Below are positions 1 to 51,587 of a stretch of DNA of 51,587 nucleotides, piece by piece. Every line of letters starts with the position of its first letter. Position 1 is the stretch's first letter. The position numbers and the translations under genes were made by a program. Source of the DNA: a bacterium (GTDB lineage: Bacteria > UBA10199 > 2-02-FULL-44-16 > DYJF01); the NCBI GenBank assembly GCA_041739675.1, contig JBGSNL010000075.1:1-51587 (forward strand), written 5' to 3'. Under the pieces are notes generated by a model. It worked only from the letters and a program-made list of their open reading frames with translations. It was not told the origin of the DNA and ran no database searches.

Positions 1-357
1 GTGCTGGTTGCAGGGTTGGTCGCTGTTTCGATTGCCGACGCGCAGTTCGGTAACATCAATGTGCCCGGTGTAGGCAACGTGAGCGGGGACGTGGCGCAGA
101 TTGAATACGATTCCTGCAAGAATTTTATCGGCAAGTATGACAACAACGTCGACTGGAACAGCAAGAACCTGTTTTCAAACTTCGATTCAAATAAGGACGT
201 GAAGCTCGTGAAGTACACGAAGGATTACGCGAAATCGGACAGCAAGTGGGACAAGGAGAACATGGCGAAGGATGCGGAATTCAACTATAAAAATTTCTGC
301 ACGATCAATGCCAGCTGCACGAAGGAAAAATGCCGCGTGTATTGCAATAAAAAATAA
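1..357 (+). CDS. Secreted Cys-containing hypothetical protein (5'-truncated by the window edge)
   Basis: Open from position 1. Begins with the end of a hydrophobic signal peptide (...VAVSIADA-Q), has 5 Cys and is followed by a terminator. Confidence 0.7.
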   Translation: MLVAGLVAVSIADAQFGNINVPGVGNVSGDVAQIEYDSCKNFIGKYDNNVDWNSKNLFSNFDSNKDVKLVKYTKDYAKSDSKWDKENMAKDAEFNYKNFCTINASCTKEKCRVYCNKK

Positions 358-372
358 GTCTTACTGGACTTG

Positions 373-406
373 AAAAAAGGCGCCGGCTGCAACCGGCGCC
401 TTTTTT
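373..406. terminator. Intrinsic terminator (bidirectional shape)
   Basis: A6-GGCGCCGG-ctgcaa-CCGGCGCC-T6, 15 nt after the stop at 357. Confidence 0.85.
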
Positions 407-462
407 ATCGGAGATTCATTTTTTGATGGCGTTTAAGGTGGTCTCTGTATTAAATTACCGCT

Positions 463-909
463 ATGAAAACATCAAAATTTTACCGTATAGTTCTAGCCGT
501 CATAATTGTCTTTGTCGTCACTGCGGCAACACACCTTGAGGCAAAGACCGAAAGGCCGAAGGCCAAGGCCGCAAGCAATGAGCCTGCAGCATCCGAGGCG
601 GCGGCGCCGGCCGATCCCATCGTTAGTTTTCAAAACAGCAGCGGATGGGGGAAGCTGGACCAGCCCACACAAGAGGCATGGCTGGACGCAATGAAAAGCG
701 GTGACACGAAGCGCCGGCTTGACTGCTTTGTCCGGGTGCGCGCTCCCGCGGACAGAGGCGATGCGTCGTTCCTCATAAGCAACGGATACGATGTGCGGAT
801 GTTTTCGGGCCCGATCGCCACGGGCCACATGAACGCGGAGGATCTTCCGAGCGTAGCCAATCTCCCGTTCGTGGCTTCCGTAAGATTGTCCAAAGCCCCG
901 CAAAATTGA
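463..909 (+). CDS. Exported hypothetical protein resembling a stand-alone subtilase (S8) pro-domain
   Basis: N-terminal signal/TM segment and an Ala/Pro linker, then KLD...VRV...FL..NG..V..FSG.IATG.M...DLPSVANLPFVASV, a pattern typical of S8 propeptides. No catalytic domain follows. Confidence 0.6.
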   Translation: MKTSKFYRIVLAVIIVFVVTAATHLEAKTERPKAKAASNEPAASEAAAPADPIVSFQNSSGWGKLDQPTQEAWLDAMKSGDTKRRLDCFVRVRAPADRGDASFLISNGYDVRMFSGPIATGHMNAEDLPSVANLPFVASVRLSKAPQN

Positions 910-931
910 AAACGACCGACGGAGGACAAAA

Positions 932-2356
932 ATGACGGCTCGATCTATCGCGCTCTTTTTGTATGCGGTGTTTTCTATCTTTTTGTTTCTCTCCCCTTCC
1001 TTTGCCGCCGGGCCCCAGCAGGACATGGAGATCGTCATGGACGCATCAGGTTCCATGTGGGCTCAAATCAAGGGGGAACCCAAGACAACCATTGCCAAGC
1101 GCGTGCTTGCGGAACTGGTGGAAGGCTTGAAGGGACGTGACGATCTTGCATTGGGCATCAGGGTTTACGGCCACCAGTCGCCCCAGAAGCTTAAGAACTG
1201 CCAGGACACTAAACTCGAAATACCTTTCGGCCCGCCCGATCCGCAAAAAGTGAAGGCGCTGATAAAGGGGATCAACGCGCAGGGACAGACCCCTATTGCC
1301 TACTCACTCTATCAGGCAAAAAACGATTTCGATCTCGCGTCAAAACGAAAACGGACGATCGTTCTCATAACAGACGGGATGGAATCGTGCGACGGAGACC
1401 CCTGCCAGGCGGCCAAAGATTTAGCCGCCGCAGGTGTGGATGTTACCCTCCACGTCGTGGGTTTCGATCTCAAGCCGGAGGAGATGGAAAAGCTCAAGTG
1501 TCTTGCAAAGCCGACGGGCGGTCTCACCCTGGGCGCGCAGGACGCCGGCCAGCTCAAAGATGCGCTGGGGACGATTGTCAAAAAGGAGGTCCCGAACACC
1601 CGACTCTCCGGTATAGCCAAAGACTCTGCGGGAAAACCCCTGGCCGCAAAAATTGAAATTCTGCGTGTGGCGGGGATCGACGAGAAGTTCGTGACGGCAA
1701 ACGACAGCGGTGAAAAACCTGCGGTCTTCTACGTCGAGCCCGGTATCTATAAAATGGTTTTCATGAATTTGAAATCGGGGGAAAGAAGAACGATTGCAAA
1801 CTTTGAGCTCAAGGACGGCGATGAGGTCTCAAAAGAGATGTCGTTCGGTCAGGCGAAGCTCTCGGCCATCGCGAAAGATGTTTCTGGCAGGCCGATAAAA
1901 GGACGCATTGAAATTCTCGAGATGAAAGGTCTGGATGAAAAATTTGTGACGGCCGATTTCAGCGGCGAGAATCCAAAAGCGTTTTACCTGGCTCCCGGAA
2001 CATACAAGATGAAGATCAGAAATGAGAACACGGGAGAGGTCAAGGTTATCGACGGCATTGTACTTCAGGACGGGGCGGAGCTTGCCAAGGAGGCCTTGTT
2101 CGGGCAGGCGCGCATCACCGGCATTGCACGAGATGCGACGGGAAGGCCCGTGAAGGCTCATGTAACGATTATGAAGATAGATGGTGCAGACGAGAAGTTC
2201 TGGGACGCGGGCGACAGCGGGGAAACTCCCAGGATATTTAATGTTGCTCCGGGCGTTTACAAGATGATATTTGTGAGCCAGTCCGGCGTGACGAAGAGCG
2301 TTGAAAACGTCAGGGTGGATGAGGGCGGCGAGGCGGCAAAGGAAGTCACTTTTTAA
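932..2356 (+). CDS. Secreted VWA-domain protein with three C-terminal beta-sandwich repeats
   Basis: GGAGG RBS and signal peptide. MIDAS motifs DASGSM, GQTPIA, LITDG.ESC.GDPC. Three 85-aa repeats with G.P and PG.YK motifs. Confidence 0.9.
   Translation: MTARSIALFLYAVFSIFLFLSPSFAAGPQQDMEIVMDASGSMWAQIKGEPKTTIAKRVLAELVEGLKGRDDLALGIRVYGHQSPQKLKNCQDTKLEIPFGPPDPQKVKALIKGINAQGQTPIAYSLYQAKNDFDLASKRKRTIVLITDGMESCDGDPCQAAKDLAAAGVDVTLHVVGFDLKPEEMEKLKCLAKPTGGLTLGAQDAGQLKDALGTIVKKEVPNTRLSGIAKDSAGKPLAAKIEILRVAGIDEKFVTANDSGEKPAVFYVEPGIYKMVFMNLKSGERRTIANFELKDGDEVSKEMSFGQAKLSAIAKDVSGRPIKGRIEILEMKGLDEKFVTADFSGENPKAFYLAPGTYKMKIRNENTGEVKVIDGIVLQDGAELAKEALFGQARITGIARDATGRPVKAHVTIMKIDGADEKFWDAGDSGETPRIFNVAPGVYKMIFVSQSGVTKSVENVRVDEGGEAAKEVTF
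1598..2353 (+). repeat. Three tandem 255-nt (85-aa) coding repeats in the VWA protein
   Basis: Units start at 1598, 1853 and 2108: TRLSGIAKDSAGKP / AKLSAIAKDVSGRP / ARITGIARDATGRP, each containing DEKF...SGE.P..F...PG.YKM. Confidence 0.9.
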
Positions 2357-2369
2357 AAAGAGGTGAACT

Positions 2370-3755
2370 ATGCAGGGAATAGAAAACTTCTTACAACAGG
2401 TCAGCGATTTTGTGTGGGGCCCTCCCCTTCTCATTCTTCTTTGCGGAACACATATCTATCTCACAATCCGCCTGAAATTTATCCAGCGTTATCTCGGGAA
2501 GGCGATAAAAATTTCGTTTCAAAGGAAGCGCGAAGGCGAAGGCGACATTAGCCAGTTCGGCTCGCTCACGACCGCCCTGGCTGCGACGATCGGAACGGGA
2601 AACATTGTGGGTGTCGCGACGGCAGTTGCGGCGGGCGGTCCCGGCGCTGTGCTATGGATGTGGCTCACAGGCGTCTTCGGCATCGCCACAAAATATGCGG
2701 AGGCCCTTCTCTCCGTGAAATACAGGATCAAAACGGAAGCCGGAACGATGGCCGGCGGCCCGATGTATGTCCTTGAACGTGGTCTGAAACAGAAATGGCT
2801 CGCCGTGTTGTTTGCATTTTTCACCGCGGTTGCGGCATTCGGAATTGGCAACATGGTTCAGGCAAATTCAATTTCCATGATGGTGAGGGAGACGTTCGGA
2901 ATCTCCCCGTGGATCACAGGGATAATACTCACGGTTCTCACTGCAATTGTGATCCTGGGCGGCATCAAATCGATTGCCAAGACCTGCGAGAGCCTGGTCC
3001 CCTTTATGGCGGTTTTTTATGTCTTGGGTTGCGCGATCATTCTGGTCATAAATTATAAGGTGATTCCTGAAACGTTCTCACTCATATTCAGCACCGCATT
3101 CACAGGCCAGGCGGCGCTTGGCGGCTTCCTCGGTGCCGGCATGAAGGAGGCGATCAGGTACGGTGTTTCAAGAGGGCTCTTTTCAAATGAGTCGGGTCTA
3201 GGCAGCGCGCCCATTGTCGCGGCGGCGGCACAGACGAGAACTCCCGTGAGACAGGCGCTTGTTTCGTCGACCGGAACTTTTTGGGATACGGTTGTTATAT
3301 GCGCGATAACGGGTCTGGTTATTGTGAGTTCCGGTGATTGGACCCAAGGGTTGACGGGCGCCGCCCTCACCAAGAACGCTTTTTCAGATATTCCGTATGT
3401 CGGCCCCATCGTTCTCACCGTTGGGCTTCTCACTTTCGTCTTCTCGACGATACTCGGCTGGTCGTATTACGGTGAAAAAGCCGCGGAGTATCTCTTCGGC
3501 CTGAGGGCCGTCAAACCTTACAGGTACATGTGGGTCGTCGCGGTCCTTGTCGGTTCGGTTGCCACGCTCCCCATTGTGTGGTCGTTTGCAGATATCGCAA
3601 ACGGACTCATGGCGGTGCCGAACCTGTTTTCTCTCATAGTGCTGGCGCCGGTCATCGCGGCCGAGACAAAACTTCATTTGAAAAACGAGATTTCGGAAGT
3701 GTCAATCAAAGTGAAACCCGGAGCCGTGCTGGAACGAGCCACGGAAGCCGACTAA
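2370..3755 (+). CDS. Alanine/glycine:cation symporter (AGCS, AlsT/AgcS family)
   Basis: Motifs ATIGTGNI.GVATA, GGPGA.LWMW, GGPMY, RGLFSNESGLGSAP, DT.VIC, GWSYYGEK; multiple TM helices. Confidence 0.95.
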   Translation: MQGIENFLQQVSDFVWGPPLLILLCGTHIYLTIRLKFIQRYLGKAIKISFQRKREGEGDISQFGSLTTALAATIGTGNIVGVATAVAAGGPGAVLWMWLTGVFGIATKYAEALLSVKYRIKTEAGTMAGGPMYVLERGLKQKWLAVLFAFFTAVAAFGIGNMVQANSISMMVRETFGISPWITGIILTVLTAIVILGGIKSIAKTCESLVPFMAVFYVLGCAIILVINYKVIPETFSLIFSTAFTGQAALGGFLGAGMKEAIRYGVSRGLFSNESGLGSAPIVAAAAQTRTPVRQALVSSTGTFWDTVVICAITGLVIVSSGDWTQGLTGAALTKNAFSDIPYVGPIVLTVGLLTFVFSTILGWSYYGEKAAEYLFGLRAVKPYRYMWVVAVLVGSVATLPIVWSFADIANGLMAVPNLFSLIVLAPVIAAETKLHLKNEISEVSIKVKPGAVLERATEAD

Positions 3756-3773
3756 AACGAAATGCCACGAAAT

Positions 3774-3808
3774 AAAAAGGCGCTCATGATTTCATGAGCG
3801 CCTTTTTT
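3774..3808. terminator. Bidirectional intrinsic terminator between convergent genes
   Basis: AAAAAGGCGCTCATGA-tt-TCATGAGCGCCTTTTTT between the stops at 3755 (+) and 3823 (-). Confidence 0.9.
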
Positions 3809-3822
3809 AATGGGAGTCCCAA

Positions 3823-4155
3823 TTATTTTTTCTTCGTGAAAGTTGCGTTTTCCAGATTGTTGGAACGGTTTGTGCCTGAAAATGTCGAGGGTTTTAACTC
3901 TCTGAGCGGTCTCTGGAATTCCGGCTGAGGTCTCGTGATATCCGGCGCCGGTTTGATTATATCGGAAGTGGGTCTTGTGAAGTCGGCAGCCGGTCTTGCA
4001 AGATCGGCGCTGGAACCCGCCGCTTCAGCTGAGGGCGATGTCGTGCCGACCGAAGGTTCTGTAGTTACGGGAGATAATTTTGTCGCGTCAGCATTGCCTG
4101 CACAAAAAATCGCGCATAGTGCGACCGCCAAAACGAACACATTCATGATTTTCAT
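3823..4155 (-). CDS. Small secreted Pro/Ser/Thr-rich hypothetical protein with heptapeptide repeats
   Basis: GGGAGG RBS, signal peptide (..GNADA-T), repeats ADLARP/AADFTRP/TSDIIKP/APDITRP/QPEFQRP. Confidence 0.75.
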   Translation of the reverse strand: MKIMNVFVLAVALCAIFCAGNADATKLSPVTTEPSVGTTSPSAEAAGSSADLARPAADFTRPTSDIIKPAPDITRPQPEFQRPLRELKPSTFSGTNRSNNLENATFTKKK

Positions 4156-4207
4156 GGCGCACCTCCCTTTCGTCGTTCTATAACTAATTTGGCCCTTTTA
4201 GTCCAGT

Positions 4208-4236
4208 AAAAAGCCCCTGCTTTGGGCAGGGGCTTT
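4208..4236 (-). terminator. Intrinsic terminator of the 4254..5315 lipoprotein gene
   Basis: AAAAAGCCCCTGC-tttgg-GCAGGGGCTTT; the U-tract is on the minus strand. Confidence 0.8.
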
Positions 4237-4253
4237 CTTGCAAACCGTTACTA

Positions 4254-5315
4254 TTATTCTTTTTCGTAGACCACGCCGCAGCCTTCTTTAAGATCGGCGC
4301 CTAAATAGTCGGTCACGATTCTGGTCAACGTGATCGTCGTGAGAGATGTGTCAAACGTGAACGAACTTGTGTTGGCGTACAGCGGGCATCCGCCGCAATC
4401 ACCCATGACGACGCCAGTCGCTTCGAAACCTGTTGCTGTTGCCGTAAGCGGCACCGTTATCAGTTCATGCCAGCAGACTGCACCGTCGGCCTCGCCTTCC
4501 AGAGAGACGCTTGTGTCGGTAGTCGGTGTTACAATTTCCTTATGAGGCAGGCTGTCGTAAGTGTTGTCGCAGCTTGCGTCTCCAAGTTGGCCCACGGCAT
4601 TATATGTGCCGGGCAGATCGGCTATCGTGTACGCTGCCGCCGGAGGTTCTTCCCCTCCAACAGTGCCTTCACCGCTGCAGAAACCGAATTCGCCGCACGT
4701 CTCTCCCTCCGGGCAATCTGTGTCAGCAGTGCAATCTATGGCCTCGAAATCGGTGGGATCGTCCGGAAAACTTCCGTCCCATCCGTCGCAGGCTCCGTCA
4801 TCGTCCCTGTCGTCGAAACCGATCTCCTCGCAGCCAAGCACGTCCGTGAACGAACCGGAGAACGTGGCCGTGTCGGTGGCAGGATCTATTGTTATCGTTC
4901 CCAGGTCTATGGCCGTACCCGCATCGATATTGAAGAGGCTCCCTGAACCGGCGAGAAGAGTTGCGACAAACGTGTCGCACTCACCGCTCACGGGATTGGT
5001 TCCCACGAAGCTGATGACGTAATCGTTTCCGATAAGGAGCGCGAGAGAAAATGCACAGTCGGTGAGATTTTCGTCGAGGACGGTCGTGCCGTCCGTGGCC
5101 GTCGCGATGACTCTGCATATGGGAGGATCAAATTCGCCGCACGCGCCCGCCGTTTCGCCAGCCAGTTTAGTTGAATCGATGGTCATGGCAGCGGCCCCCT
5201 GAATTGCGCCGCTCATCGTGCGCGTGGTGGCGGCGGTTTCGCCTCCAGAACTTCCTCCGCATGCCACAAGGCTGACTGCGAACAACATGAACAGGGCAAT
5301 CTTCAAATTTCTCAT
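4254..5315 (-). CDS. Cys/Asp-rich lipoprotein
   Basis: GGGAGG RBS, lipobox LVA-C followed by a GGSSGG linker, a DDRDDDGACDGWD Ca-binding-like motif and a CTADTDCPEGETCGEFGFC disulfide module. Confidence 0.85.
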   Translation of the reverse strand: MRNLKIALFMLFAVSLVACGGSSGGETAATTRTMSGAIQGAAAMTIDSTKLAGETAGACGEFDPPICRVIATATDGTTVLDENLTDCAFSLALLIGNDYVISFVGTNPVSGECDTFVATLLAGSGSLFNIDAGTAIDLGTITIDPATDTATFSGSFTDVLGCEEIGFDDRDDDGACDGWDGSFPDDPTDFEAIDCTADTDCPEGETCGEFGFCSGEGTVGGEEPPAAAYTIADLPGTYNAVGQLGDASCDNTYDSLPHKEIVTPTTDTSVSLEGEADGAVCWHELITVPLTATATGFEATGVVMGDCGGCPLYANTSSFTFDTSLTTITLTRIVTDYLGADLKEGCGVVYEKE

Positions 5316-5434
5316 AGCACCTCCCTTTTGTTATAGGCGCCGCATAACATTGCGGGTTAAGCGATGCAACATCAAAGATTTTTTTGCTGGCATTTCTGTA
5401 CATGGCCGGGTTAGATGAATTATATGGAGGTTCA

Positions 5435-6118
5435 ATGAAAAAGTTCGCCGCCATTCTTCTCTTTTTACTGGTACCGCTACTTGCGCACGCGGGTCTTGAT
5501 GAGAACGAAAAGCTCAACGCGGGCTACATCATCAAGGATATAAAAATTCCTGAAGGAAGCGACCGTGCCGACGTGACTGTCAACACGGTGATCGATTCTC
5601 CTCCGAAGGCCGTATGGGCGGCGCTTGTCGACATAAACGGCTGGCCGCGCTGGCTTCCTATGACGATGAAGGCCGCTTTCCTGTCCGACGAGGCGGCAAG
5701 GCTCATCACGCCCGAAGTGGCCAAGGATAAGGCGAAGGTCCTTGAGATAAACGATCTGAACCCTCCACAAAGAGTCGGCGAGAATCAGGCGGGCCATTGG
5801 CAGCGCACGGCTTACGAAGAATATAACCTCCCCTGGCCGATAAAAAACGAATGGGTAGTCAGAAAGTACAATTACGACGAGGAGCCCGATCTGTTTCGCG
5901 CATCGTGGCGCCGCATCGATTCGACGAGAAGCGAGAACGACGGCTACTGGGAAGTGAGGCCGTGGAGCGACGGGCGCACGTATCTCACGTATTGCTATCG
6001 GGTGAAGCCGAAGGAAAATGTTCCGGAGCTTGTCTTCAAGACAGCGGTCTCGATGACCGTGAACTCAATGATCAAGGCGCTGAGACACGAATCGGCGAGA
6101 CGCGAGAAAACGATATAA
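5435..6118 (+). CDS. Secreted START/SRPBCC-fold protein
   Basis: GGAGG RBS before ATG 5435 (MKKFAAILL signal peptide). Motifs IDSPPKAVWAALVD...WPRWLP, LPWPIKN, GYWEVRP..GRTYLTY. Confidence 0.75.
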   Translation: MKKFAAILLFLLVPLLAHAGLDENEKLNAGYIIKDIKIPEGSDRADVTVNTVIDSPPKAVWAALVDINGWPRWLPMTMKAAFLSDEAARLITPEVAKDKAKVLEINDLNPPQRVGENQAGHWQRTAYEEYNLPWPIKNEWVVRKYNYDEEPDLFRASWRRIDSTRSENDGYWEVRPWSDGRTYLTYCYRVKPKENVPELVFKTAVSMTVNSMIKALRHESARREKTI

Positions 6119-6199
6119 ACTCCTTGATATTCAACCCGTCTTTTGGTTATGTTCCGCATACTGTATACAAAAAATCACTAGTCAAGGAGGATGATCCCT

Positions 6200-7501
6200 A
6201 TGGTAGAAAAAGAGATCGATGCAGTGACCACGCAGAGCATAGACCCCCCTATTTCAGCTTTTGAAAATGCCTTAAAACAGTTTGACGCCGCAGCCAAAGT
6301 TTTGAACCTCACAAAAAACCAGATCGCGGTTATCAAGGAGCCTCGGCGCGTGATGGAGGTCCAGCTCCCTGTCCGCATGGACGACGGGCGCGTTGAGGTT
6401 TTCAGGGGTTATCGTGTTCAGCACAACACGACGCGCGGCCCAGCAAAAGGCGGCGTGCGTTTTCATCAGGATGTCAATCTCGACGAAGTGAAGGCGTTGG
6501 CCTTCTGGATGACGTATAAGTGCGCGGTCGTGAATATCCCCTTCGGCGGCGGCAAGGGCGGCGTCATCATCGACCCCGCGAAGATTTCAAAAGGCGAACT
6601 TGAAAGACTTGCCCGCCGCTATTTTGCGGAGATGGTGGACATGTTCGGTCCCGACCGCGACGTCCCGGCCCCCGATGTCGGAACCAATCCCCAGATCATG
6701 AGCTGGTTTATGGACACGTATTCGATGCACTATCGCGAGTACCTGCCGGCAGTCGTCACGGGCAAACCGCTTGAGCTCGGCGGTTCCGAAGGAAGAACGG
6801 AAGCAACGGCTCAGGGAATAGTTCACTGCATCAAGGAAGCCGCTTCTCATCTGAAGATAGATCTCAAAAAGTCGACGGTCGCGGTTCAGGGGTTCGGCAA
6901 CGTGGGCTCCTACTCGGCAAAAATTCTTCACAGAGAAGGCTGCAAAGTGGTTGCGATCTCCGATGTGAGCGGAGCGTATTACGACGAAGGCGGCATAGAT
7001 ATCCCGGCCGTCTTCTCTTATCTTAAGGACCACCGCCTTCTTGAAGGAATTGAGAAGACAATAAAGGTCCAGAAGATGAAAAACGCGATGGAGCTCTTGG
7101 AGCTGCCCGTTGATATCCTTGTGCCGGCGGCGCTTGAAAGCCAGATCACATCTAAGAACGCCGGCCGCATCAAGGCCAAGCTGATTGCAGAGGGCGCGAA
7201 CGGCCCGGTGACATTTAATGCCGACAAGGTGCTAGACGAGAAAAAGATCTTTGTGATTCCGGATATTCTATGCAACGCCGGCGGCGTGACGGTCTCTTAT
7301 CTTGAGTGGGTCCAGAACAGAATGGGTTATTACTGGAGCAACGAGAGGATACAGGAAGATCTCGCGCGCCTGATGAAGGACGCGTTCAAGAGTGTTCTTG
7401 AGACATCGGAGCAATATAAGATCAGCATGCGCGTCGCGGCCTTTGTTGTGTCTATCCAGAGGGTGACACGCGTCGCCGAGATGCGCGGCTTGTACGCATA
7501 A
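6200..7501 (+). CDS. gdhA: Glu/Leu/Phe/Val dehydrogenase (glutamate dehydrogenase), catalytically intact
   Basis: GYRVQHN..RGPAKGG.RF, MTYKCA, PFGGGKGG, DVPAPDV, GGSEGR.EAT, QGFGNVG, EGANGP, PDIL.NAGGV.VSY.EWVQN. AAGGAGG RBS favours ATG 6200. Confidence 0.95.
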   Translation: MVEKEIDAVTTQSIDPPISAFENALKQFDAAAKVLNLTKNQIAVIKEPRRVMEVQLPVRMDDGRVEVFRGYRVQHNTTRGPAKGGVRFHQDVNLDEVKALAFWMTYKCAVVNIPFGGGKGGVIIDPAKISKGELERLARRYFAEMVDMFGPDRDVPAPDVGTNPQIMSWFMDTYSMHYREYLPAVVTGKPLELGGSEGRTEATAQGIVHCIKEAASHLKIDLKKSTVAVQGFGNVGSYSAKILHREGCKVVAISDVSGAYYDEGGIDIPAVFSYLKDHRLLEGIEKTIKVQKMKNAMELLELPVDILVPAALESQITSKNAGRIKAKLIAEGANGPVTFNADKVLDEKKIFVIPDILCNAGGVTVSYLEWVQNRMGYYWSNERIQEDLARLMKDAFKSVLETSEQYKISMRVAAFVVSIQRVTRVAEMRGLYA

Positions 7502-7506
7502 GTTTT

Positions 7507-8775
7507 ATGGAGATTTCAAGGACCCTAAGCTCGCTTTCGAACGTGATGGCGGAGTTCGACGCCGCGGCGAAATATCTGGCGTTGGAACCGGATCAAATTG
7601 CGTTTATCAAACAACCCCGTTGTTCGCTGAAGCTCAATTTGCCGGTTCAGCTGGACAACGGGCGCATCAGGGTTTTCAGGGCATATCACACGATCCATTC
7701 CATAATGAGGGGCCCCTCTATCGGAGGCGTGCAGTTCCGTCCCGACATAGACCTTGAGACTGTCGAAGCGCTGGCCTTCTGGTCCACGCACCGCTGTGCC
7801 CTTCTTGGAATACCGTTTGGCGGAAGCTACGGCGCCGTGGAATGCGATCCGTCGCAATACAGCGTCGGCGAGCTCGAGCGCATCTCAAGACGCTATATCG
7901 CCGAGCTTGTGGATCTCGTGAAACCCAACAACGACGTTTTGACTTCCGATATCGGCACCAATCAGCAGGTCATGTGCTGGTTCATGGATACGTACTCGGC
8001 CCACTTTGGAAATTTCACGCCGGCAGTCGTCAGCGGGAAACCGAAAGACCTGGGCGGCGTGGCAACCCTTGTCAATCCCGCCGCCATAGGCGTGGACCTG
8101 TGCATCATACAGGCGTGCCGGCATTTGGGCGTGGACATTAAAAACGCAAAGGTGGCCATTCAGGGTTTTGGCAAGGTCGGCATGAATGTCGCGCGCCTGC
8201 TGTCCAAAGCCGGCGCCAAGATTACCGCGGTGGCGGACATAAGCGGCGCGTATTTCAATGAGCGTGGCATCAATGTCGACGAGGTCACTTGGCATCAGCA
8301 GTCCTACGGTATTCTGGACGGTCTTGAGGGCGAAGTTGAAGTGGAGAAACTGGCCGACCCCTCAAAACTCTTCGAACTCCCTGTCGATATCATCGTCCCC
8401 GCGGCGATCGAACTTCAGATAACAAAAGAGAATGTAAAAAATGTTAAGGCAAGAATCATAGCCGAGGCGGCGCACGATCCCGTCTCCCCTATCGCCGACA
8501 AAATTTTGCATGAGCGCGGGACCCTTGTCATTCCCGACATTCTTTGCAACTCGGGCGGTGTGACCGGCTATTACCTTGAATGGGTGCAAAACAGAATGGG
8601 TTATTACTGGTCCGCTGAAAGGATGCATGAAGAGGTGTCGCGCATAGTGGGCCTTGCCTTCGATGAAGCGATGTCGATTGCCAAGAAGGGGCTCATACCT
8701 TTGAGGCTCGCGGCTGCGGTGCTTGCCTGCAAGAGAATTGTCAGGGCCGCTGAACTGAGGGGCGTCTATGCTTAA
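7507..8775 (+). CDS. Glutamate dehydrogenase paralogue lacking the catalytic and substrate-binding lysines (probable regulatory subunit)
   Basis: Full-length similarity to the upstream GDH, but GPAKGG is GPSIGG, MTYKC is STHRC and GGGKGG is GGSYGA. The Rossmann motif QGFGKVG is retained. Confidence 0.85.
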   Translation: MEISRTLSSLSNVMAEFDAAAKYLALEPDQIAFIKQPRCSLKLNLPVQLDNGRIRVFRAYHTIHSIMRGPSIGGVQFRPDIDLETVEALAFWSTHRCALLGIPFGGSYGAVECDPSQYSVGELERISRRYIAELVDLVKPNNDVLTSDIGTNQQVMCWFMDTYSAHFGNFTPAVVSGKPKDLGGVATLVNPAAIGVDLCIIQACRHLGVDIKNAKVAIQGFGKVGMNVARLLSKAGAKITAVADISGAYFNERGINVDEVTWHQQSYGILDGLEGEVEVEKLADPSKLFELPVDIIVPAAIELQITKENVKNVKARIIAEAAHDPVSPIADKILHERGTLVIPDILCNSGGVTGYYLEWVQNRMGYYWSAERMHEEVSRIVGLAFDEAMSIAKKGLIPLRLAAAVLACKRIVRAAELRGVYA

Positions 8776-10516
8776 AAAAATCGGAGACGGAGAGCTTGGC
8801 GGCAAGGGAAACGGATTCGCAAAGATCGAAAAGCTCATCGGTGATCTGAAAGAAAAAGGCGATTCACATGCCGCGACCATTTGTTTTCCAAAGACAATCC
8901 ATGTCACGACGAGCGTATTTCGTGATTTTGTGAAATTCAACGGCCTTGAAAAGATCATAGCGGAGGCAGAATCGGGAGGCGGCGCCAATTACGAAGAGTT
9001 GAAGGGGAGATTTCTTGGCGGAAAATTTGCCGATACGGTACAAAAGGAGCTATCCTCGATTTTGGACCAGATCACCTCTCCTATGGCCGTGAGATCCTCC
9101 TCTCTCCTTGAAGATCAAAAGGGGGCGTCGTTTGCCGGAAAATACGAGTCGGTCTTTGTCGGCAATCAGGGAACGCCGGAATCACGCCGGGAAGAATTCT
9201 TGAATGCCGTCAAGACGGTCTTCGCATCGACTTTCAATCCGAACGCCATAACATATCGCGGCAAGCACGGTTTTCTGAAAGACGCTGAAGAGATGGCACT
9301 GCTCGTTCAGGAGGTAGTGGGCCTGCAGTATCAGGACTATTATCTCCCTGCCCTGGCTGGAGTCGGTTTTTCGCAAAACGGTTACTGCTGGAACAAGGAG
9401 ATAAATAAAAAGGACGGCCTCGTGCGGCTGGTTATGGGTCTTGGAACTAGGGCCGTCGGGCGCGGCTACGTTTGTCTCTTCTCGCCCGTGAAGCCGCTCA
9501 TGAGGCCGGAGGGAACCGAGGTCAACAACATCCAGAAATGCTCGCAGAAGAAAGTGGATGTCATCGATCTCAAGAGCAATTCGTTCAAGTCGATTCATTT
9601 CAGGGAGCTGATCGGCGACGGTTTCAATTGCTATCCGGGCTCGCAGGCCTTCATCTCTTTAAGAGACGGCAATTATCTCTATCGGCCGGTCTCAAATCTG
9701 TGGGACTCCCAGCATGTGCCCGTCTTGACGATGAACGGCGTTCTGGGCGGAGAATGGATGGGGATTAATCTCTCCGAAACGCTTGCATGGCTATTGAGGG
9801 AGCTTGAAAAAGGTCTGGGCTTTGCGGTGGATGTCGAGTTCGCCGTAAACGCGGAATCTGAAGGTAACCATGCCGGCATATACTTGCTTCAGACAAGGGC
9901 CTTGTCTGAGGCGGAGAGCGGAAAATCCCGGCCGATTCCCGATGTGCCCTCCCAGGATGTCATATTCACTGTGCACAGAAATTTACCGACCGCATACGTG
10001 CCGGATCTTGAGTATCTCGTTTACGTCGACGAGATGGAATATCACAACTGGCCGCACAACGATAAACAGAGCGTGGCCCGCGTGGTCGGGAAGTTGACAG
10101 AAGTCCTGAAAGGCAAGAGGTTCGCGCTGATCGGCCCCGGCAGGTGGGGTTCATGGAACCCGGATCTCGGCGTGCCGGTCACCTATGCCGAAATTGCAAA
10201 CTGTGCGATGCTCATCGAGGTGGCGAGAAGAAAAGCCACGTATGTCCCCGAAGTGTCGTTCGGATCCCATTTCTTTCAGGATCTGATAGAGGACAGGATC
10301 GCCTATCTTCCGCTCTATCCCGACGAGCCCAATGAGGTGTTCAACGAGAATATTTTTTCGAAACAATCGGAATTTTCAAAACTCTTTCCCGACGATTACT
10401 ATAGAAAATTCGACAAGCTCTTCCATGTGATCCACGTCCCTGCCGTCGCTGACGGCAGAAAGGCACACGCTATTTTGAACGGCGAGCTTGAGAAGGCCAT
10501 CGTCTTTATAAAATGA
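8768..10516 (+). CDS. PEP-synthase/PPDK N-terminal (ATP-grasp) domain protein lacking the pyruvate-binding barrel
   Basis: LGGKG, AVRSSSLLED...SFAGKYES, MALLVQEVVG, GLGTRAV, DVEFA, LLQTR; C-terminal GPGRWGS and SFGSHFFQDL. Overlaps the upstream stop. Confidence 0.85.
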   Translation: MLKKIGDGELGGKGNGFAKIEKLIGDLKEKGDSHAATICFPKTIHVTTSVFRDFVKFNGLEKIIAEAESGGGANYEELKGRFLGGKFADTVQKELSSILDQITSPMAVRSSSLLEDQKGASFAGKYESVFVGNQGTPESRREEFLNAVKTVFASTFNPNAITYRGKHGFLKDAEEMALLVQEVVGLQYQDYYLPALAGVGFSQNGYCWNKEINKKDGLVRLVMGLGTRAVGRGYVCLFSPVKPLMRPEGTEVNNIQKCSQKKVDVIDLKSNSFKSIHFRELIGDGFNCYPGSQAFISLRDGNYLYRPVSNLWDSQHVPVLTMNGVLGGEWMGINLSETLAWLLRELEKGLGFAVDVEFAVNAESEGNHAGIYLLQTRALSEAESGKSRPIPDVPSQDVIFTVHRNLPTAYVPDLEYLVYVDEMEYHNWPHNDKQSVARVVGKLTEVLKGKRFALIGPGRWGSWNPDLGVPVTYAEIANCAMLIEVARRKATYVPEVSFGSHFFQDLIEDRIAYLPLYPDEPNEVFNENIFSKQSEFSKLFPDDYYRKFDKLFHVIHVPAVADGRKAHAILNGELEKAIVFIK

Positions 10517-11726
10517 TCTTTCTTTTTTTTACCGCCCTCTCCACGAACGGATGAAACTTGACGCCGCTTCCCATTCCCGGCAGGGGCGCTGACGGTTTTG
10601 TTATCAGGAATTTCCCGTCCGCGATCCATTTCTTGAGTTTGCCTGCGATCTCTCTGGCCATCGGCATTGAGGAGAGCGATGCCGTTTCGATTTCTTTGCC
10701 CTGTAATTTCACTTTTCCGCTTTTAAGTTCCGCATAGGAAACGTAGGCGAGAGGTTTGCCTTTAAATTCCGGATAATCGTCGCTGTAATCCCAGACCGGC
10801 GCCAGTATATCCGCATCGCAGACCGCACACGATATTATGACGTCCTCGTCGAGAACCGGTATGGGCACGCCGATGCCGACCGCCAGTGAAACTCCGTAGC
10901 CGGTCATGGAAACGCCGCGGACAAACCGGCTGTCCATTTCCTTCATGTCGCCAACAAGGGCGAGCGTTCCAGCGCCGCCCATCGGCACCCCCTTCTCGTT
11001 TCTTTTAGTGTCCGGATCGTGCTGCGTTCCGGGATAGAACACATAACCGGTTCCTCCGCCGAAAAATATGCGGGTCCCGATACCGATTGTCCTGTAATTC
11101 GGATCGTTGAGCAGCGGGGAGAGTTCCCCGGCGGAGCAGTAGTTGATGTTGCCCATATTCGGGCGAAGAATTCCCATGTAGGTGTAGATAGGGTGTTTCG
11201 CGCGCGCATTCACCGCCACGTTGTAATTTTGATAGGCGTTTCTGGGGTTCAAAAGCGTGGCGCTGTTGAGATCCGCCATCCTTATTTTTGCAAGGAGCTC
11301 TTTGCGCGGATAGCACTGCGTCCCGTATGATTGCGCCTCAAAAATTATTTCCTTGCCGGCGATCAGATCCTCGATCACGTGCCCGCCGCCGTAGACAAAT
11401 CTGCCCGGAAACACCTTGTTGGCGGGATCGTCTTCGGGAATGGATGTCGCGCCGATATAGAGATCCACTGCAGCTATGCCGCAGTAAGCGGGCACTCTGT
11501 TCAGCCACGCCTGCTTGAAGTTCATCTTGGGTTTCGTGTGGCCGGTGTTTATGAGCGCGCCTGAAGAGCACATCGGGGCGAACGTGCCTGTGGTCACGAC
11601 GTCTATTTCCCGCGCGGCTTTCTTGGCACCCTTCTGTCTTACTATCCCGATGACTTCTTCCGCTGTCACGACGACCGCTTTTCCTTTTTTGATCTTATCG
11701 TTTATTTCCTCGTATGTTTTGGACAT
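10506..11726 (-). CDS. L-aspartate semialdehyde sulfurtransferase (homocysteine biosynthesis, DUF39/COG1900, MA1821-like), no CBS domains
   Basis: KTYEEIN.KI..GKAVV.TAEE, DVVTTGTFAPMCSSG, YGGGHVIEDL, NPRNAYQNY, GELSPLLNDP..RTIGIGTRIF. Confidence 0.9.
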   Translation of the reverse strand: MSKTYEEINDKIKKGKAVVVTAEEVIGIVRQKGAKKAAREIDVVTTGTFAPMCSSGALINTGHTKPKMNFKQAWLNRVPAYCGIAAVDLYIGATSIPEDDPANKVFPGRFVYGGGHVIEDLIAGKEIIFEAQSYGTQCYPRKELLAKIRMADLNSATLLNPRNAYQNYNVAVNARAKHPIYTYMGILRPNMGNINYCSAGELSPLLNDPNYRTIGIGTRIFFGGGTGYVFYPGTQHDPDTKRNEKGVPMGGAGTLALVGDMKEMDSRFVRGVSMTGYGVSLAVGIGVPIPVLDEDVIISCAVCDADILAPVWDYSDDYPEFKGKPLAYVSYAELKSGKVKLQGKEIETASLSSMPMAREIAGKLKKWIADGKFLITKPSAPLPGMGSGVKFHPFVERAVKKRKIIL

Positions 11727-11741
11727 TTTATCTCCCCTTTC

Positions 11742-12158
11742 CTATGAAAGATGGTCGGTCACCGATTCGAGGGCGTGGTACGGACATGCAGGTATGCACA
11801 GCCCGCAGGCGATGCATTTATCCGAATCGAAATCGAGTTTTTTGCTCTCATTCACCGTCAATGCGCGAACCAGACACTGCGCAACGCATGCGCCGCAGTC
11901 GGTGCACTTGTCTTTGTCCCAGATTAGATTCTTGGCCGGGAAGATGAGCCCCACACCCTCCTCTTTGAGATAGTCGAAGGCTTTTTTGACCGCCTTGTCC
12001 GTGCCCTCTATCTGCACGAACATTGTGCCGTCCTCTTCAGGTGTTATCGATGCCTGCAGGATATTCACCGAGACATCGTGATTGCGGATCAAGTCGCTTA
12101 TGATCGGCCTTTCGACAAGATCGTGGCCGAAATGAAGAATTGCGCTTTTTTTTGCCAT
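11742..12158 (-). CDS. NIL-domain / 2x[4Fe-4S] ferredoxin (MA1822-like partner)
   Basis: NIL motif (VNILQASI) plus CTDCGACVAQC and CIACGLCIPACP; adjacent to the DUF39 gene. Confidence 0.9.
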   Translation of the reverse strand: MAKKSAILHFGHDLVERPIISDLIRNHDVSVNILQASITPEEDGTMFVQIEGTDKAVKKAFDYLKEEGVGLIFPAKNLIWDKDKCTDCGACVAQCLVRALTVNESKKLDFDSDKCIACGLCIPACPYHALESVTDHLS

Positions 12159-12167
12159 TTATTCCTC

Positions 12168-12890
12168 CTATTTTACGAGTTCGACGTTCCCCCAAATGCC
12201 CATCTTGTCTTCCATGGCTGCGACAACTCCCTGAATATCTTCCAAAGACTTTGCGCGGGCAAGCATCACCTCGATATCGGATTTCTCTTTGACCATGTTG
12301 CACAGCGCCGTCGCAGCGGCGTCCGCAGTCGCCGAGTCTGATGCGATGACACAGACGGCGTCCGCTTTTCCGAAACTGAGCGAGTGGCCGACGGTAGCGC
12401 TCGATGTGCAGATGCCCAAGGGTTTTCCATTCGAGCGCAAGACAAATTTCACCTTGCCAGTGAATGGAGAGTGTTCGCCTGCGTATAAGGCAAAAGTGAG
12501 CGGCCTTTCGCATCGGATGAAGATGTCGCCGCCGTTTTCGACAACGATGTCCCCGAATTTCCCCGCCAGTTGCTCTCCGACATAATCGGAGACAGCGCCG
12601 GCGACTGCCGCCATCGGACCCACGCCGAACTTTTGCGCTGCCGCTGCCATCCTTTGCACGATGAGCGGCGCATCGGCGGGCACTGTATGCGGTTCGAGGG
12701 CCGTCAGAAATTCGTGGTCGCGCACGATATAGGCTTCGATGTCCTTGCGCGCTTCAAGCAAAAACCCCTCCGCTTCCCTTTTCACATTCTCCTTTGCCAG
12801 AATGAAAAGGTCGCTTTCTTTAAAGGTGACGAGGCTGGGAACAAATCCTGCCGCCTTCATCCATTCTCTGTATTTGCGTTCTTCAAACAT
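12168..12890 (-). CDS. UPF0280 / ApbE-like protein (COG2122, MA1715-like, sulfide assimilation)
   Basis: ESDL, VGPMAAVAGA, VENGGDI, GICTSSATVGHSLSFG.ADAV, ADAAATA. Confidence 0.9.
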   Translation of the reverse strand: MFEERKYREWMKAAGFVPSLVTFKESDLFILAKENVKREAEGFLLEARKDIEAYIVRDHEFLTALEPHTVPADAPLIVQRMAAAAQKFGVGPMAAVAGAVSDYVGEQLAGKFGDIVVENGGDIFIRCERPLTFALYAGEHSPFTGKVKFVLRSNGKPLGICTSSATVGHSLSFGKADAVCVIASDSATADAAATALCNMVKEKSDIEVMLARAKSLEDIQGVVAAMEDKMGIWGNVELVK

Positions 12891-12892
12891 AT

Positions 12893-12932
12893 AAAAAAAA
12901 GATGCCGGGTTTTTTTCGCCAAACCCGGCACC
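12893..12932 (-). terminator. Terminator-like hairpin with U8 tract immediately upstream of the UPF0280 start codon
   Basis: Minus strand: GGTGCCGGGTTT-ggcgaaaa-AAACCCGGCATC-T8-AT-ATG. Confidence 0.75.
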
Positions 12933-12956
12933 ATCGTAAGTTATGTCATGTGCCTG

Positions 12957-13370
12957 TCATTTGGTCTGCGTCTCGGTGATATAGCCCGGCATGGTGGTCT
13001 GGCAGTCCACCATTTTTCTGAAAAATCCCGTGTACGCATCCTGAACGGATTTCGAACCTTCAGGCACCGGCAGATTCGGGCCGACAGATATGAGTTCCAG
13101 TTCGTAATTCAGGGTGTCGATGGGATTCATCTTATAGGAATATTTCTTTCCCATGCTCTCGACCGTGAGATAGAATTCCTTGTCCTGTTTTTCGACGATG
13201 GCTTTAGGATAGACGCCCATAGTCGTTCTGCCCTTGCGGTCGAGGTTTACCTCTTTGCATTCCGTCTGGCCGCGTAAATACCAGTTGCCTTTCCACTTTG
13301 CCGCGTGGACGGGCCGCGAAGCGGCAAAAGTCAGAGCGAAAACAATTATGAAGAGTGCAGTTTTTTTCAT
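12957..13370 (-). CDS. Secreted hypothetical protein
   Basis: AGGTGG RBS, MKKTALF...VHA signal peptide, two Cys; co-oriented with its neighbours. Confidence 0.7.
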   Translation of the reverse strand: MKKTALFIIVFALTFAASRPVHAAKWKGNWYLRGQTECKEVNLDRKGRTTMGVYPKAIVEKQDKEFYLTVESMGKKYSYKMNPIDTLNYELELISVGPNLPVPEGSKSVQDAYTGFFRKMVDCQTTMPGYITETQTK

Positions 13371-13377
13371 ACGCCAC

Positions 13378-14073
13378 CTATTTTGTGAACTTTGTCGTCG
13401 CAATCATCTTATCGCGAGCCGGTTTGATCGTCTTGTCGAACTCGGCGGCCTTGCCCTTATCGGGCATGTCGTCGCAGAGCTTCTCACCCGACGTTGTGCA
13501 CAACATTTGGCCCACGAGGTTATACATATCCTGCGAGCGCTTCATGTTGACTGCCGTCATATAACGCCAGACGGTGGCCTTTTTCTTTTTGCCGTCGATC
13601 GCAACTTTCTTAGTTTCCGGGCAACGCGTCGTGACGAGCATCGCCTTCTGGCCGGCCCAATTCACCGACTTCTGCTCGACGACAACGCAATCCTGTTTTT
13701 CCTTCTTTGCCTTTTCCGCCCTTTTCTCTTCCTTCTTTTCGTCTTTTTTCGATTTCCCGCCCTTCGATTCCATGATCGGCATAACCATCAGGTTGATGTT
13801 CGGAAGATCGCCGTCTTTAAGGTTTTCGGCAAACTTCACGTTGCACATGTTCCCCATCTTGCCCATCGGGATGTTGATGCCATAGCCGGCTTCGATCTTG
13901 GGCTTTTCAGATTCTTCATAATTCCATGCGCCCGGGTAATTGAGCCTGAACTTGTAATCGCCGTTGGAGTAGGTCTTGTCCGGTGTGGACGGGGCCTTTT
14001 TCGCCGCTAACGAAAGCGACGGGGCCGCCAATGCTAAAACAAGAATCGCTGCCACGAAATACGCCTTTTTCAT
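13378..14073 (-). CDS. Secreted Lys-rich hypothetical protein, PsbP/DcrB-like N-terminus
   Basis: GGGAGG RBS, signal peptide, KTYSNGDYKFRLNYPGAW motif, several Cys. Confidence 0.7.
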   Translation of the reverse strand: MKKAYFVAAILVLALAAPSLSLAAKKAPSTPDKTYSNGDYKFRLNYPGAWNYEESEKPKIEAGYGINIPMGKMGNMCNVKFAENLKDGDLPNINLMVMPIMESKGGKSKKDEKKEEKRAEKAKKEKQDCVVVEQKSVNWAGQKAMLVTTRCPETKKVAIDGKKKKATVWRYMTAVNMKRSQDMYNLVGQMLCTTSGEKLCDDMPDKGKAAEFDKTIKPARDKMIATTKFTK

Positions 14074-14138
14074 TTTTCCTCCCTTTCCTGAAGTTGGCTA
14101 AGTGACTATAATACTTGGAAATAATTGCAAATAAAATT

Positions 14139-16427
14139 TTAGAACATATTTCCGATCGTGAAATTGAAAACGACACTATCCTCCCACGGGCGCTTGTTTA
14201 TGGGGATTCCCCACTCGAAGCGCATCGGCCCCATAGGGGAGTTCCACCTGAGCCCGAAGCCGTAGTCCATGCGGATGTTGGAAATCGAGTAGTTCTCGTC
14301 TTCGGCGTAAGAGTTGCCAGCGTCGAAGAAGCCGACGAGACTGATGCCTGCGGGCTCGTAGATCCACCACTCAAGTTCGTTTATGATGACCAATATCTTG
14401 TTGCCTCCGTAGACAAATTGTTCCTCGCCCCCGGATGGAGATGACGGAATCCTGAGCGTCGGTCCAACCGAGTTGGGGTAAAAACCTCTAAGGGAATTCG
14501 GTCCGCCGACGAAAAAGCGTTCGAAGAGAGGCACAGGGTTCTCGTTTAAACTATCTATGTACCCGATGCGCGCAAACTGCTTCATGACCAGTTTTTTCTT
14601 GATGATCGGCTCGTAGAACATCGCCTTGAGATTGACGCGGTAGAAATCGTTGCTGCCGCCGAGCTTCGTCCCTGATATTTCGTTTGTCAGGATGCCGTAG
14701 GTTCCCGAACGCGGCGTTATGCGGTTGTCACGCCTGTCGTTCACAAGTGAAAGATTGAGCGCGGACGTGACGCCTGAAGCGTCGGTCCGGAAGAACTGTG
14801 GAACGGCGAACGAGAAATCGGAGAGCTCGACTTGTTCGAGCTGGTAACCAAGTTCCGCCGTCCAGTTCTCGAAGAAGCGGTGTCCCAGCGTGACGTCTCC
14901 GCCGTTGGATACCCGCCGGAAGTCGATGTAATTGTAGGCGTTCCGGTATCCCTGAAGGCCAACTATCCATTGTGAATCCAGAAAATACGGATCGCGCACA
15001 GATAACATGAAGAACTGTCTCTTTGTAGAGAGCTCTGCCGATACCGAACCCGATATGCCGTAGCCGAAGAAATTCTCCTTCGACACGGACGCGGTGAGTA
15101 TGAAATGCTCGATAGAGCTGAAACCCGCGCCGATATTGAAGCTCCCGGTCGGCTTCTCCTTGACCGTGATGTTGAGTATCATCGTGTCATCGCGACTGCC
15201 TCGCGGCGTGGCGAAGTTTACCTCCTCAAAGTATCCCAGTTGCATCAGCTTCATCCTGCTCTCGCGCAGAAGCCTTTCGCTGTAGCGGTCATCTTCCTTC
15301 AGCTTCATTTCGCGCCTTATCACCTTGTCGCGCGTCGTCGTGTTTCCCATGATATTGATGCGCTCGATGGTGATCTGCTTTCCCTTTTCTATCGCGAGAT
15401 TGATGTCTGCCGTCAGCGTCTCGTCGTTTGCCTGCGTCTGGGGCACGATGTTCGCGTACGCATAGCCCTCGTCGCCGTATCTGTCAGAGAGGAGCTGCAT
15501 ATCCTCCTCAAGGTCCTTTTGGGAGTAGATATCGCCTGTCTTTGTTTTCAGTTGGCTTAAGAGCTCCTCTTTCGTCGTGAGGATGTCGCCGCTCATCGTC
15601 AGCACGCCGATCTTATATTGTTTTCCTTCGGTGATCTGAAACGAGATAAAAAGATAGCGCTTGTCCTTGCTGATGGAGACCTTTGCGGGTTGAACTTTGA
15701 CCTTTAGATAGCCGTGGTTGAGATAGAAGAACGTGAGCATCATGGCATCCTGCTTCAGCTGCTCTTCATTATATTTGCCGGAGCTTGTGATAAACGAGAA
15801 GGCACCCTTCTTTTTCGTTCTTATTTCACCCCTTAGTTCTTTTTCGCTGAAGACCTTGTTGCCTATGAAATCGACGCGTCTTACGATGACGCCCTGGTTT
15901 TCATGGATGTCGAAAACGAGCTTCGCCTCGCCCGGTTGCAGAGACTCCGTATGGTGGCTGATTTGAATGAGATAGTAGCCCTTCTTTTCATAGGCCGCCC
16001 TGATTTTCTCGATTGAATCTGAGAGCTCTTTCTCGTCTAAGGGGCTGTACGTCTTGACGGTGATGTCTTTGCGGAGCTCGTCATTTTTGATTTTTTTGTT
16101 GCCGTCAAAACCGACGTCGGTGATGACGGGTTTCTCGACGAAGAGGAAGGTGAGAGCGACACCGCCGCCCTTCGGGGTGGAGTCGACTTTGATATCTTCG
16201 AACTGTCCCAGTTTGTAGAGCGCCCTGATGTCGCGTGTGATTATCTGTGGATCGACCGATTGGCCGACACGGCTCTGGATCGTCTGGGATATCGTCGATT
16301 CAGGCGTGCGCACATTCCCCTGAAAATTGATCTCGGTGATCTGGCGGCCGTCTGCGGCCGCCTGAACGGCGGACAACGCGAGGATCAAAAAACACAGTGG
16401 AAGAAAAATTATTTTTCTAAAGTTCAT
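14139..16427 (-). CDS. bamA: Outer membrane protein assembly factor BamA
   Basis: POTRA repeats (F.GN..., GNTTTRDKVIRRE), VKEKPTGS, LRGF lid loop, GLRWNSPMGPMRF, C-terminal Phe. Confidence 0.97.
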   Translation of the reverse strand: MNFRKIIFLPLCFLILALSAVQAAADGRQITEINFQGNVRTPESTISQTIQSRVGQSVDPQIITRDIRALYKLGQFEDIKVDSTPKGGGVALTFLFVEKPVITDVGFDGNKKIKNDELRKDITVKTYSPLDEKELSDSIEKIRAAYEKKGYYLIQISHHTESLQPGEAKLVFDIHENQGVIVRRVDFIGNKVFSEKELRGEIRTKKKGAFSFITSSGKYNEEQLKQDAMMLTFFYLNHGYLKVKVQPAKVSISKDKRYLFISFQITEGKQYKIGVLTMSGDILTTKEELLSQLKTKTGDIYSQKDLEEDMQLLSDRYGDEGYAYANIVPQTQANDETLTADINLAIEKGKQITIERINIMGNTTTRDKVIRREMKLKEDDRYSERLLRESRMKLMQLGYFEEVNFATPRGSRDDTMILNITVKEKPTGSFNIGAGFSSIEHFILTASVSKENFFGYGISGSVSAELSTKRQFFMLSVRDPYFLDSQWIVGLQGYRNAYNYIDFRRVSNGGDVTLGHRFFENWTAELGYQLEQVELSDFSFAVPQFFRTDASGVTSALNLSLVNDRRDNRITPRSGTYGILTNEISGTKLGGSNDFYRVNLKAMFYEPIIKKKLVMKQFARIGYIDSLNENPVPLFERFFVGGPNSLRGFYPNSVGPTLRIPSSPSGGEEQFVYGGNKILVIINELEWWIYEPAGISLVGFFDAGNSYAEDENYSISNIRMDYGFGLRWNSPMGPMRFEWGIPINKRPWEDSVVFNFTIGNMF

Positions 16428-17088
16428 TAAGTTTTCCGTCTCTCAGCAAGTGTTTCCGCGGAAGCAGATCCAGCAATTCCTGGTTGTGCGAAACGATGAG
16501 CATCGCAATGCCGTCGTCGCGGTTGAGCTTCAAAAGATAATCGAAGACGCGCTCGCCCGTCTCGCGGTCGAGGTTGCCCGTCGGCTCGTCGGCCAGGATA
16601 AGTTTGGGCCGCATGACCGCGGCGCGCGCCAGCGCGACTCTTTGCTGCTCTCCGCCTGATAGTTCGCTCGGGCGGTGCGACGCGCGGTCAGAGAGCCCCA
16701 CCTCTTCGAGGGCCTCCATCGCCTTCTGCCTTGCCTGTTTCCTCTTCTGCCCCGCTATGAGGCAGGGCATCATTGCATTCTCGATCGCCGTGAACTCGGG
16801 CAGGAGATGATAAAATTGAAAGACGAATCCGATCGAGCGGTTCCTGAAACGCGCGAGTGCGGTCTCGCTCATCTTGTTTATATCATCCCCCTCAAAACTT
16901 ATCTTTCCACCCGTGGGCCGGTCAAGACCGCCCATGATATGCAGAAGCGTGGATTTCCCGGAGCCGGAAGCGCCGTATATGCCGACAAGGTTTCCCTCGC
17001 CGATTTCAAAATCAACGCCTTTCAAAACATCCAATGCGGCCGCGCCGCCGTCGTAACTTTTTTTTACATCGTTCGCCGTGAGTAGCAT
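16417..17088 (-). CDS. lolD: Lipoprotein-releasing ABC transporter ATPase LolD
   Basis: [39 protein letters not shown]. Start placed at ATG 17088, just after the lolE stop. Confidence 0.93.
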
Positions 17089-17090
17089 AT

Positions 17091-18512
17091 CTATAGTGCC
17101 TCGCTTATCGGTAACCCAGCAAGGCGCCTTGCCGCTATCCTCGATGTCACATAACACATCAAAAGACTGAAGAGGGCTATCTTGCCGCATATTGGCCATG
17201 AAATGTCAAGAGGGAGAGCCGAAAGGAAATATATCTCTGGCTCCAAACGTATTAGATGAAAGTGTTTGACGGCCCACGAAATTCCCAACCCCAATCCGAT
17301 GCCGATGGCGGTGCCGGCGAGTCCGGTTGAAACTCCGCTCCGCGTGAAAATTTTTCTGAGCAGGTCGGTTCTTATGCCCAGCGCCTTGAGAATCGCTACC
17401 TCATGTGCGCGGTAACATATCAGAAGAACAAGAACACCGATGATGTTGAAGGCCGCAACCACGACCAGAATTCCCATGATTATCGAAAAGACAAGTTTTT
17501 CAAGGGAGAGCGCTTCGAAAAGATCCCGGTTCAGCTCGTCCCACGTTATCGCCTGATAGACGGACGGCAGAGCGTTGTTGAGAGCGTATGCGATTGCCTG
17601 CGCCTTCTCCGGATCGTCGAGCTTAATCTCGACGCCTGTCGCTACGATTCCGCCCGTTTCGAAAACTGTTCTCGCAACTTCTATATTCATGAGAGCGAAC
17701 TGGGAGTCGTAATCATAGAGACCCGATTCAAATGTTCCGGCGACGGTGGCAGTTACAAACTGTTTGTCCTTCGCGGTCTGCGGAACCATGAGCGTGATTT
17801 TTTCGGGCGATCCGAGACGCTCGAAAAGCGCTTTTCCAAGAATGACGTTCAAGTACTTCGAAGGGGCGAGCGCGTCATCAATTGAAATATCACCGGCAAG
17901 ATTCAAGCGCATCCGGTTCACTTCGCGGACGGTCTTAGGGTCCACGCCTTTCACGACAATGCCCTTGATGATGCCCTTTGAAATCGCAAGTCCTTCACGG
18001 TAGAGAAAGGGCGTCATCCCGATGACACCCTTCTCGCTCGTGGTTTTTAGCCGGAGCAAAATATCCGGGACAAAGACCTTGAAACGCTCGGGCTGGATTT
18101 TTTCCCACACTTCGTAAAACTCCGGCCTCTCTTCGAGTCTTAATGAGATGTCGTCGTGAAAATTTTTCATGCTCTGATATATTGCAGTCATTGCTTTGAC
18201 GGCCGGCATCATGAAGGCAGTGCGCCCGAAAAACTTTTTCTCGTCTTTGGTCTGGCGAAGTGCTGACGCAAAGCCCACTACAGGCGCAACATCTTTCATC
18301 TCGTTTGCCTCAAGGACGACGACGTGCGCGTTGAAATCAAGCACCGAGCGGCGGTATTCGCGCTGAAAGCCCGCCACAATGGAGAGGGCCACAATAAGGG
18401 TCGCCGTGCCTATGGCAATGCCGGCGATCGAGACCGCGCGCATTACGGCAAGCGAACGGGGAAGATGGCGCGAGGAATTGAACCTCTTGGCTATGTCGGA
18501 AACAAGTTTCAT
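17091..18512 (-). CDS. LolC/LolE-family ABC permease (with a periplasmic insertion)
   Basis: GIAIG.ATLIVALSIVAGF, GTFESGLYDYD, W.ELN..LFEAL..EK, EVAILKALG, IYFLS.LP. Confidence 0.9.
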   Translation of the reverse strand: MKLVSDIAKRFNSSRHLPRSLAVMRAVSIAGIAIGTATLIVALSIVAGFQREYRRSVLDFNAHVVVLEANEMKDVAPVVGFASALRQTKDEKKFFGRTAFMMPAVKAMTAIYQSMKNFHDDISLRLEERPEFYEVWEKIQPERFKVFVPDILLRLKTTSEKGVIGMTPFLYREGLAISKGIIKGIVVKGVDPKTVREVNRMRLNLAGDISIDDALAPSKYLNVILGKALFERLGSPEKITLMVPQTAKDKQFVTATVAGTFESGLYDYDSQFALMNIEVARTVFETGGIVATGVEIKLDDPEKAQAIAYALNNALPSVYQAITWDELNRDLFEALSLEKLVFSIIMGILVVVAAFNIIGVLVLLICYRAHEVAILKALGIRTDLLRKIFTRSGVSTGLAGTAIGIGLGLGISWAVKHFHLIRLEPEIYFLSALPLDISWPICGKIALFSLLMCYVTSRIAARRLAGLPISEAL

Positions 18513-19757
18513 CTATTCGTATCTCAAAGTTACCACCGGATCTTCAGTTGTTGCCTGCGTCACCGGATACCATGATGCGATCATCGCAATAAAAATTCCG
18601 CATGCGACGAACACGGCCGTCCACACCGGGGACCATGCCACCGGCAGAACGTCCAGATAGTAGGAAGCAGGCAGGCGCAACGGTCTTTCCCGCAGGAAAA
18701 TGCACAGGAGCGAGCCCGCCCCTCCGCCTATGAGGCTTCCCACTGCGCCGATCCACATGCCGTGAAGCAGAAATATCTGCCTGATAGCGCGAGCGTTCAT
18801 TCCGGTCGCTCTAAGAATCGCTATATCCTTGCGCTTGGTGGAGACGACCATCATGAGCACCCCCACTATGGAAAACGACGCAATCAAAATGATGAGTATC
18901 AGAATTCCGCCCATCGCCAAGCGTTCCAGTTTGAGTGCCGCGAAGAGTTTTTTATTCTGCACGTCCCAGCTTTGAACCCGCCAGCCGTCGCCCAGATTTT
19001 CTCTCAGTAGACCTGCGATTCCGGCCGCTTTTTTTGGATCGGCAAGCATTATCTGAAAACCCTCCACGAGTTGCGCTCCAAGAAGACGTTTCGCCTCGCC
19101 TATGGAGACAAAACACACCTTGCTGTCATATTCAAAGACACCGGAACGGAACGCGCCGATGAGCGTGTAACTTCTCACCCTCGGCTCCAGCTCGCCCGTG
19201 GGGCCTACTTCGGCCAGCGGCGCCACAAGATCTATTCTGTCTTCAAAATCGGGATGGACCGTGAGTTGGGTGAGAATCTCGTCTCCCAGTATGATTCCGG
19301 GAAGCCTTGAAGCGTCTTTTTCTCCCGTCAGCTCGCCGAATTTTGCCGACCCTTCGGGAAAATAAAATTGGACCGTCTTCAAAAATCCCACCGTCTCATC
19401 GGTCATGGATCGCACCTTCACGCCCGCCGCAACTATCTCTCCCATCGACTTTGTCTGTGCGATTGCCTCTCCCTCAACGAAGGGTGTGACTTTTACACCT
19501 GCGGGCAGGAGCGACTGCAACTCGTCTTGCGAAACACTTTTTGCCTCTGCCGCGCGTGTGAGGGTGACATGCGAATTGAAACCCATGAATCTTTTTTCCA
19601 GCTCGCCGGAAAAACCGCGCATGATGGACAAGACGATGACGAGCGCCATCGTTCCGAGCGCTACGCCCCCGATGGACACAACGGTGAGAAGGGGCAGAAA
19701 TCTCTGGCGGTGCCGTAAACGAAAATATCGGCCCGCGATCCAGGATTGAATGCTCAT
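18513..19757 (-). CDS. LolC/LolE-family ABC permease
   Basis: IAGRYF, GVALGTMALVIVLSIMRGF, LFAALKLE, KRKDIAILRATG, C-terminal DPVVTLRYE. Confidence 0.92.
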   Translation of the reverse strand: MSIQSWIAGRYFRLRHRQRFLPLLTVVSIGGVALGTMALVIVLSIMRGFSGELEKRFMGFNSHVTLTRAAEAKSVSQDELQSLLPAGVKVTPFVEGEAIAQTKSMGEIVAAGVKVRSMTDETVGFLKTVQFYFPEGSAKFGELTGEKDASRLPGIILGDEILTQLTVHPDFEDRIDLVAPLAEVGPTGELEPRVRSYTLIGAFRSGVFEYDSKVCFVSIGEAKRLLGAQLVEGFQIMLADPKKAAGIAGLLRENLGDGWRVQSWDVQNKKLFAALKLERLAMGGILILIILIASFSIVGVLMMVVSTKRKDIAILRATGMNARAIRQIFLLHGMWIGAVGSLIGGGAGSLLCIFLRERPLRLPASYYLDVLPVAWSPVWTAVFVACGIFIAMIASWYPVTQATTEDPVVTLRYE

Positions 19758-21238
19758 GATTTGATCGGCTTCATCTGCGGGAACAATATGACGTCGCGTA
19801 TTGACGCCGCGTTAGTGAAAAGCATCACCAGTCTGTCGATGCCTATACCCTCCCCCGCTGCGGGCGGCATGCCGTGTTCCAGCGCTTCGATGAAATCCTC
19901 GTCAAAATGCATGGCTTCATCGTTTCCGCTGTAAAGCGCCTTGACCTGCTCTCTGAAACGTTCCGCCTGATCCTCAGGATCGTTGAGCTCCGAGAATGCG
20001 TTTGCCATCTCGCGGCCGTAGACGAAGAACTCGAACCTGTCGGTGACAGTCGGGTCCTTTTCGTTTTTTCTGGCGAGAGGCGAAACCTCGGTCGGATAAT
20101 GGGTGATGAACGTCGGCTGGATCAATTTCTTCTCGACCGTCAGCTCGAATATCTCCGTGAGTATCGCGCCCAGACCTTCATTTTTGCTCTTGAACTCGTC
20201 GCCCAGTTTTTTTGCGAACTCGAGCGCCTTTTCGCGCGATTCTATGATTGCGGGATCGAGGCCGGCCACCTTTGTAAGCGATTCCTTTAAAGTGTAGCGC
20301 GCAAACGGCCCTTTGAGATTGATCGCCGTGCCCTGATAATCGATCTCAGTCTTGCCCAAAACTTTTTCGGCAATGTGGCCGATGAGCTCCTCGGTCAACT
20401 TCATAAGATCTTCAAATGTGGCATAGCTCTGGTAGAATTCGAGCATCGTGAACTCGGGGTTGTGCTGGATCGATATCCCCTCGTTTCTGAAGTTTCTGTT
20501 GAGCTCATAGACGCGCTCCATTCCACCCACCAGGAGCCTTTTGAGATAAAGTTCCGGGGCGATCCTTAAGAAAAGATCGCAATCCAGCTTGTTGTGATGT
20601 GTGACGAAAGGTTTTGCGGCGGCGCCGCCGGGGATCTGATGCATCATCGGCGTTTCGACCTCCAGGAATCCCCTCGTATTGAAGAACTCCCTCACCGCTT
20701 GTATTATGGCGGAACGAGCCTGAAACGCCTTTTTGACGTCCTGATTAACGATCAGGTCGATGTATCGCTGGCGGTATCTTGCCTCGATGTCGGTCAAGCC
20801 GTGCCATTTTTCGGGAAGCGACCTTATGGCCTTAGTTACGATCTTCAAGTCGGCCACTTTGACGGTCAGCTCGCCTGTCTTTGTCTTGAAAACAGCCCCT
20901 TCAAAATAGACGAAATCGCCCACATCAACCATCTTGTAAAGTGTGAAGAGTTGCTCGCTAAGGTCTTGTTTTTGAACGAATACCTGTATCTTGCCTGTGC
21001 GATCTTGAATCTGCATGAAGGCGGCCTTCCCGAACGCCCTTATGGCCATCACGCGTCCGGCAACCGAAAAGCTATCTTTCACTTGCTCCAGCTCCTCTGG
21101 TGATTTCGCATCATATAAATGATGGAGCTCCCACGCCGTGGATTTGGGCACAACACCGTTCAAATAGGGGTTAAGACCCATTTCACGCAGTTTTTGAGCT
21201 TTTTCCTTCCTCTGTTTGATATATTCCACTTCAGACAT
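19754..21238 (-). CDS. lysS: Lysine--tRNA ligase (class II)
   Basis: RYRQRYIDL, FLEVETP, GGAAAKPF.THHN, LRIAPELYLKRL, FRNEG...HNPEF, GMPP..G.GIGIDRL. Confidence 0.98.
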   Translation of the reverse strand: MSEVEYIKQRKEKAQKLREMGLNPYLNGVVPKSTAWELHHLYDAKSPEELEQVKDSFSVAGRVMAIRAFGKAAFMQIQDRTGKIQVFVQKQDLSEQLFTLYKMVDVGDFVYFEGAVFKTKTGELTVKVADLKIVTKAIRSLPEKWHGLTDIEARYRQRYIDLIVNQDVKKAFQARSAIIQAVREFFNTRGFLEVETPMMHQIPGGAAAKPFVTHHNKLDCDLFLRIAPELYLKRLLVGGMERVYELNRNFRNEGISIQHNPEFTMLEFYQSYATFEDLMKLTEELIGHIAEKVLGKTEIDYQGTAINLKGPFARYTLKESLTKVAGLDPAIIESREKALEFAKKLGDEFKSKNEGLGAILTEIFELTVEKKLIQPTFITHYPTEVSPLARKNEKDPTVTDRFEFFVYGREMANAFSELNDPEDQAERFREQVKALYSGNDEAMHFDEDFIEALEHGMPPAAGEGIGIDRLVMLFTNAASIRDVILFPQMKPIKS

Positions 21239-21240
21239 TG

Positions 21241-22348
21241 CTATTCCTCCTTGCCGTATTCTAGAAGAAATCTTCTAATGAATTCATCGATATTCCCGTC
21301 CATCACCGAGTCGACGTTTCCCACTTCATATCCCGTACGGTGGTCCTTCACGAGCCTGTATGGCTGCATGACGTACGATCTTATCTGCGAGCCCCACTCG
21401 ATGCGCTTTTTCTTCTTTTCCATCTCTTCGCGCTCCTTGAGCTTCTTATCCATCTCGATCTCGTAGAGTTTTGCGCGCAAGATACGCATCGCCGTGGCCT
21501 TGTTCTGGTGCTGGCTTCTCTGGCTCTGGCATGCCACGACAATGCCGGAGGGTGCGTGAGTTATTCGGACGGCCGAATCGGTCTTGTTTACGTGCTGGCC
21601 GCCTGCGCCCCCTGAACGGAACGTGTCGATTCTAAGATCCGAATCCTTGATTTCAATTTCAATATCCTCTTCCACGTCGGGCAACACAAAAACCGATGCG
21701 AACGATGTGTGCCTGCGCTTGTTTGCGTCGAAAGGCGAGATGCGCACAAGACGATGAACGCCGCTTTCCGCCTTGAGATATCCGTAGACGCCCTCTCCGT
21801 TGATCGTCAACGTGACTGACCTGAAACCAGCCCCTTCCCCCGGCGTGAAATCGACGACTTCGTTCTGGTATCCCTTGGCGTCGGCCCACCGCCGGTACAT
21901 GCGAAGTAACATCTCCGCCCAGTCGCATGCCTCTGTTCCGCCGGCGCCGGCGTTGATCATGAGGATAGCCGGCGCGTGGTCGTGCTTTCCCGAAAACATC
22001 CTTTCGAATTCCATCTGATCGAGAGCGGTCGAGACACCATCCAGCTCGCGCTTGGCCTCCGATATCAGCTCTTCGGACTCTCCCCCCTCCGATTCGAGAT
22101 CAAGTATCGCCTCGACGTCGGCCAGGGCCCTTCCCTGTTCCTCAAAGCGCTTCACCTTAAGAAGGAGCTGGTCCCGCTCCTTCAATATCTGTTTTGCTTT
22201 TTGGGTATCGTTCCAGAACTCGGGATGGTTCGCATTTTCGCCCAGCTCCGCTATTTTCGATCTCTTGGCATCGATGTCAAAGATGCCCCCGTATCTCTTC
22301 GAGTCTCTTGGTGAGCGCCTCAAATCTGTCGGAAAGCTCCCTCGCCAT
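21241..22348 (-). CDS. prfB: Peptide chain release factor 2, translated through a programmed +1 frameshift
   Basis: ATG 22348 follows a GGAGG RBS and opens a 23-codon ORF (MARELSDRFEALTKRLEEIRGHL) ending CTT TGA C. The +1 frame carries SPF and GGQ. Confidence 0.97.
22276..22291 (-). other. RF2 programmed +1 ribosomal frameshift site
   Basis: Minus strand CGG GGG CAT CTT TGA C: internal SD-like GGGG plus the canonical CTT TGA C slippery site. Confidence 0.95.
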
Positions 22349-23923
22349 TTAAAAACCTCCTCTTTTTTTCTTAAGCCGCATCGTCAGTGCCATTATGAAC
22401 ATGAATGCCCCATATGCAATCGCGCCCCACGCGAACCAGTTGCCCAGCCGCGTGTAGGGGGAGATGAGATGAAGCATCGCAATGGATGCCACCATCATGG
22501 AGCGCTCAAATATTTGCGATTCCATCTGGATCCTTCCCCACGGATCGACGACGGCGGAGACACCTGAATTCGTCGCGCGTATGAGGAAGCGCCGGTTTTC
22601 AACGGCACGGAACACAGAAAGGGCCAGATGCTGGTACGGCGCGGAAGAAACCCCGTACCACGCGTCGTTCGTGATGTTTGCGAGAAATTCCGCGCCCGCG
22701 AGCGTCGTCTTTCTGCTTATCTCAGGGAATACGTCTTCATAGCATATGAGGATCCCCACTCTGTGGTCGTCGAAGACCAGCGGATCGTACGAAGTTCCTT
22801 CTATGAAATTCCCGATCGGCGAAGTCAGTTTTTTCGCGAAGAATAGTAATTTTTTGTAGGGTACGTATTCGCCGAACGGAACGAGATGCGCCTTGTGGTA
22901 CTGCCCCTCGATACGTCCGTGGGCGTCGAAAAGAAACGCGCTGTTATGAAAATTCCCCGACGGCTCTTCGGAAACCGCGCCCATGAGCGTGTATGGCTGC
23001 CTTGTCATCTCCATCTCGGTCAAGCCCAGAATCTGGGGCGGGATCGATGCCATCTGCGTCGACAAAGTATTGGGATATGACGCCTCGGGCCAGACGATTA
23101 GATCCACCGGCACGTCCCTCAATTTTGCAGCGGCCTCGCGGTGCACGTCCAGGTTTTTCCGCGCCTTGGTCTTATCCCACTTTTCCTCCTGCTCGATGTT
23201 GCCCTGGATCATTCCTATCTTGACCGTTGGTGCGCTGGGAAACGATTTGGGTATAGTATAGAGGCGGTATATTCCGTAACCCAAAATCAGAGCCGCGAGA
23301 AGCGTTGTGACAACCGTCTTCGCCCAGAAGTTCGTTATCTCCTCTTTTCTCAGCTTCAATATCAGTTCGGCAAAGTACTGGTTCACAAAGACCATGGCGA
23401 ATATGAGGCCGTAGACGCCCACAATATCCACGATCTGGATGGCCGGCAAAATTTTGTACTGCGACATCGCGACGTTCGACCACGGGAACCCGTTGCACGG
23501 AATGTAGTTCCTCGCGAATTCAAGCGCCACCCACATCACGGGAAGAAGAATTATCTGCTCCCCCTTGAAGTTCTTTACGATGAAGCGGGAGAGCATCGGG
23601 GCCACCGCTATGTATGCCGCGACAAAGACGACGAGCAGCACGTTAACGAGCCCGCTCGTGATCGCCGGCAATTTTCCGTACGTGTGCATCGCGCGGAAAA
23701 CCCAGTACAGCGAGCCGCCATACCAGATGATGGCGGAAAGGAACGTAAGCGCGAACGCTCTTCGCGCGCCCGCTTCGCGTATCGCCAAAAAAAGCGGGAC
23801 GAGCGCGACCCATCCTATTATGCCCAGCTCCGGTGCGCGCCATCCGAAAAAGACGGTCGGGAAGGAAAAGCAGACGAGTACGCCTGTGACGGCCGCGAAG
23901 ATAATTTGAGTGCGTGTCTTCAT
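22349..23923 (-). CDS. lnt: Apolipoprotein N-acyltransferase
   Basis: GFPW, QGNI, VWPE, K.HLVPFGEYVP, ICYE, NITNDAWY, RAVENRR..RATNSG. ATG 23923 overlaps the ybeY stop (ATGA). Confidence 0.96.
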   Translation of the reverse strand: MKTRTQIIFAAVTGVLVCFSFPTVFFGWRAPELGIIGWVALVPLFLAIREAGARRAFALTFLSAIIWYGGSLYWVFRAMHTYGKLPAITSGLVNVLLVVFVAAYIAVAPMLSRFIVKNFKGEQIILLPVMWVALEFARNYIPCNGFPWSNVAMSQYKILPAIQIVDIVGVYGLIFAMVFVNQYFAELILKLRKEEITNFWAKTVVTTLLAALILGYGIYRLYTIPKSFPSAPTVKIGMIQGNIEQEEKWDKTKARKNLDVHREAAAKLRDVPVDLIVWPEASYPNTLSTQMASIPPQILGLTEMEMTRQPYTLMGAVSEEPSGNFHNSAFLFDAHGRIEGQYHKAHLVPFGEYVPYKKLLFFAKKLTSPIGNFIEGTSYDPLVFDDHRVGILICYEDVFPEISRKTTLAGAEFLANITNDAWYGVSSAPYQHLALSVFRAVENRRFLIRATNSGVSAVVDPWGRIQMESQIFERSMMVASIAMLHLISPYTRLGNWFAWGAIAYGAFMFIMALTMRLKKKRGGF

Positions 23924-24360
23924 ATAATTTTTACCATCGATTCGAATTCCGCTATTTTCATTTTTTTCCATGGCAGAAGGGTTTCATCGCGAAAGCCTAA
24001 AGCGTGCAAAATGCCATGGAGAGCCAGAAGCGTCAATTCCCATCTCAAAGGGATCTTGCGTTCGCGTGCCTGTCTTTCAGCCGTGTCCAGTGAGATGACA
24101 ATTTCGCTCCCCTTCCCCGCCCGCCACGCGAGCCTCGCTCGCGAGGCGAGGCGGGCGGGCCCATCCGATGGGAACGACATGACGTCGGTGGGGCCGGCTA
24201 TCCCAAGAAACTCCTTGTGGAGCCTTGATATCTCCCTGTCATCCGTAAAAAAAATATCCACCCCGGTCTTCGGCCGCAGTTTTAATTTCTTAAGCGCCCG
24301 TTTTACGGCCGCGAGCGGTGCCGGCCGCCTTGGGTGAAGGTTTTGGAGGCTGATCCTCAA
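23920..24360 (-). CDS. ybeY: rRNA maturation RNase YbeY
   Basis: PTDVMSFP, IVISLDTA, HGILHALGF. Lies downstream of phoH and the HD phosphodiesterase as usual. Start codon uncertain. Confidence 0.88.
   Translation of the reverse strand: MRISLQNLHPRRPAPLAAVKRALKKLKLRPKTGVDIFFTDDREISRLHKEFLGIAGPTDVMSFPSDGPARLASRARLAWRAGKGSEIVISLDTAERQARERKIPLRWELTLLALHGILHALGFRDETLLPWKKMKIAEFESMVKII
24116..24159. repeat. GC-rich palindromic mini-element inserted in frame in ybeY
   Basis: CCCGCCCGCC (24116-25) and GGCGGGCGGG (24150-59) are perfect 10-bp inverted ends around an inner CGCGAGC-ctc-GCTCGCG hairpin. Encodes PARLASRARLAWRAG. Confidence 0.75.
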
Positions 24361-26656
24361 GCAATGTCTCCTCGTCTACAACATTCACCTCCGGTTCGGG
24401 CCTTGCCTCTTTCGGATATTCGATTCTCTGATGATAAAGGCCGAACAGGATGTGCGCAAACGCCTTTGCAATTTCATTCAGATCCTTGAGCGTGAGTTCG
24501 CACTCATCCAACTGCTCATCGGCGAAACAATCGTTGATCACCCTTTGCACCGTCTGCTGTATGCGCGTCGTGCTTTTTTCCTTGAGCGAGCGGACGGCCG
24601 CCTCGGAAACGTCCGCCAGCATCAGTATCGCCGCCTCGCGGGTCTGGGGTTTGGGGCCCGGATAATGGAAATCGGCCTCATTTATATTCTCATCGCCTGA
24701 CTGCATCGCCTTGGCCTTGTCGTAGAAGAAACTTATCGCGCGTGTGCCGTGGTGCTGTGGGATCATGTCGATGATCGATCTCGGAAGGTGCGCCTCCTCC
24801 GCCATCTCTATGCCCTCTTTGACGTGCGAGCTTATGATGAGTGCCGACATATGGGGCAAAAGTTTCGCGTGGCGGTCCTCCCCCTCTTTGCTGTTTTCAA
24901 CGAAGTAGAGGGGCTTTCTGATCTTTCCGATGTCGTGATAATAGGCGCCGACGCGCACCAGAAGCGGATTGGCGCCTATCGCCTCGGCCGCCGCTTCGGC
25001 CAGGATCCCCACCATGTGCGAGTGGTGATAGGTGCCGGGCGCCCTTACGATGAGTTCGCGCAGCAAGGGATGATTCAGGTTCGCAAGCTCCAGAAGTTTT
25101 ATGTCGGTCGTGTAATCCATGAGCGATTCGATGAGCGGCGCCACTACCATGACAAGAATTGCGCTGGAAATTCCGCCGAAGAACGCGCAGATCATGTGCC
25201 ATATGACGTCGGTCATAGAGGTCTGTGTGGCAATCGTGACCGTTCCCAGAAGTTTGAGGGCGAGGATCGCCACCGCTCCCACGAGCCCTGTGATCGCGCC
25301 GGCCTTGATGATCGTCGATCTTTTGTCCGCGTTTGCAATAGCTGTTATGCCCGCGATATTTGAGAGAAGGCAAAATGTCACAAACGTCAGATCCGATTCG
25401 GAAAATAGCGAAGCGAGAACGCTCACGAAGACCGCGAAGAGGAAGGAATCCTCCGCGTGCAGAAACATCCTGATGAGCATGGCCGATCCCGCAACCGGTA
25501 TTGCATAATATAATGACGCCGTGGGCAGTTGGTAGAGAAGAGCATCGTGAAGAACCGGTGCGAGTGCGAAACCTATACGCATTACCAGGAGGTTGACGAG
25601 CACCAGAACGCTCATGAGAAAGTAGTCCCGCTTCGTGGGATGGAAACGGCGGACGTACTTTTCGGCAAAATAGAATATGGCGACAAGAAACAAGATGACG
25701 AAAAGGATGGTTCCCAGAAACTCGATGGGATAGGCGCCGCTGCCGGTCTCCTTCCTGATCCCGCCCAGAATTTTGAGGTGCCTCGCTTCGAAGCGCGAGC
25801 CGTTTCTGATGATCATCTCGCCGGCCTTCACCTTCAAGATCACGTCCTGAACGTTTGCCGTCGCCGATTCGCGGCGCTGGTCGGTCTCGATGTTGTCAAA
25901 GCTCACGTTCGGTTGGGTGAGAGCCTCGGCCAGTGAGACGATCGCGGCGGAAGTGTCGGATGCCCTGAATTTCTCGCGGGGCAACGCCGTTTTTGCAACC
26001 TTTTCCCTTATTTCGGCGGTCGATGGTATGAGCGACGGATCGGCAAGCGTGTTTTCAGCAACTATCGTGACTTGCTCCCCCTCCGGCTTCATGTGCCGCA
26101 AGACGATTCCGCGTTCACGTTCCCCCGCGAGCATTCCTTTTTCCGCGATCACAGGCTGCGAGAGCCTTCCCATCACGATTGCTGCGAGTATCTGTTCCGC
26201 CCTTGAGCTGAAATTGTCTTTTGTGAGCGCCGCGAAATGCTCGGGCGAAACCTGCACTCCCAGTATCTGCGAAAATGATTCACGCGTCCCCTTGCCCCGC
26301 GCCGCATCAAATGCCTGGTGAATCCTGTCGGCCACCGACCTGGCCACGCCGGCGTCGAAATTGTAAACCGGAAGCACCGACTGAAGGGCATCCTGTCTCA
26401 GTTTGTCGGTGGCCTCTTCGTCTATTATTTCATAGTTGCGGTCCGCCTTGATGTCGCGTGTGGCGATCATCCCCTCTTCCATCCCCTTCGGGACGCGTTG
26501 CCACGAAAAGGTCGTGATTAGAGCGACCGCCGCGGCAAAAATGAGGATAAGTACCCAGGTGGCAGCGGGCGACCTCACAAAATCGCCGACCGAGGAAAAA
26601 TCCTCGCGTCTGGGCATTCCAAAAAAATCGCGGAGCTTTTTTACGCGCTCAGGCAT
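24290..26656 (-). CDS. 7TM-HD membrane phosphohydrolase (PgpH-like, HDIG)
   Basis: Extracellular 7TMR-HDED domain, 7 TM helices, LLELAN.NHPLL, APGTYHHS, YYHDIGK, QHHGT, YPGPKPQTREAAILMLAD..EAA. Confidence 0.92.
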   Translation of the reverse strand: MPERVKKLRDFFGMPRREDFSSVGDFVRSPAATWVLILIFAAAVALITTFSWQRVPKGMEEGMIATRDIKADRNYEIIDEEATDKLRQDALQSVLPVYNFDAGVARSVADRIHQAFDAARGKGTRESFSQILGVQVSPEHFAALTKDNFSSRAEQILAAIVMGRLSQPVIAEKGMLAGERERGIVLRHMKPEGEQVTIVAENTLADPSLIPSTAEIREKVAKTALPREKFRASDTSAAIVSLAEALTQPNVSFDNIETDQRRESATANVQDVILKVKAGEMIIRNGSRFEARHLKILGGIRKETGSGAYPIEFLGTILFVILFLVAIFYFAEKYVRRFHPTKRDYFLMSVLVLVNLLVMRIGFALAPVLHDALLYQLPTASLYYAIPVAGSAMLIRMFLHAEDSFLFAVFVSVLASLFSESDLTFVTFCLLSNIAGITAIANADKRSTIIKAGAITGLVGAVAILALKLLGTVTIATQTSMTDVIWHMICAFFGGISSAILVMVVAPLIESLMDYTTDIKLLELANLNHPLLRELIVRAPGTYHHSHMVGILAEAAAEAIGANPLLVRVGAYYHDIGKIRKPLYFVENSKEGEDRHAKLLPHMSALIISSHVKEGIEMAEEAHLPRSIIDMIPQHHGTRAISFFYDKAKAMQSGDENINEADFHYPGPKPQTREAAILMLADVSEAAVRSLKEKSTTRIQQTVQRVINDCFADEQLDECELTLKDLNEIAKAFAHILFGLYHQRIEYPKEARPEPEVNVVDEETLLEDQPPKPSPKAAGTARGRKTGA

Positions 26657-27638
26657 TGGCGCTCCTTCGTTCGTCCTCTTCGTACGCCTTCACTATATTT
26701 CCCACAAGCGGATGGCGGACGATGTCGGCCTCCGTGAACTGATGAAAGGCCATGCCCGGCATGCCCTTGAGTATCCGCCATGCCTCGACCATGCCCGACT
26801 TTGAGGTCTCGGGGAGATCCATCTGCGTGATGTCGCCTGTCACTACCATCTTTGAGTCGGCTCCAAGGCGCGTGAGGCACATCTTCATCTGCTGATAAGA
26901 CGTGTTCTGTGCTTCGTCGATGATGACAAAGGCGTTGTGGAGCGTGCGCCCGCGCATGAAGGCTATGGGGGCAATCTCTATGATGTCGCTCCCTATCATC
27001 TCCTCGACCCTGTCGACATCGAGCATATCGTAGAGCGCATCATAGAGAGGGCGAAGATAGGGGTTAACTTTTTCGACCATGTCGCCGGGGAGGAAGCCCA
27101 GTTTTTCCCCAGCCTCCACCGCCGGTCTTGCAAGGATGATCCGCTTGAACTGGCCTTTGAGAAGGAGGGAGACCGCCATAGCGCAGGCGAGATATGTTTT
27201 TCCCGTGCCGGCCGGCCCGATTGAAAGGACGATGTCATGGTCCTTGATCGCCTGAAGATAAGCCTTCTGCGACGGCGAGCGCGGCGTGATCGGCCTCTTT
27301 TTCGTAGGAATGACAATTGTGTCGGCGAAAAGTGTCTCCAGATTCGCATTTCGGTCATGGCACAATAGCTTTGCAGCATATTCAATATCGGCCGCGATGA
27401 TGGGATAGCCCTTCTTCACCATCTTGTAGAGCTGGGCAAGCGTCTGCTCCACGATGGAGGTGGATACCGCATCGCCCGATATTTTGATGTCGTTTCCGCG
27501 CGCGCTGATCTCGACTCCCATGGATTTTTCAAGGGCGCGAAGGTACGAATCCTCAGGGCCGAAAAGCGTGCGCGCGATGCGGTTATCGTCAAAGTGGAGA
27601 GTGACAACGGTAGCGGGAGAAACCTTTCTCTTTGCCAT
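26649..27638 (-). CDS. phoH: PhoH family ATPase
   Basis: GPAGTGKT, RPAVEAGEKLGFLPGD, PYLRPLYDAL, AFMRGRTL, DEAQN, GD.TQ.DL, VRHPLV. Confidence 0.96.
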   Translation of the reverse strand: MAKRKVSPATVVTLHFDDNRIARTLFGPEDSYLRALEKSMGVEISARGNDIKISGDAVSTSIVEQTLAQLYKMVKKGYPIIAADIEYAAKLLCHDRNANLETLFADTIVIPTKKRPITPRSPSQKAYLQAIKDHDIVLSIGPAGTGKTYLACAMAVSLLLKGQFKRIILARPAVEAGEKLGFLPGDMVEKVNPYLRPLYDALYDMLDVDRVEEMIGSDIIEIAPIAFMRGRTLHNAFVIIDEAQNTSYQQMKMCLTRLGADSKMVVTGDITQMDLPETSKSGMVEAWRILKGMPGMAFHQFTEADIVRHPLVGNIVKAYEEDERRSANA

Positions 27639-27644
27639 CTGATT

Positions 27645-28097
27645 CTATCTCCTCATTGGGGGCCTGCCCGTCGGCGGCGGTGCCGGTGCCTCGCCCATTA
27701 TCTGCACAAAAAATTCCCGGCGTTTCGCTTTCGTTTCAAAGTCGATCAGGACCACCTCTTCGCGCGCGGCCAGGACGAGTTTTCCCTTCTGAAGCGGCAG
27801 ATGCGCCGTTTTGCTCATCATTGCGGCCTTGATCCGCGGCGCGAGGGGTATCGGTTCCTTGCGGCGCGATAGTGTGGAGCCCTCACCCGGGAATATCTCA
27901 AGCGTTTCCTTGAAGGCGGCCACAATATCGGGCAGAGGTTCCAAAATGGCCAGTGCCGCGCCCGGCTCCGGGACTATAACGGTCACCAGGCCGTCGGGGA
28001 TCTTTGAATCCTTCACCGCGAAATTTATCTCATGAATTATGGAGATTACGTCAACTTCCCCCGTGGTGTTGACGAAGTAATTTTTCAGGAAAATCAT
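27645..28097 (-). CDS. YjbQ/UPF0047-family protein (divergent)
   Basis: V.TT...V.SI..EI..AVKDS.I.DGLV.V.VP, HLPLQKGKLVL...EEVVLIDF...RRE..VQIMGE. The conserved His positions appear substituted. Confidence 0.75.
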   Translation of the reverse strand: MIFLKNYFVNTTGEVDVISIIHEINFAVKDSKIPDGLVTVIVPEPGAALAILEPLPDIVAAFKETLEIFPGEGSTLSRRKEPIPLAPRIKAAMMSKTAHLPLQKGKLVLAAREEVVLIDFETKAKRREFFVQIMGEAPAPPPTGRPPMRR

Positions 28098-28105
28098 GGA
28101 CGTGG

Positions 28106-28134
28106 ACGCTATCTTAGAGCCGTGCGCGATGCAA
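28106..28134 (-). promoter_or_regulatory. Putative sigma70 promoter for a probably leaderless yjbQ-phoH transcript
   Basis: Minus strand TTGCAT-17 nt-TAGCGT, 8 nt before ATG 28097; no SD. Confidence 0.5.
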
Positions 28135-28336
28135 CTGGAAACTATTTGGCTCGCAGGCTTCAGGGGCAAGGCCATCAGGGGGCCGGCGTCGTTTTTGGGT
28201 TACGGCCCAAAAACGCGCCTTATCTCTCGGCGGCTGCATTATCATAGCCATGGACGCAGCCGCCTGCGGATGCCCCCTGATGACCTTACCCCTGCGCCTG
28301 CAGGTGACTTAATAAACAGGTTTCATCGCGCATGGC
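28119..28336. ncRNA. Candidate structured RNA or MITE-like element (long stem, central bubble, three-way junction)
   Basis: Pairings 28119-31/28324-36, 28153-83/28272-301, 28190-99/28206-15 and 28229-37/28256-64 fill the whole intergenic region. Confidence 0.55.
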
Positions 28337-28345
28337 CCGGCGAAA

Positions 28346-31300
28346 TTAATGGACAGCAAGGACCGATGGTCTGACGGGGGCGGCGATGGGGGTTCGCACT
28401 TGGACGGGCTGACGTTGTTGCGTTGCTATGCGCTGTTGCTGATGCACGCGGGCGGCGCTGCGTTGCGTTTGGCGGGCGGTTGCTTCGATTCCATAGTCGC
28501 TGTAGCCGATATATTGCCCGCCGCTGGTTTCACCGGTGTCGGCAAGACCGCTGACTGACGGCGGTTCGCTTGATGACGCCTCGGGAGAACCGTCTGCCGG
28601 CGCGGCCGGTGCCGGCGGCGCTTGAGGAGCAGGCGTAGGTGTCGCGGCCGGGGTTGCAGCGGGGCCGGCGCCCGATGGATTTTCAGCACGTCTGGTGAGC
28701 AGGAGTTTCAGGAAGTCTTCGGCGGGCATGAATGTCGGATTGGGATACACCGCTTTGAGAAATCTCCACAGCTTTTCGAGCTCAAGCGGGCCGGAGCGCA
28801 AAAGTTTTGAGACAATTAGCTGCTGCTCCTCATAAAATTCATTGTCGTGTGTCCATTCATTGGGCTGTTCCGACAAATCATGAGTCATTTCGTGCGTCAC
28901 CTTGTCGATCAGCTCCGCCATGAGAGCTTGCATTCTGCCGGCGGGATAATCCTCTACCGACAAGATCTCAAAAAGTTCGCGCGCATATTTTTCCGCGGCG
29001 GTAATCGAAAAATACATCTCAATGCGTCCTGCAAACGTCGCGTGATCGGCCAGCGCATTTCTCTCAAGGAAGCTGGAGAACCCTATCGTATGATGACTAT
29101 TCCCCGCGGATGTCATTAGTTCGCCCACGATGGAAAGGAACGCGTCGTAGGAATTGGCATCCTCGCTTCGCGCATCTAACCTCTCCCAGTGTCTGTGAAG
29201 CGCGTCCTCTCTCCAATCTCCAAGTGTCAGCTCTCTGCCCCGCCCCGAGACGCCCAGTTCCTGTCCGACGCGGTCCATCATCTCTTTGCCCGAACCCCGA
29301 GCTTCTTTCGAACTCATGGCCCTCTCAAGGCGTGAGGTGATGGCGGTTGGCAGCTTTGACGTATCGATCCTAGCGCCCTTTTCAAAACGCTCCAGCAGTT
29401 CGTAGATCGAAATTATCTCTCCATCAATTCGGAGACACGGAAGAAGCGTTAAAAGCTGAATGAAATAGCGTTCATCCTGATAGCGGCCGATCTCGGGAAG
29501 GCCCTCTCCTCTCATCAGGCGTTCCGCATCCTCCCTGATTTCGGGCGCTATGGTTTTCTCGTTCGCAAAACCGTACATCGAGTTGAAATAGACGTCGGGG
29601 ATGCCGGTGATGTCAACTTCGCCGCCGGCAAAACGGATGAGATAGCTCCGCAACAGCATGGCGTTGACTTGCGGCATCAATCGCCATTCCAGATTCACGG
29701 GATCCAGAAATTCATTTCCGGAGCGGACGATGGGTATGGGTCGCGGGAGATCGATCACAATTCCGCGGGGAGCGATAAGTCGCCTAATCGCAGGCGGGAG
29801 ATTGTTGAAAAAAGCGCGCGGGATATCCTTCACATACAACCCGCCGCGCGTGATCGCGTTCTCGGTTGCCTCATATATGCGGACTCCTCCGATTCCGGTG
29901 ACATCCTGATCAGCGACAGGTTGCATCGAAAGGTTCACCTGCCTGCCGTTGTATGTCACGCCTATTTCCGAGAGAAAGCGCCCGTATGAAAGAGTCGAAC
30001 TCCTGTCGAATGCGGCGTCGAGCTCCGGAATTTCGCCGTTCGATGTGCGCTCAATAATTGTTCCCTTGAAATCCTCTCTTTTAACGACATAGGAGATCGT
30101 GACATCCACGACCCTTTCGCCGTCATATATGGGGCGCAGAGTGAAGATCGAGACTCTTCCGTCTCCCGTTCCAGTCTTGATTCTGATTTCCTTTGCACCC
30201 GGATAAATTGTGAAGAAGCCGACGCCGAACTTGTCCGTCGTGCTCTCTCCATAGACGAATAATTTATTGATGGCATCGCTAAAACTCATTCCGACAGGAT
30301 CCGTTATGCGAAGGACGTGCGTACCGTCTTCCCGGAAGCTTTCTACGTTTATGGTTCCTTTTTCCTCTTCATTCTTACGTATTGCATCGAGACTGTTTTG
30401 GATGAGAGCCCTCAGATATAGAAGATTGATTCCGTCGCTTAAATTGTACATCGCGTGCTGGACGCGGCGGGCGGAAATTTGCCGGTCCGTCCCGCTCGTC
30501 TGTTCGCGAATTTCGCGTGCGGCACGGCGGTTGCTCCCCTGAAATTTCTCCCACCAATCATTGTTCGACGTGACGGCGATGTTTAGATCGACGAGCGAGA
30601 ACGCCTTGCTTCCCGAGACGACAGGAATTTGAGACGCCCCCTCGGGAAGAAGCTCGGCCGTGTCCATTGCGAGATAGTACGCATAGGCGCGATGCCTCGG
30701 GGACAGGACCGCGGCTTTGCTCCAATCGCCGTGCGTCAAGGCAAAACGGGCCGCGAACGACTCAGCAAGCGCATCCCGGAACTTCAAAATGTCACTTACG
30801 GAAAGATGTTCCGCAAGGGTTTCAAGTTTCGAGATGGCATCTCGAGGAGGCGCATCACCCCATCCGACGGATAGAGCGATGTCGCTGAACGCGCCCAATA
30901 TCTCGGGCGTGTATTTCTCGGACAGAGGCGTGAGAATTCTCAAGAGGTTTTGGGCATATCTCATGTCCATCTTTGTGTGTGGGAGAATGGCGAGGGCGAA
31001 ATTGAACAGCTCTTCGGGGAAGGAAAGAAGGGAAAGAGCTATTCCTTGCAAGCCGGCGTCAAAATTCGCTTCAACAAGATGTTTCAGATTTGCGCGTATT
31101 GCCGGAGATGCAAGTGAACTCACATCGAGCGACGTCATGACGCGTCTGTTCGCAAAGTCCCGAAATGCATACACTTTATTTTCGCCGTTTGATTCGAGCC
31201 CCACTGCCGGGTCTTCCTGCCCATCGAGCATCCGAATATATCCCAGCGAAGGGAGGGAGTGCCATAGGCCGCTGTTGCCCTCCACCATGAAGAGTCGACT

Positions 31301-34300
31301 TGCACGGAGAAAGGAATCCGTTTTGGAATTGCCGGGCTCCAAATAATGTGCCTGCCTCCTTATTATGCCTTCTCCTGTATCCTCGAAGACCTGTAATGTG
31401 CCGTCCAACCTTTCCGCCGCGAGTAAATGTCTGCCGCCGTTGGCCGTTCTGGCGTCGTCTTCCTGCGCCCTAACCCATTTGAATCGCTCTTCAACATGAG
31501 GCGTGCCGTCCGATCTCAAAAGGCGCCATGCCTCATCCGATTTTTTGACTACGATATATTCATTATTCTTGCCCCAAAAAAAGACGTCTCTAAATTCTTC
31601 TTCGATGGCTGGTTTGAAATCACGAGTCCTCAGGATGCGATATGGTTTTCCTTCGTGGGCCACTGCGACAAGCTCATTGAACTTCCCGCCGACATGAAAC
31701 CTGTAACCGAATGCTCCTTCAAAAATTAATGCTCCGACAGATGTGTACACTTCCCATTTTTGTGAATTGATATGTATAGAAGACGCATATTTAACCGCGA
31801 GAAACTCGCGATCCTCCAGTAGTTCGAAATCTTCAATGGGAGATTTGGGATAGATCGAAACTTTAAAAATGTTTTTGGCGATGATCTCCGCGTCATGCAG
31901 TTCGTATACTACTACGGAACCGTTGGGCCAAATACCTGCAATGTACTCTCTGTCGTTTCCGAACGTAATCACTCTTTCGAATCTCTCTTCGAGGACGACG
32001 GTCTTGTCCGATGTCCTTATTATCTGCCAGTTTCCATCTGTTCTTCTGGAGACGATGAACTGATTGTTTTCGCCCGCGACCTGCGCATATTCGGACTCAC
32101 CATCTATTGCAGGAGTTCCGTCCGGTTTCAAAAGCAACCAGAGGCCGTTTTCCCTTTTAAGAGAGAGCAGACCTCCTCTTTCATGCTTTGCGTAAGAAAA
32201 GAGTTCATCAGAGAGCGGTGTGCCATCGGGTTTGACAAGCCGATGATATGTTTCTTCGTCCGGTCCCCCCCCCTCCTCAACCACAATGAATCGAGGACGA
32301 GAAGCGAAATTGGGCATGGTCTGAAGCAGATCTACGAAGAGAGGTTTGCCGTCCGAGCGCACCACAGCATGGGCGCCATAATTTCCAAGCTCGTCAGGCA
32401 CCATTCTGTCGACAAACAGGGAGAATAACACAGGTTCACCGGGTCCCACTGCGTTTGATGCAAAGGAACGAAGTGCCTCCAAACCTAAGTGCCTTATGAA
32501 TGTGGTATCCAATTTCGCGAGTAGATCCAATGCCGCGCGATCAGTATTTTCTAAATCCCTCAGGGCACCGAGTTGCGTCATCAATACTGGATTTCGTTCT
32601 ATGATTCCCTCAATGACGGGGCTCAGCGCCGGCCGCCGGTAGTCGATCACTTCCGCTCTCAGTGGGCTTGCGGTTCCAATCGGCAATGCAACTTGAACTT
32701 GCGCAGGTAGGGGTGGTTGTGCGGCATCTTCGGTCTGCGAAACCGTTGCAGTTCCCCATGAACCCTGCGCCTTTGCGAGGTCGAGCAAAACCTTCAGCCC
32801 CACCGGATCGTTCTTGTGCATCTCGTAGAGGGGGCGGCTAAGAAGAACGATGTTGCGTTCGCGATCATACATTATTCCGGTTGCCGCAACTGGAATAAAA
32901 TCGGTCAGCAATATTTTTGTGCTCCCGCGCCATTCAGGCGGTTCGTCGAAGCGTGCCTGCCAGTCGCGCCCCAGATACAATTCGTTCACTCGAATGAAAC
33001 CTTTTTGGGCCATGATATTGTAGAGAGGATCGTCGGGGATCAGGGTTTTTCCACGGAAATGCTTCGTGGCGACAGATCTTGCGTATTCCGCCAGATCATT
33101 GGCCCTCTCCGGACTCTCGTTTCTCTTTTGCAGCTGAGTGATCATCGGTGCAATGGCATTGAGATATGCGATCTTGTTTGTATAGCCTTCAATACCTTCC
33201 ACCGCATCGATGAACGCCCTCACCTGATTCACGACGCCTGAATCCACTCGCAAGCGGTTTCTGCTCTCGGGAAATTCTATGTCGAACGGAAAATCGAAAA
33301 CCACGAGCTCGGGCACCACGTCTCCGCTGACGGCAAACTCCTCGATCATTCCGCCACCCATTGTAACGACGACCTTGCCGAGCGTGCTTTTCTTCTCAGA
33401 GACATACATTGTTCCGTTCCCGACCCTGCTTACGCGCGCGGGGTCGAGGTCGTTTATCTGCCGGCCGTTCGCCATTATCCTCCGGCCCGTCACATAGCGC
33501 ATGCTTGTAAGAAGCTCCTGAGTTATCCTGTCCGGATCCAGTCCGGCATCTCTGACAAGGACCGTCGTTCCGACGTCCATCCTGGTCGAGGCCTCTACTC
33601 TCACACCCATCTGGCCGTTCAAGCGTATGAATTCTATTCGCACCGCCTGATGGCCGTCACGCTTGGTCTCGACTATCACGCGCGAGTTATGATCCTTGAG
33701 ATGCGCAAGTGCCGTATAAAATCCGATTCCGAATCTGCCTATTGTGTTCACGCCGCTCTTTCCCGAAAGCTGCGGGATCAGGAGTTTTTCAAAGACTTCA
33801 TCGGCGCTCATGCCCACGCCGCTGTCGGAAACCGCGTATCGGCCATTTTCGATTGCAATATTGACGTCGCCCTCCATCCCCCTCATTGCGTCCACAGCGT
33901 TGCTCGTAATTTCTGTGATCGATCTGTAGGGATTTGGATTCTGATGGCCGATGTCGTTTTCCAGGTGCGCAGCTGCAACATGATAGCGATTCATCAAAAG
34001 ATCGTAGATCATGTCGCTTTCAAAGCCGTTGGTGACGATCTCATCGTACTGTGCGCGAATTTGTCTCAGGTTGTGCGTTTTTACGGTCTCGAAGAATGAG
34101 ACGATATCGGAAAGAGCAATCCATCCTTCATGGCCGATGTCGTGATCTTCCGCAGGCTTTGATTCCAGGCCGAACCAGCGCCTGACCATTGCCAATAGTC
34201 CGCCGGCTCCGTTCCCGTTCGACGGCCCGGGAGGTGCGTGGCTTTCGCGCACGAACTCGTCCACCTGCGTGCGTGGAGTTTCGGGAGAACCGGGCGTTCC

Positions 34301-34384
34301 TCTTTGCTCTGCCCCGTCCGCCGCATGCGACGCATCAATAGGCCCGGCAAAATTGCCGTCTGTGGATCTCGGTCCTGCTACCAT
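28346..34384 (-). CDS. Giant (2012 aa) protein: GHKL ATPase - beta-repeat region - degenerate second GHKL - HExxH metallopeptidase motif - conserved low-complexity C-terminal tail
   Basis: EITSNAVDA, DSGVGMS, IGRFGIGF, GTTV; second copy LRALIQNSLDA, TDPVGMS, KFGVGF, GTII; THEMTHD...THDNEFY. Purine-rich RBS before ATG 34384; no signal peptide. Confidence 0.85.
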   Translation of the reverse strand: MVAGPRSTDGNFAGPIDASHAADGAEQRGTPGSPETPRTQVDEFVRESHAPPGPSNGNGAGGLLAMVRRWFGLESKPAEDHDIGHEGWIALSDIVSFFETVKTHNLRQIRAQYDEIVTNGFESDMIYDLLMNRYHVAAAHLENDIGHQNPNPYRSITEITSNAVDAMRGMEGDVNIAIENGRYAVSDSGVGMSADEVFEKLLIPQLSGKSGVNTIGRFGIGFYTALAHLKDHNSRVIVETKRDGHQAVRIEFIRLNGQMGVRVEASTRMDVGTTVLVRDAGLDPDRITQELLTSMRYVTGRRIMANGRQINDLDPARVSRVGNGTMYVSEKKSTLGKVVVTMGGGMIEEFAVSGDVVPELVVFDFPFDIEFPESRNRLRVDSGVVNQVRAFIDAVEGIEGYTNKIAYLNAIAPMITQLQKRNESPERANDLAEYARSVATKHFRGKTLIPDDPLYNIMAQKGFIRVNELYLGRDWQARFDEPPEWRGSTKILLTDFIPVAATGIMYDRERNIVLLSRPLYEMHKNDPVGLKVLLDLAKAQGSWGTATVSQTEDAAQPPLPAQVQVALPIGTASPLRAEVIDYRRPALSPVIEGIIERNPVLMTQLGALRDLENTDRAALDLLAKLDTTFIRHLGLEALRSFASNAVGPGEPVLFSLFVDRMVPDELGNYGAHAVVRSDGKPLFVDLLQTMPNFASRPRFIVVEEGGGPDEETYHRLVKPDGTPLSDELFSYAKHERGGLLSLKRENGLWLLLKPDGTPAIDGESEYAQVAGENNQFIVSRRTDGNWQIIRTSDKTVVLEERFERVITFGNDREYIAGIWPNGSVVVYELHDAEIIAKNIFKVSIYPKSPIEDFELLEDREFLAVKYASSIHINSQKWEVYTSVGALIFEGAFGYRFHVGGKFNELVAVAHEGKPYRILRTRDFKPAIEEEFRDVFFWGKNNEYIVVKKSDEAWRLLRSDGTPHVEERFKWVRAQEDDARTANGGRHLLAAERLDGTLQVFEDTGEGIIRRQAHYLEPGNSKTDSFLRASRLFMVEGNSGLWHSLPSLGYIRMLDGQEDPAVGLESNGENKVYAFRDFANRRVMTSLDVSSLASPAIRANLKHLVEANFDAGLQGIALSLLSFPEELFNFALAILPHTKMDMRYAQNLLRILTPLSEKYTPEILGAFSDIALSVGWGDAPPRDAISKLETLAEHLSVSDILKFRDALAESFAARFALTHGDWSKAAVLSPRHRAYAYYLAMDTAELLPEGASQIPVVSGSKAFSLVDLNIAVTSNNDWWEKFQGSNRRAAREIREQTSGTDRQISARRVQHAMYNLSDGINLLYLRALIQNSLDAIRKNEEEKGTINVESFREDGTHVLRITDPVGMSFSDAINKLFVYGESTTDKFGVGFFTIYPGAKEIRIKTGTGDGRVSIFTLRPIYDGERVVDVTISYVVKREDFKGTIIERTSNGEIPELDAAFDRSSTLSYGRFLSEIGVTYNGRQVNLSMQPVADQDVTGIGGVRIYEATENAITRGGLYVKDIPRAFFNNLPPAIRRLIAPRGIVIDLPRPIPIVRSGNEFLDPVNLEWRLMPQVNAMLLRSYLIRFAGGEVDITGIPDVYFNSMYGFANEKTIAPEIREDAERLMRGEGLPEIGRYQDERYFIQLLTLLPCLRIDGEIISIYELLERFEKGARIDTSKLPTAITSRLERAMSSKEARGSGKEMMDRVGQELGVSGRGRELTLGDWREDALHRHWERLDARSEDANSYDAFLSIVGELMTSAGNSHHTIGFSSFLERNALADHATFAGRIEMYFSITAAEKYARELFEILSVEDYPAGRMQALMAELIDKVTHEMTHDLSEQPNEWTHDNEFYEEQQLIVSKLLRSGPLELEKLWRFLKAVYPNPTFMPAEDFLKLLLTRRAENPSGAGPAATPAATPTPAPQAPPAPAAPADGSPEASSSEPPSVSGLADTGETSGGQYIGYSDYGIEATARQTQRSAARVHQQQRIATQQRQPVQVRTPIAAPVRPSVLAVH
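31360..32371 (-). repeat. About seven ~37-aa WG-like beta repeats inside the giant GHKL protein
   Basis: HRLVKPDGTPLSDELF / WLLLKPDGTPAIDGES / WQIIRTSDKTVVLEERF / YRILRTRDFKPAIEEEF / WRLLRSDGTPHVEERF. Boundaries approximate. Confidence 0.7.
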
Positions 34385-34404
34385 CCCCACCCTTCCCCTT
34401 TCCT

Positions 34405-34433
34405 AGAGTGCGTAACAATTTGTTACGCACTCT
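34405..34433. promoter_or_regulatory. Perfect 29-bp palindrome in the 5' leader of the giant GHKL gene
   Basis: AGAGTGCGTAACAA-t-TTGTTACGCACTCT, lying between the sigma28-like -10 box and the RBS. Confidence 0.7.
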
Positions 34434-34439
34434 TGCCCT

Positions 34440-34508
34440 TTATCGGCGGCGGCACCCAAAAGTTGCGTGAAAAATGTGGGTAGAAATCATTGTATTACAG
34501 GATGTTAC
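34440..34508 (-). promoter_or_regulatory. Sigma28(FliA/WhiG)-like promoter plus conserved upstream element, copy 1
   Basis: Minus strand GCAACTTT(34466-59)-N11-GCCGATAA(34447-40); upstream GTAAC...TACCCAC..TTTTCAC is shared with copy 2. Confidence 0.7.
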
Positions 34509-34530
34509 GTCGAAGTGGGAACGAAACTCT

Positions 34531-37500
34531 TCAGGGTGCAACGACAACAGATGGTGCGCGTGGCGCGAGGACGGGGGTTCTCAATGCTGCTGCTTGAGCG
34601 GGTTGCCTGACTGTTCGTCGCTGGGCGTAGACACTTGTGGCGCTGCGATGGGCGCTTCTTGCCGCCGGCGGAACTGCGGAAGTGTGATAACCGGCATAAT
34701 ATTCGCCGCTCGTTTCGCCGGTGTCGGCAAGCCCTGTGACCGTTGGTGCATCGTTCGGAGCTGGGCTTGACGATTCATCCGCAGGCGCTGCGGGTGCCGG
34801 GGGTGTTGAAGGGGTCGATGGCGCTGCGGCGGGTGGAACGGAAGGAGTTCCGCCATTGCCGTTATTCTCCCCGTCGTCATCCTCATCAATAATATCTTCC
34901 AAAGTGAGGCCTTCCGTAGCGGCATCTTCGGACCCGTTCCATCCGAGCGCACTTGTGATCGAACGCTCGATGCTTCTCTCAAATTCTCTATGGCTCGGGA
35001 CCCCGTTCATCACGATTTCAAACTCCATCCTCCTTTTTGAGAGGACGGCATGCTCGATCTCCGCAACCGTTCCGACATCGAGAAATTGTCTCTCCTCTTT
35101 GCCCAACCGGTCCAAAAAGCTCTTCGGATATTGGCCGATCATGTCTACGAGCCGCACCTCTGCCTTCACGTAGGTCGGGTCAGCGCGATTGGCGCGGTGC
35201 TCCGATTGATACCGCCACACATAGGTTTGAGGTTGGCCTATATAGATGATGACGTCGTCAGCGGGAAGATTGATCCCCACTCCGCCGCTTCTGGGATTCC
35301 CTACAAGGAGCCCGTGGACCGGATCGTTGTTGAATTTGTGGCGCGCCTGCTCCTGCCCTTCAGCCTTTACTTTGCCGTCCAGCCTGACGGCTCCATACTT
35401 GTGGTAATATCTCTTCCAAAGCGAATCGACGATCCGCGTGTAATTTGCAAAGAAGATGACCTTCTTGCCTTGCGAAATATATTTTTCCAGCGTTTCATCC
35501 AGTTTCTGATAGAAAGAAACGTTGGCGGCCATGCCGAAATACTCTGGATCGATCATCGCCCGTTTCAGCCATCCTAATTTGCTCGCCGGATTAAGTTTTT
35601 CCAGATCGACTAAAGTCCGCTTCTCCCCGGGCATACCCCCGGCTTTCCGCACAGAAACGTTGTGCCTGGCCGCCCACAGATTGTAGTTTAACGCCCACGT
35701 TCGAAAATCATTTACCATTTGAGCCATCATCGCCGCGTGTTCCTCTGTCATCTCATAGGCCCCCTCTTCCTGATACGGCACATAGACCATCTTGGGAAGA
35801 CGGCCCCTCTGTGTCTCCGGAGGCTGCGAAGGATCGACTATGCCCAACACCTGCCCCTTTGGGCGGCGAAGCATGTACTGATTTAGCAGTGCATTGAGCG
35901 TCTTGAGCGTATTTGCATCCCTCGCCCGGGCCATCTTGTAAAACTCCTCTAACGTCACCGGTTTATCTCCGGGCTTGAAACCCTTGGGCGACACCGGGCT
36001 CTTTACGTCCTTGCGTTTGACGCTGACAAAGATGTTTGGCGCAATGTAGCTAAGTGCAACAAAGAGATTCTCTATCTTGCTCTGATAGGGAGAGGCCGAG
36101 ACTATCCATCTCCGCTCGGCATCAAGCTGTCTGACCGCCTCTGCCTGCTGGTTTTCCTCTTTTGGGTTATCGACATTCTGAAACTCGTCGACGACTATGG
36201 TGTCAAGTCCGGCCTCCTTTTTAAGATACTGGAGCAGCGGATTGGTCCCCTCCTTCCCTTTCGCCTCCCGCAGAGCTTCATAATTGACGATAATGTATCT
36301 CGCAGAGGCAAGGATTCCAAAAAAATTGCTGTTCGCTTCACGATGGGCAAACTTCTTCTTACTAGGAGATTTCAGTACGATGTAGCCGGGCACCTCTTCA
36401 AGATGCTTTTCTATCTCCTCCTTCCACGTGCTGACCACGCGCGGATGGGTGACGATGAGAACACGTTTCGCATGAACGCTTTCAGCCGCGGCCAGAATCT
36501 CCACCGTTTTTCCCATGCCCGGTTCGTCTGCCAGCAGTGCGCCATTCCGTTCCCGTAAAAATTTCACGGCCTCAAGCTGGTACGGTCGCAGTATGGACTT
36601 TATGTTTTTGAGTTTGATTTTTTGGATCTTCTTGAAGTGGGATATCGCATAGCGATAGAACATCGCCCGCACGGGATCTTTATTCTCGGCCAGAAGACGT
36701 TCGAGTTTGGGCAATATGGCCGCCGGCGTCGTTGAGTATTCCTGATAAAGAAGATTTATATAGATATCGGCCAGACGGACGATCTGTTCTCCGGAAACAC
36801 TGACGTCCGGCTTGAATGCCTCAATAAATATTTCCGGCGGACGTTTTCCGGGTGCGTGCCCCACTTCTCCGAGGTTCAACGCAGCGTAAGCCGCCAGGAT
36901 ATCCCCTGGCGACGCCCTCTTGCTGTCGGGAAGAAGCGTGTGGACAAGCATAAGAATGTCGGCCGGTGATCTCACGATTTCTATTCCGGGAAGCTCCCCT
37001 ATCCTGCTCAAATCCGGCGGCGTGAGACCGAGGTGTTTTTCTTTTATTATATTTAATATGCCCGTGAAACCGATAACTTTTAGTGCTTCATCCGCTGTCA
37101 AATCTGGACGTTCCAACTTGGCAACAGCATAGTAAATGTCGAGGCCGGTTATTCGTGAACCGTCAGGCAAAATGTAATCATTCCTATAAACACTTGAAGT
37201 TGTCGGAACATTATGGGGATCACTACCGAAATATTTGTCATATACGTATTGCAATACCCTGCGCAAGGACGACTCGTCATTTCTCAGTCTCATGAAAGCC
37301 TTTTCATAGAGTTTTTTCAGCACATCTTCATCCGTTTCGGACGTCCATGAGAACTTCTCCCTTCCCAAACTGGTCAATTCTGTTCCCGAAATTGAAAACC
37401 CATTTCTAAATGAAAACACTTTCGATTTAAAAGTGTCATCCGGAACCCAATCCGATGCAGCTTTCAAAATGAAGTTGACGATATATCTCATTGCCCGAAC

Positions 37501-39348
37501 CAATCCCTCGGGTGTTTCACTCCATCTGAAAAGATGTTTTTCCCGCAAAATATCCATTGCTTCGTTCCAGCCCATCTCAGTACGCATGGCCGTGGCGGTC
37601 TTGTGTCTTTCCGGAAATGCCGACGCAAGCACCGTCATCAAAATGTCGTAGCCTTTGACCGTGCTCCCATCGGGTAAGGTGAAATATCTATCTTTGAAAT
37701 CGGTGACAAACGGTAATTGGTTCACATCTTCTTCGAAGTATTTTGCCACAATGTGTCGCATCACTCTGTCGATCGACATTTCATCGCTTCTCAGAAACGT
37801 AAAAGCATCTTCGTACAATCTTTTAAGAACATCTTTGTCGACCGCGTCGGGTGAGGAATACATTTGCCTTGCGAGTTCCAGAATACGTTCGCCTGTAAGC
37901 TGTTTTCCATCGGGAAATAAAAAACGCTCTGATTCGAAGGAGTCATCAAACAAGCGGTTTTGATCACCCTTGAATATATATTCTACAATGTGCCGCACGG
38001 CCCTTATCAATCCATCGGACGTTTCGCTTAATCTAAAGAGATATTTTTCGCGTATAATACGCAAAATTCCTTCACCGCCGATCTTCTTAAGTGCATCATC
38101 CCTTGAAAGTTCGAGACGCTCGGCGCGAGCGACTGCAAGCATTATATTCGAACCTTTTACAGATGTTCCATCCTGTAATTTCAATTTCTTGTTCCAAAAG
38201 CGACTCACTGAGAAAAGAACCTTCGTATCATCGAGTTGGTGACTGTCGAAGAGATAGCTCAATATCTGATGCAGCCGGGCCTCGTCCGCTTCGAGACTTA
38301 CTCGCATCTTCGCTATGGGTCCTGCTTGGCCCCAGTATTTATTCTTTATGACCTGCATGAGTTCGTAACGACCCATCCGATCGTATGCGGTTCTGGGCGC
38401 CATTTCCGGGTGCTCAACGCCGGCGACCGCAGTCATGATTTCTTTCCCGCTGATTCGGCTGCCATCCGGCAAAACAAATTCTTGTGTTGTGCTAAATTTG
38501 CTCGGAGATGGTACCTTGGAGGGATCCCCATCATAATATCGGTCCAGAATATAGCGTAGTATCCGCCGCGTTGTTGATTCGTCATCTCTTCGAACTGTAA
38601 AGGCCATCTCATACAGTCTGCTCAGGACATCGCTGTCTGTTGCCGTCTCCCAAGAATAAAATCGCCTTCCCATATTCAGCACTTGAGCGCCGGTGAGAGC
38701 GATGCCATCCATGAATGAAAATATTTTCGAGTCGAAGCCATCGGCAAAAAAATCTTCGGTATTCCCATTAAAAATATATTCTACGATATATCTCACTGCG
38801 CGGACCAAGCCATCGGGTGTTTCGCTCCATTCGAACAGATATTTTTCGCGGATCAGACGTGATAAATCTTTCTCGCTCACGTACTTCCTTGCCTGAAATG
38901 CGCTCATGTCAGGATATTCAACATGCAGCAAGTCGGTCATCAGCTCATAGCCGGTCTTCAGAACCCCGGTGGGCAAGCGGTGTTGTAAATATCTGAAATC
39001 TGTGCCTGCACTAACTCGTGAGCGATCGTTTTTGAATTCTCTCTTCAGAATATAAACAAAAATATCTCGCAGCTCTGCGGCAGAGACGCTGGCCGAACTC
39101 ACGCTTCTTCGTTCCGGAGTGGAGGGTGTCCGTGCTGTAGTCCCGGGAACGTTGGTGAAAAGGTTGGCGATGATGCGGATATAACGACTGTAAAACTCAA
39201 AGTTTAAATAGGTGTCCTCGCTTGCGGCCGGCCGCTCTGTCGCTGTCTCCTCACCAGCCGGTGTGTCAGAGGGAATAGCTGCACCCTCCCCCGATGGCGC
39301 AAAGTTCGAGATGGCACCTCTTATAAGTTTGTCTCCGCCACTTTGCAT
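34531..39348 (-). CDS. Giant (1605 aa) protein: novel ~85-aa repeat array - SNF2-family ATPase/helicase - conserved low-complexity C-terminal tail
   Basis: LRPYQ, LLADEPGMGKT, VVDEFQN, SASPYQ, MLRR.K, KVIFF, RLDG, SGGVGINL, QSEHRANR. GGAG RBS before ATG 39348; no signal peptide. Confidence 0.88.
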   Translation of the reverse strand: MQSGGDKLIRGAISNFAPSGEGAAIPSDTPAGEETATERPAASEDTYLNFEFYSRYIRIIANLFTNVPGTTARTPSTPERRSVSSASVSAAELRDIFVYILKREFKNDRSRVSAGTDFRYLQHRLPTGVLKTGYELMTDLLHVEYPDMSAFQARKYVSEKDLSRLIREKYLFEWSETPDGLVRAVRYIVEYIFNGNTEDFFADGFDSKIFSFMDGIALTGAQVLNMGRRFYSWETATDSDVLSRLYEMAFTVRRDDESTTRRILRYILDRYYDGDPSKVPSPSKFSTTQEFVLPDGSRISGKEIMTAVAGVEHPEMAPRTAYDRMGRYELMQVIKNKYWGQAGPIAKMRVSLEADEARLHQILSYLFDSHQLDDTKVLFSVSRFWNKKLKLQDGTSVKGSNIMLAVARAERLELSRDDALKKIGGEGILRIIREKYLFRLSETSDGLIRAVRHIVEYIFKGDQNRLFDDSFESERFLFPDGKQLTGERILELARQMYSSPDAVDKDVLKRLYEDAFTFLRSDEMSIDRVMRHIVAKYFEEDVNQLPFVTDFKDRYFTLPDGSTVKGYDILMTVLASAFPERHKTATAMRTEMGWNEAMDILREKHLFRWSETPEGLVRAMRYIVNFILKAASDWVPDDTFKSKVFSFRNGFSISGTELTSLGREKFSWTSETDEDVLKKLYEKAFMRLRNDESSLRRVLQYVYDKYFGSDPHNVPTTSSVYRNDYILPDGSRITGLDIYYAVAKLERPDLTADEALKVIGFTGILNIIKEKHLGLTPPDLSRIGELPGIEIVRSPADILMLVHTLLPDSKRASPGDILAAYAALNLGEVGHAPGKRPPEIFIEAFKPDVSVSGEQIVRLADIYINLLYQEYSTTPAAILPKLERLLAENKDPVRAMFYRYAISHFKKIQKIKLKNIKSILRPYQLEAVKFLRERNGALLADEPGMGKTVEILAAAESVHAKRVLIVTHPRVVSTWKEEIEKHLEEVPGYIVLKSPSKKKFAHREANSNFFGILASARYIIVNYEALREAKGKEGTNPLLQYLKKEAGLDTIVVDEFQNVDNPKEENQQAEAVRQLDAERRWIVSASPYQSKIENLFVALSYIAPNIFVSVKRKDVKSPVSPKGFKPGDKPVTLEEFYKMARARDANTLKTLNALLNQYMLRRPKGQVLGIVDPSQPPETQRGRLPKMVYVPYQEEGAYEMTEEHAAMMAQMVNDFRTWALNYNLWAARHNVSVRKAGGMPGEKRTLVDLEKLNPASKLGWLKRAMIDPEYFGMAANVSFYQKLDETLEKYISQGKKVIFFANYTRIVDSLWKRYYHKYGAVRLDGKVKAEGQEQARHKFNNDPVHGLLVGNPRSGGVGINLPADDVIIYIGQPQTYVWRYQSEHRANRADPTYVKAEVRLVDMIGQYPKSFLDRLGKEERQFLDVGTVAEIEHAVLSKRRMEFEIVMNGVPSHREFERSIERSITSALGWNGSEDAATEGLTLEDIIDEDDDGENNGNGGTPSVPPAAAPSTPSTPPAPAAPADESSSPAPNDAPTVTGLADTGETSGEYYAGYHTSAVPPAARSAHRSATSVYAQRRTVRQPAQAAALRTPVLAPRAPSVVVAP
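37027..39081 (-). repeat. Eight ~80-90-aa coding repeats of two subtypes in the SNF2 protein
   Basis: Type A: (W/L)SET.(D/E)GL.RA.R.IV..I...F..(D/N)G....G......D.DVL..LYE.AF (3 copies). Type B: DE...RR...Y....Y....LPDGS...G.(D/E)I......I.EK(Y/H)L (5 copies). Confidence 0.85.
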
Positions 39349-39380
39349 CGCTGCTCCGTTATCAATTCCCGATCGCGTAT

Positions 39381-39450
39381 TTATCGCCTGCTTGCAAAAA
39401 AAGTTGCGTGAAAAGAGTGGGGTAAATACCTCGATATAACAATGGGTTAC
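39381..39450 (-). promoter_or_regulatory. Sigma28(FliA/WhiG)-like promoter plus conserved upstream element, copy 2
   Basis: Minus strand GCAACTTT(39407-400)-N11-GGCGATAA(39388-81). The 16-mer AAAAGTTGCGTGAAAA is identical at 39399-414 and 34458-73. Confidence 0.7.
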
Positions 39451-39468
39451 TGAAGGACACCTCACTGT

Positions 39469-39553
39469 GAGGGGACACTTCCCATTTTCACATGGAGCCC
39501 GCGTGAACAGGGGAAGTGTCCCCTCGCGAGGCGTGAACAGGAGAAGTGTCCCC
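39469..39553. repeat. REP-like cluster (one inverted plus two direct copies of a GGGGACACTT/AAGTGTCCCC unit)
   Basis: GAGGGGACACTTCCC (39469-83) is inverted to GGGAAGTGTCCCCTC (39511-25). GCGTGAACAGG(G/A)GAAGTGTCCCC occurs at 39501-23 and 39531-53. Confidence 0.75.
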
Positions 39554-39582
39554 CTCTTTCAAGGACTACGAAGCAATCTACA

Positions 39583-39611
39583 TTGACTTGCCCTTCGCAC
39601 TCACCTATTGC
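39583..39611 (+). promoter_or_regulatory. Putative sigma70 promoter of a leaderless mazG transcript
   Basis: TTGACT-17 nt-TATTGC, 7 nt before ATG 39619; no SD. Confidence 0.45.
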
Positions 39612-39618
39612 CTCTGAC

Positions 39619-40392
39619 ATGCCAAAAACCGGAGAAACATTCGAAAAGCTTGTCGGTATCCTTGAACGTCTGAGGGCGCCAGATGGATGTCCTTGGGACC
39701 GCGAGCAGACATATAAGGATATCGCGCCGCACACTCTGGAAGAGGTCCATGAGGTTCTGGATGCCATCGATCGCAATGATCTCGATGGTTTGAGAGAAGA
39801 GCTCGGCGATCTTCTTTTGCAGATCATTTTTTACGCCCAGATCGCCAAGGAAGAAAAAAAATTCACTATCGACGACGTCGTCGAATCGATAAACAAAAAA
39901 CTTATCCACCGTCATCCGCATGTCTTCGGCGAGGCGAAGGTCAAAGACTCAGGCGAGGTCCTTGAACGCTGGGAGCAGTTGAAATTTCAGGAAGGAAAGA
40001 AATCGGTCGTGGGCGGAGTTCCGAAGGCGTTGCCCGCCCTTCTCAAGGCCTATCGTTTGGGAGAAAAAACAGCGCGCGTCGGATTTGATTGGGAAGATGC
40101 CGAAGGAATTTTGGCAAAACTCGAAGAGGAAACCAGAGAACTTCATGAGGCGCGAAAGACAAAGGACGAGTCTCAGGTCGAACACGAGTACGGCGATCTT
40201 TTATTCACGATGGCGAACATCGGAAGATTTTTGGGGGTGGATCCCGAAGGCGCGCTCCGAAAGGCGACCGAACGCTTCATCAAACGGTTTAAATCCATGG
40301 AAGACGAAATTACGAAAGAAAAAAAGGATATGCAGAAGCTGAGTGCGAAGGAATGGGACACTCTTTGGGAGAAGGCGAAGAAGGGAGTTTGA
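39619..40392 (+). CDS. mazG: Nucleoside triphosphate pyrophosphohydrolase MazG
   Basis: LR..DGCPWD.EQT, EE..E..DAI, EELGDLLLQ, KL..RHPHVF, GFDW, E.GDLLF. Confidence 0.96.
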   Translation: MPKTGETFEKLVGILERLRAPDGCPWDREQTYKDIAPHTLEEVHEVLDAIDRNDLDGLREELGDLLLQIIFYAQIAKEEKKFTIDDVVESINKKLIHRHPHVFGEAKVKDSGEVLERWEQLKFQEGKKSVVGGVPKALPALLKAYRLGEKTARVGFDWEDAEGILAKLEEETRELHEARKTKDESQVEHEYGDLLFTMANIGRFLGVDPEGALRKATERFIKRFKSMEDEITKEKKDMQKLSAKEWDTLWEKAKKGV

Positions 40393-40394
40393 TC

Positions 40395-40595
40395 ATGGAA
40401 TGCAAACTTGAAGAAAACAAAAAACTCTGCACATGCACGTACGAGCCCTGCCCCAGAAAGGGGAAATGCTGCGAATGCGTGCAGTATCATCTGAACAGCG
40501 GTGAGTTTCCGGGATGTTTTTTTTCTGAGAAAGATGAAGCGAGCTACGACAGATCTATTGCCCGATTCGTCCGTTCATATCAGGGGCGGAAATAG
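40395..40595 (+). CDS. Small Cys-rich protein (DUF6485-like)
   Basis: MEC...N...CTCTYEPC.RKGKCCEC..YH....E.PGCFF; GGGAG RBS; starts 2 nt after the mazG stop. Confidence 0.75.
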   Translation: MECKLEENKKLCTCTYEPCPRKGKCCECVQYHLNSGEFPGCFFSEKDEASYDRSIARFVRSYQGRK

Positions 40596-42162
40596 CGGGT
40601 TTCTCCCTCCTCTTTCTTATCATTCCAACAATGGCGCCGTACTCTTCCGGGCTGATAGCGCGTATTACGGCAATGTATAAGATGAGACACGCCGTAATGA
40701 GAGCCAGAAGAATTGCGCCCCTGTGATATGCGCTGCCTGTCTCAAACAGTTTGCCGTAGTGAATCGCCCCCCAAAGAAACAAAGACATCGCAGCCGTTGC
40801 GGCAGTTGTTTTTGCAATGGATAAAAGAAGTTTTCTCCCGCCGATCTTTCCGACCTTTCGTCTGAAAAGATAAAGCAGCAAGGAGAAATTGACGATCGCC
40901 GACGACGCCATTGCGAAGGCCAGACCGCGATGCAGAAGCGGTTTCATGAGGATGACGGCAAGCGCCGCGTTCCAGAATAGCGCGACGGTCGCTATAACCA
41001 CAGGCGTTTTAGGCGACCTCAGGGCAAAAAATGCGGGCACAAGATTTCTGACGCCCGAGACGAAAGGAATTCCAATCGCGAACATCTGGAGCGTCTGTGA
41101 AGTGGCGATGGAAGCGCCCAATGTGAATTCGCCCCGCTCGAAGAGCATTCTCACTATCGGAAGGGAAAGTATGTAGAGTCCGGCCGCAGCCGGTATGTCG
41201 ATTAGAAATGCAAGACGAAGGCCGTAATTTGCCGTCTCCTTGAATGAGACGATGTTCTTGTCGACGGCATGATCCGAAAGTGTCGGCAGTGTAGCCGTTG
41301 CAACCGCAATTGCAAAGATGCCCAGCGGAAATTCGGAGACGCGGTCGGCGTACCAGAGATATGAAACGGTTCCGTGCGGCAGAAAGGAAGCAAGGAGCGT
41401 TATAACTATGACGTTGATTTGATAAACAGCGGCGCCGTAAGCCGACGGCAGCATGAGAAGCCCCAGACTTTTGAGTGCGGGATGGCGCCAGTTCACGTTG
41501 ATGTGCGGGAGCATCCCCTCTCTTTTTAGGCTGGGTATCTGGAGGGCAAGCTGAAGTATGCCGCCGATGAGAACGCCTATTGCCACCCCGACTGTCGGCT
41601 CCGCAAAATAATTTTTCAGGACAAACGCGCCGAAGATGATGGCGACATTCAAGAGAATCGGCGATGCGGCGGGAGCCGCGAACTTTTTCAGCGAATTCAA
41701 GGCCCCCATCGCCAGGGCCACAAGACTAATGAGGAAGATGTAGGGGAACATTATCCGTGTGAGATATACGGTCAGATCGAATTTTTCGGCACTCCCCTCA
41801 AAACCATATGCGACGGCTTTGACGATCCACGGTGCAAAGACGATTCCCAAGATGACCAGGGCCGCGAGAACCACTGACAGACAGGTGAAGACTATTGAAA
41901 GGACCTCGTGAGCCTCTTTGCGCGATTTCTTGAGATATTCGCTGTAGATGGGAACGAACGATATCGTCAGCGAACCTTCGGCTACTAGGCGGCGGAGTAA
42001 ATTGGGGATCCTGAAAGCCACGTAAAACGCGTCGGCAAAGAGAGTCGCGCCGAAGGCGTAGGCCATCACGGAATCCCTGACGAGGCCAAGAATGCGGGAG
42101 ACAAGCGTGAAAAAGCCTATCGTCCCCACCCGCCTGCTTATATGTCCGTGTTCCTGCGTCAT
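40555..42162 (-). CDS. murJ: Lipid II flippase MurJ (MviN)
   Basis: SRILGLVRD, ADAFYVAFRIPNLLRRL.AEG, L.YADR..EFPLG, LFERGEF. Confidence 0.96.
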   Translation of the reverse strand: MTQEHGHISRRVGTIGFFTLVSRILGLVRDSVMAYAFGATLFADAFYVAFRIPNLLRRLVAEGSLTISFVPIYSEYLKKSRKEAHEVLSIVFTCLSVVLAALVILGIVFAPWIVKAVAYGFEGSAEKFDLTVYLTRIMFPYIFLISLVALAMGALNSLKKFAAPAASPILLNVAIIFGAFVLKNYFAEPTVGVAIGVLIGGILQLALQIPSLKREGMLPHINVNWRHPALKSLGLLMLPSAYGAAVYQINVIVITLLASFLPHGTVSYLWYADRVSEFPLGIFAIAVATATLPTLSDHAVDKNIVSFKETANYGLRLAFLIDIPAAAGLYILSLPIVRMLFERGEFTLGASIATSQTLQMFAIGIPFVSGVRNLVPAFFALRSPKTPVVIATVALFWNAALAVILMKPLLHRGLAFAMASSAIVNFSLLLYLFRRKVGKIGGRKLLLSIAKTTAATAAMSLFLWGAIHYGKLFETGSAYHRGAILLALITACLILYIAVIRAISPEEYGAIVGMIRKRREKPAISAPDMNGRIGQ

Positions 42163-42236
42163 TTTTTGCCGGTCCCTTAGCTTGACATAATGGCATAATT
42201 CGTGCTAGGTGCCAACACTCTTTCAAGGAGGACACA

Positions 42237-42512
42237 ATGGCAGTTGACAGGTTGAGAAAAAAAATCGGAAAAGGCCGTCATCACTCGGCACTGAAACGCG
42301 AGCGCCAGAACGAAAGGCGCCGGGCGAGAAACAAGATGGCTATGTCCTCTCTTAGAACCGCCATAAAGAACGTCAAAACGTTGCGTTCCAAAGAGGCCCT
42401 CTCGAAGGCCATTCCCCAGATCGACAAGGCGGCAAACAAAGGTATCATCCCGAAGACAAGGGCTTCGCGCATTGTTTCAAGGCTGACGCGGGTTGTTGTT
42501 ACTGCTGCTTAA
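42237..42512 (+). CDS. rpsT: 30S ribosomal protein S20
   Basis: SALKR.RQNERRR.RN...S.LRTAIK, IDKAA.KGII.K..A.R..SRL; AAGGAGG RBS; divergent from murJ and convergent with holA. Confidence 0.92.
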   Translation: MAVDRLRKKIGKGRHHSALKRERQNERRRARNKMAMSSLRTAIKNVKTLRSKEALSKAIPQIDKAANKGIIPKTRASRIVSRLTRVVVTAA

Positions 42513-43518
42513 GTTTAGTCCGGCACAAATCGAAAAGAAGATGTTCGAGGATCCGATCCTTCGGTATGCGGCTGGATTTCAATTCGCGGTCGCACCTTGC
42601 CAGAGTTCCGAAATTTCCCTTCAGCTCGGAATGTGAAAACAGTTTGCACTGTTCGAGATATTCCTTCGCGAAAAACGGATTGACTCCAAGATAGCTTGCC
42701 ATCTCGGCGCTCGTTGCGCGTTTTTCTATTTCTCTTGCCCTTGTCAAAATCCGAAAATGGCGCGCAATCATGTTCAAAATCAGGACGGGCGCCGTGCCGA
42801 ACTCGATGAGATTGGCCAGAACACCAATCGCCCGTTTCAGATTTTTCCGGCCGATGGCGTCCGTGAGCTCGAATATGGAACGCTGGGTAGTCTCCGCTAT
42901 CGATTCTTCAACATCTTTGATATCTATTGCCGGCCGGCTTCCTATAAAAAGCGTGAGTCTTTCAATAGCCTGCGATACCTGGCCCAGATCCTGGCCGACG
43001 ATGTCGGCCAGATATCTTGCGGCATCCTGAGATATCCGTTTTCCCTGCCTCCAAATTTCCATGTTGATCCATGACGGGATCTGGTTCGCGTAGAGCGGTT
43101 TGCACTCGATGATGGCGGAGGCCTGATTTTTCGAGGCCGCCTGCATGAAACGGCTTCTGCCGTCAATCTTCGATGCTACGAGAACCAGTGTTGCAGATTC
43201 CAGCGGCTTCTCAATGTAGCTGGTAAGATTTTCAAATGCGTCTTTTGAAAGCCCCTCCGCGTCCCTCACAATGGTGAGCGGCCTGCCGCCGAGCAACGGA
43301 ACCGACCTGATCGTATCTAAAAGCTCGTGAGCGCGAACCTCTTTTCCAGTGAAGACGTGTCTTGCAAGATCGTTTTGCGATTTGCCGAAAATGGACTCTT
43401 CAATCCTTTGAAGCGCGCTCTGCGCGAGATAGCTCTCTTCGCCCGCAATGACGTAGACCGGTCTTATCTTGCCCTTTTTCAGCTCCGCATCTAATTGGAC
43501 GACATCGAGTTTTGACAT
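42499..43518 (-). CDS. holA: DNA polymerase III delta subunit
   Basis: PVYVIAGEESYL, P.LG.R...IV.DA, G..IS.DAA.YL...VG.DL....E.L, IFELTDAI; leuS-holA-rpsT synteny. Confidence 0.93.
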   Translation of the reverse strand: MSKLDVVQLDAELKKGKIRPVYVIAGEESYLAQSALQRIEESIFGKSQNDLARHVFTGKEVRAHELLDTIRSVPLLGGRPLTIVRDAEGLSKDAFENLTSYIEKPLESATLVLVASKIDGRSRFMQAASKNQASAIIECKPLYANQIPSWINMEIWRQGKRISQDAARYLADIVGQDLGQVSQAIERLTLFIGSRPAIDIKDVEESIAETTQRSIFELTDAIGRKNLKRAIGVLANLIEFGTAPVLILNMIARHFRILTRAREIEKRATSAEMASYLGVNPFFAKEYLEQCKLFSHSELKGNFGTLARCDRELKSSRIPKDRILEHLLFDLCRTKLKQQ

Positions 43519-43521
43519 AAA

Positions 43522-45957
43522 TCAGACGACAATATTCACAAGTTTTTTTGGAACGTAAATGACCTTTCTAATTGCCTTGCCTTCAATGTGCTGTCTTGCC
43601 TTTTCCGTTTTCTGCGCCATCGTCTTGATCTCATCTTCGCCCATATCCACGGGTACGTTGATCTGATCGCGCAATTTCCCGTTGACCTGAATTACAATTG
43701 TCATCTGATCTTCCACGATCATCTTCGGATCGAAGGCCGGCCACGGTTTCTTGAGCGTGCTTGTTTTATTTCCAGTCGTCTCCCAGAGATCTTCGGCCGC
43801 GTGGGGCGCAAACGGAGAGATGATCATTATGAGCGATTCGACGGCGTCTTTTGAAGTTTTCTCGGGCCCTATCTGATAGAGATAGTTCACAAATTCCATT
43901 ATCGCCGCAATCGCCGTGTTGAAGTGGTATCTCTCGATGTCTTCGGTCACCTTCTTTATCGTCTTGTGGGTCATGCGTGAGAGTTCCGCGTCCCCTTCGG
44001 TTTTCTTCGCGAGTGAAAGCCATGAATCGACAAAGCGCCACACGCGGAGCAGAAACCTGTGCATCCCTTCAATTCCCTGATCGTTCCAGTCGAGATCTTT
44101 TTCCGGCGGCGCGGCGAAAAGACTGAACAGGCGCACGGTATCGGCGCCGTATTTCGTTACCATATCGTCGCAGGTTACGATGTTTCCTTTCGACTTGCTC
44201 ATCTTGGAACCGTCTTTGATGACCATCCCCTGCGTCATTAAATTTTTTACCGGCTCGTCAAAGGAGAGCATCCCAAGATCCCTCATAACCTTTGTGAAAA
44301 AGCGGCAGTAGATGAGATGGCCCACCGCGTGCTCGATGCCGCCGATGTACTGATCGACCGGAAGCCAGTAATCGACGACCTTCTTTTCGACCGGCGCTTT
44401 TTCATAATGTGGCGACGCGTAGCGGAACATATACCAGGACGATTCTACGAACGTGTCCATCGTGTCCGTTTCACGTTTCGCCGCCCCCTTGCACTTCGGG
44501 CATTTCACATTCACGAACGATTCGACTTTTGAAAGTGGGCTGCCCCCCTTCCCCGTGAATTCAACGTCGTGGGGCAGGATCACCGGCAGATCTTTTTCAG
44601 GCACCGGAACAGTTCCGCATTTATCGCAATAGATGATGGGAATCGGCGCACCCCAGTAACGCTGCCGGGAGAGGCACCAGTCCTTGAGTTTGAAGCTCAC
44701 GGCCGGACCGCCGATGCCTTTTTTCGCAAGATACGAAGATATCTTTTTGATTGCGTCCGTGCTCAAGAGACCGTCGAATTCGCAGGAGTTCACTAACGTG
44801 CCCTCGCCTTCATAGGCCTCGGTCATTGTGTTCTCTGAAAGTTTTGTCTCTTTCGGCTGGATCACAACCTTGAGCGGAAGCTTGTACTTTTTTGCAAATT
44901 CGAAATCACGCTGGTCGTGCGTCGGAACCGCCATCACGGCGCCCGTTCCATAATCCATGAGAACGAAGTTCGCGGCGTATATGGGCATCTTTGAGCCTGT
45001 GACCGGATTAATACAATATGCGCCAGTGAACACGCCGTCCTTTTCGTAGTTGCCTGCAAGCCTCGCGTCGCGGTCGATCTTCGCGGTGCGCTCCGCGAAT
45101 TCACCGATCTCCCTTTCCTTGCCGTTCTTTTTTGCGAGCTCTTTCACCATCGGATGTTCGCAGGCCAAGCTCATGAAAGTGGCGCCGAAGAGCGTATCAG
45201 GACGCGTCGTGAAGATTCTGATCTTTTCATCACTCCCGTCGATTTTGAAATCGATGGAAGCCCCTTCGCTCTTTCCTATCCAGTCGCGTTGCATGATGCG
45301 CACGCGCTCGGGCCAGCCGGGAAGCTTTTCATCGACATCCTTCAAGAGTTCGTCTGCGTATTGCGTGATCTTGAAGAACCACTGGGACATCGTCTGCTGC
45401 GCGACCTGCGACGAGCACCGCCAGCAGAATCCGTTTTCCACCTGTTCGTTGGCGAGCACCGTCTGGCAGCCCGGGCACCAGTTCACAAGGGATGTCTTTT
45501 TGTAGGCCTGCCCCTTCTCGAACATTTTCACGAATATCAGCTGCTCCCAGCGGTAATAGGCGGGATCGCATGTCGCGAACTCGCGGTCCCAGTCATAGGA
45601 GATGCCCAACTTCTTGAGTTGAGCGCGCATATAATTGATATTGTCCCCGGTCCATTTTGCGGGATGTATTTTGCGCTCGATCGCGGCGTTTTCAGCCGGG
45701 AGACCGAATGCGTCCCAGCCCATCGGATGGAGAACGTTGAACCCCTGCATCATCTTATACCTGGCCGCCACATCTCCGATGACGTAATTTCTGACGTGTC
45801 CCATGTGGATCAATCCTGATGGATACGGAAGCATCTCAAGCAGATAAAATTTTTTCTTCTTGGAATCTTCCTTGACCTTGAATAGGTTCTCCTTCTCCCA
45901 GCGTTTTTGCCACTTGGGTTCAAGATCCTTGGGTTCGTAGCGGTTTTCCGTGACCAT
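43522..45957 (-). CDS. leuS: Leucine--tRNA ligase
   Basis: [31 protein letters not shown] (editing domain), [27 protein letters not shown]. Confidence 0.98.
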
Positions 45958-46054
45958 TTTTTCTCCGTCTCAGTTGATTTTTGTGGGTACCATAGGCCAA
46001 AAAGTGTGTCAAACCGCTTGTCATTTTACTTTTTCCTGCTATGAGGTCACGCTC

Positions 46055-46828
46055 ATGAAGATAAAGATGACGGTTTTCATCCTGATTGCGGTCTTGAGTT
46101 TCACAAAGACAGCCCTGTGTGCGGCGGAAACGATGATTTTCTGGTACCCCGGCGAGGCGGGCACAACTCAAGAGGCGCAGCCCATACTCGATACTTTTTT
46201 AGATTACGTGAGCAGCAAGGCTCAGACGGTAAAACTTTCCGGAAAATATTTCAATACTACGGATGAAGGATTGGCGTTCATAAACAGGCAAAAACCTGCA
46301 ATCGGAATCGTCAGCTATTTCGCGTGGGAGTCGAACAAAGGGAACTTTCGCAACTCGAAGGTCTGGCTTGCAACAAATCCTACGCCCCACGGACAAAAAC
46401 AGGAAAGCTACACGCTTGTCGGAAAAGGCTCCCTTCCGGGCGGAAATGTCACCGTCTTTTCAAGCGAGCCTTTGGGAAAGGATTTTATAAAGAACAAGTT
46501 GGCCTTTGCACAATTGAAGGATTTCACGCCGCAGTCCACGGCCCAACTGCTCTTCAAACTGAAGTCGATCGCCGAAGGTTCCGTTTCAGCCGTTGCTATT
46601 CTTTCGCCCACAGAGGCCGTCACATTTCAAAAGATGAGCGCACCTTGGACAAAATCTCTGCAGGTGTTGGCAAAATCCGCTGTGGTGCCGACCGCCCGTG
46701 TCGTCATATTCAATCCCCCTCTCAAGGACGAGGTGAATCTGAAGAATGCTCTTTTAAACCTCAAGAGCGATCCTCAGGCAAAAGATATATTGGAAGAGAT
46801 GCGGCTGGTTGGATTCTCGGAACCGTGA
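46055..46828 (+). CDS. Exported hypothetical protein, possibly PhnD/phosphonate-type substrate-binding fold
   Basis: Signal peptide from ATG 46055; C-terminal VLAKS..VP...VV.....L..ALL.L..DP.AK.IL..MRL.GF resembles PhnD-like proteins. Confidence 0.65.
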   Translation: MKIKMTVFILIAVLSFTKTALCAAETMIFWYPGEAGTTQEAQPILDTFLDYVSSKAQTVKLSGKYFNTTDEGLAFINRQKPAIGIVSYFAWESNKGNFRNSKVWLATNPTPHGQKQESYTLVGKGSLPGGNVTVFSSEPLGKDFIKNKLAFAQLKDFTPQSTAQLLFKLKSIAEGSVSAVAILSPTEAVTFQKMSAPWTKSLQVLAKSAVVPTARVVIFNPPLKDEVNLKNALLNLKSDPQAKDILEEMRLVGFSEP

Positions 46829-47755
46829 TCAGCGTTGAAAGACCGCGGAAGCGGCGCCCACAATTCCCGTCGACCCCCCAAGTGACGCCTTCAGAAGTTT
46901 GAGATGCTCCACGTTCTTTTTGTAAGTCCTTCGCTTTATCTCGGCGCGCGTCGCAGCGATAAAGAGATCCCACGACTCGGCGATTCCGCCGCCTATCACA
47001 ATTGCTGTGATCCCCAGCGTGTTTATAAGGTTGGCGATGCCTATTCCCAGATAAGAGCCGAACACTTTCCAGAGATTTATAGCCATCCTGTTTTTTTCGC
47101 GCGCAAGCTTTGCCATGAACTCCGGCGTGAGATATTTTGGATCAAGCGCCGGCCTCTTTCGCATGCTCTTAACAATATTTACGAATGCGCGGGAGGCCGC
47201 ATATTCTTCAAAGCAGCCCCGCCCCCCGCACATGCATGAAACCCCGTCAGGCTCTACGACAATGTGGCCCACCTCGCCGGCAAAGCCGCGGTCTCCGTGA
47301 AACACCTTGCCGTCGATCACGATTCCCCCGCCTATCCCGCTCCCCAAAGTGAGGACGATGAGATTTTTGCGCCCCTTTGCAGCTCCGTGCAAAAGTTCGG
47401 CTAGGGCATACATATTTGCATCGTTGTCTATGATGACAGGAATCGGAATTTTGGATTTCAAGAGTTTGGCGATATTTACGTCTCTCCATGACGGATAATT
47501 CGGGGATCTGTAGACGATTCCTTTTTCGGGATTCACTATGCCGGGTATGCCGCATCCGCAGCCGACGGGCTTTACCGGCGCATCCTTTATCATGGAAACG
47601 ACGTTTTCACCGATGAGAGAGGCGATTTTTTTTGCCGATTTGTCTTTCCCGACCGGGACGGACCTTCGAATTTCCACCCTCCCGTCTTCTCTCACGAGAC
47701 CGACGCGCAGATTCGTTGCACCAAGATCGACGCCTATTGCGAATTTGGATTTCAT
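46829..47755 (-). CDS. ROK family sugar kinase (glucokinase-like)
   Basis: IGVDLGAT, GIPG, IDNDAN, LTLGSGIGGG, AGEVGH, CMCGGRGCFE, IGGG. Confidence 0.93.
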   Translation of the reverse strand: MKSKFAIGVDLGATNLRVGLVREDGRVEIRRSVPVGKDKSAKKIASLIGENVVSMIKDAPVKPVGCGCGIPGIVNPEKGIVYRSPNYPSWRDVNIAKLLKSKIPIPVIIDNDANMYALAELLHGAAKGRKNLIVLTLGSGIGGGIVIDGKVFHGDRGFAGEVGHIVVEPDGVSCMCGGRGCFEEYAASRAFVNIVKSMRKRPALDPKYLTPEFMAKLAREKNRMAINLWKVFGSYLGIGIANLINTLGITAIVIGGGIAESWDLFIAATRAEIKRRTYKKNVEHLKLLKASLGGSTGIVGAASAVFQR

Positions 47756-47756
47756 A

Positions 47757-48515
47757 TCATTTTGTGGTCATGAGAGCTGCAAAGACACCGCCGGCAAGTG
47801 TTGCCACGAGCAGCAGAATGAATCCGCAGCAGAGTATAAGCGGCAAAAATACTACGACAGTGCTTTTCGAATAGCTTGTCTCGTGAACCACTTTGATGCC
47901 GATAATGTTGAGCACCACGACCCAGATGCCCGCGACCAGCCCGCCCAGGAACGGAACTATCTGGAGAATCTGCGGACCCATGCTGTAACAAACCGTTCTG
48001 AACGTGGCGCCGAAATCTCTTTTGGCAGAGCCTAAAATGAGAAGTCCCAGATGATAGAGAGCCGCCTGGATAAAGATGCCGATGGACACGGCAATCGGCA
48101 CGCCGATGACAGCAAAAAAAAGTGAGAAGACAACGATAAGCGGACCGGTGATGACGGTCATGGGCAAAATTGCCTGCTTTATGGCGCCCGCTATTTCAGC
48201 GCTCCCTTCAAGGGCCATGAAACCCGCCTGATAAGCGGCCGCGCATATGAAAACTACTATGCTGATCAGAACCGCGAAGAGCCACGGTTTGAAGAGGCCC
48301 GACCCTTCGGCGACCGCGCCGAAAAAAGGGACGGGTTCTACAAGGGAGCTTTTGATCGTTTCATAGAAGGCCCTCGGCCATTCGCCCGGATGATCCCATG
48401 CGACGCGCCCTTTAGAGATGACCTTCACCTCTTTCTGACAATTGGGACACTGAAAAGCACCTGAACCGTCGGCGCGAAACGTGGACTGGCAATGTGGGCA
48501 AGTATAAATATCCAT
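47757..48515 (-). CDS. Zinc-ribbon + YIP1-family membrane protein
   Basis: CPHC...CPNC N-terminus, then 5 TM helices with the F.ATFR.VCYS..P.IL..VP..G pattern. Confidence 0.8.
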   Translation of the reverse strand: MDIYTCPHCQSTFRADGSGAFQCPNCQKEVKVISKGRVAWDHPGEWPRAFYETIKSSLVEPVPFFGAVAEGSGLFKPWLFAVLISIVVFICAAAYQAGFMALEGSAEIAGAIKQAILPMTVITGPLIVVFSLFFAVIGVPIAVSIGIFIQAALYHLGLLILGSAKRDFGATFRTVCYSMGPQILQIVPFLGGLVAGIWVVVLNIIGIKVVHETSYSKSTVVVFLPLILCCGFILLLVATLAGGVFAALMTTK

Positions 48516-48524
48516 CCCATCTCC

Positions 48525-48553
48525 TTGCGCACGAAGCTAGCACATGGTACAAA
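48525..48553 (+). promoter_or_regulatory. Putative sigma70 promoter of the rsmE operon
   Basis: TTGCGC-17 nt-TACAAA with an extended -10 TG. Confidence 0.4.
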
Positions 48554-48565
48554 AAGGGTCAACGT

Positions 48566-49303
48566 ATGCCACAATTTTTCATAGATAAATCTCTCGTCTC
48601 GGGAAATGAAACCGAGATTTCAGGCCGCGACGCGCATCACATAATAGATGTGCTCCGTCTCAAGGCGGGCGACTGGCTCGTCTTGTCCGACGGCGGCGGA
48701 AGATCGTTCCGCGCAAAAATAAGATCCGCGGAAGCCAAAAAAGTTGTTGCAGTGATCGAAGCCGAAATTGCGGGGGCTCAGCCCGCCAATTCCCCCGCCC
48801 TTGCGTTCGCCGTGATAAAACACGACAGAAGCGAGTGGATCATACAGAAGGCGGTGGAGTTGGGTTGCCGACACATCGTTCCGTTCTATTGCAGCCGTAC
48901 GGTTCCCAAATACAGCTCGGCCGAGAAGAAGATCGGACGCTGGCGGGAAATCGCTATGGAAGCGGCAAAGCAGTCCGGCCTTCCGTTTGTTCCCCAGGTC
49001 GACCTGCCTTGCGATTTTGAAAAACTCTGCGAACTCTTCGCGAATTATGAAAAAACGATCCTGTTTTGGGAGGGTGAGACACACGAAGGTCTCAGGTCCG
49101 TGGTCTCCGGTCTCCGGTCTCAGCTCTTGCTTGTCATCGGCCCCGAAGGAGGATTTGAGGAATCGGAAGTTGCAAGATCAAAGGCCGCAGGCGCCGAGAC
49201 GGTGAGTCTCGGCCGCCAAATCCTTCGCGTGGAAACGGCCGCAATCGTTGCGCTGGCACTTGTACAATATGAACTGGAGAATCTTGCGCCATGGAAAAAG
49301 TGA
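48566..49303 (+). CDS. rsmE: 16S rRNA (uracil1498-N3)-methyltransferase RsmE
   Basis: HH..DVLRL..GD, E.IIQKAVELG, EAAKQS, IGPEGGF, SLG.QILR.ETAA. Confidence 0.95.
   Translation: MPQFFIDKSLVSGNETEISGRDAHHIIDVLRLKAGDWLVLSDGGGRSFRAKIRSAEAKKVVAVIEAEIAGAQPANSPALAFAVIKHDRSEWIIQKAVELGCRHIVPFYCSRTVPKYSSAEKKIGRWREIAMEAAKQSGLPFVPQVDLPCDFEKLCELFANYEKTILFWEGETHEGLRSVVSGLRSQLLLVIGPEGGFEESEVARSKAAGAETVSLGRQILRVETAAIVALALVQYELENLAPWKK
49088..49122 (+). repeat. Five tandem heptamers (GGTCTCC-like) inside rsmE
   Basis: ggtctca ggtccgt ggtctcc ggtctcc ggtctca, encoding GLRSVVSGLRSQ. Confidence 0.75.
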
Positions 49304-50079
49304 AGCTCCGGCAGGTGATCGATTCGAACTTGAGGGCAAGGCCGTTACTCATCGCCCACCGCGGTGCCAAACGAGAAGCTCCTGAAAACACAATTCCCGC
49401 ATTCGAGCGAGCGATAGAGCTTGGCGCCGACGGAATCGAGTTCGACGTCGTTCTCACAAAGGACCGCGTACCGCTCGTTACACACAACGACGACCTCTCG
49501 ATACTCACCCATTTCGACGGATTTGCGCATCAGACCCCCTTCTCAATGATCAAATCGCTCGATTTTGGAAGCCATTTCCGTCCCTCTTTTTCAAACGTGA
49601 CCGTTCCGACGCTGACGGAGGTGCTGGAACTCTTGCAGCCCCACGAGCTGTCGATACTTTGCGAACTCAAGAGCCAGCCGGGGATGGCCTATCACATTGC
49701 GGAGCTTGCGGGCGGGATCGTTTCCGATTTCCGTTTTAGAAGATCGATCACCCTTTCGTCTTCGAATCCGAAGATTCTTTATTATCTGAAGAGACTCTAC
49801 CCGAATCTTTCCCGTGCCCTCATCGTCAAAAAGAGGCGCGCTTTTTCCTTTTTAAGAGCGGCCGTTTTTGCTAAATTCCTAAAAGTATCGGAGATACATC
49901 CGTCATTTCCGCTGCTTGGCAGGCATCTAATCAGCCGTGCCCGCAGGAACGGATGGTGGGTGTACACATGGACAATAAATAGCCCCGATGAAATCGATCG
50001 CTGTCTGTCTTTTGGCGTTGAGGGGATAATCACGGATGATATCGCTATGGCGAAGACCCACATCGCATCCAAGTTATAA
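49291..50079 (+). CDS. Glycerophosphodiester phosphodiesterase (GDPD)
   Basis: IAHRG...APENT..AF..A...GADGIEFDV..TKD...V.H, PTL.EVL, ELK, WTIN, GIITD. Confidence 0.93.
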   Translation: MEKVKLRQVIDSNLRARPLLIAHRGAKREAPENTIPAFERAIELGADGIEFDVVLTKDRVPLVTHNDDLSILTHFDGFAHQTPFSMIKSLDFGSHFRPSFSNVTVPTLTEVLELLQPHELSILCELKSQPGMAYHIAELAGGIVSDFRFRRSITLSSSNPKILYYLKRLYPNLSRALIVKKRRAFSFLRAAVFAKFLKVSEIHPSFPLLGRHLISRARRNGWWVYTWTINSPDEIDRCLSFGVEGIITDDIAMAKTHIASKL

Positions 50080-50088
50080 GGAGCTGCC

Positions 50089-51587
50089 ATGGATGAAATG
50101 AGAGAGAACACGGATCTCATCGACGTTTCGGACGTAGCGCAGGATTTCGAGATGGAGTCCGTCGAGGAGGAGTCCAAGAGCGTCAGCAACATCGGCGAGC
50201 CTATAGAGCACGAACAGGCCGGCGGTTTCATGCTGGCGTCCCTGAAGGACCGCCTTTCGGCTGCCGTGATTGACGGCTTCATTCTTTATTTCGTCTACTG
50301 GTTCATGATGATCGCCTACAGAGCGATCGCTTTCGGACAGGCGGAAGGCCCGATACCGGCCAGCGGTTGGCACGGACTCATATTCCACGGCATATTTTTC
50401 CTGATCGCGTTCCTGTATTTTTTCCTGTTTGAAGGCATCTTCTATGCAAGTATCGGCAAGCTCATCTGCCGGCTTTCCATCCGGGGCGCCACCGGAAATT
50501 CAGCCTCTCTGGGCGGCGTTTTTTTGAGAAATCTCATAAGGCCAATCGATATCATCCTCTTCCCTCTTGCCATAGGCATCGTCATACTTGAAAAGACAGG
50601 GTGGCATCAGCGGATAGGCGACATTGTCGGAAGAACCGTTGTGATACGTAAGTTGGGCGCCACTCGCCGCCAGTACGCGCTTTCTTTGGACATCATCGCG
50701 TCGGCTTCCGGACGCTTTGGAGCGTTTATAATAGATGCGATATTTCTTGCCGGCCTTGCGATCGGCTACGGAATGCTCTTAAACCCCGATGAGCCGCTTT
50801 CAAGCATGGTACTCATCGTTGCTGCGCCGATAGTTTTTTTTCTCTTTTATTTTCTGCCCGAGGCACTGACGTCGACATCGATCGGAAAATTGATTTTCGG
50901 TTATGTCATCTGTCAGGAAGACGGAGCTGCGATCGATTGCAGCAGTGCTGCAACACGAACTCTCTGGCGATTTTGCGACATGAACCTCTTCGGATTTCTC
51001 TGTGTTCTTCTGTCCATCCGGAGACAAAGGCCGGGCGATCTCGCCGCGGGAACCGTCGTGTGCCGTGTTCAAAGGCAGCTTAAGGGCCTGATCGGTGCGC
51101 TGGCGATGGCGGTTGTAGTCATCGCGGTCGTTTCTGCGGGATATAGCAACCGGAATAATTTTCTCTCAGGTTCCTTCAAGGTAAACTTCCTTCCCGCAGT
51201 GGACTTCAAGATGGCGGGATTCGCCGGAATTCAGAGCAAGCCGGTTGGGAACCTTACGGTCCAGCAATTTTCGTTTGCGGCCGGATCGCCTGATCAAATT
51301 AGAAAGCCCTCTATCTTTCAGCCAGGCGAAACCGTCTTCATTGTCTTCAATGTCGACGGATACGAAGTGCAAGACGGCAAAGCTTGGATACAAGAGGATC
51401 TTATCGTTCGTTACCCCGATGAGAGCATAGGTTTGAAACTTGAAAACGTGATAGATTTCCACGAGACGGTAATAAAGGTAGGTCCGGTGGAACTGTCCAA
51501 CAACATAGCACTTCCTCAAAATGCGCTTGCGGGAAGGTACACGATAACACTGACATTGAGAGACAAGAATTCCGGCAGGCAGCTCAA
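50089..51587 (+). CDS. Tandem RDD-domain membrane protein with a C-terminal Ig-like domain (3'-truncated; missing from the supplied ORF track)
   Basis: AAGGAG RBS, ATG 50089, open to the window end. Two RDD units (LAS..DRL.A..ID...SIGK...QRIGD..GRTVV; AS..GRF.AF.ID...SIGK...QRPGDLAAGTVV), a TM helix, then FQPGETV...G.YTITLTLRD. Confidence 0.88.
   Translation, partial: MDEMRENTDLIDVSDVAQDFEMESVEEESKSVSNIGEPIEHEQAGGFMLASLKDRLSAAVIDGFILYFVYWFMMIAYRAIAFGQAEGPIPASGWHGLIFHGIFFLIAFLYFFLFEGIFYASIGKLICRLSIRGATGNSASLGGVFLRNLIRPIDIILFPLAIGIVILEKTGWHQRIGDIVGRTVVIRKLGATRRQYALSLDIIASASGRFGAFIIDAIFLAGLAIGYGMLLNPDEPLSSMVLIVAAPIVFFLFYFLPEALTSTSIGKLIFGYVICQEDGAAIDCSSAATRTLWRFCDMNLFGFLCVLLSIRRQRPGDLAAGTVVCRVQRQLKGLIGALAMAVVVIAVVSAGYSNRNNFLSGSFKVNFLPAVDFKMAGFAGIQSKPVGNLTVQQFSFAAGSPDQIRKPSIFQPGETVFIVFNVDGYEVQDGKAWIQEDLIVRYPDESIGLKLENVIDFHETVIKVGPVELSNNIALPQNALAGRYTITLTLRDKNSGRQL

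Follow-up and report, generated by a model that had tools for sequence, protein, structure and literature searches.

A genus-restricted C-terminal tail on at least 41 proteins of an uncultured bacterium, with a sigma28-type promoter and a non-flagellar type III secretion operon

Genes A and B and their shared ends

The window, i.e., the whole stretch of DNA that was analysed (51,587 nucleotides), contains two adjacent genes flanked by a UPF0047/yjbQ gene and mazG. These genes and all of their features described below lie on the minus strand. ORF calling placed gene A at 28346..34384 (2012 aa) and gene B at 34531..39348 (1605 aa), with a spacing of 146 bp, which confirms the sizes and neighbourhood given in the initial annotation. 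The gene A product consists of a disordered leader, a GHKL domain, beta-type repeats, a second GHKL domain, an HExxH domain, a linker, and the tail, in this order. Gene B encodes a disordered leader with an MQSGG start, repeats of ~170 aa, an SNF2 ATPase, a linker, and the tail. The bodies of A and B are unrelated, as had been claimed (best BLASTP E 2.3), and a Sec-like hydrophobic stretch was absent from both N-termini, in agreement with the reported lack of a Sec signal.

The first GHKL ATPase domain of A (33626..33922, aa 155-253) matched HATPase_c with E 3e-8 as well as sacsin/HSP90 models, and the second (30155..30433, about aa 1318-1410) is Hsp90/HtpG-like, with Ala at the position of the catalytic Glu that its relatives retain. 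By these matches, the GHKL domains are assigned as Hsp90/HtpG (sacsin)-like; the earlier MORC-like or DNA-directed reading was unsupported, the closest matches being HtpG, Hsp90, and TRAP1. The HExxH motif (28880..28894, aa 1831-1835) is a predicted zinc-protease site and is invariant, together with downstream His, Phe, and Tyr residues, in five of five aligned orthologues. As far as can be judged from its sequence, the gene A product looks like an Hsp90-type ATPase with a metalloprotease motif. Its Pro/Ala linker and tail (28349..28687, aa 1900-2012; tail proper 28349-28564) are predicted to be disordered (pLDDT 21-29 in the structure model). Orthologues of A in other genomes carry different, acidic C-terminal tails. 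In gene B, the repeat array (37039..38853) comprises three clear units of ~170 aa of no known family, and the orthologue in genome G006 has a higher copy number. The array is followed by SNF2-related and Helicase_C domains (35182..36582, aa 923-1389; Pfam E 2.7e-24 and 6.6e-9), and sequence alignment delimited the 72-aa tail of B at 34534..34749.

Alignment of the last 100 aa of A and B gave a score of 225 vs 47 ± 7 for 2000 shuffles (maximum 90), which confirms a homologous C-terminal tail, although the tail proper is ~70 aa after a linker and not ~100 aa as first described. Ten residues of the tail core are identical, and the DNA differences there are synonymous only. A sigma28-type promoter precedes each gene: that of B lies at 39380..39421 (GCAAC box at 39407, GGCGATAA box at 39388), and that of A at 34439..34480 (GCAAC box at 34466, GCCGATAA box at 34447), so that the 146-bp gap has its own promoter copy, as had been noted. 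The two elements are strongly alike over ~42 bp (34480..34439 and 39421..39380) with identical box spacing, GCAAC-N15-[CG]CGATA. A weaker block extends the similarity to the ~70 bp originally proposed only when an 11-bp gap is allowed.

The tail family and its distribution

A profile search revealed that the tail is the C-terminal end of at least 41 complete proteins in the 1.9-Mb genome, 4.4% of which is occupied by tail genes. The larger family anticipated from A and B was thus borne out, with diverse bodies (31 groups among 42 tail proteins), and local duplication of the A/B tail is ruled out by the 41 members. Most members are 200-1100 aa long, and the description as giant proteins fits A and B and not the family. 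A Pfam family was lacking in 36 of the 40 other members. The recognisable cargo includes a RelA/SpoT-type HD domain, SNF2, and the Hsp90-like ATPase, together with weak B12-binding and UbiB-kinase matches. With an Hsp90-type ATPase in A and the others mostly Pfam-less, the view that the cargo points to DNA targets as a class was not upheld. No known domain was found for the tail in Pfam, NCBIfam, and PHROGs scans of the members, PDB sequences, or the Atlas, and no description of the tail or regulon was found in the literature searched (titles and abstract starts of openly accessible papers).

The tail proper follows a Pro/Ala/Gly/Ser linker and consists of a V-T-G-L..G-E motif and an Arg/Ala/Pro end nearly devoid of Lys, Asp, and Glu (in total 310 Arg vs 5 Lys vs 10 Asp plus Glu). 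In 40 of the 41 members it occupies a fixed position, 62-77 aa before the C-terminus, and the net charge of the last 45 aa is +4 to +12. The mean identity of the tails is only 27%, while motif, length, and composition persist. At the motif positions, all four Gly codons, all four Val codons, and both Ser codon families were present, and this synonymous variation rules out a DNA-level repeat. The tail is conserved at the protein level. It could be argued that the tail is functionless and owes its spread to 3' ends being exchanged by gene conversion or cassette recombination. Recombination is suggested by the tandem arrays, the lineage-specific tail versions, and five paralogues on contigs C36/C37 that have a common leader of 30-70 aa, mostly different middles, and near-identical tails. 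However, both the codon usage at the motif and the retention of motif, length, and composition at such low identity speak against this already disfavoured explanation, and we regard it as highly improbable.

A drifted version of the tail ends at least 21 proteins in a sister species, where Lys, Asp, and Glu are likewise excluded. With a joint profile, these two genomes were the only positives among the 93 genomes of the class, a count that leaves out single matches at E 0.006-0.043 in eight other genomes; the tail was not detected in any further class genome. A profile of the tails from the source genome (G000) was positive only in that genome among 22, and its 33 matches in 1.84 billion representatives were all the source genome's own proteins. 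The expected spread of the tail was therefore seen within the genome and hardly among its relatives; the tail is genus-restricted rather than a domain kept across the whole system. Inspection by eye of 46 complete promoter-led ORFs from two genomes of a different family revealed one with a tail-like end. When five acidic-type tails of genomes G018 and G011 were combined into a profile, it recovered nothing beyond these inputs except one match at E 0.18, which gives no evidence of a barcode family in these two genomes.

Promoter, sigma factor, and secretion machinery

The promoter combines a sigma28-type -10 box (GCCGATAA) with an upstream box at fixed spacing, which is GCAAC(TTTT) and not a -35 box of the TAAA/TTAAG type. 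One spacing accounted for 38 sites, +1 for 10, +2 for 16, and ten others for 1-3 each; the promoter matrix gave 85 matches in the genome vs 2 in the reversed genome. The element was found in 93 of 93 class genomes, so that the sigma28-type promoter first noted at this locus proved to be genome- and class-wide. Using a matrix trained without tail genes, we detected it upstream of 17 of the 39 scorable tail genes vs 46 of 1281 others (odds ratio 21, p 9e-14). No match was found in the interval tested upstream of the remaining 22, some of which sit downstream of a promoter-bearing gene, and the tail-gene arrays on C2, C14, C54, C71, C72, and C82 had no match. A sigma70-type promoter was seen by eye at tail genes lacking the sigma28 type but was unenriched (3/11 vs 28%, score >= 10). 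The promoter also precedes genes for lipoproteins and Sec proteins, housekeeping genes such as smc, a DEAD-box helicase gene, and a GGDEF-like gene, and two T3SS-operon genes bear the +2-spacing variant. Since 46 non-tail genes share the promoter and fewer than half of the tail genes have it, the proposed promoter-cargo-tail unit and its co-regulation hold only in part.

The occurrence of the tail on promoter-bearing and promoter-less genes alike would be accounted for if it marked harmful or stage-specific proteins for unfolding or degradation by an AAA+ or Tsp-type protease and so kept them short-lived in the producer, whichever way they are exported. C-terminal degrons are disordered and non-polar or Arg-ended, and the tail resembles them in this. 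Known degrons, however, comprise ~10 aa at the very end, whereas the best-conserved tail motif lies ~70 aa inside, and proteases are conserved while the tail is genus-specific. This function is thus quite improbable.

Two halves of a FliA/WhiG gene (E 7.5e-24 and 7.5e-15) were found at the ends of contigs C5 and C87, between sctJ and sctL/sctN. We infer that the halves join, which places the gene inside a non-flagellar, secretin-less T3SS operon; a FliA/WhiG-type sigma factor, as predicted from the promoter, is thus encoded and linked to this operon. In other bacteria, WhiG-type sigma factors control developmental programmes, and tail proteins might instead stay cytoplasmic or be packed into a compartment in a sigma28/WhiG-dependent developmental stage, the tail loading a particle or condensate in the manner of encapsulin cargo-loading peptides. 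The regulon, with smc, the DEAD-box helicase, and the GGDEF-like gene, would suit such a stage, as would the absence of signal peptides and membrane segments from the tail proteins. Against this stand the position of the sigma gene inside the T3SS operon and the tandem arrays of genes whose orphan bodies turn over fast and contain degenerate enzyme domains, a pattern typical of conflict repertoires. We assign little probability to this role.

The non-flagellar T3SS core is present (SctJ, L, N, O, P, Q, R, S, T, U, and V), the SctJ score being under its curated cut-off. SctV cleared the cut-off of the SctV model and failed that of FlhA, and it belongs to the non-flagellar clade with Archangium sequences nearest. 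SctV orthologues of at least 70% identity occur in 89 of 93 class genomes, and across tail-less genomes SctN and SctV are conserved at 83-92% and 70-92%. Because T3SS and promoter are both near-universal in the class, their co-occurrence is uninformative; as the tail occurs in 2 of 93 genomes, the T3SS does not need it. The start of sctU lies 50 bp downstream of a tail-gene array. A dedicated T3SS secretin (SctC) was not found, the only two secretins of the genome being in T2SS and type IV pilus operons, and its T2SSE-family ATPases are GspE, PilB, and PilT. The source family has no Tad secretin (no third secretin in 4/4 genomes), whereas a third secretin occurs in 16 of 18 genomes outside the family, in G011 within a Tad-type cluster. 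With neither kind of secretin, no outer-membrane channel can be assigned to the T3SS, which counts against export by this route.

A conserved 174-aa gene may encode a needle or pilus subunit. It lies beside a TPR gene with weak SycD/SctY/CdsG matches and falls in an Atlas cluster at 0.91 with 11% T3SS_needle_F; no match was found in Pfam, PDB sequences, or Foldseek, and the structure model is one long helix (mean pLDDT 56). A CesT-like chaperone profile matched 0 of 22 genomes, as did its control profile. Among the machines proposed earlier, the non-flagellar T3SS was the one found. The genome had no match to flagellin (control matches in 4/14; hook and rod genes outside the search), T6SS VipB, or, with one family model, a VirD4-type T4SS coupling protein, which gave one weak match among the 22 genomes of the order. 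A phage-type sheath was absent from the source genome and family and present in 4 of the 22. At a genome completeness of 94.6%, a secretion system may have been missed.

A Sec-like N-terminus was found in 1 of 37 tail proteins vs 29% of all genes, which makes Sec-dependent T2SS export unlikely. The other 36 have a disordered, Ser/Pro/Thr-rich N-terminus without a Sec signal, as judged from hydrophobicity and composition, the latter being weak evidence alone. With starts picked by eye from ribosome sites, the N-termini of the tail proteins contained 1.5% Lys, 8.8% Pro, and 9.5% Ser, vs 7.7%, 4.1%, and 5.9% in the comparison. This composition is in line with the serine/coil-rich nature of type III signals (PMC3617162). 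An M-x-S-G-G-like start was present in only 14 of the 37, and the tails are more uniform than the N-termini.

This uniformity, the fixed position, the positive, Arg-rich and Lys/acid-poor end, and the same residue exclusion in the sister species would also suit a tail that serves as the export signal in its own right. It would be read from the C-terminus by this T3SS variant or by a transporter that escaped recognition, as with T4SS substrates and their positively charged C-terminal signals. This is unlikely: a VirD4-type coupling protein was not detected here and hardly in the order, orthologues of A have acidic tails, and the conservation of SctN and SctV in tail-less genomes is hard to reconcile with a rapidly drifting signal read by the core machine. 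Type III signals are known from the N-terminus, while conserved signals at the C-terminus characterise T4SS and T1SS (PMC8047123); this counts against the reading of the tail proteins as type III effectors that is favoured below.

Proposed role of the tail and comparison with known systems

The explanation that we favour, with evenly balanced confidence, is that A and B are two of at least 41 likely effectors exported by the T3SS, with the genus-specific tail as a handling address. The initial reading of an effector-like family is thus partly supported, and export of the tail proteins is a prediction. The FliA/WhiG sigma factor would read the GCAAC-N15-CCGATA promoter and turn on the T3SS and part of the cargo jointly in one life stage, a switch modelled on FliA in the Bdellovibrio attack phase. 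The Lys-poor, Ser/Pro/Gly-rich disordered N-terminus would be the type III export signal, and the unfolded tail would be bound, via the V-T-G-L..G-E motif and the Arg/hydrophobic end, by a partner such as a chaperone, an outer-membrane hand-over factor, or an uptake factor at the target. Tail and partner would co-drift, so that each lineage has its own tail version. Captured domains would become new effectors by recombination with a promoter-leader at one end and a tail at the other. The target may be another bacterium, given that the cargo that can be recognised consists of regulatory components of bacteria.

The needleless T3SS* of Myxococcus xanthus (mxan_2434-2464), which cooperates with a Tad-like Kil pilus, likewise combines a non-flagellar export apparatus with a sorting platform and has no secretin of its own (PMC12075869), and the source SctV is nearest to Archangium sequences. 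Unlike in the Kil/T3SS* system, the Tad secretin is absent from the source family (0/4 genomes vs 16/18 others). The available part of that source names no T3SS* effector (PMC12075869), whereas 41 tagged candidates are visible here. The FliA attack-phase regulon of Bdellovibrio bacteriovorus, a global stage switch with a sigma28 promoter ending in CCGATA, also controls many non-flagellar and uncharacterised genes (PMC3627812). It differs in having TTAAG with 16-bp spacing instead of GCAAC with 15 bp, and here flagellin is absent and the sigma gene lies in the T3SS operon; a shared tail is not reported in the portion of that source available (PMC3627812). C-terminal T4SS signals, i.e., positively charged tails and, in antibacterial effectors of Xanthomonas, the XVIPCD, likewise combine a constant address with variable cargo (PMC8047123). 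Unlike in T4SS, the coupling protein was not found here, and the tail is genus-specific and predicted to be disordered. In terminal reassortment of type III effectors, promoter and N-terminal leader are reused on new cargo; here, the C-terminus is reused as well and varies less than the N-terminus. The giant multidomain proteins of Omnitrophota are similarly large enzymatic mosaics of small-genome, probably host-dependent bacteria (10.1101/2023.11.21.568195), and a Ca. Omnitrophica protein is a distant match of A (25% over 14%). Compared with these giants, the tail proteins are ten-fold shorter, lack membrane segments, and are encoded by many separate tagged genes.

In its widest form, the proposal is that an uncultured, small-genome deltaproteobacterial class lives by a conserved T3SS that lacks a secretin and is controlled by a sigma28 switch, and that its lineages barcode their effectors with a private, co-drifting C-terminal address; we consider this doubtful. 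If true, the barcode would be a new kind of type III substrate signal needed by the export or delivery path, dozens of unidentified antibacterial effectors per genome would be revealed, and the missing cargo of the myxobacterial T3SS* could be named. The cargo of the secretin-less T3SS* in predatory bacteria is described as an open question (PMC12075869), and the tail together with the promoter (17/39) provides a concrete list of candidate substrates for a machine of this type, the tail being a candidate signal at the protein end where type III signals are unexpected. With T3SS and promoter near-universal in a class of 93 uncultured species, these findings predict that members of the class depend on a host or live as predators.

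Two giant genes with a common C-terminal tail

The window is contig C30 of the G000 assembly (1.91 Mb, 88 contigs, 94.6% complete). Genes A (34384..28346, minus strand, 2012 aa) and B (39348..34531, minus strand, 1605 aa) are separated by 146 bp and flanked by a UPF0047 gene and mazG. As the initial annotation had claimed, their bodies have nothing in common (best BLAST E 2.3), whereas their last 100 residues align with a score of 225 against 47 ± 7 in 2000 shuffles. The claimed identity of promoter-box spacing was also borne out: GCAAC-N15-[CG]CGATA precedes both genes, within a common element of ~42 bp rather than ~70 bp. A near-perfect palindrome between the A promoter and the A ribosome site (34404-34428), without a counterpart at B, is a possible operator or RNA hairpin. 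An imperfect ~30-bp tandem duplication with an inverted partner lies upstream of the B promoter (39460-39560).

Gene A contains a first GHKL ATPase (aa 155-253), short beta-type repeats (aa ~670-990) and a second GHKL domain with HtpG/Hsp90 as its match in both profile (E 3e-7) and fold searches; in this domain Ala occupies the catalytic position that is Glu in three aligned relatives. Its HExxH motif at aa 1831 and later His, Phe and Tyr are invariant in 5 of 5 aligned orthologues. A structure predicted for the C-terminal 722 aa from an alignment of five sequences (mean pLDDT 59.5) had the HExxH region folded and aa 1900-2012 as coil (pLDDT 21-29). On these matches and this model, gene A looks like a chaperone-type ATPase fused to a predicted zinc protease site. 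Such a make-up would point to protein substrates and not to the DNA or nucleoprotein targets first suggested for the payloads; the SNF2 ATPase of B was confirmed, and B also has a repeat array whose three clear ~170-aa units match no known family. Elsewhere, in G072 (C8, near 13247-13780), a 17,560-aa open frame contains a GHKL domain related to gene A.

The tail family in G000

A profile seeded by the A and B tails alone and iterated to convergence detected 41 complete tail ORFs in G000, a family far larger than the two window genes, plus two incomplete copies: one ORF runs off a contig end, and one fragment sits at the start of a contig. Tail genes total 84.6 kb (4.4% of the assembly), frequently in tandem arrays. 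In 40 of the 41, a distance of 62-77 aa separates the V-T-G-L motif from the C-terminus. The final 45 aa hold 310 Arg versus 5 Lys and 10 Asp+Glu, and Lys, Asp and Glu make up 0.3% each, compared with 7.5, 5.0 and 7.0% in other C-termini. The codons of the motif differ synonymously, and it is very improbable that the tail is functionless.

The bodies fall into 31 BLAST groups among 42, and 36 of the 40 tail proteins outside the window had no Pfam match at E 0.01. Identifiable cargo there comprised one RelA/SpoT-type HD domain, one weak B12-binding match and one weak UbiB-kinase match; by eye, several ends resemble degenerate histidine-kinase ATPase domains. Five paralogues on contigs C36 and C37 combine mostly different middles with a common leader of 30-70 aa and the tail. 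No matching family was found in the libraries and literature searched. The HD-domain protein (C37:5671-8754), 28% identical to G000's own RelA/SpoT, is a candidate (p)ppGpp-degrading effector, and a small RelE/ParE-type toxin-antitoxin-like pair was read by eye inside the same contig's tail-gene array (C37:2215-2720).

A Sec-like hydrophobic stretch was present in 1 of 37 tail proteins with an assignable start, versus 29% genome-wide. The start M-x-[SAV]-[GA]-[GA] occurred in 14 of the 37 versus 11 of the 1365 genes called automatically, many of which have truncated starts. We give little credence to the tail being a loading tag on stage proteins that are not exported.

The promoter and the type III secretion machine

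The pattern of the two window promoters has 38 sites in G000 at the original spacing, 10 at +1 and 16 at +2, and 1-3 at each of ten other spacings; a matrix at ≥20 bits gave 85 matches versus 2 in the reversed genome. When trained without tail genes, the matrix matched before 17 of 39 scorable tail genes versus 46 of 1281 other genes (odds ratio 21, p 9e-14). The other 22 had no match; some are downstream of a promoter-bearing gene, but some whole arrays are site-free. The proposed co-regulation would thus apply to part of the family. Other promoter-led genes encode lipoproteins, Sec-exported proteins, further orphans and smc. Starts of the form M-x-S-G-G or M-x-x-x-G-E recur in promoter-led genes, tailed or tailless (G000 C6, C8, C34; G006; G007), and their G-E-[IVT]-S form resembles the core motif of the tail. 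A tailless open frame of 963 aa that contains repeated units and ends in a sigma-70-like domain (C65:28732-31623) is a possible transcription-hijacking cargo. The Bdellovibrio FliA element, described at two thirds of attack-phase promoters, is TTAAG-N16-CCGATA (PMC3627812), whereas the G000 pattern has GCAAC, N15 and [CG]CGATA.

The FliA/WhiG-type sigma factor that had been anticipated was found within a type III secretion operon. The sole one found in G000, it is broken in two by the contig ends of C5 and C87; sctJ stands on one side of it and, on the other, sctL, N, O, P, Q-type, fliO-like, sctR, S and T genes follow in a row. On C37, sctU starts 50 bp past a tail-gene array, and sctV is among FHA-protein genes on C31, where three four-helix-bundle (23S_rRNA_IVP family) genes are interleaved (C31:4077-7839). 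SctV scored above the SctV cut-off (792 vs 692) and below the FlhA cut-off (692 vs 772). A tree of 77 sequences, from which 4 of the 80 fetched loci were left out as partial, placed it in the non-flagellar clade (support 1.0). Its nearest neighbours there are two sequences from Archangium and one deltaproteobacterial sequence, with its exact position unsupported. Of the machines suggested initially, a non-flagellar type III system was thus present, but flagellin, a T4SS coupling protein, T6SS VipB and a sheath gene were not found in G000 (94.6% complete). A sheath gene was seen in three genomes of the G001/G004 family.

Of the two secretins of G000, one is part of a T2SS and the other part of a type IV pilus. 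Order genomes outside the window's family mostly carry a third, divergent secretin (16 of 18), which none of the 4 genomes inside has; in G011 a Tad-type cluster surrounds it (C2:684501-690500; ORFs read by us). Relatives outside the family thus appear to pair Tad with T3SS*, the secretin-less myxobacterial kind of type III system, as does Myxococcus, which is described as killing and lysing prey with this pairing (PMC12075869), whereas the window's family seems to be without the Tad half.

A 174-aa protein of the operon is conserved in 46 of 93 class genomes. An Atlas cluster matching it at 0.91 has 11% T3SS_needle_F, but it had no match in Pfam, PDB-sequence or fold searches. It is the middle of three small genes upstream of sctJ in an sctE-sctF-sctG-like order (C5:16273-17793), and its C-terminal helix is highly conserved. 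The protein is a possible needle or pilus subunit and may form a filament in a system thought needleless.

Reach and possible role of the tail

Every one of the 93 class genomes has the exact promoter pattern (6-86 sites each versus 0-10 for the control), and 89 of them have an SctV orthologue at ≥70% identity. Within the order, 20 of 22 genomes encode SctN at 83-92% identity. The G000 tail profile matched 33 proteins among 1.84 billion representatives, all from G000, and had no match in other genomes of the order. In the sister species G006 (83% complete), the promoter-led genes were read through, and at least 21 genes were seen to carry a drifted tail, V-x-G-L-L-P-S-G-E, among them the orthologue of B (50% identical). 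A joint profile recovered 41 genes in G000 and 21 in G006; no match in the remaining 91 class genomes reached an E-value below 0.006. With promoter and machine near-universal and the tail detected in G000 and G006, the regulon and the secretion system are features of the class and the tail is one of the genus.

At 40-53% identity, every orthologue of A retains a linker and ends in low-complexity sequence, which is of three types unlike the tail, two of these being acidic; a B homologue at 36% identity has different domains and is tailless. In two genomes of another family, a tail-like end was seen by eye in 1 of 46 complete promoter-led ORFs (40 stretches fetched), many of which have Pro/Ser/Ala-rich hydrophobic leaders. 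Large sets of promoter-led orphans with such N-terminal leaders were seen in G001 and G004 (loci L234-L273). The G006 tails exclude Lys, Asp and Glu as the G000 tails do; that this end is a degron is improbable, if slightly less so than a loading tag.

We give about even chances to a mechanism in which the tail proteins are type III effectors. The operon's own sigma factor would switch on part of the tail genes, the disordered N-termini would direct export through the machine, and the tail would be a second address read by a partner drifting together with it. The tail is the surprising part because the export signals of type III substrates are described at the N-terminus, and those at the C-terminus are described as characteristic of T4SS and T1SS substrates (PMC8047123, PMC3617162); that the tail itself is the export signal is unlikely, though the least so of the other readings. 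As a second address, the tail might help to pass its proteins on to a different outer-membrane route, a job made plausible by the loss of Tad in the window's family, although in two members of the family with no detected tail Tad is absent as well. The tail family behaves like a polymorphic effector arsenal, and its members are candidate type III effectors.
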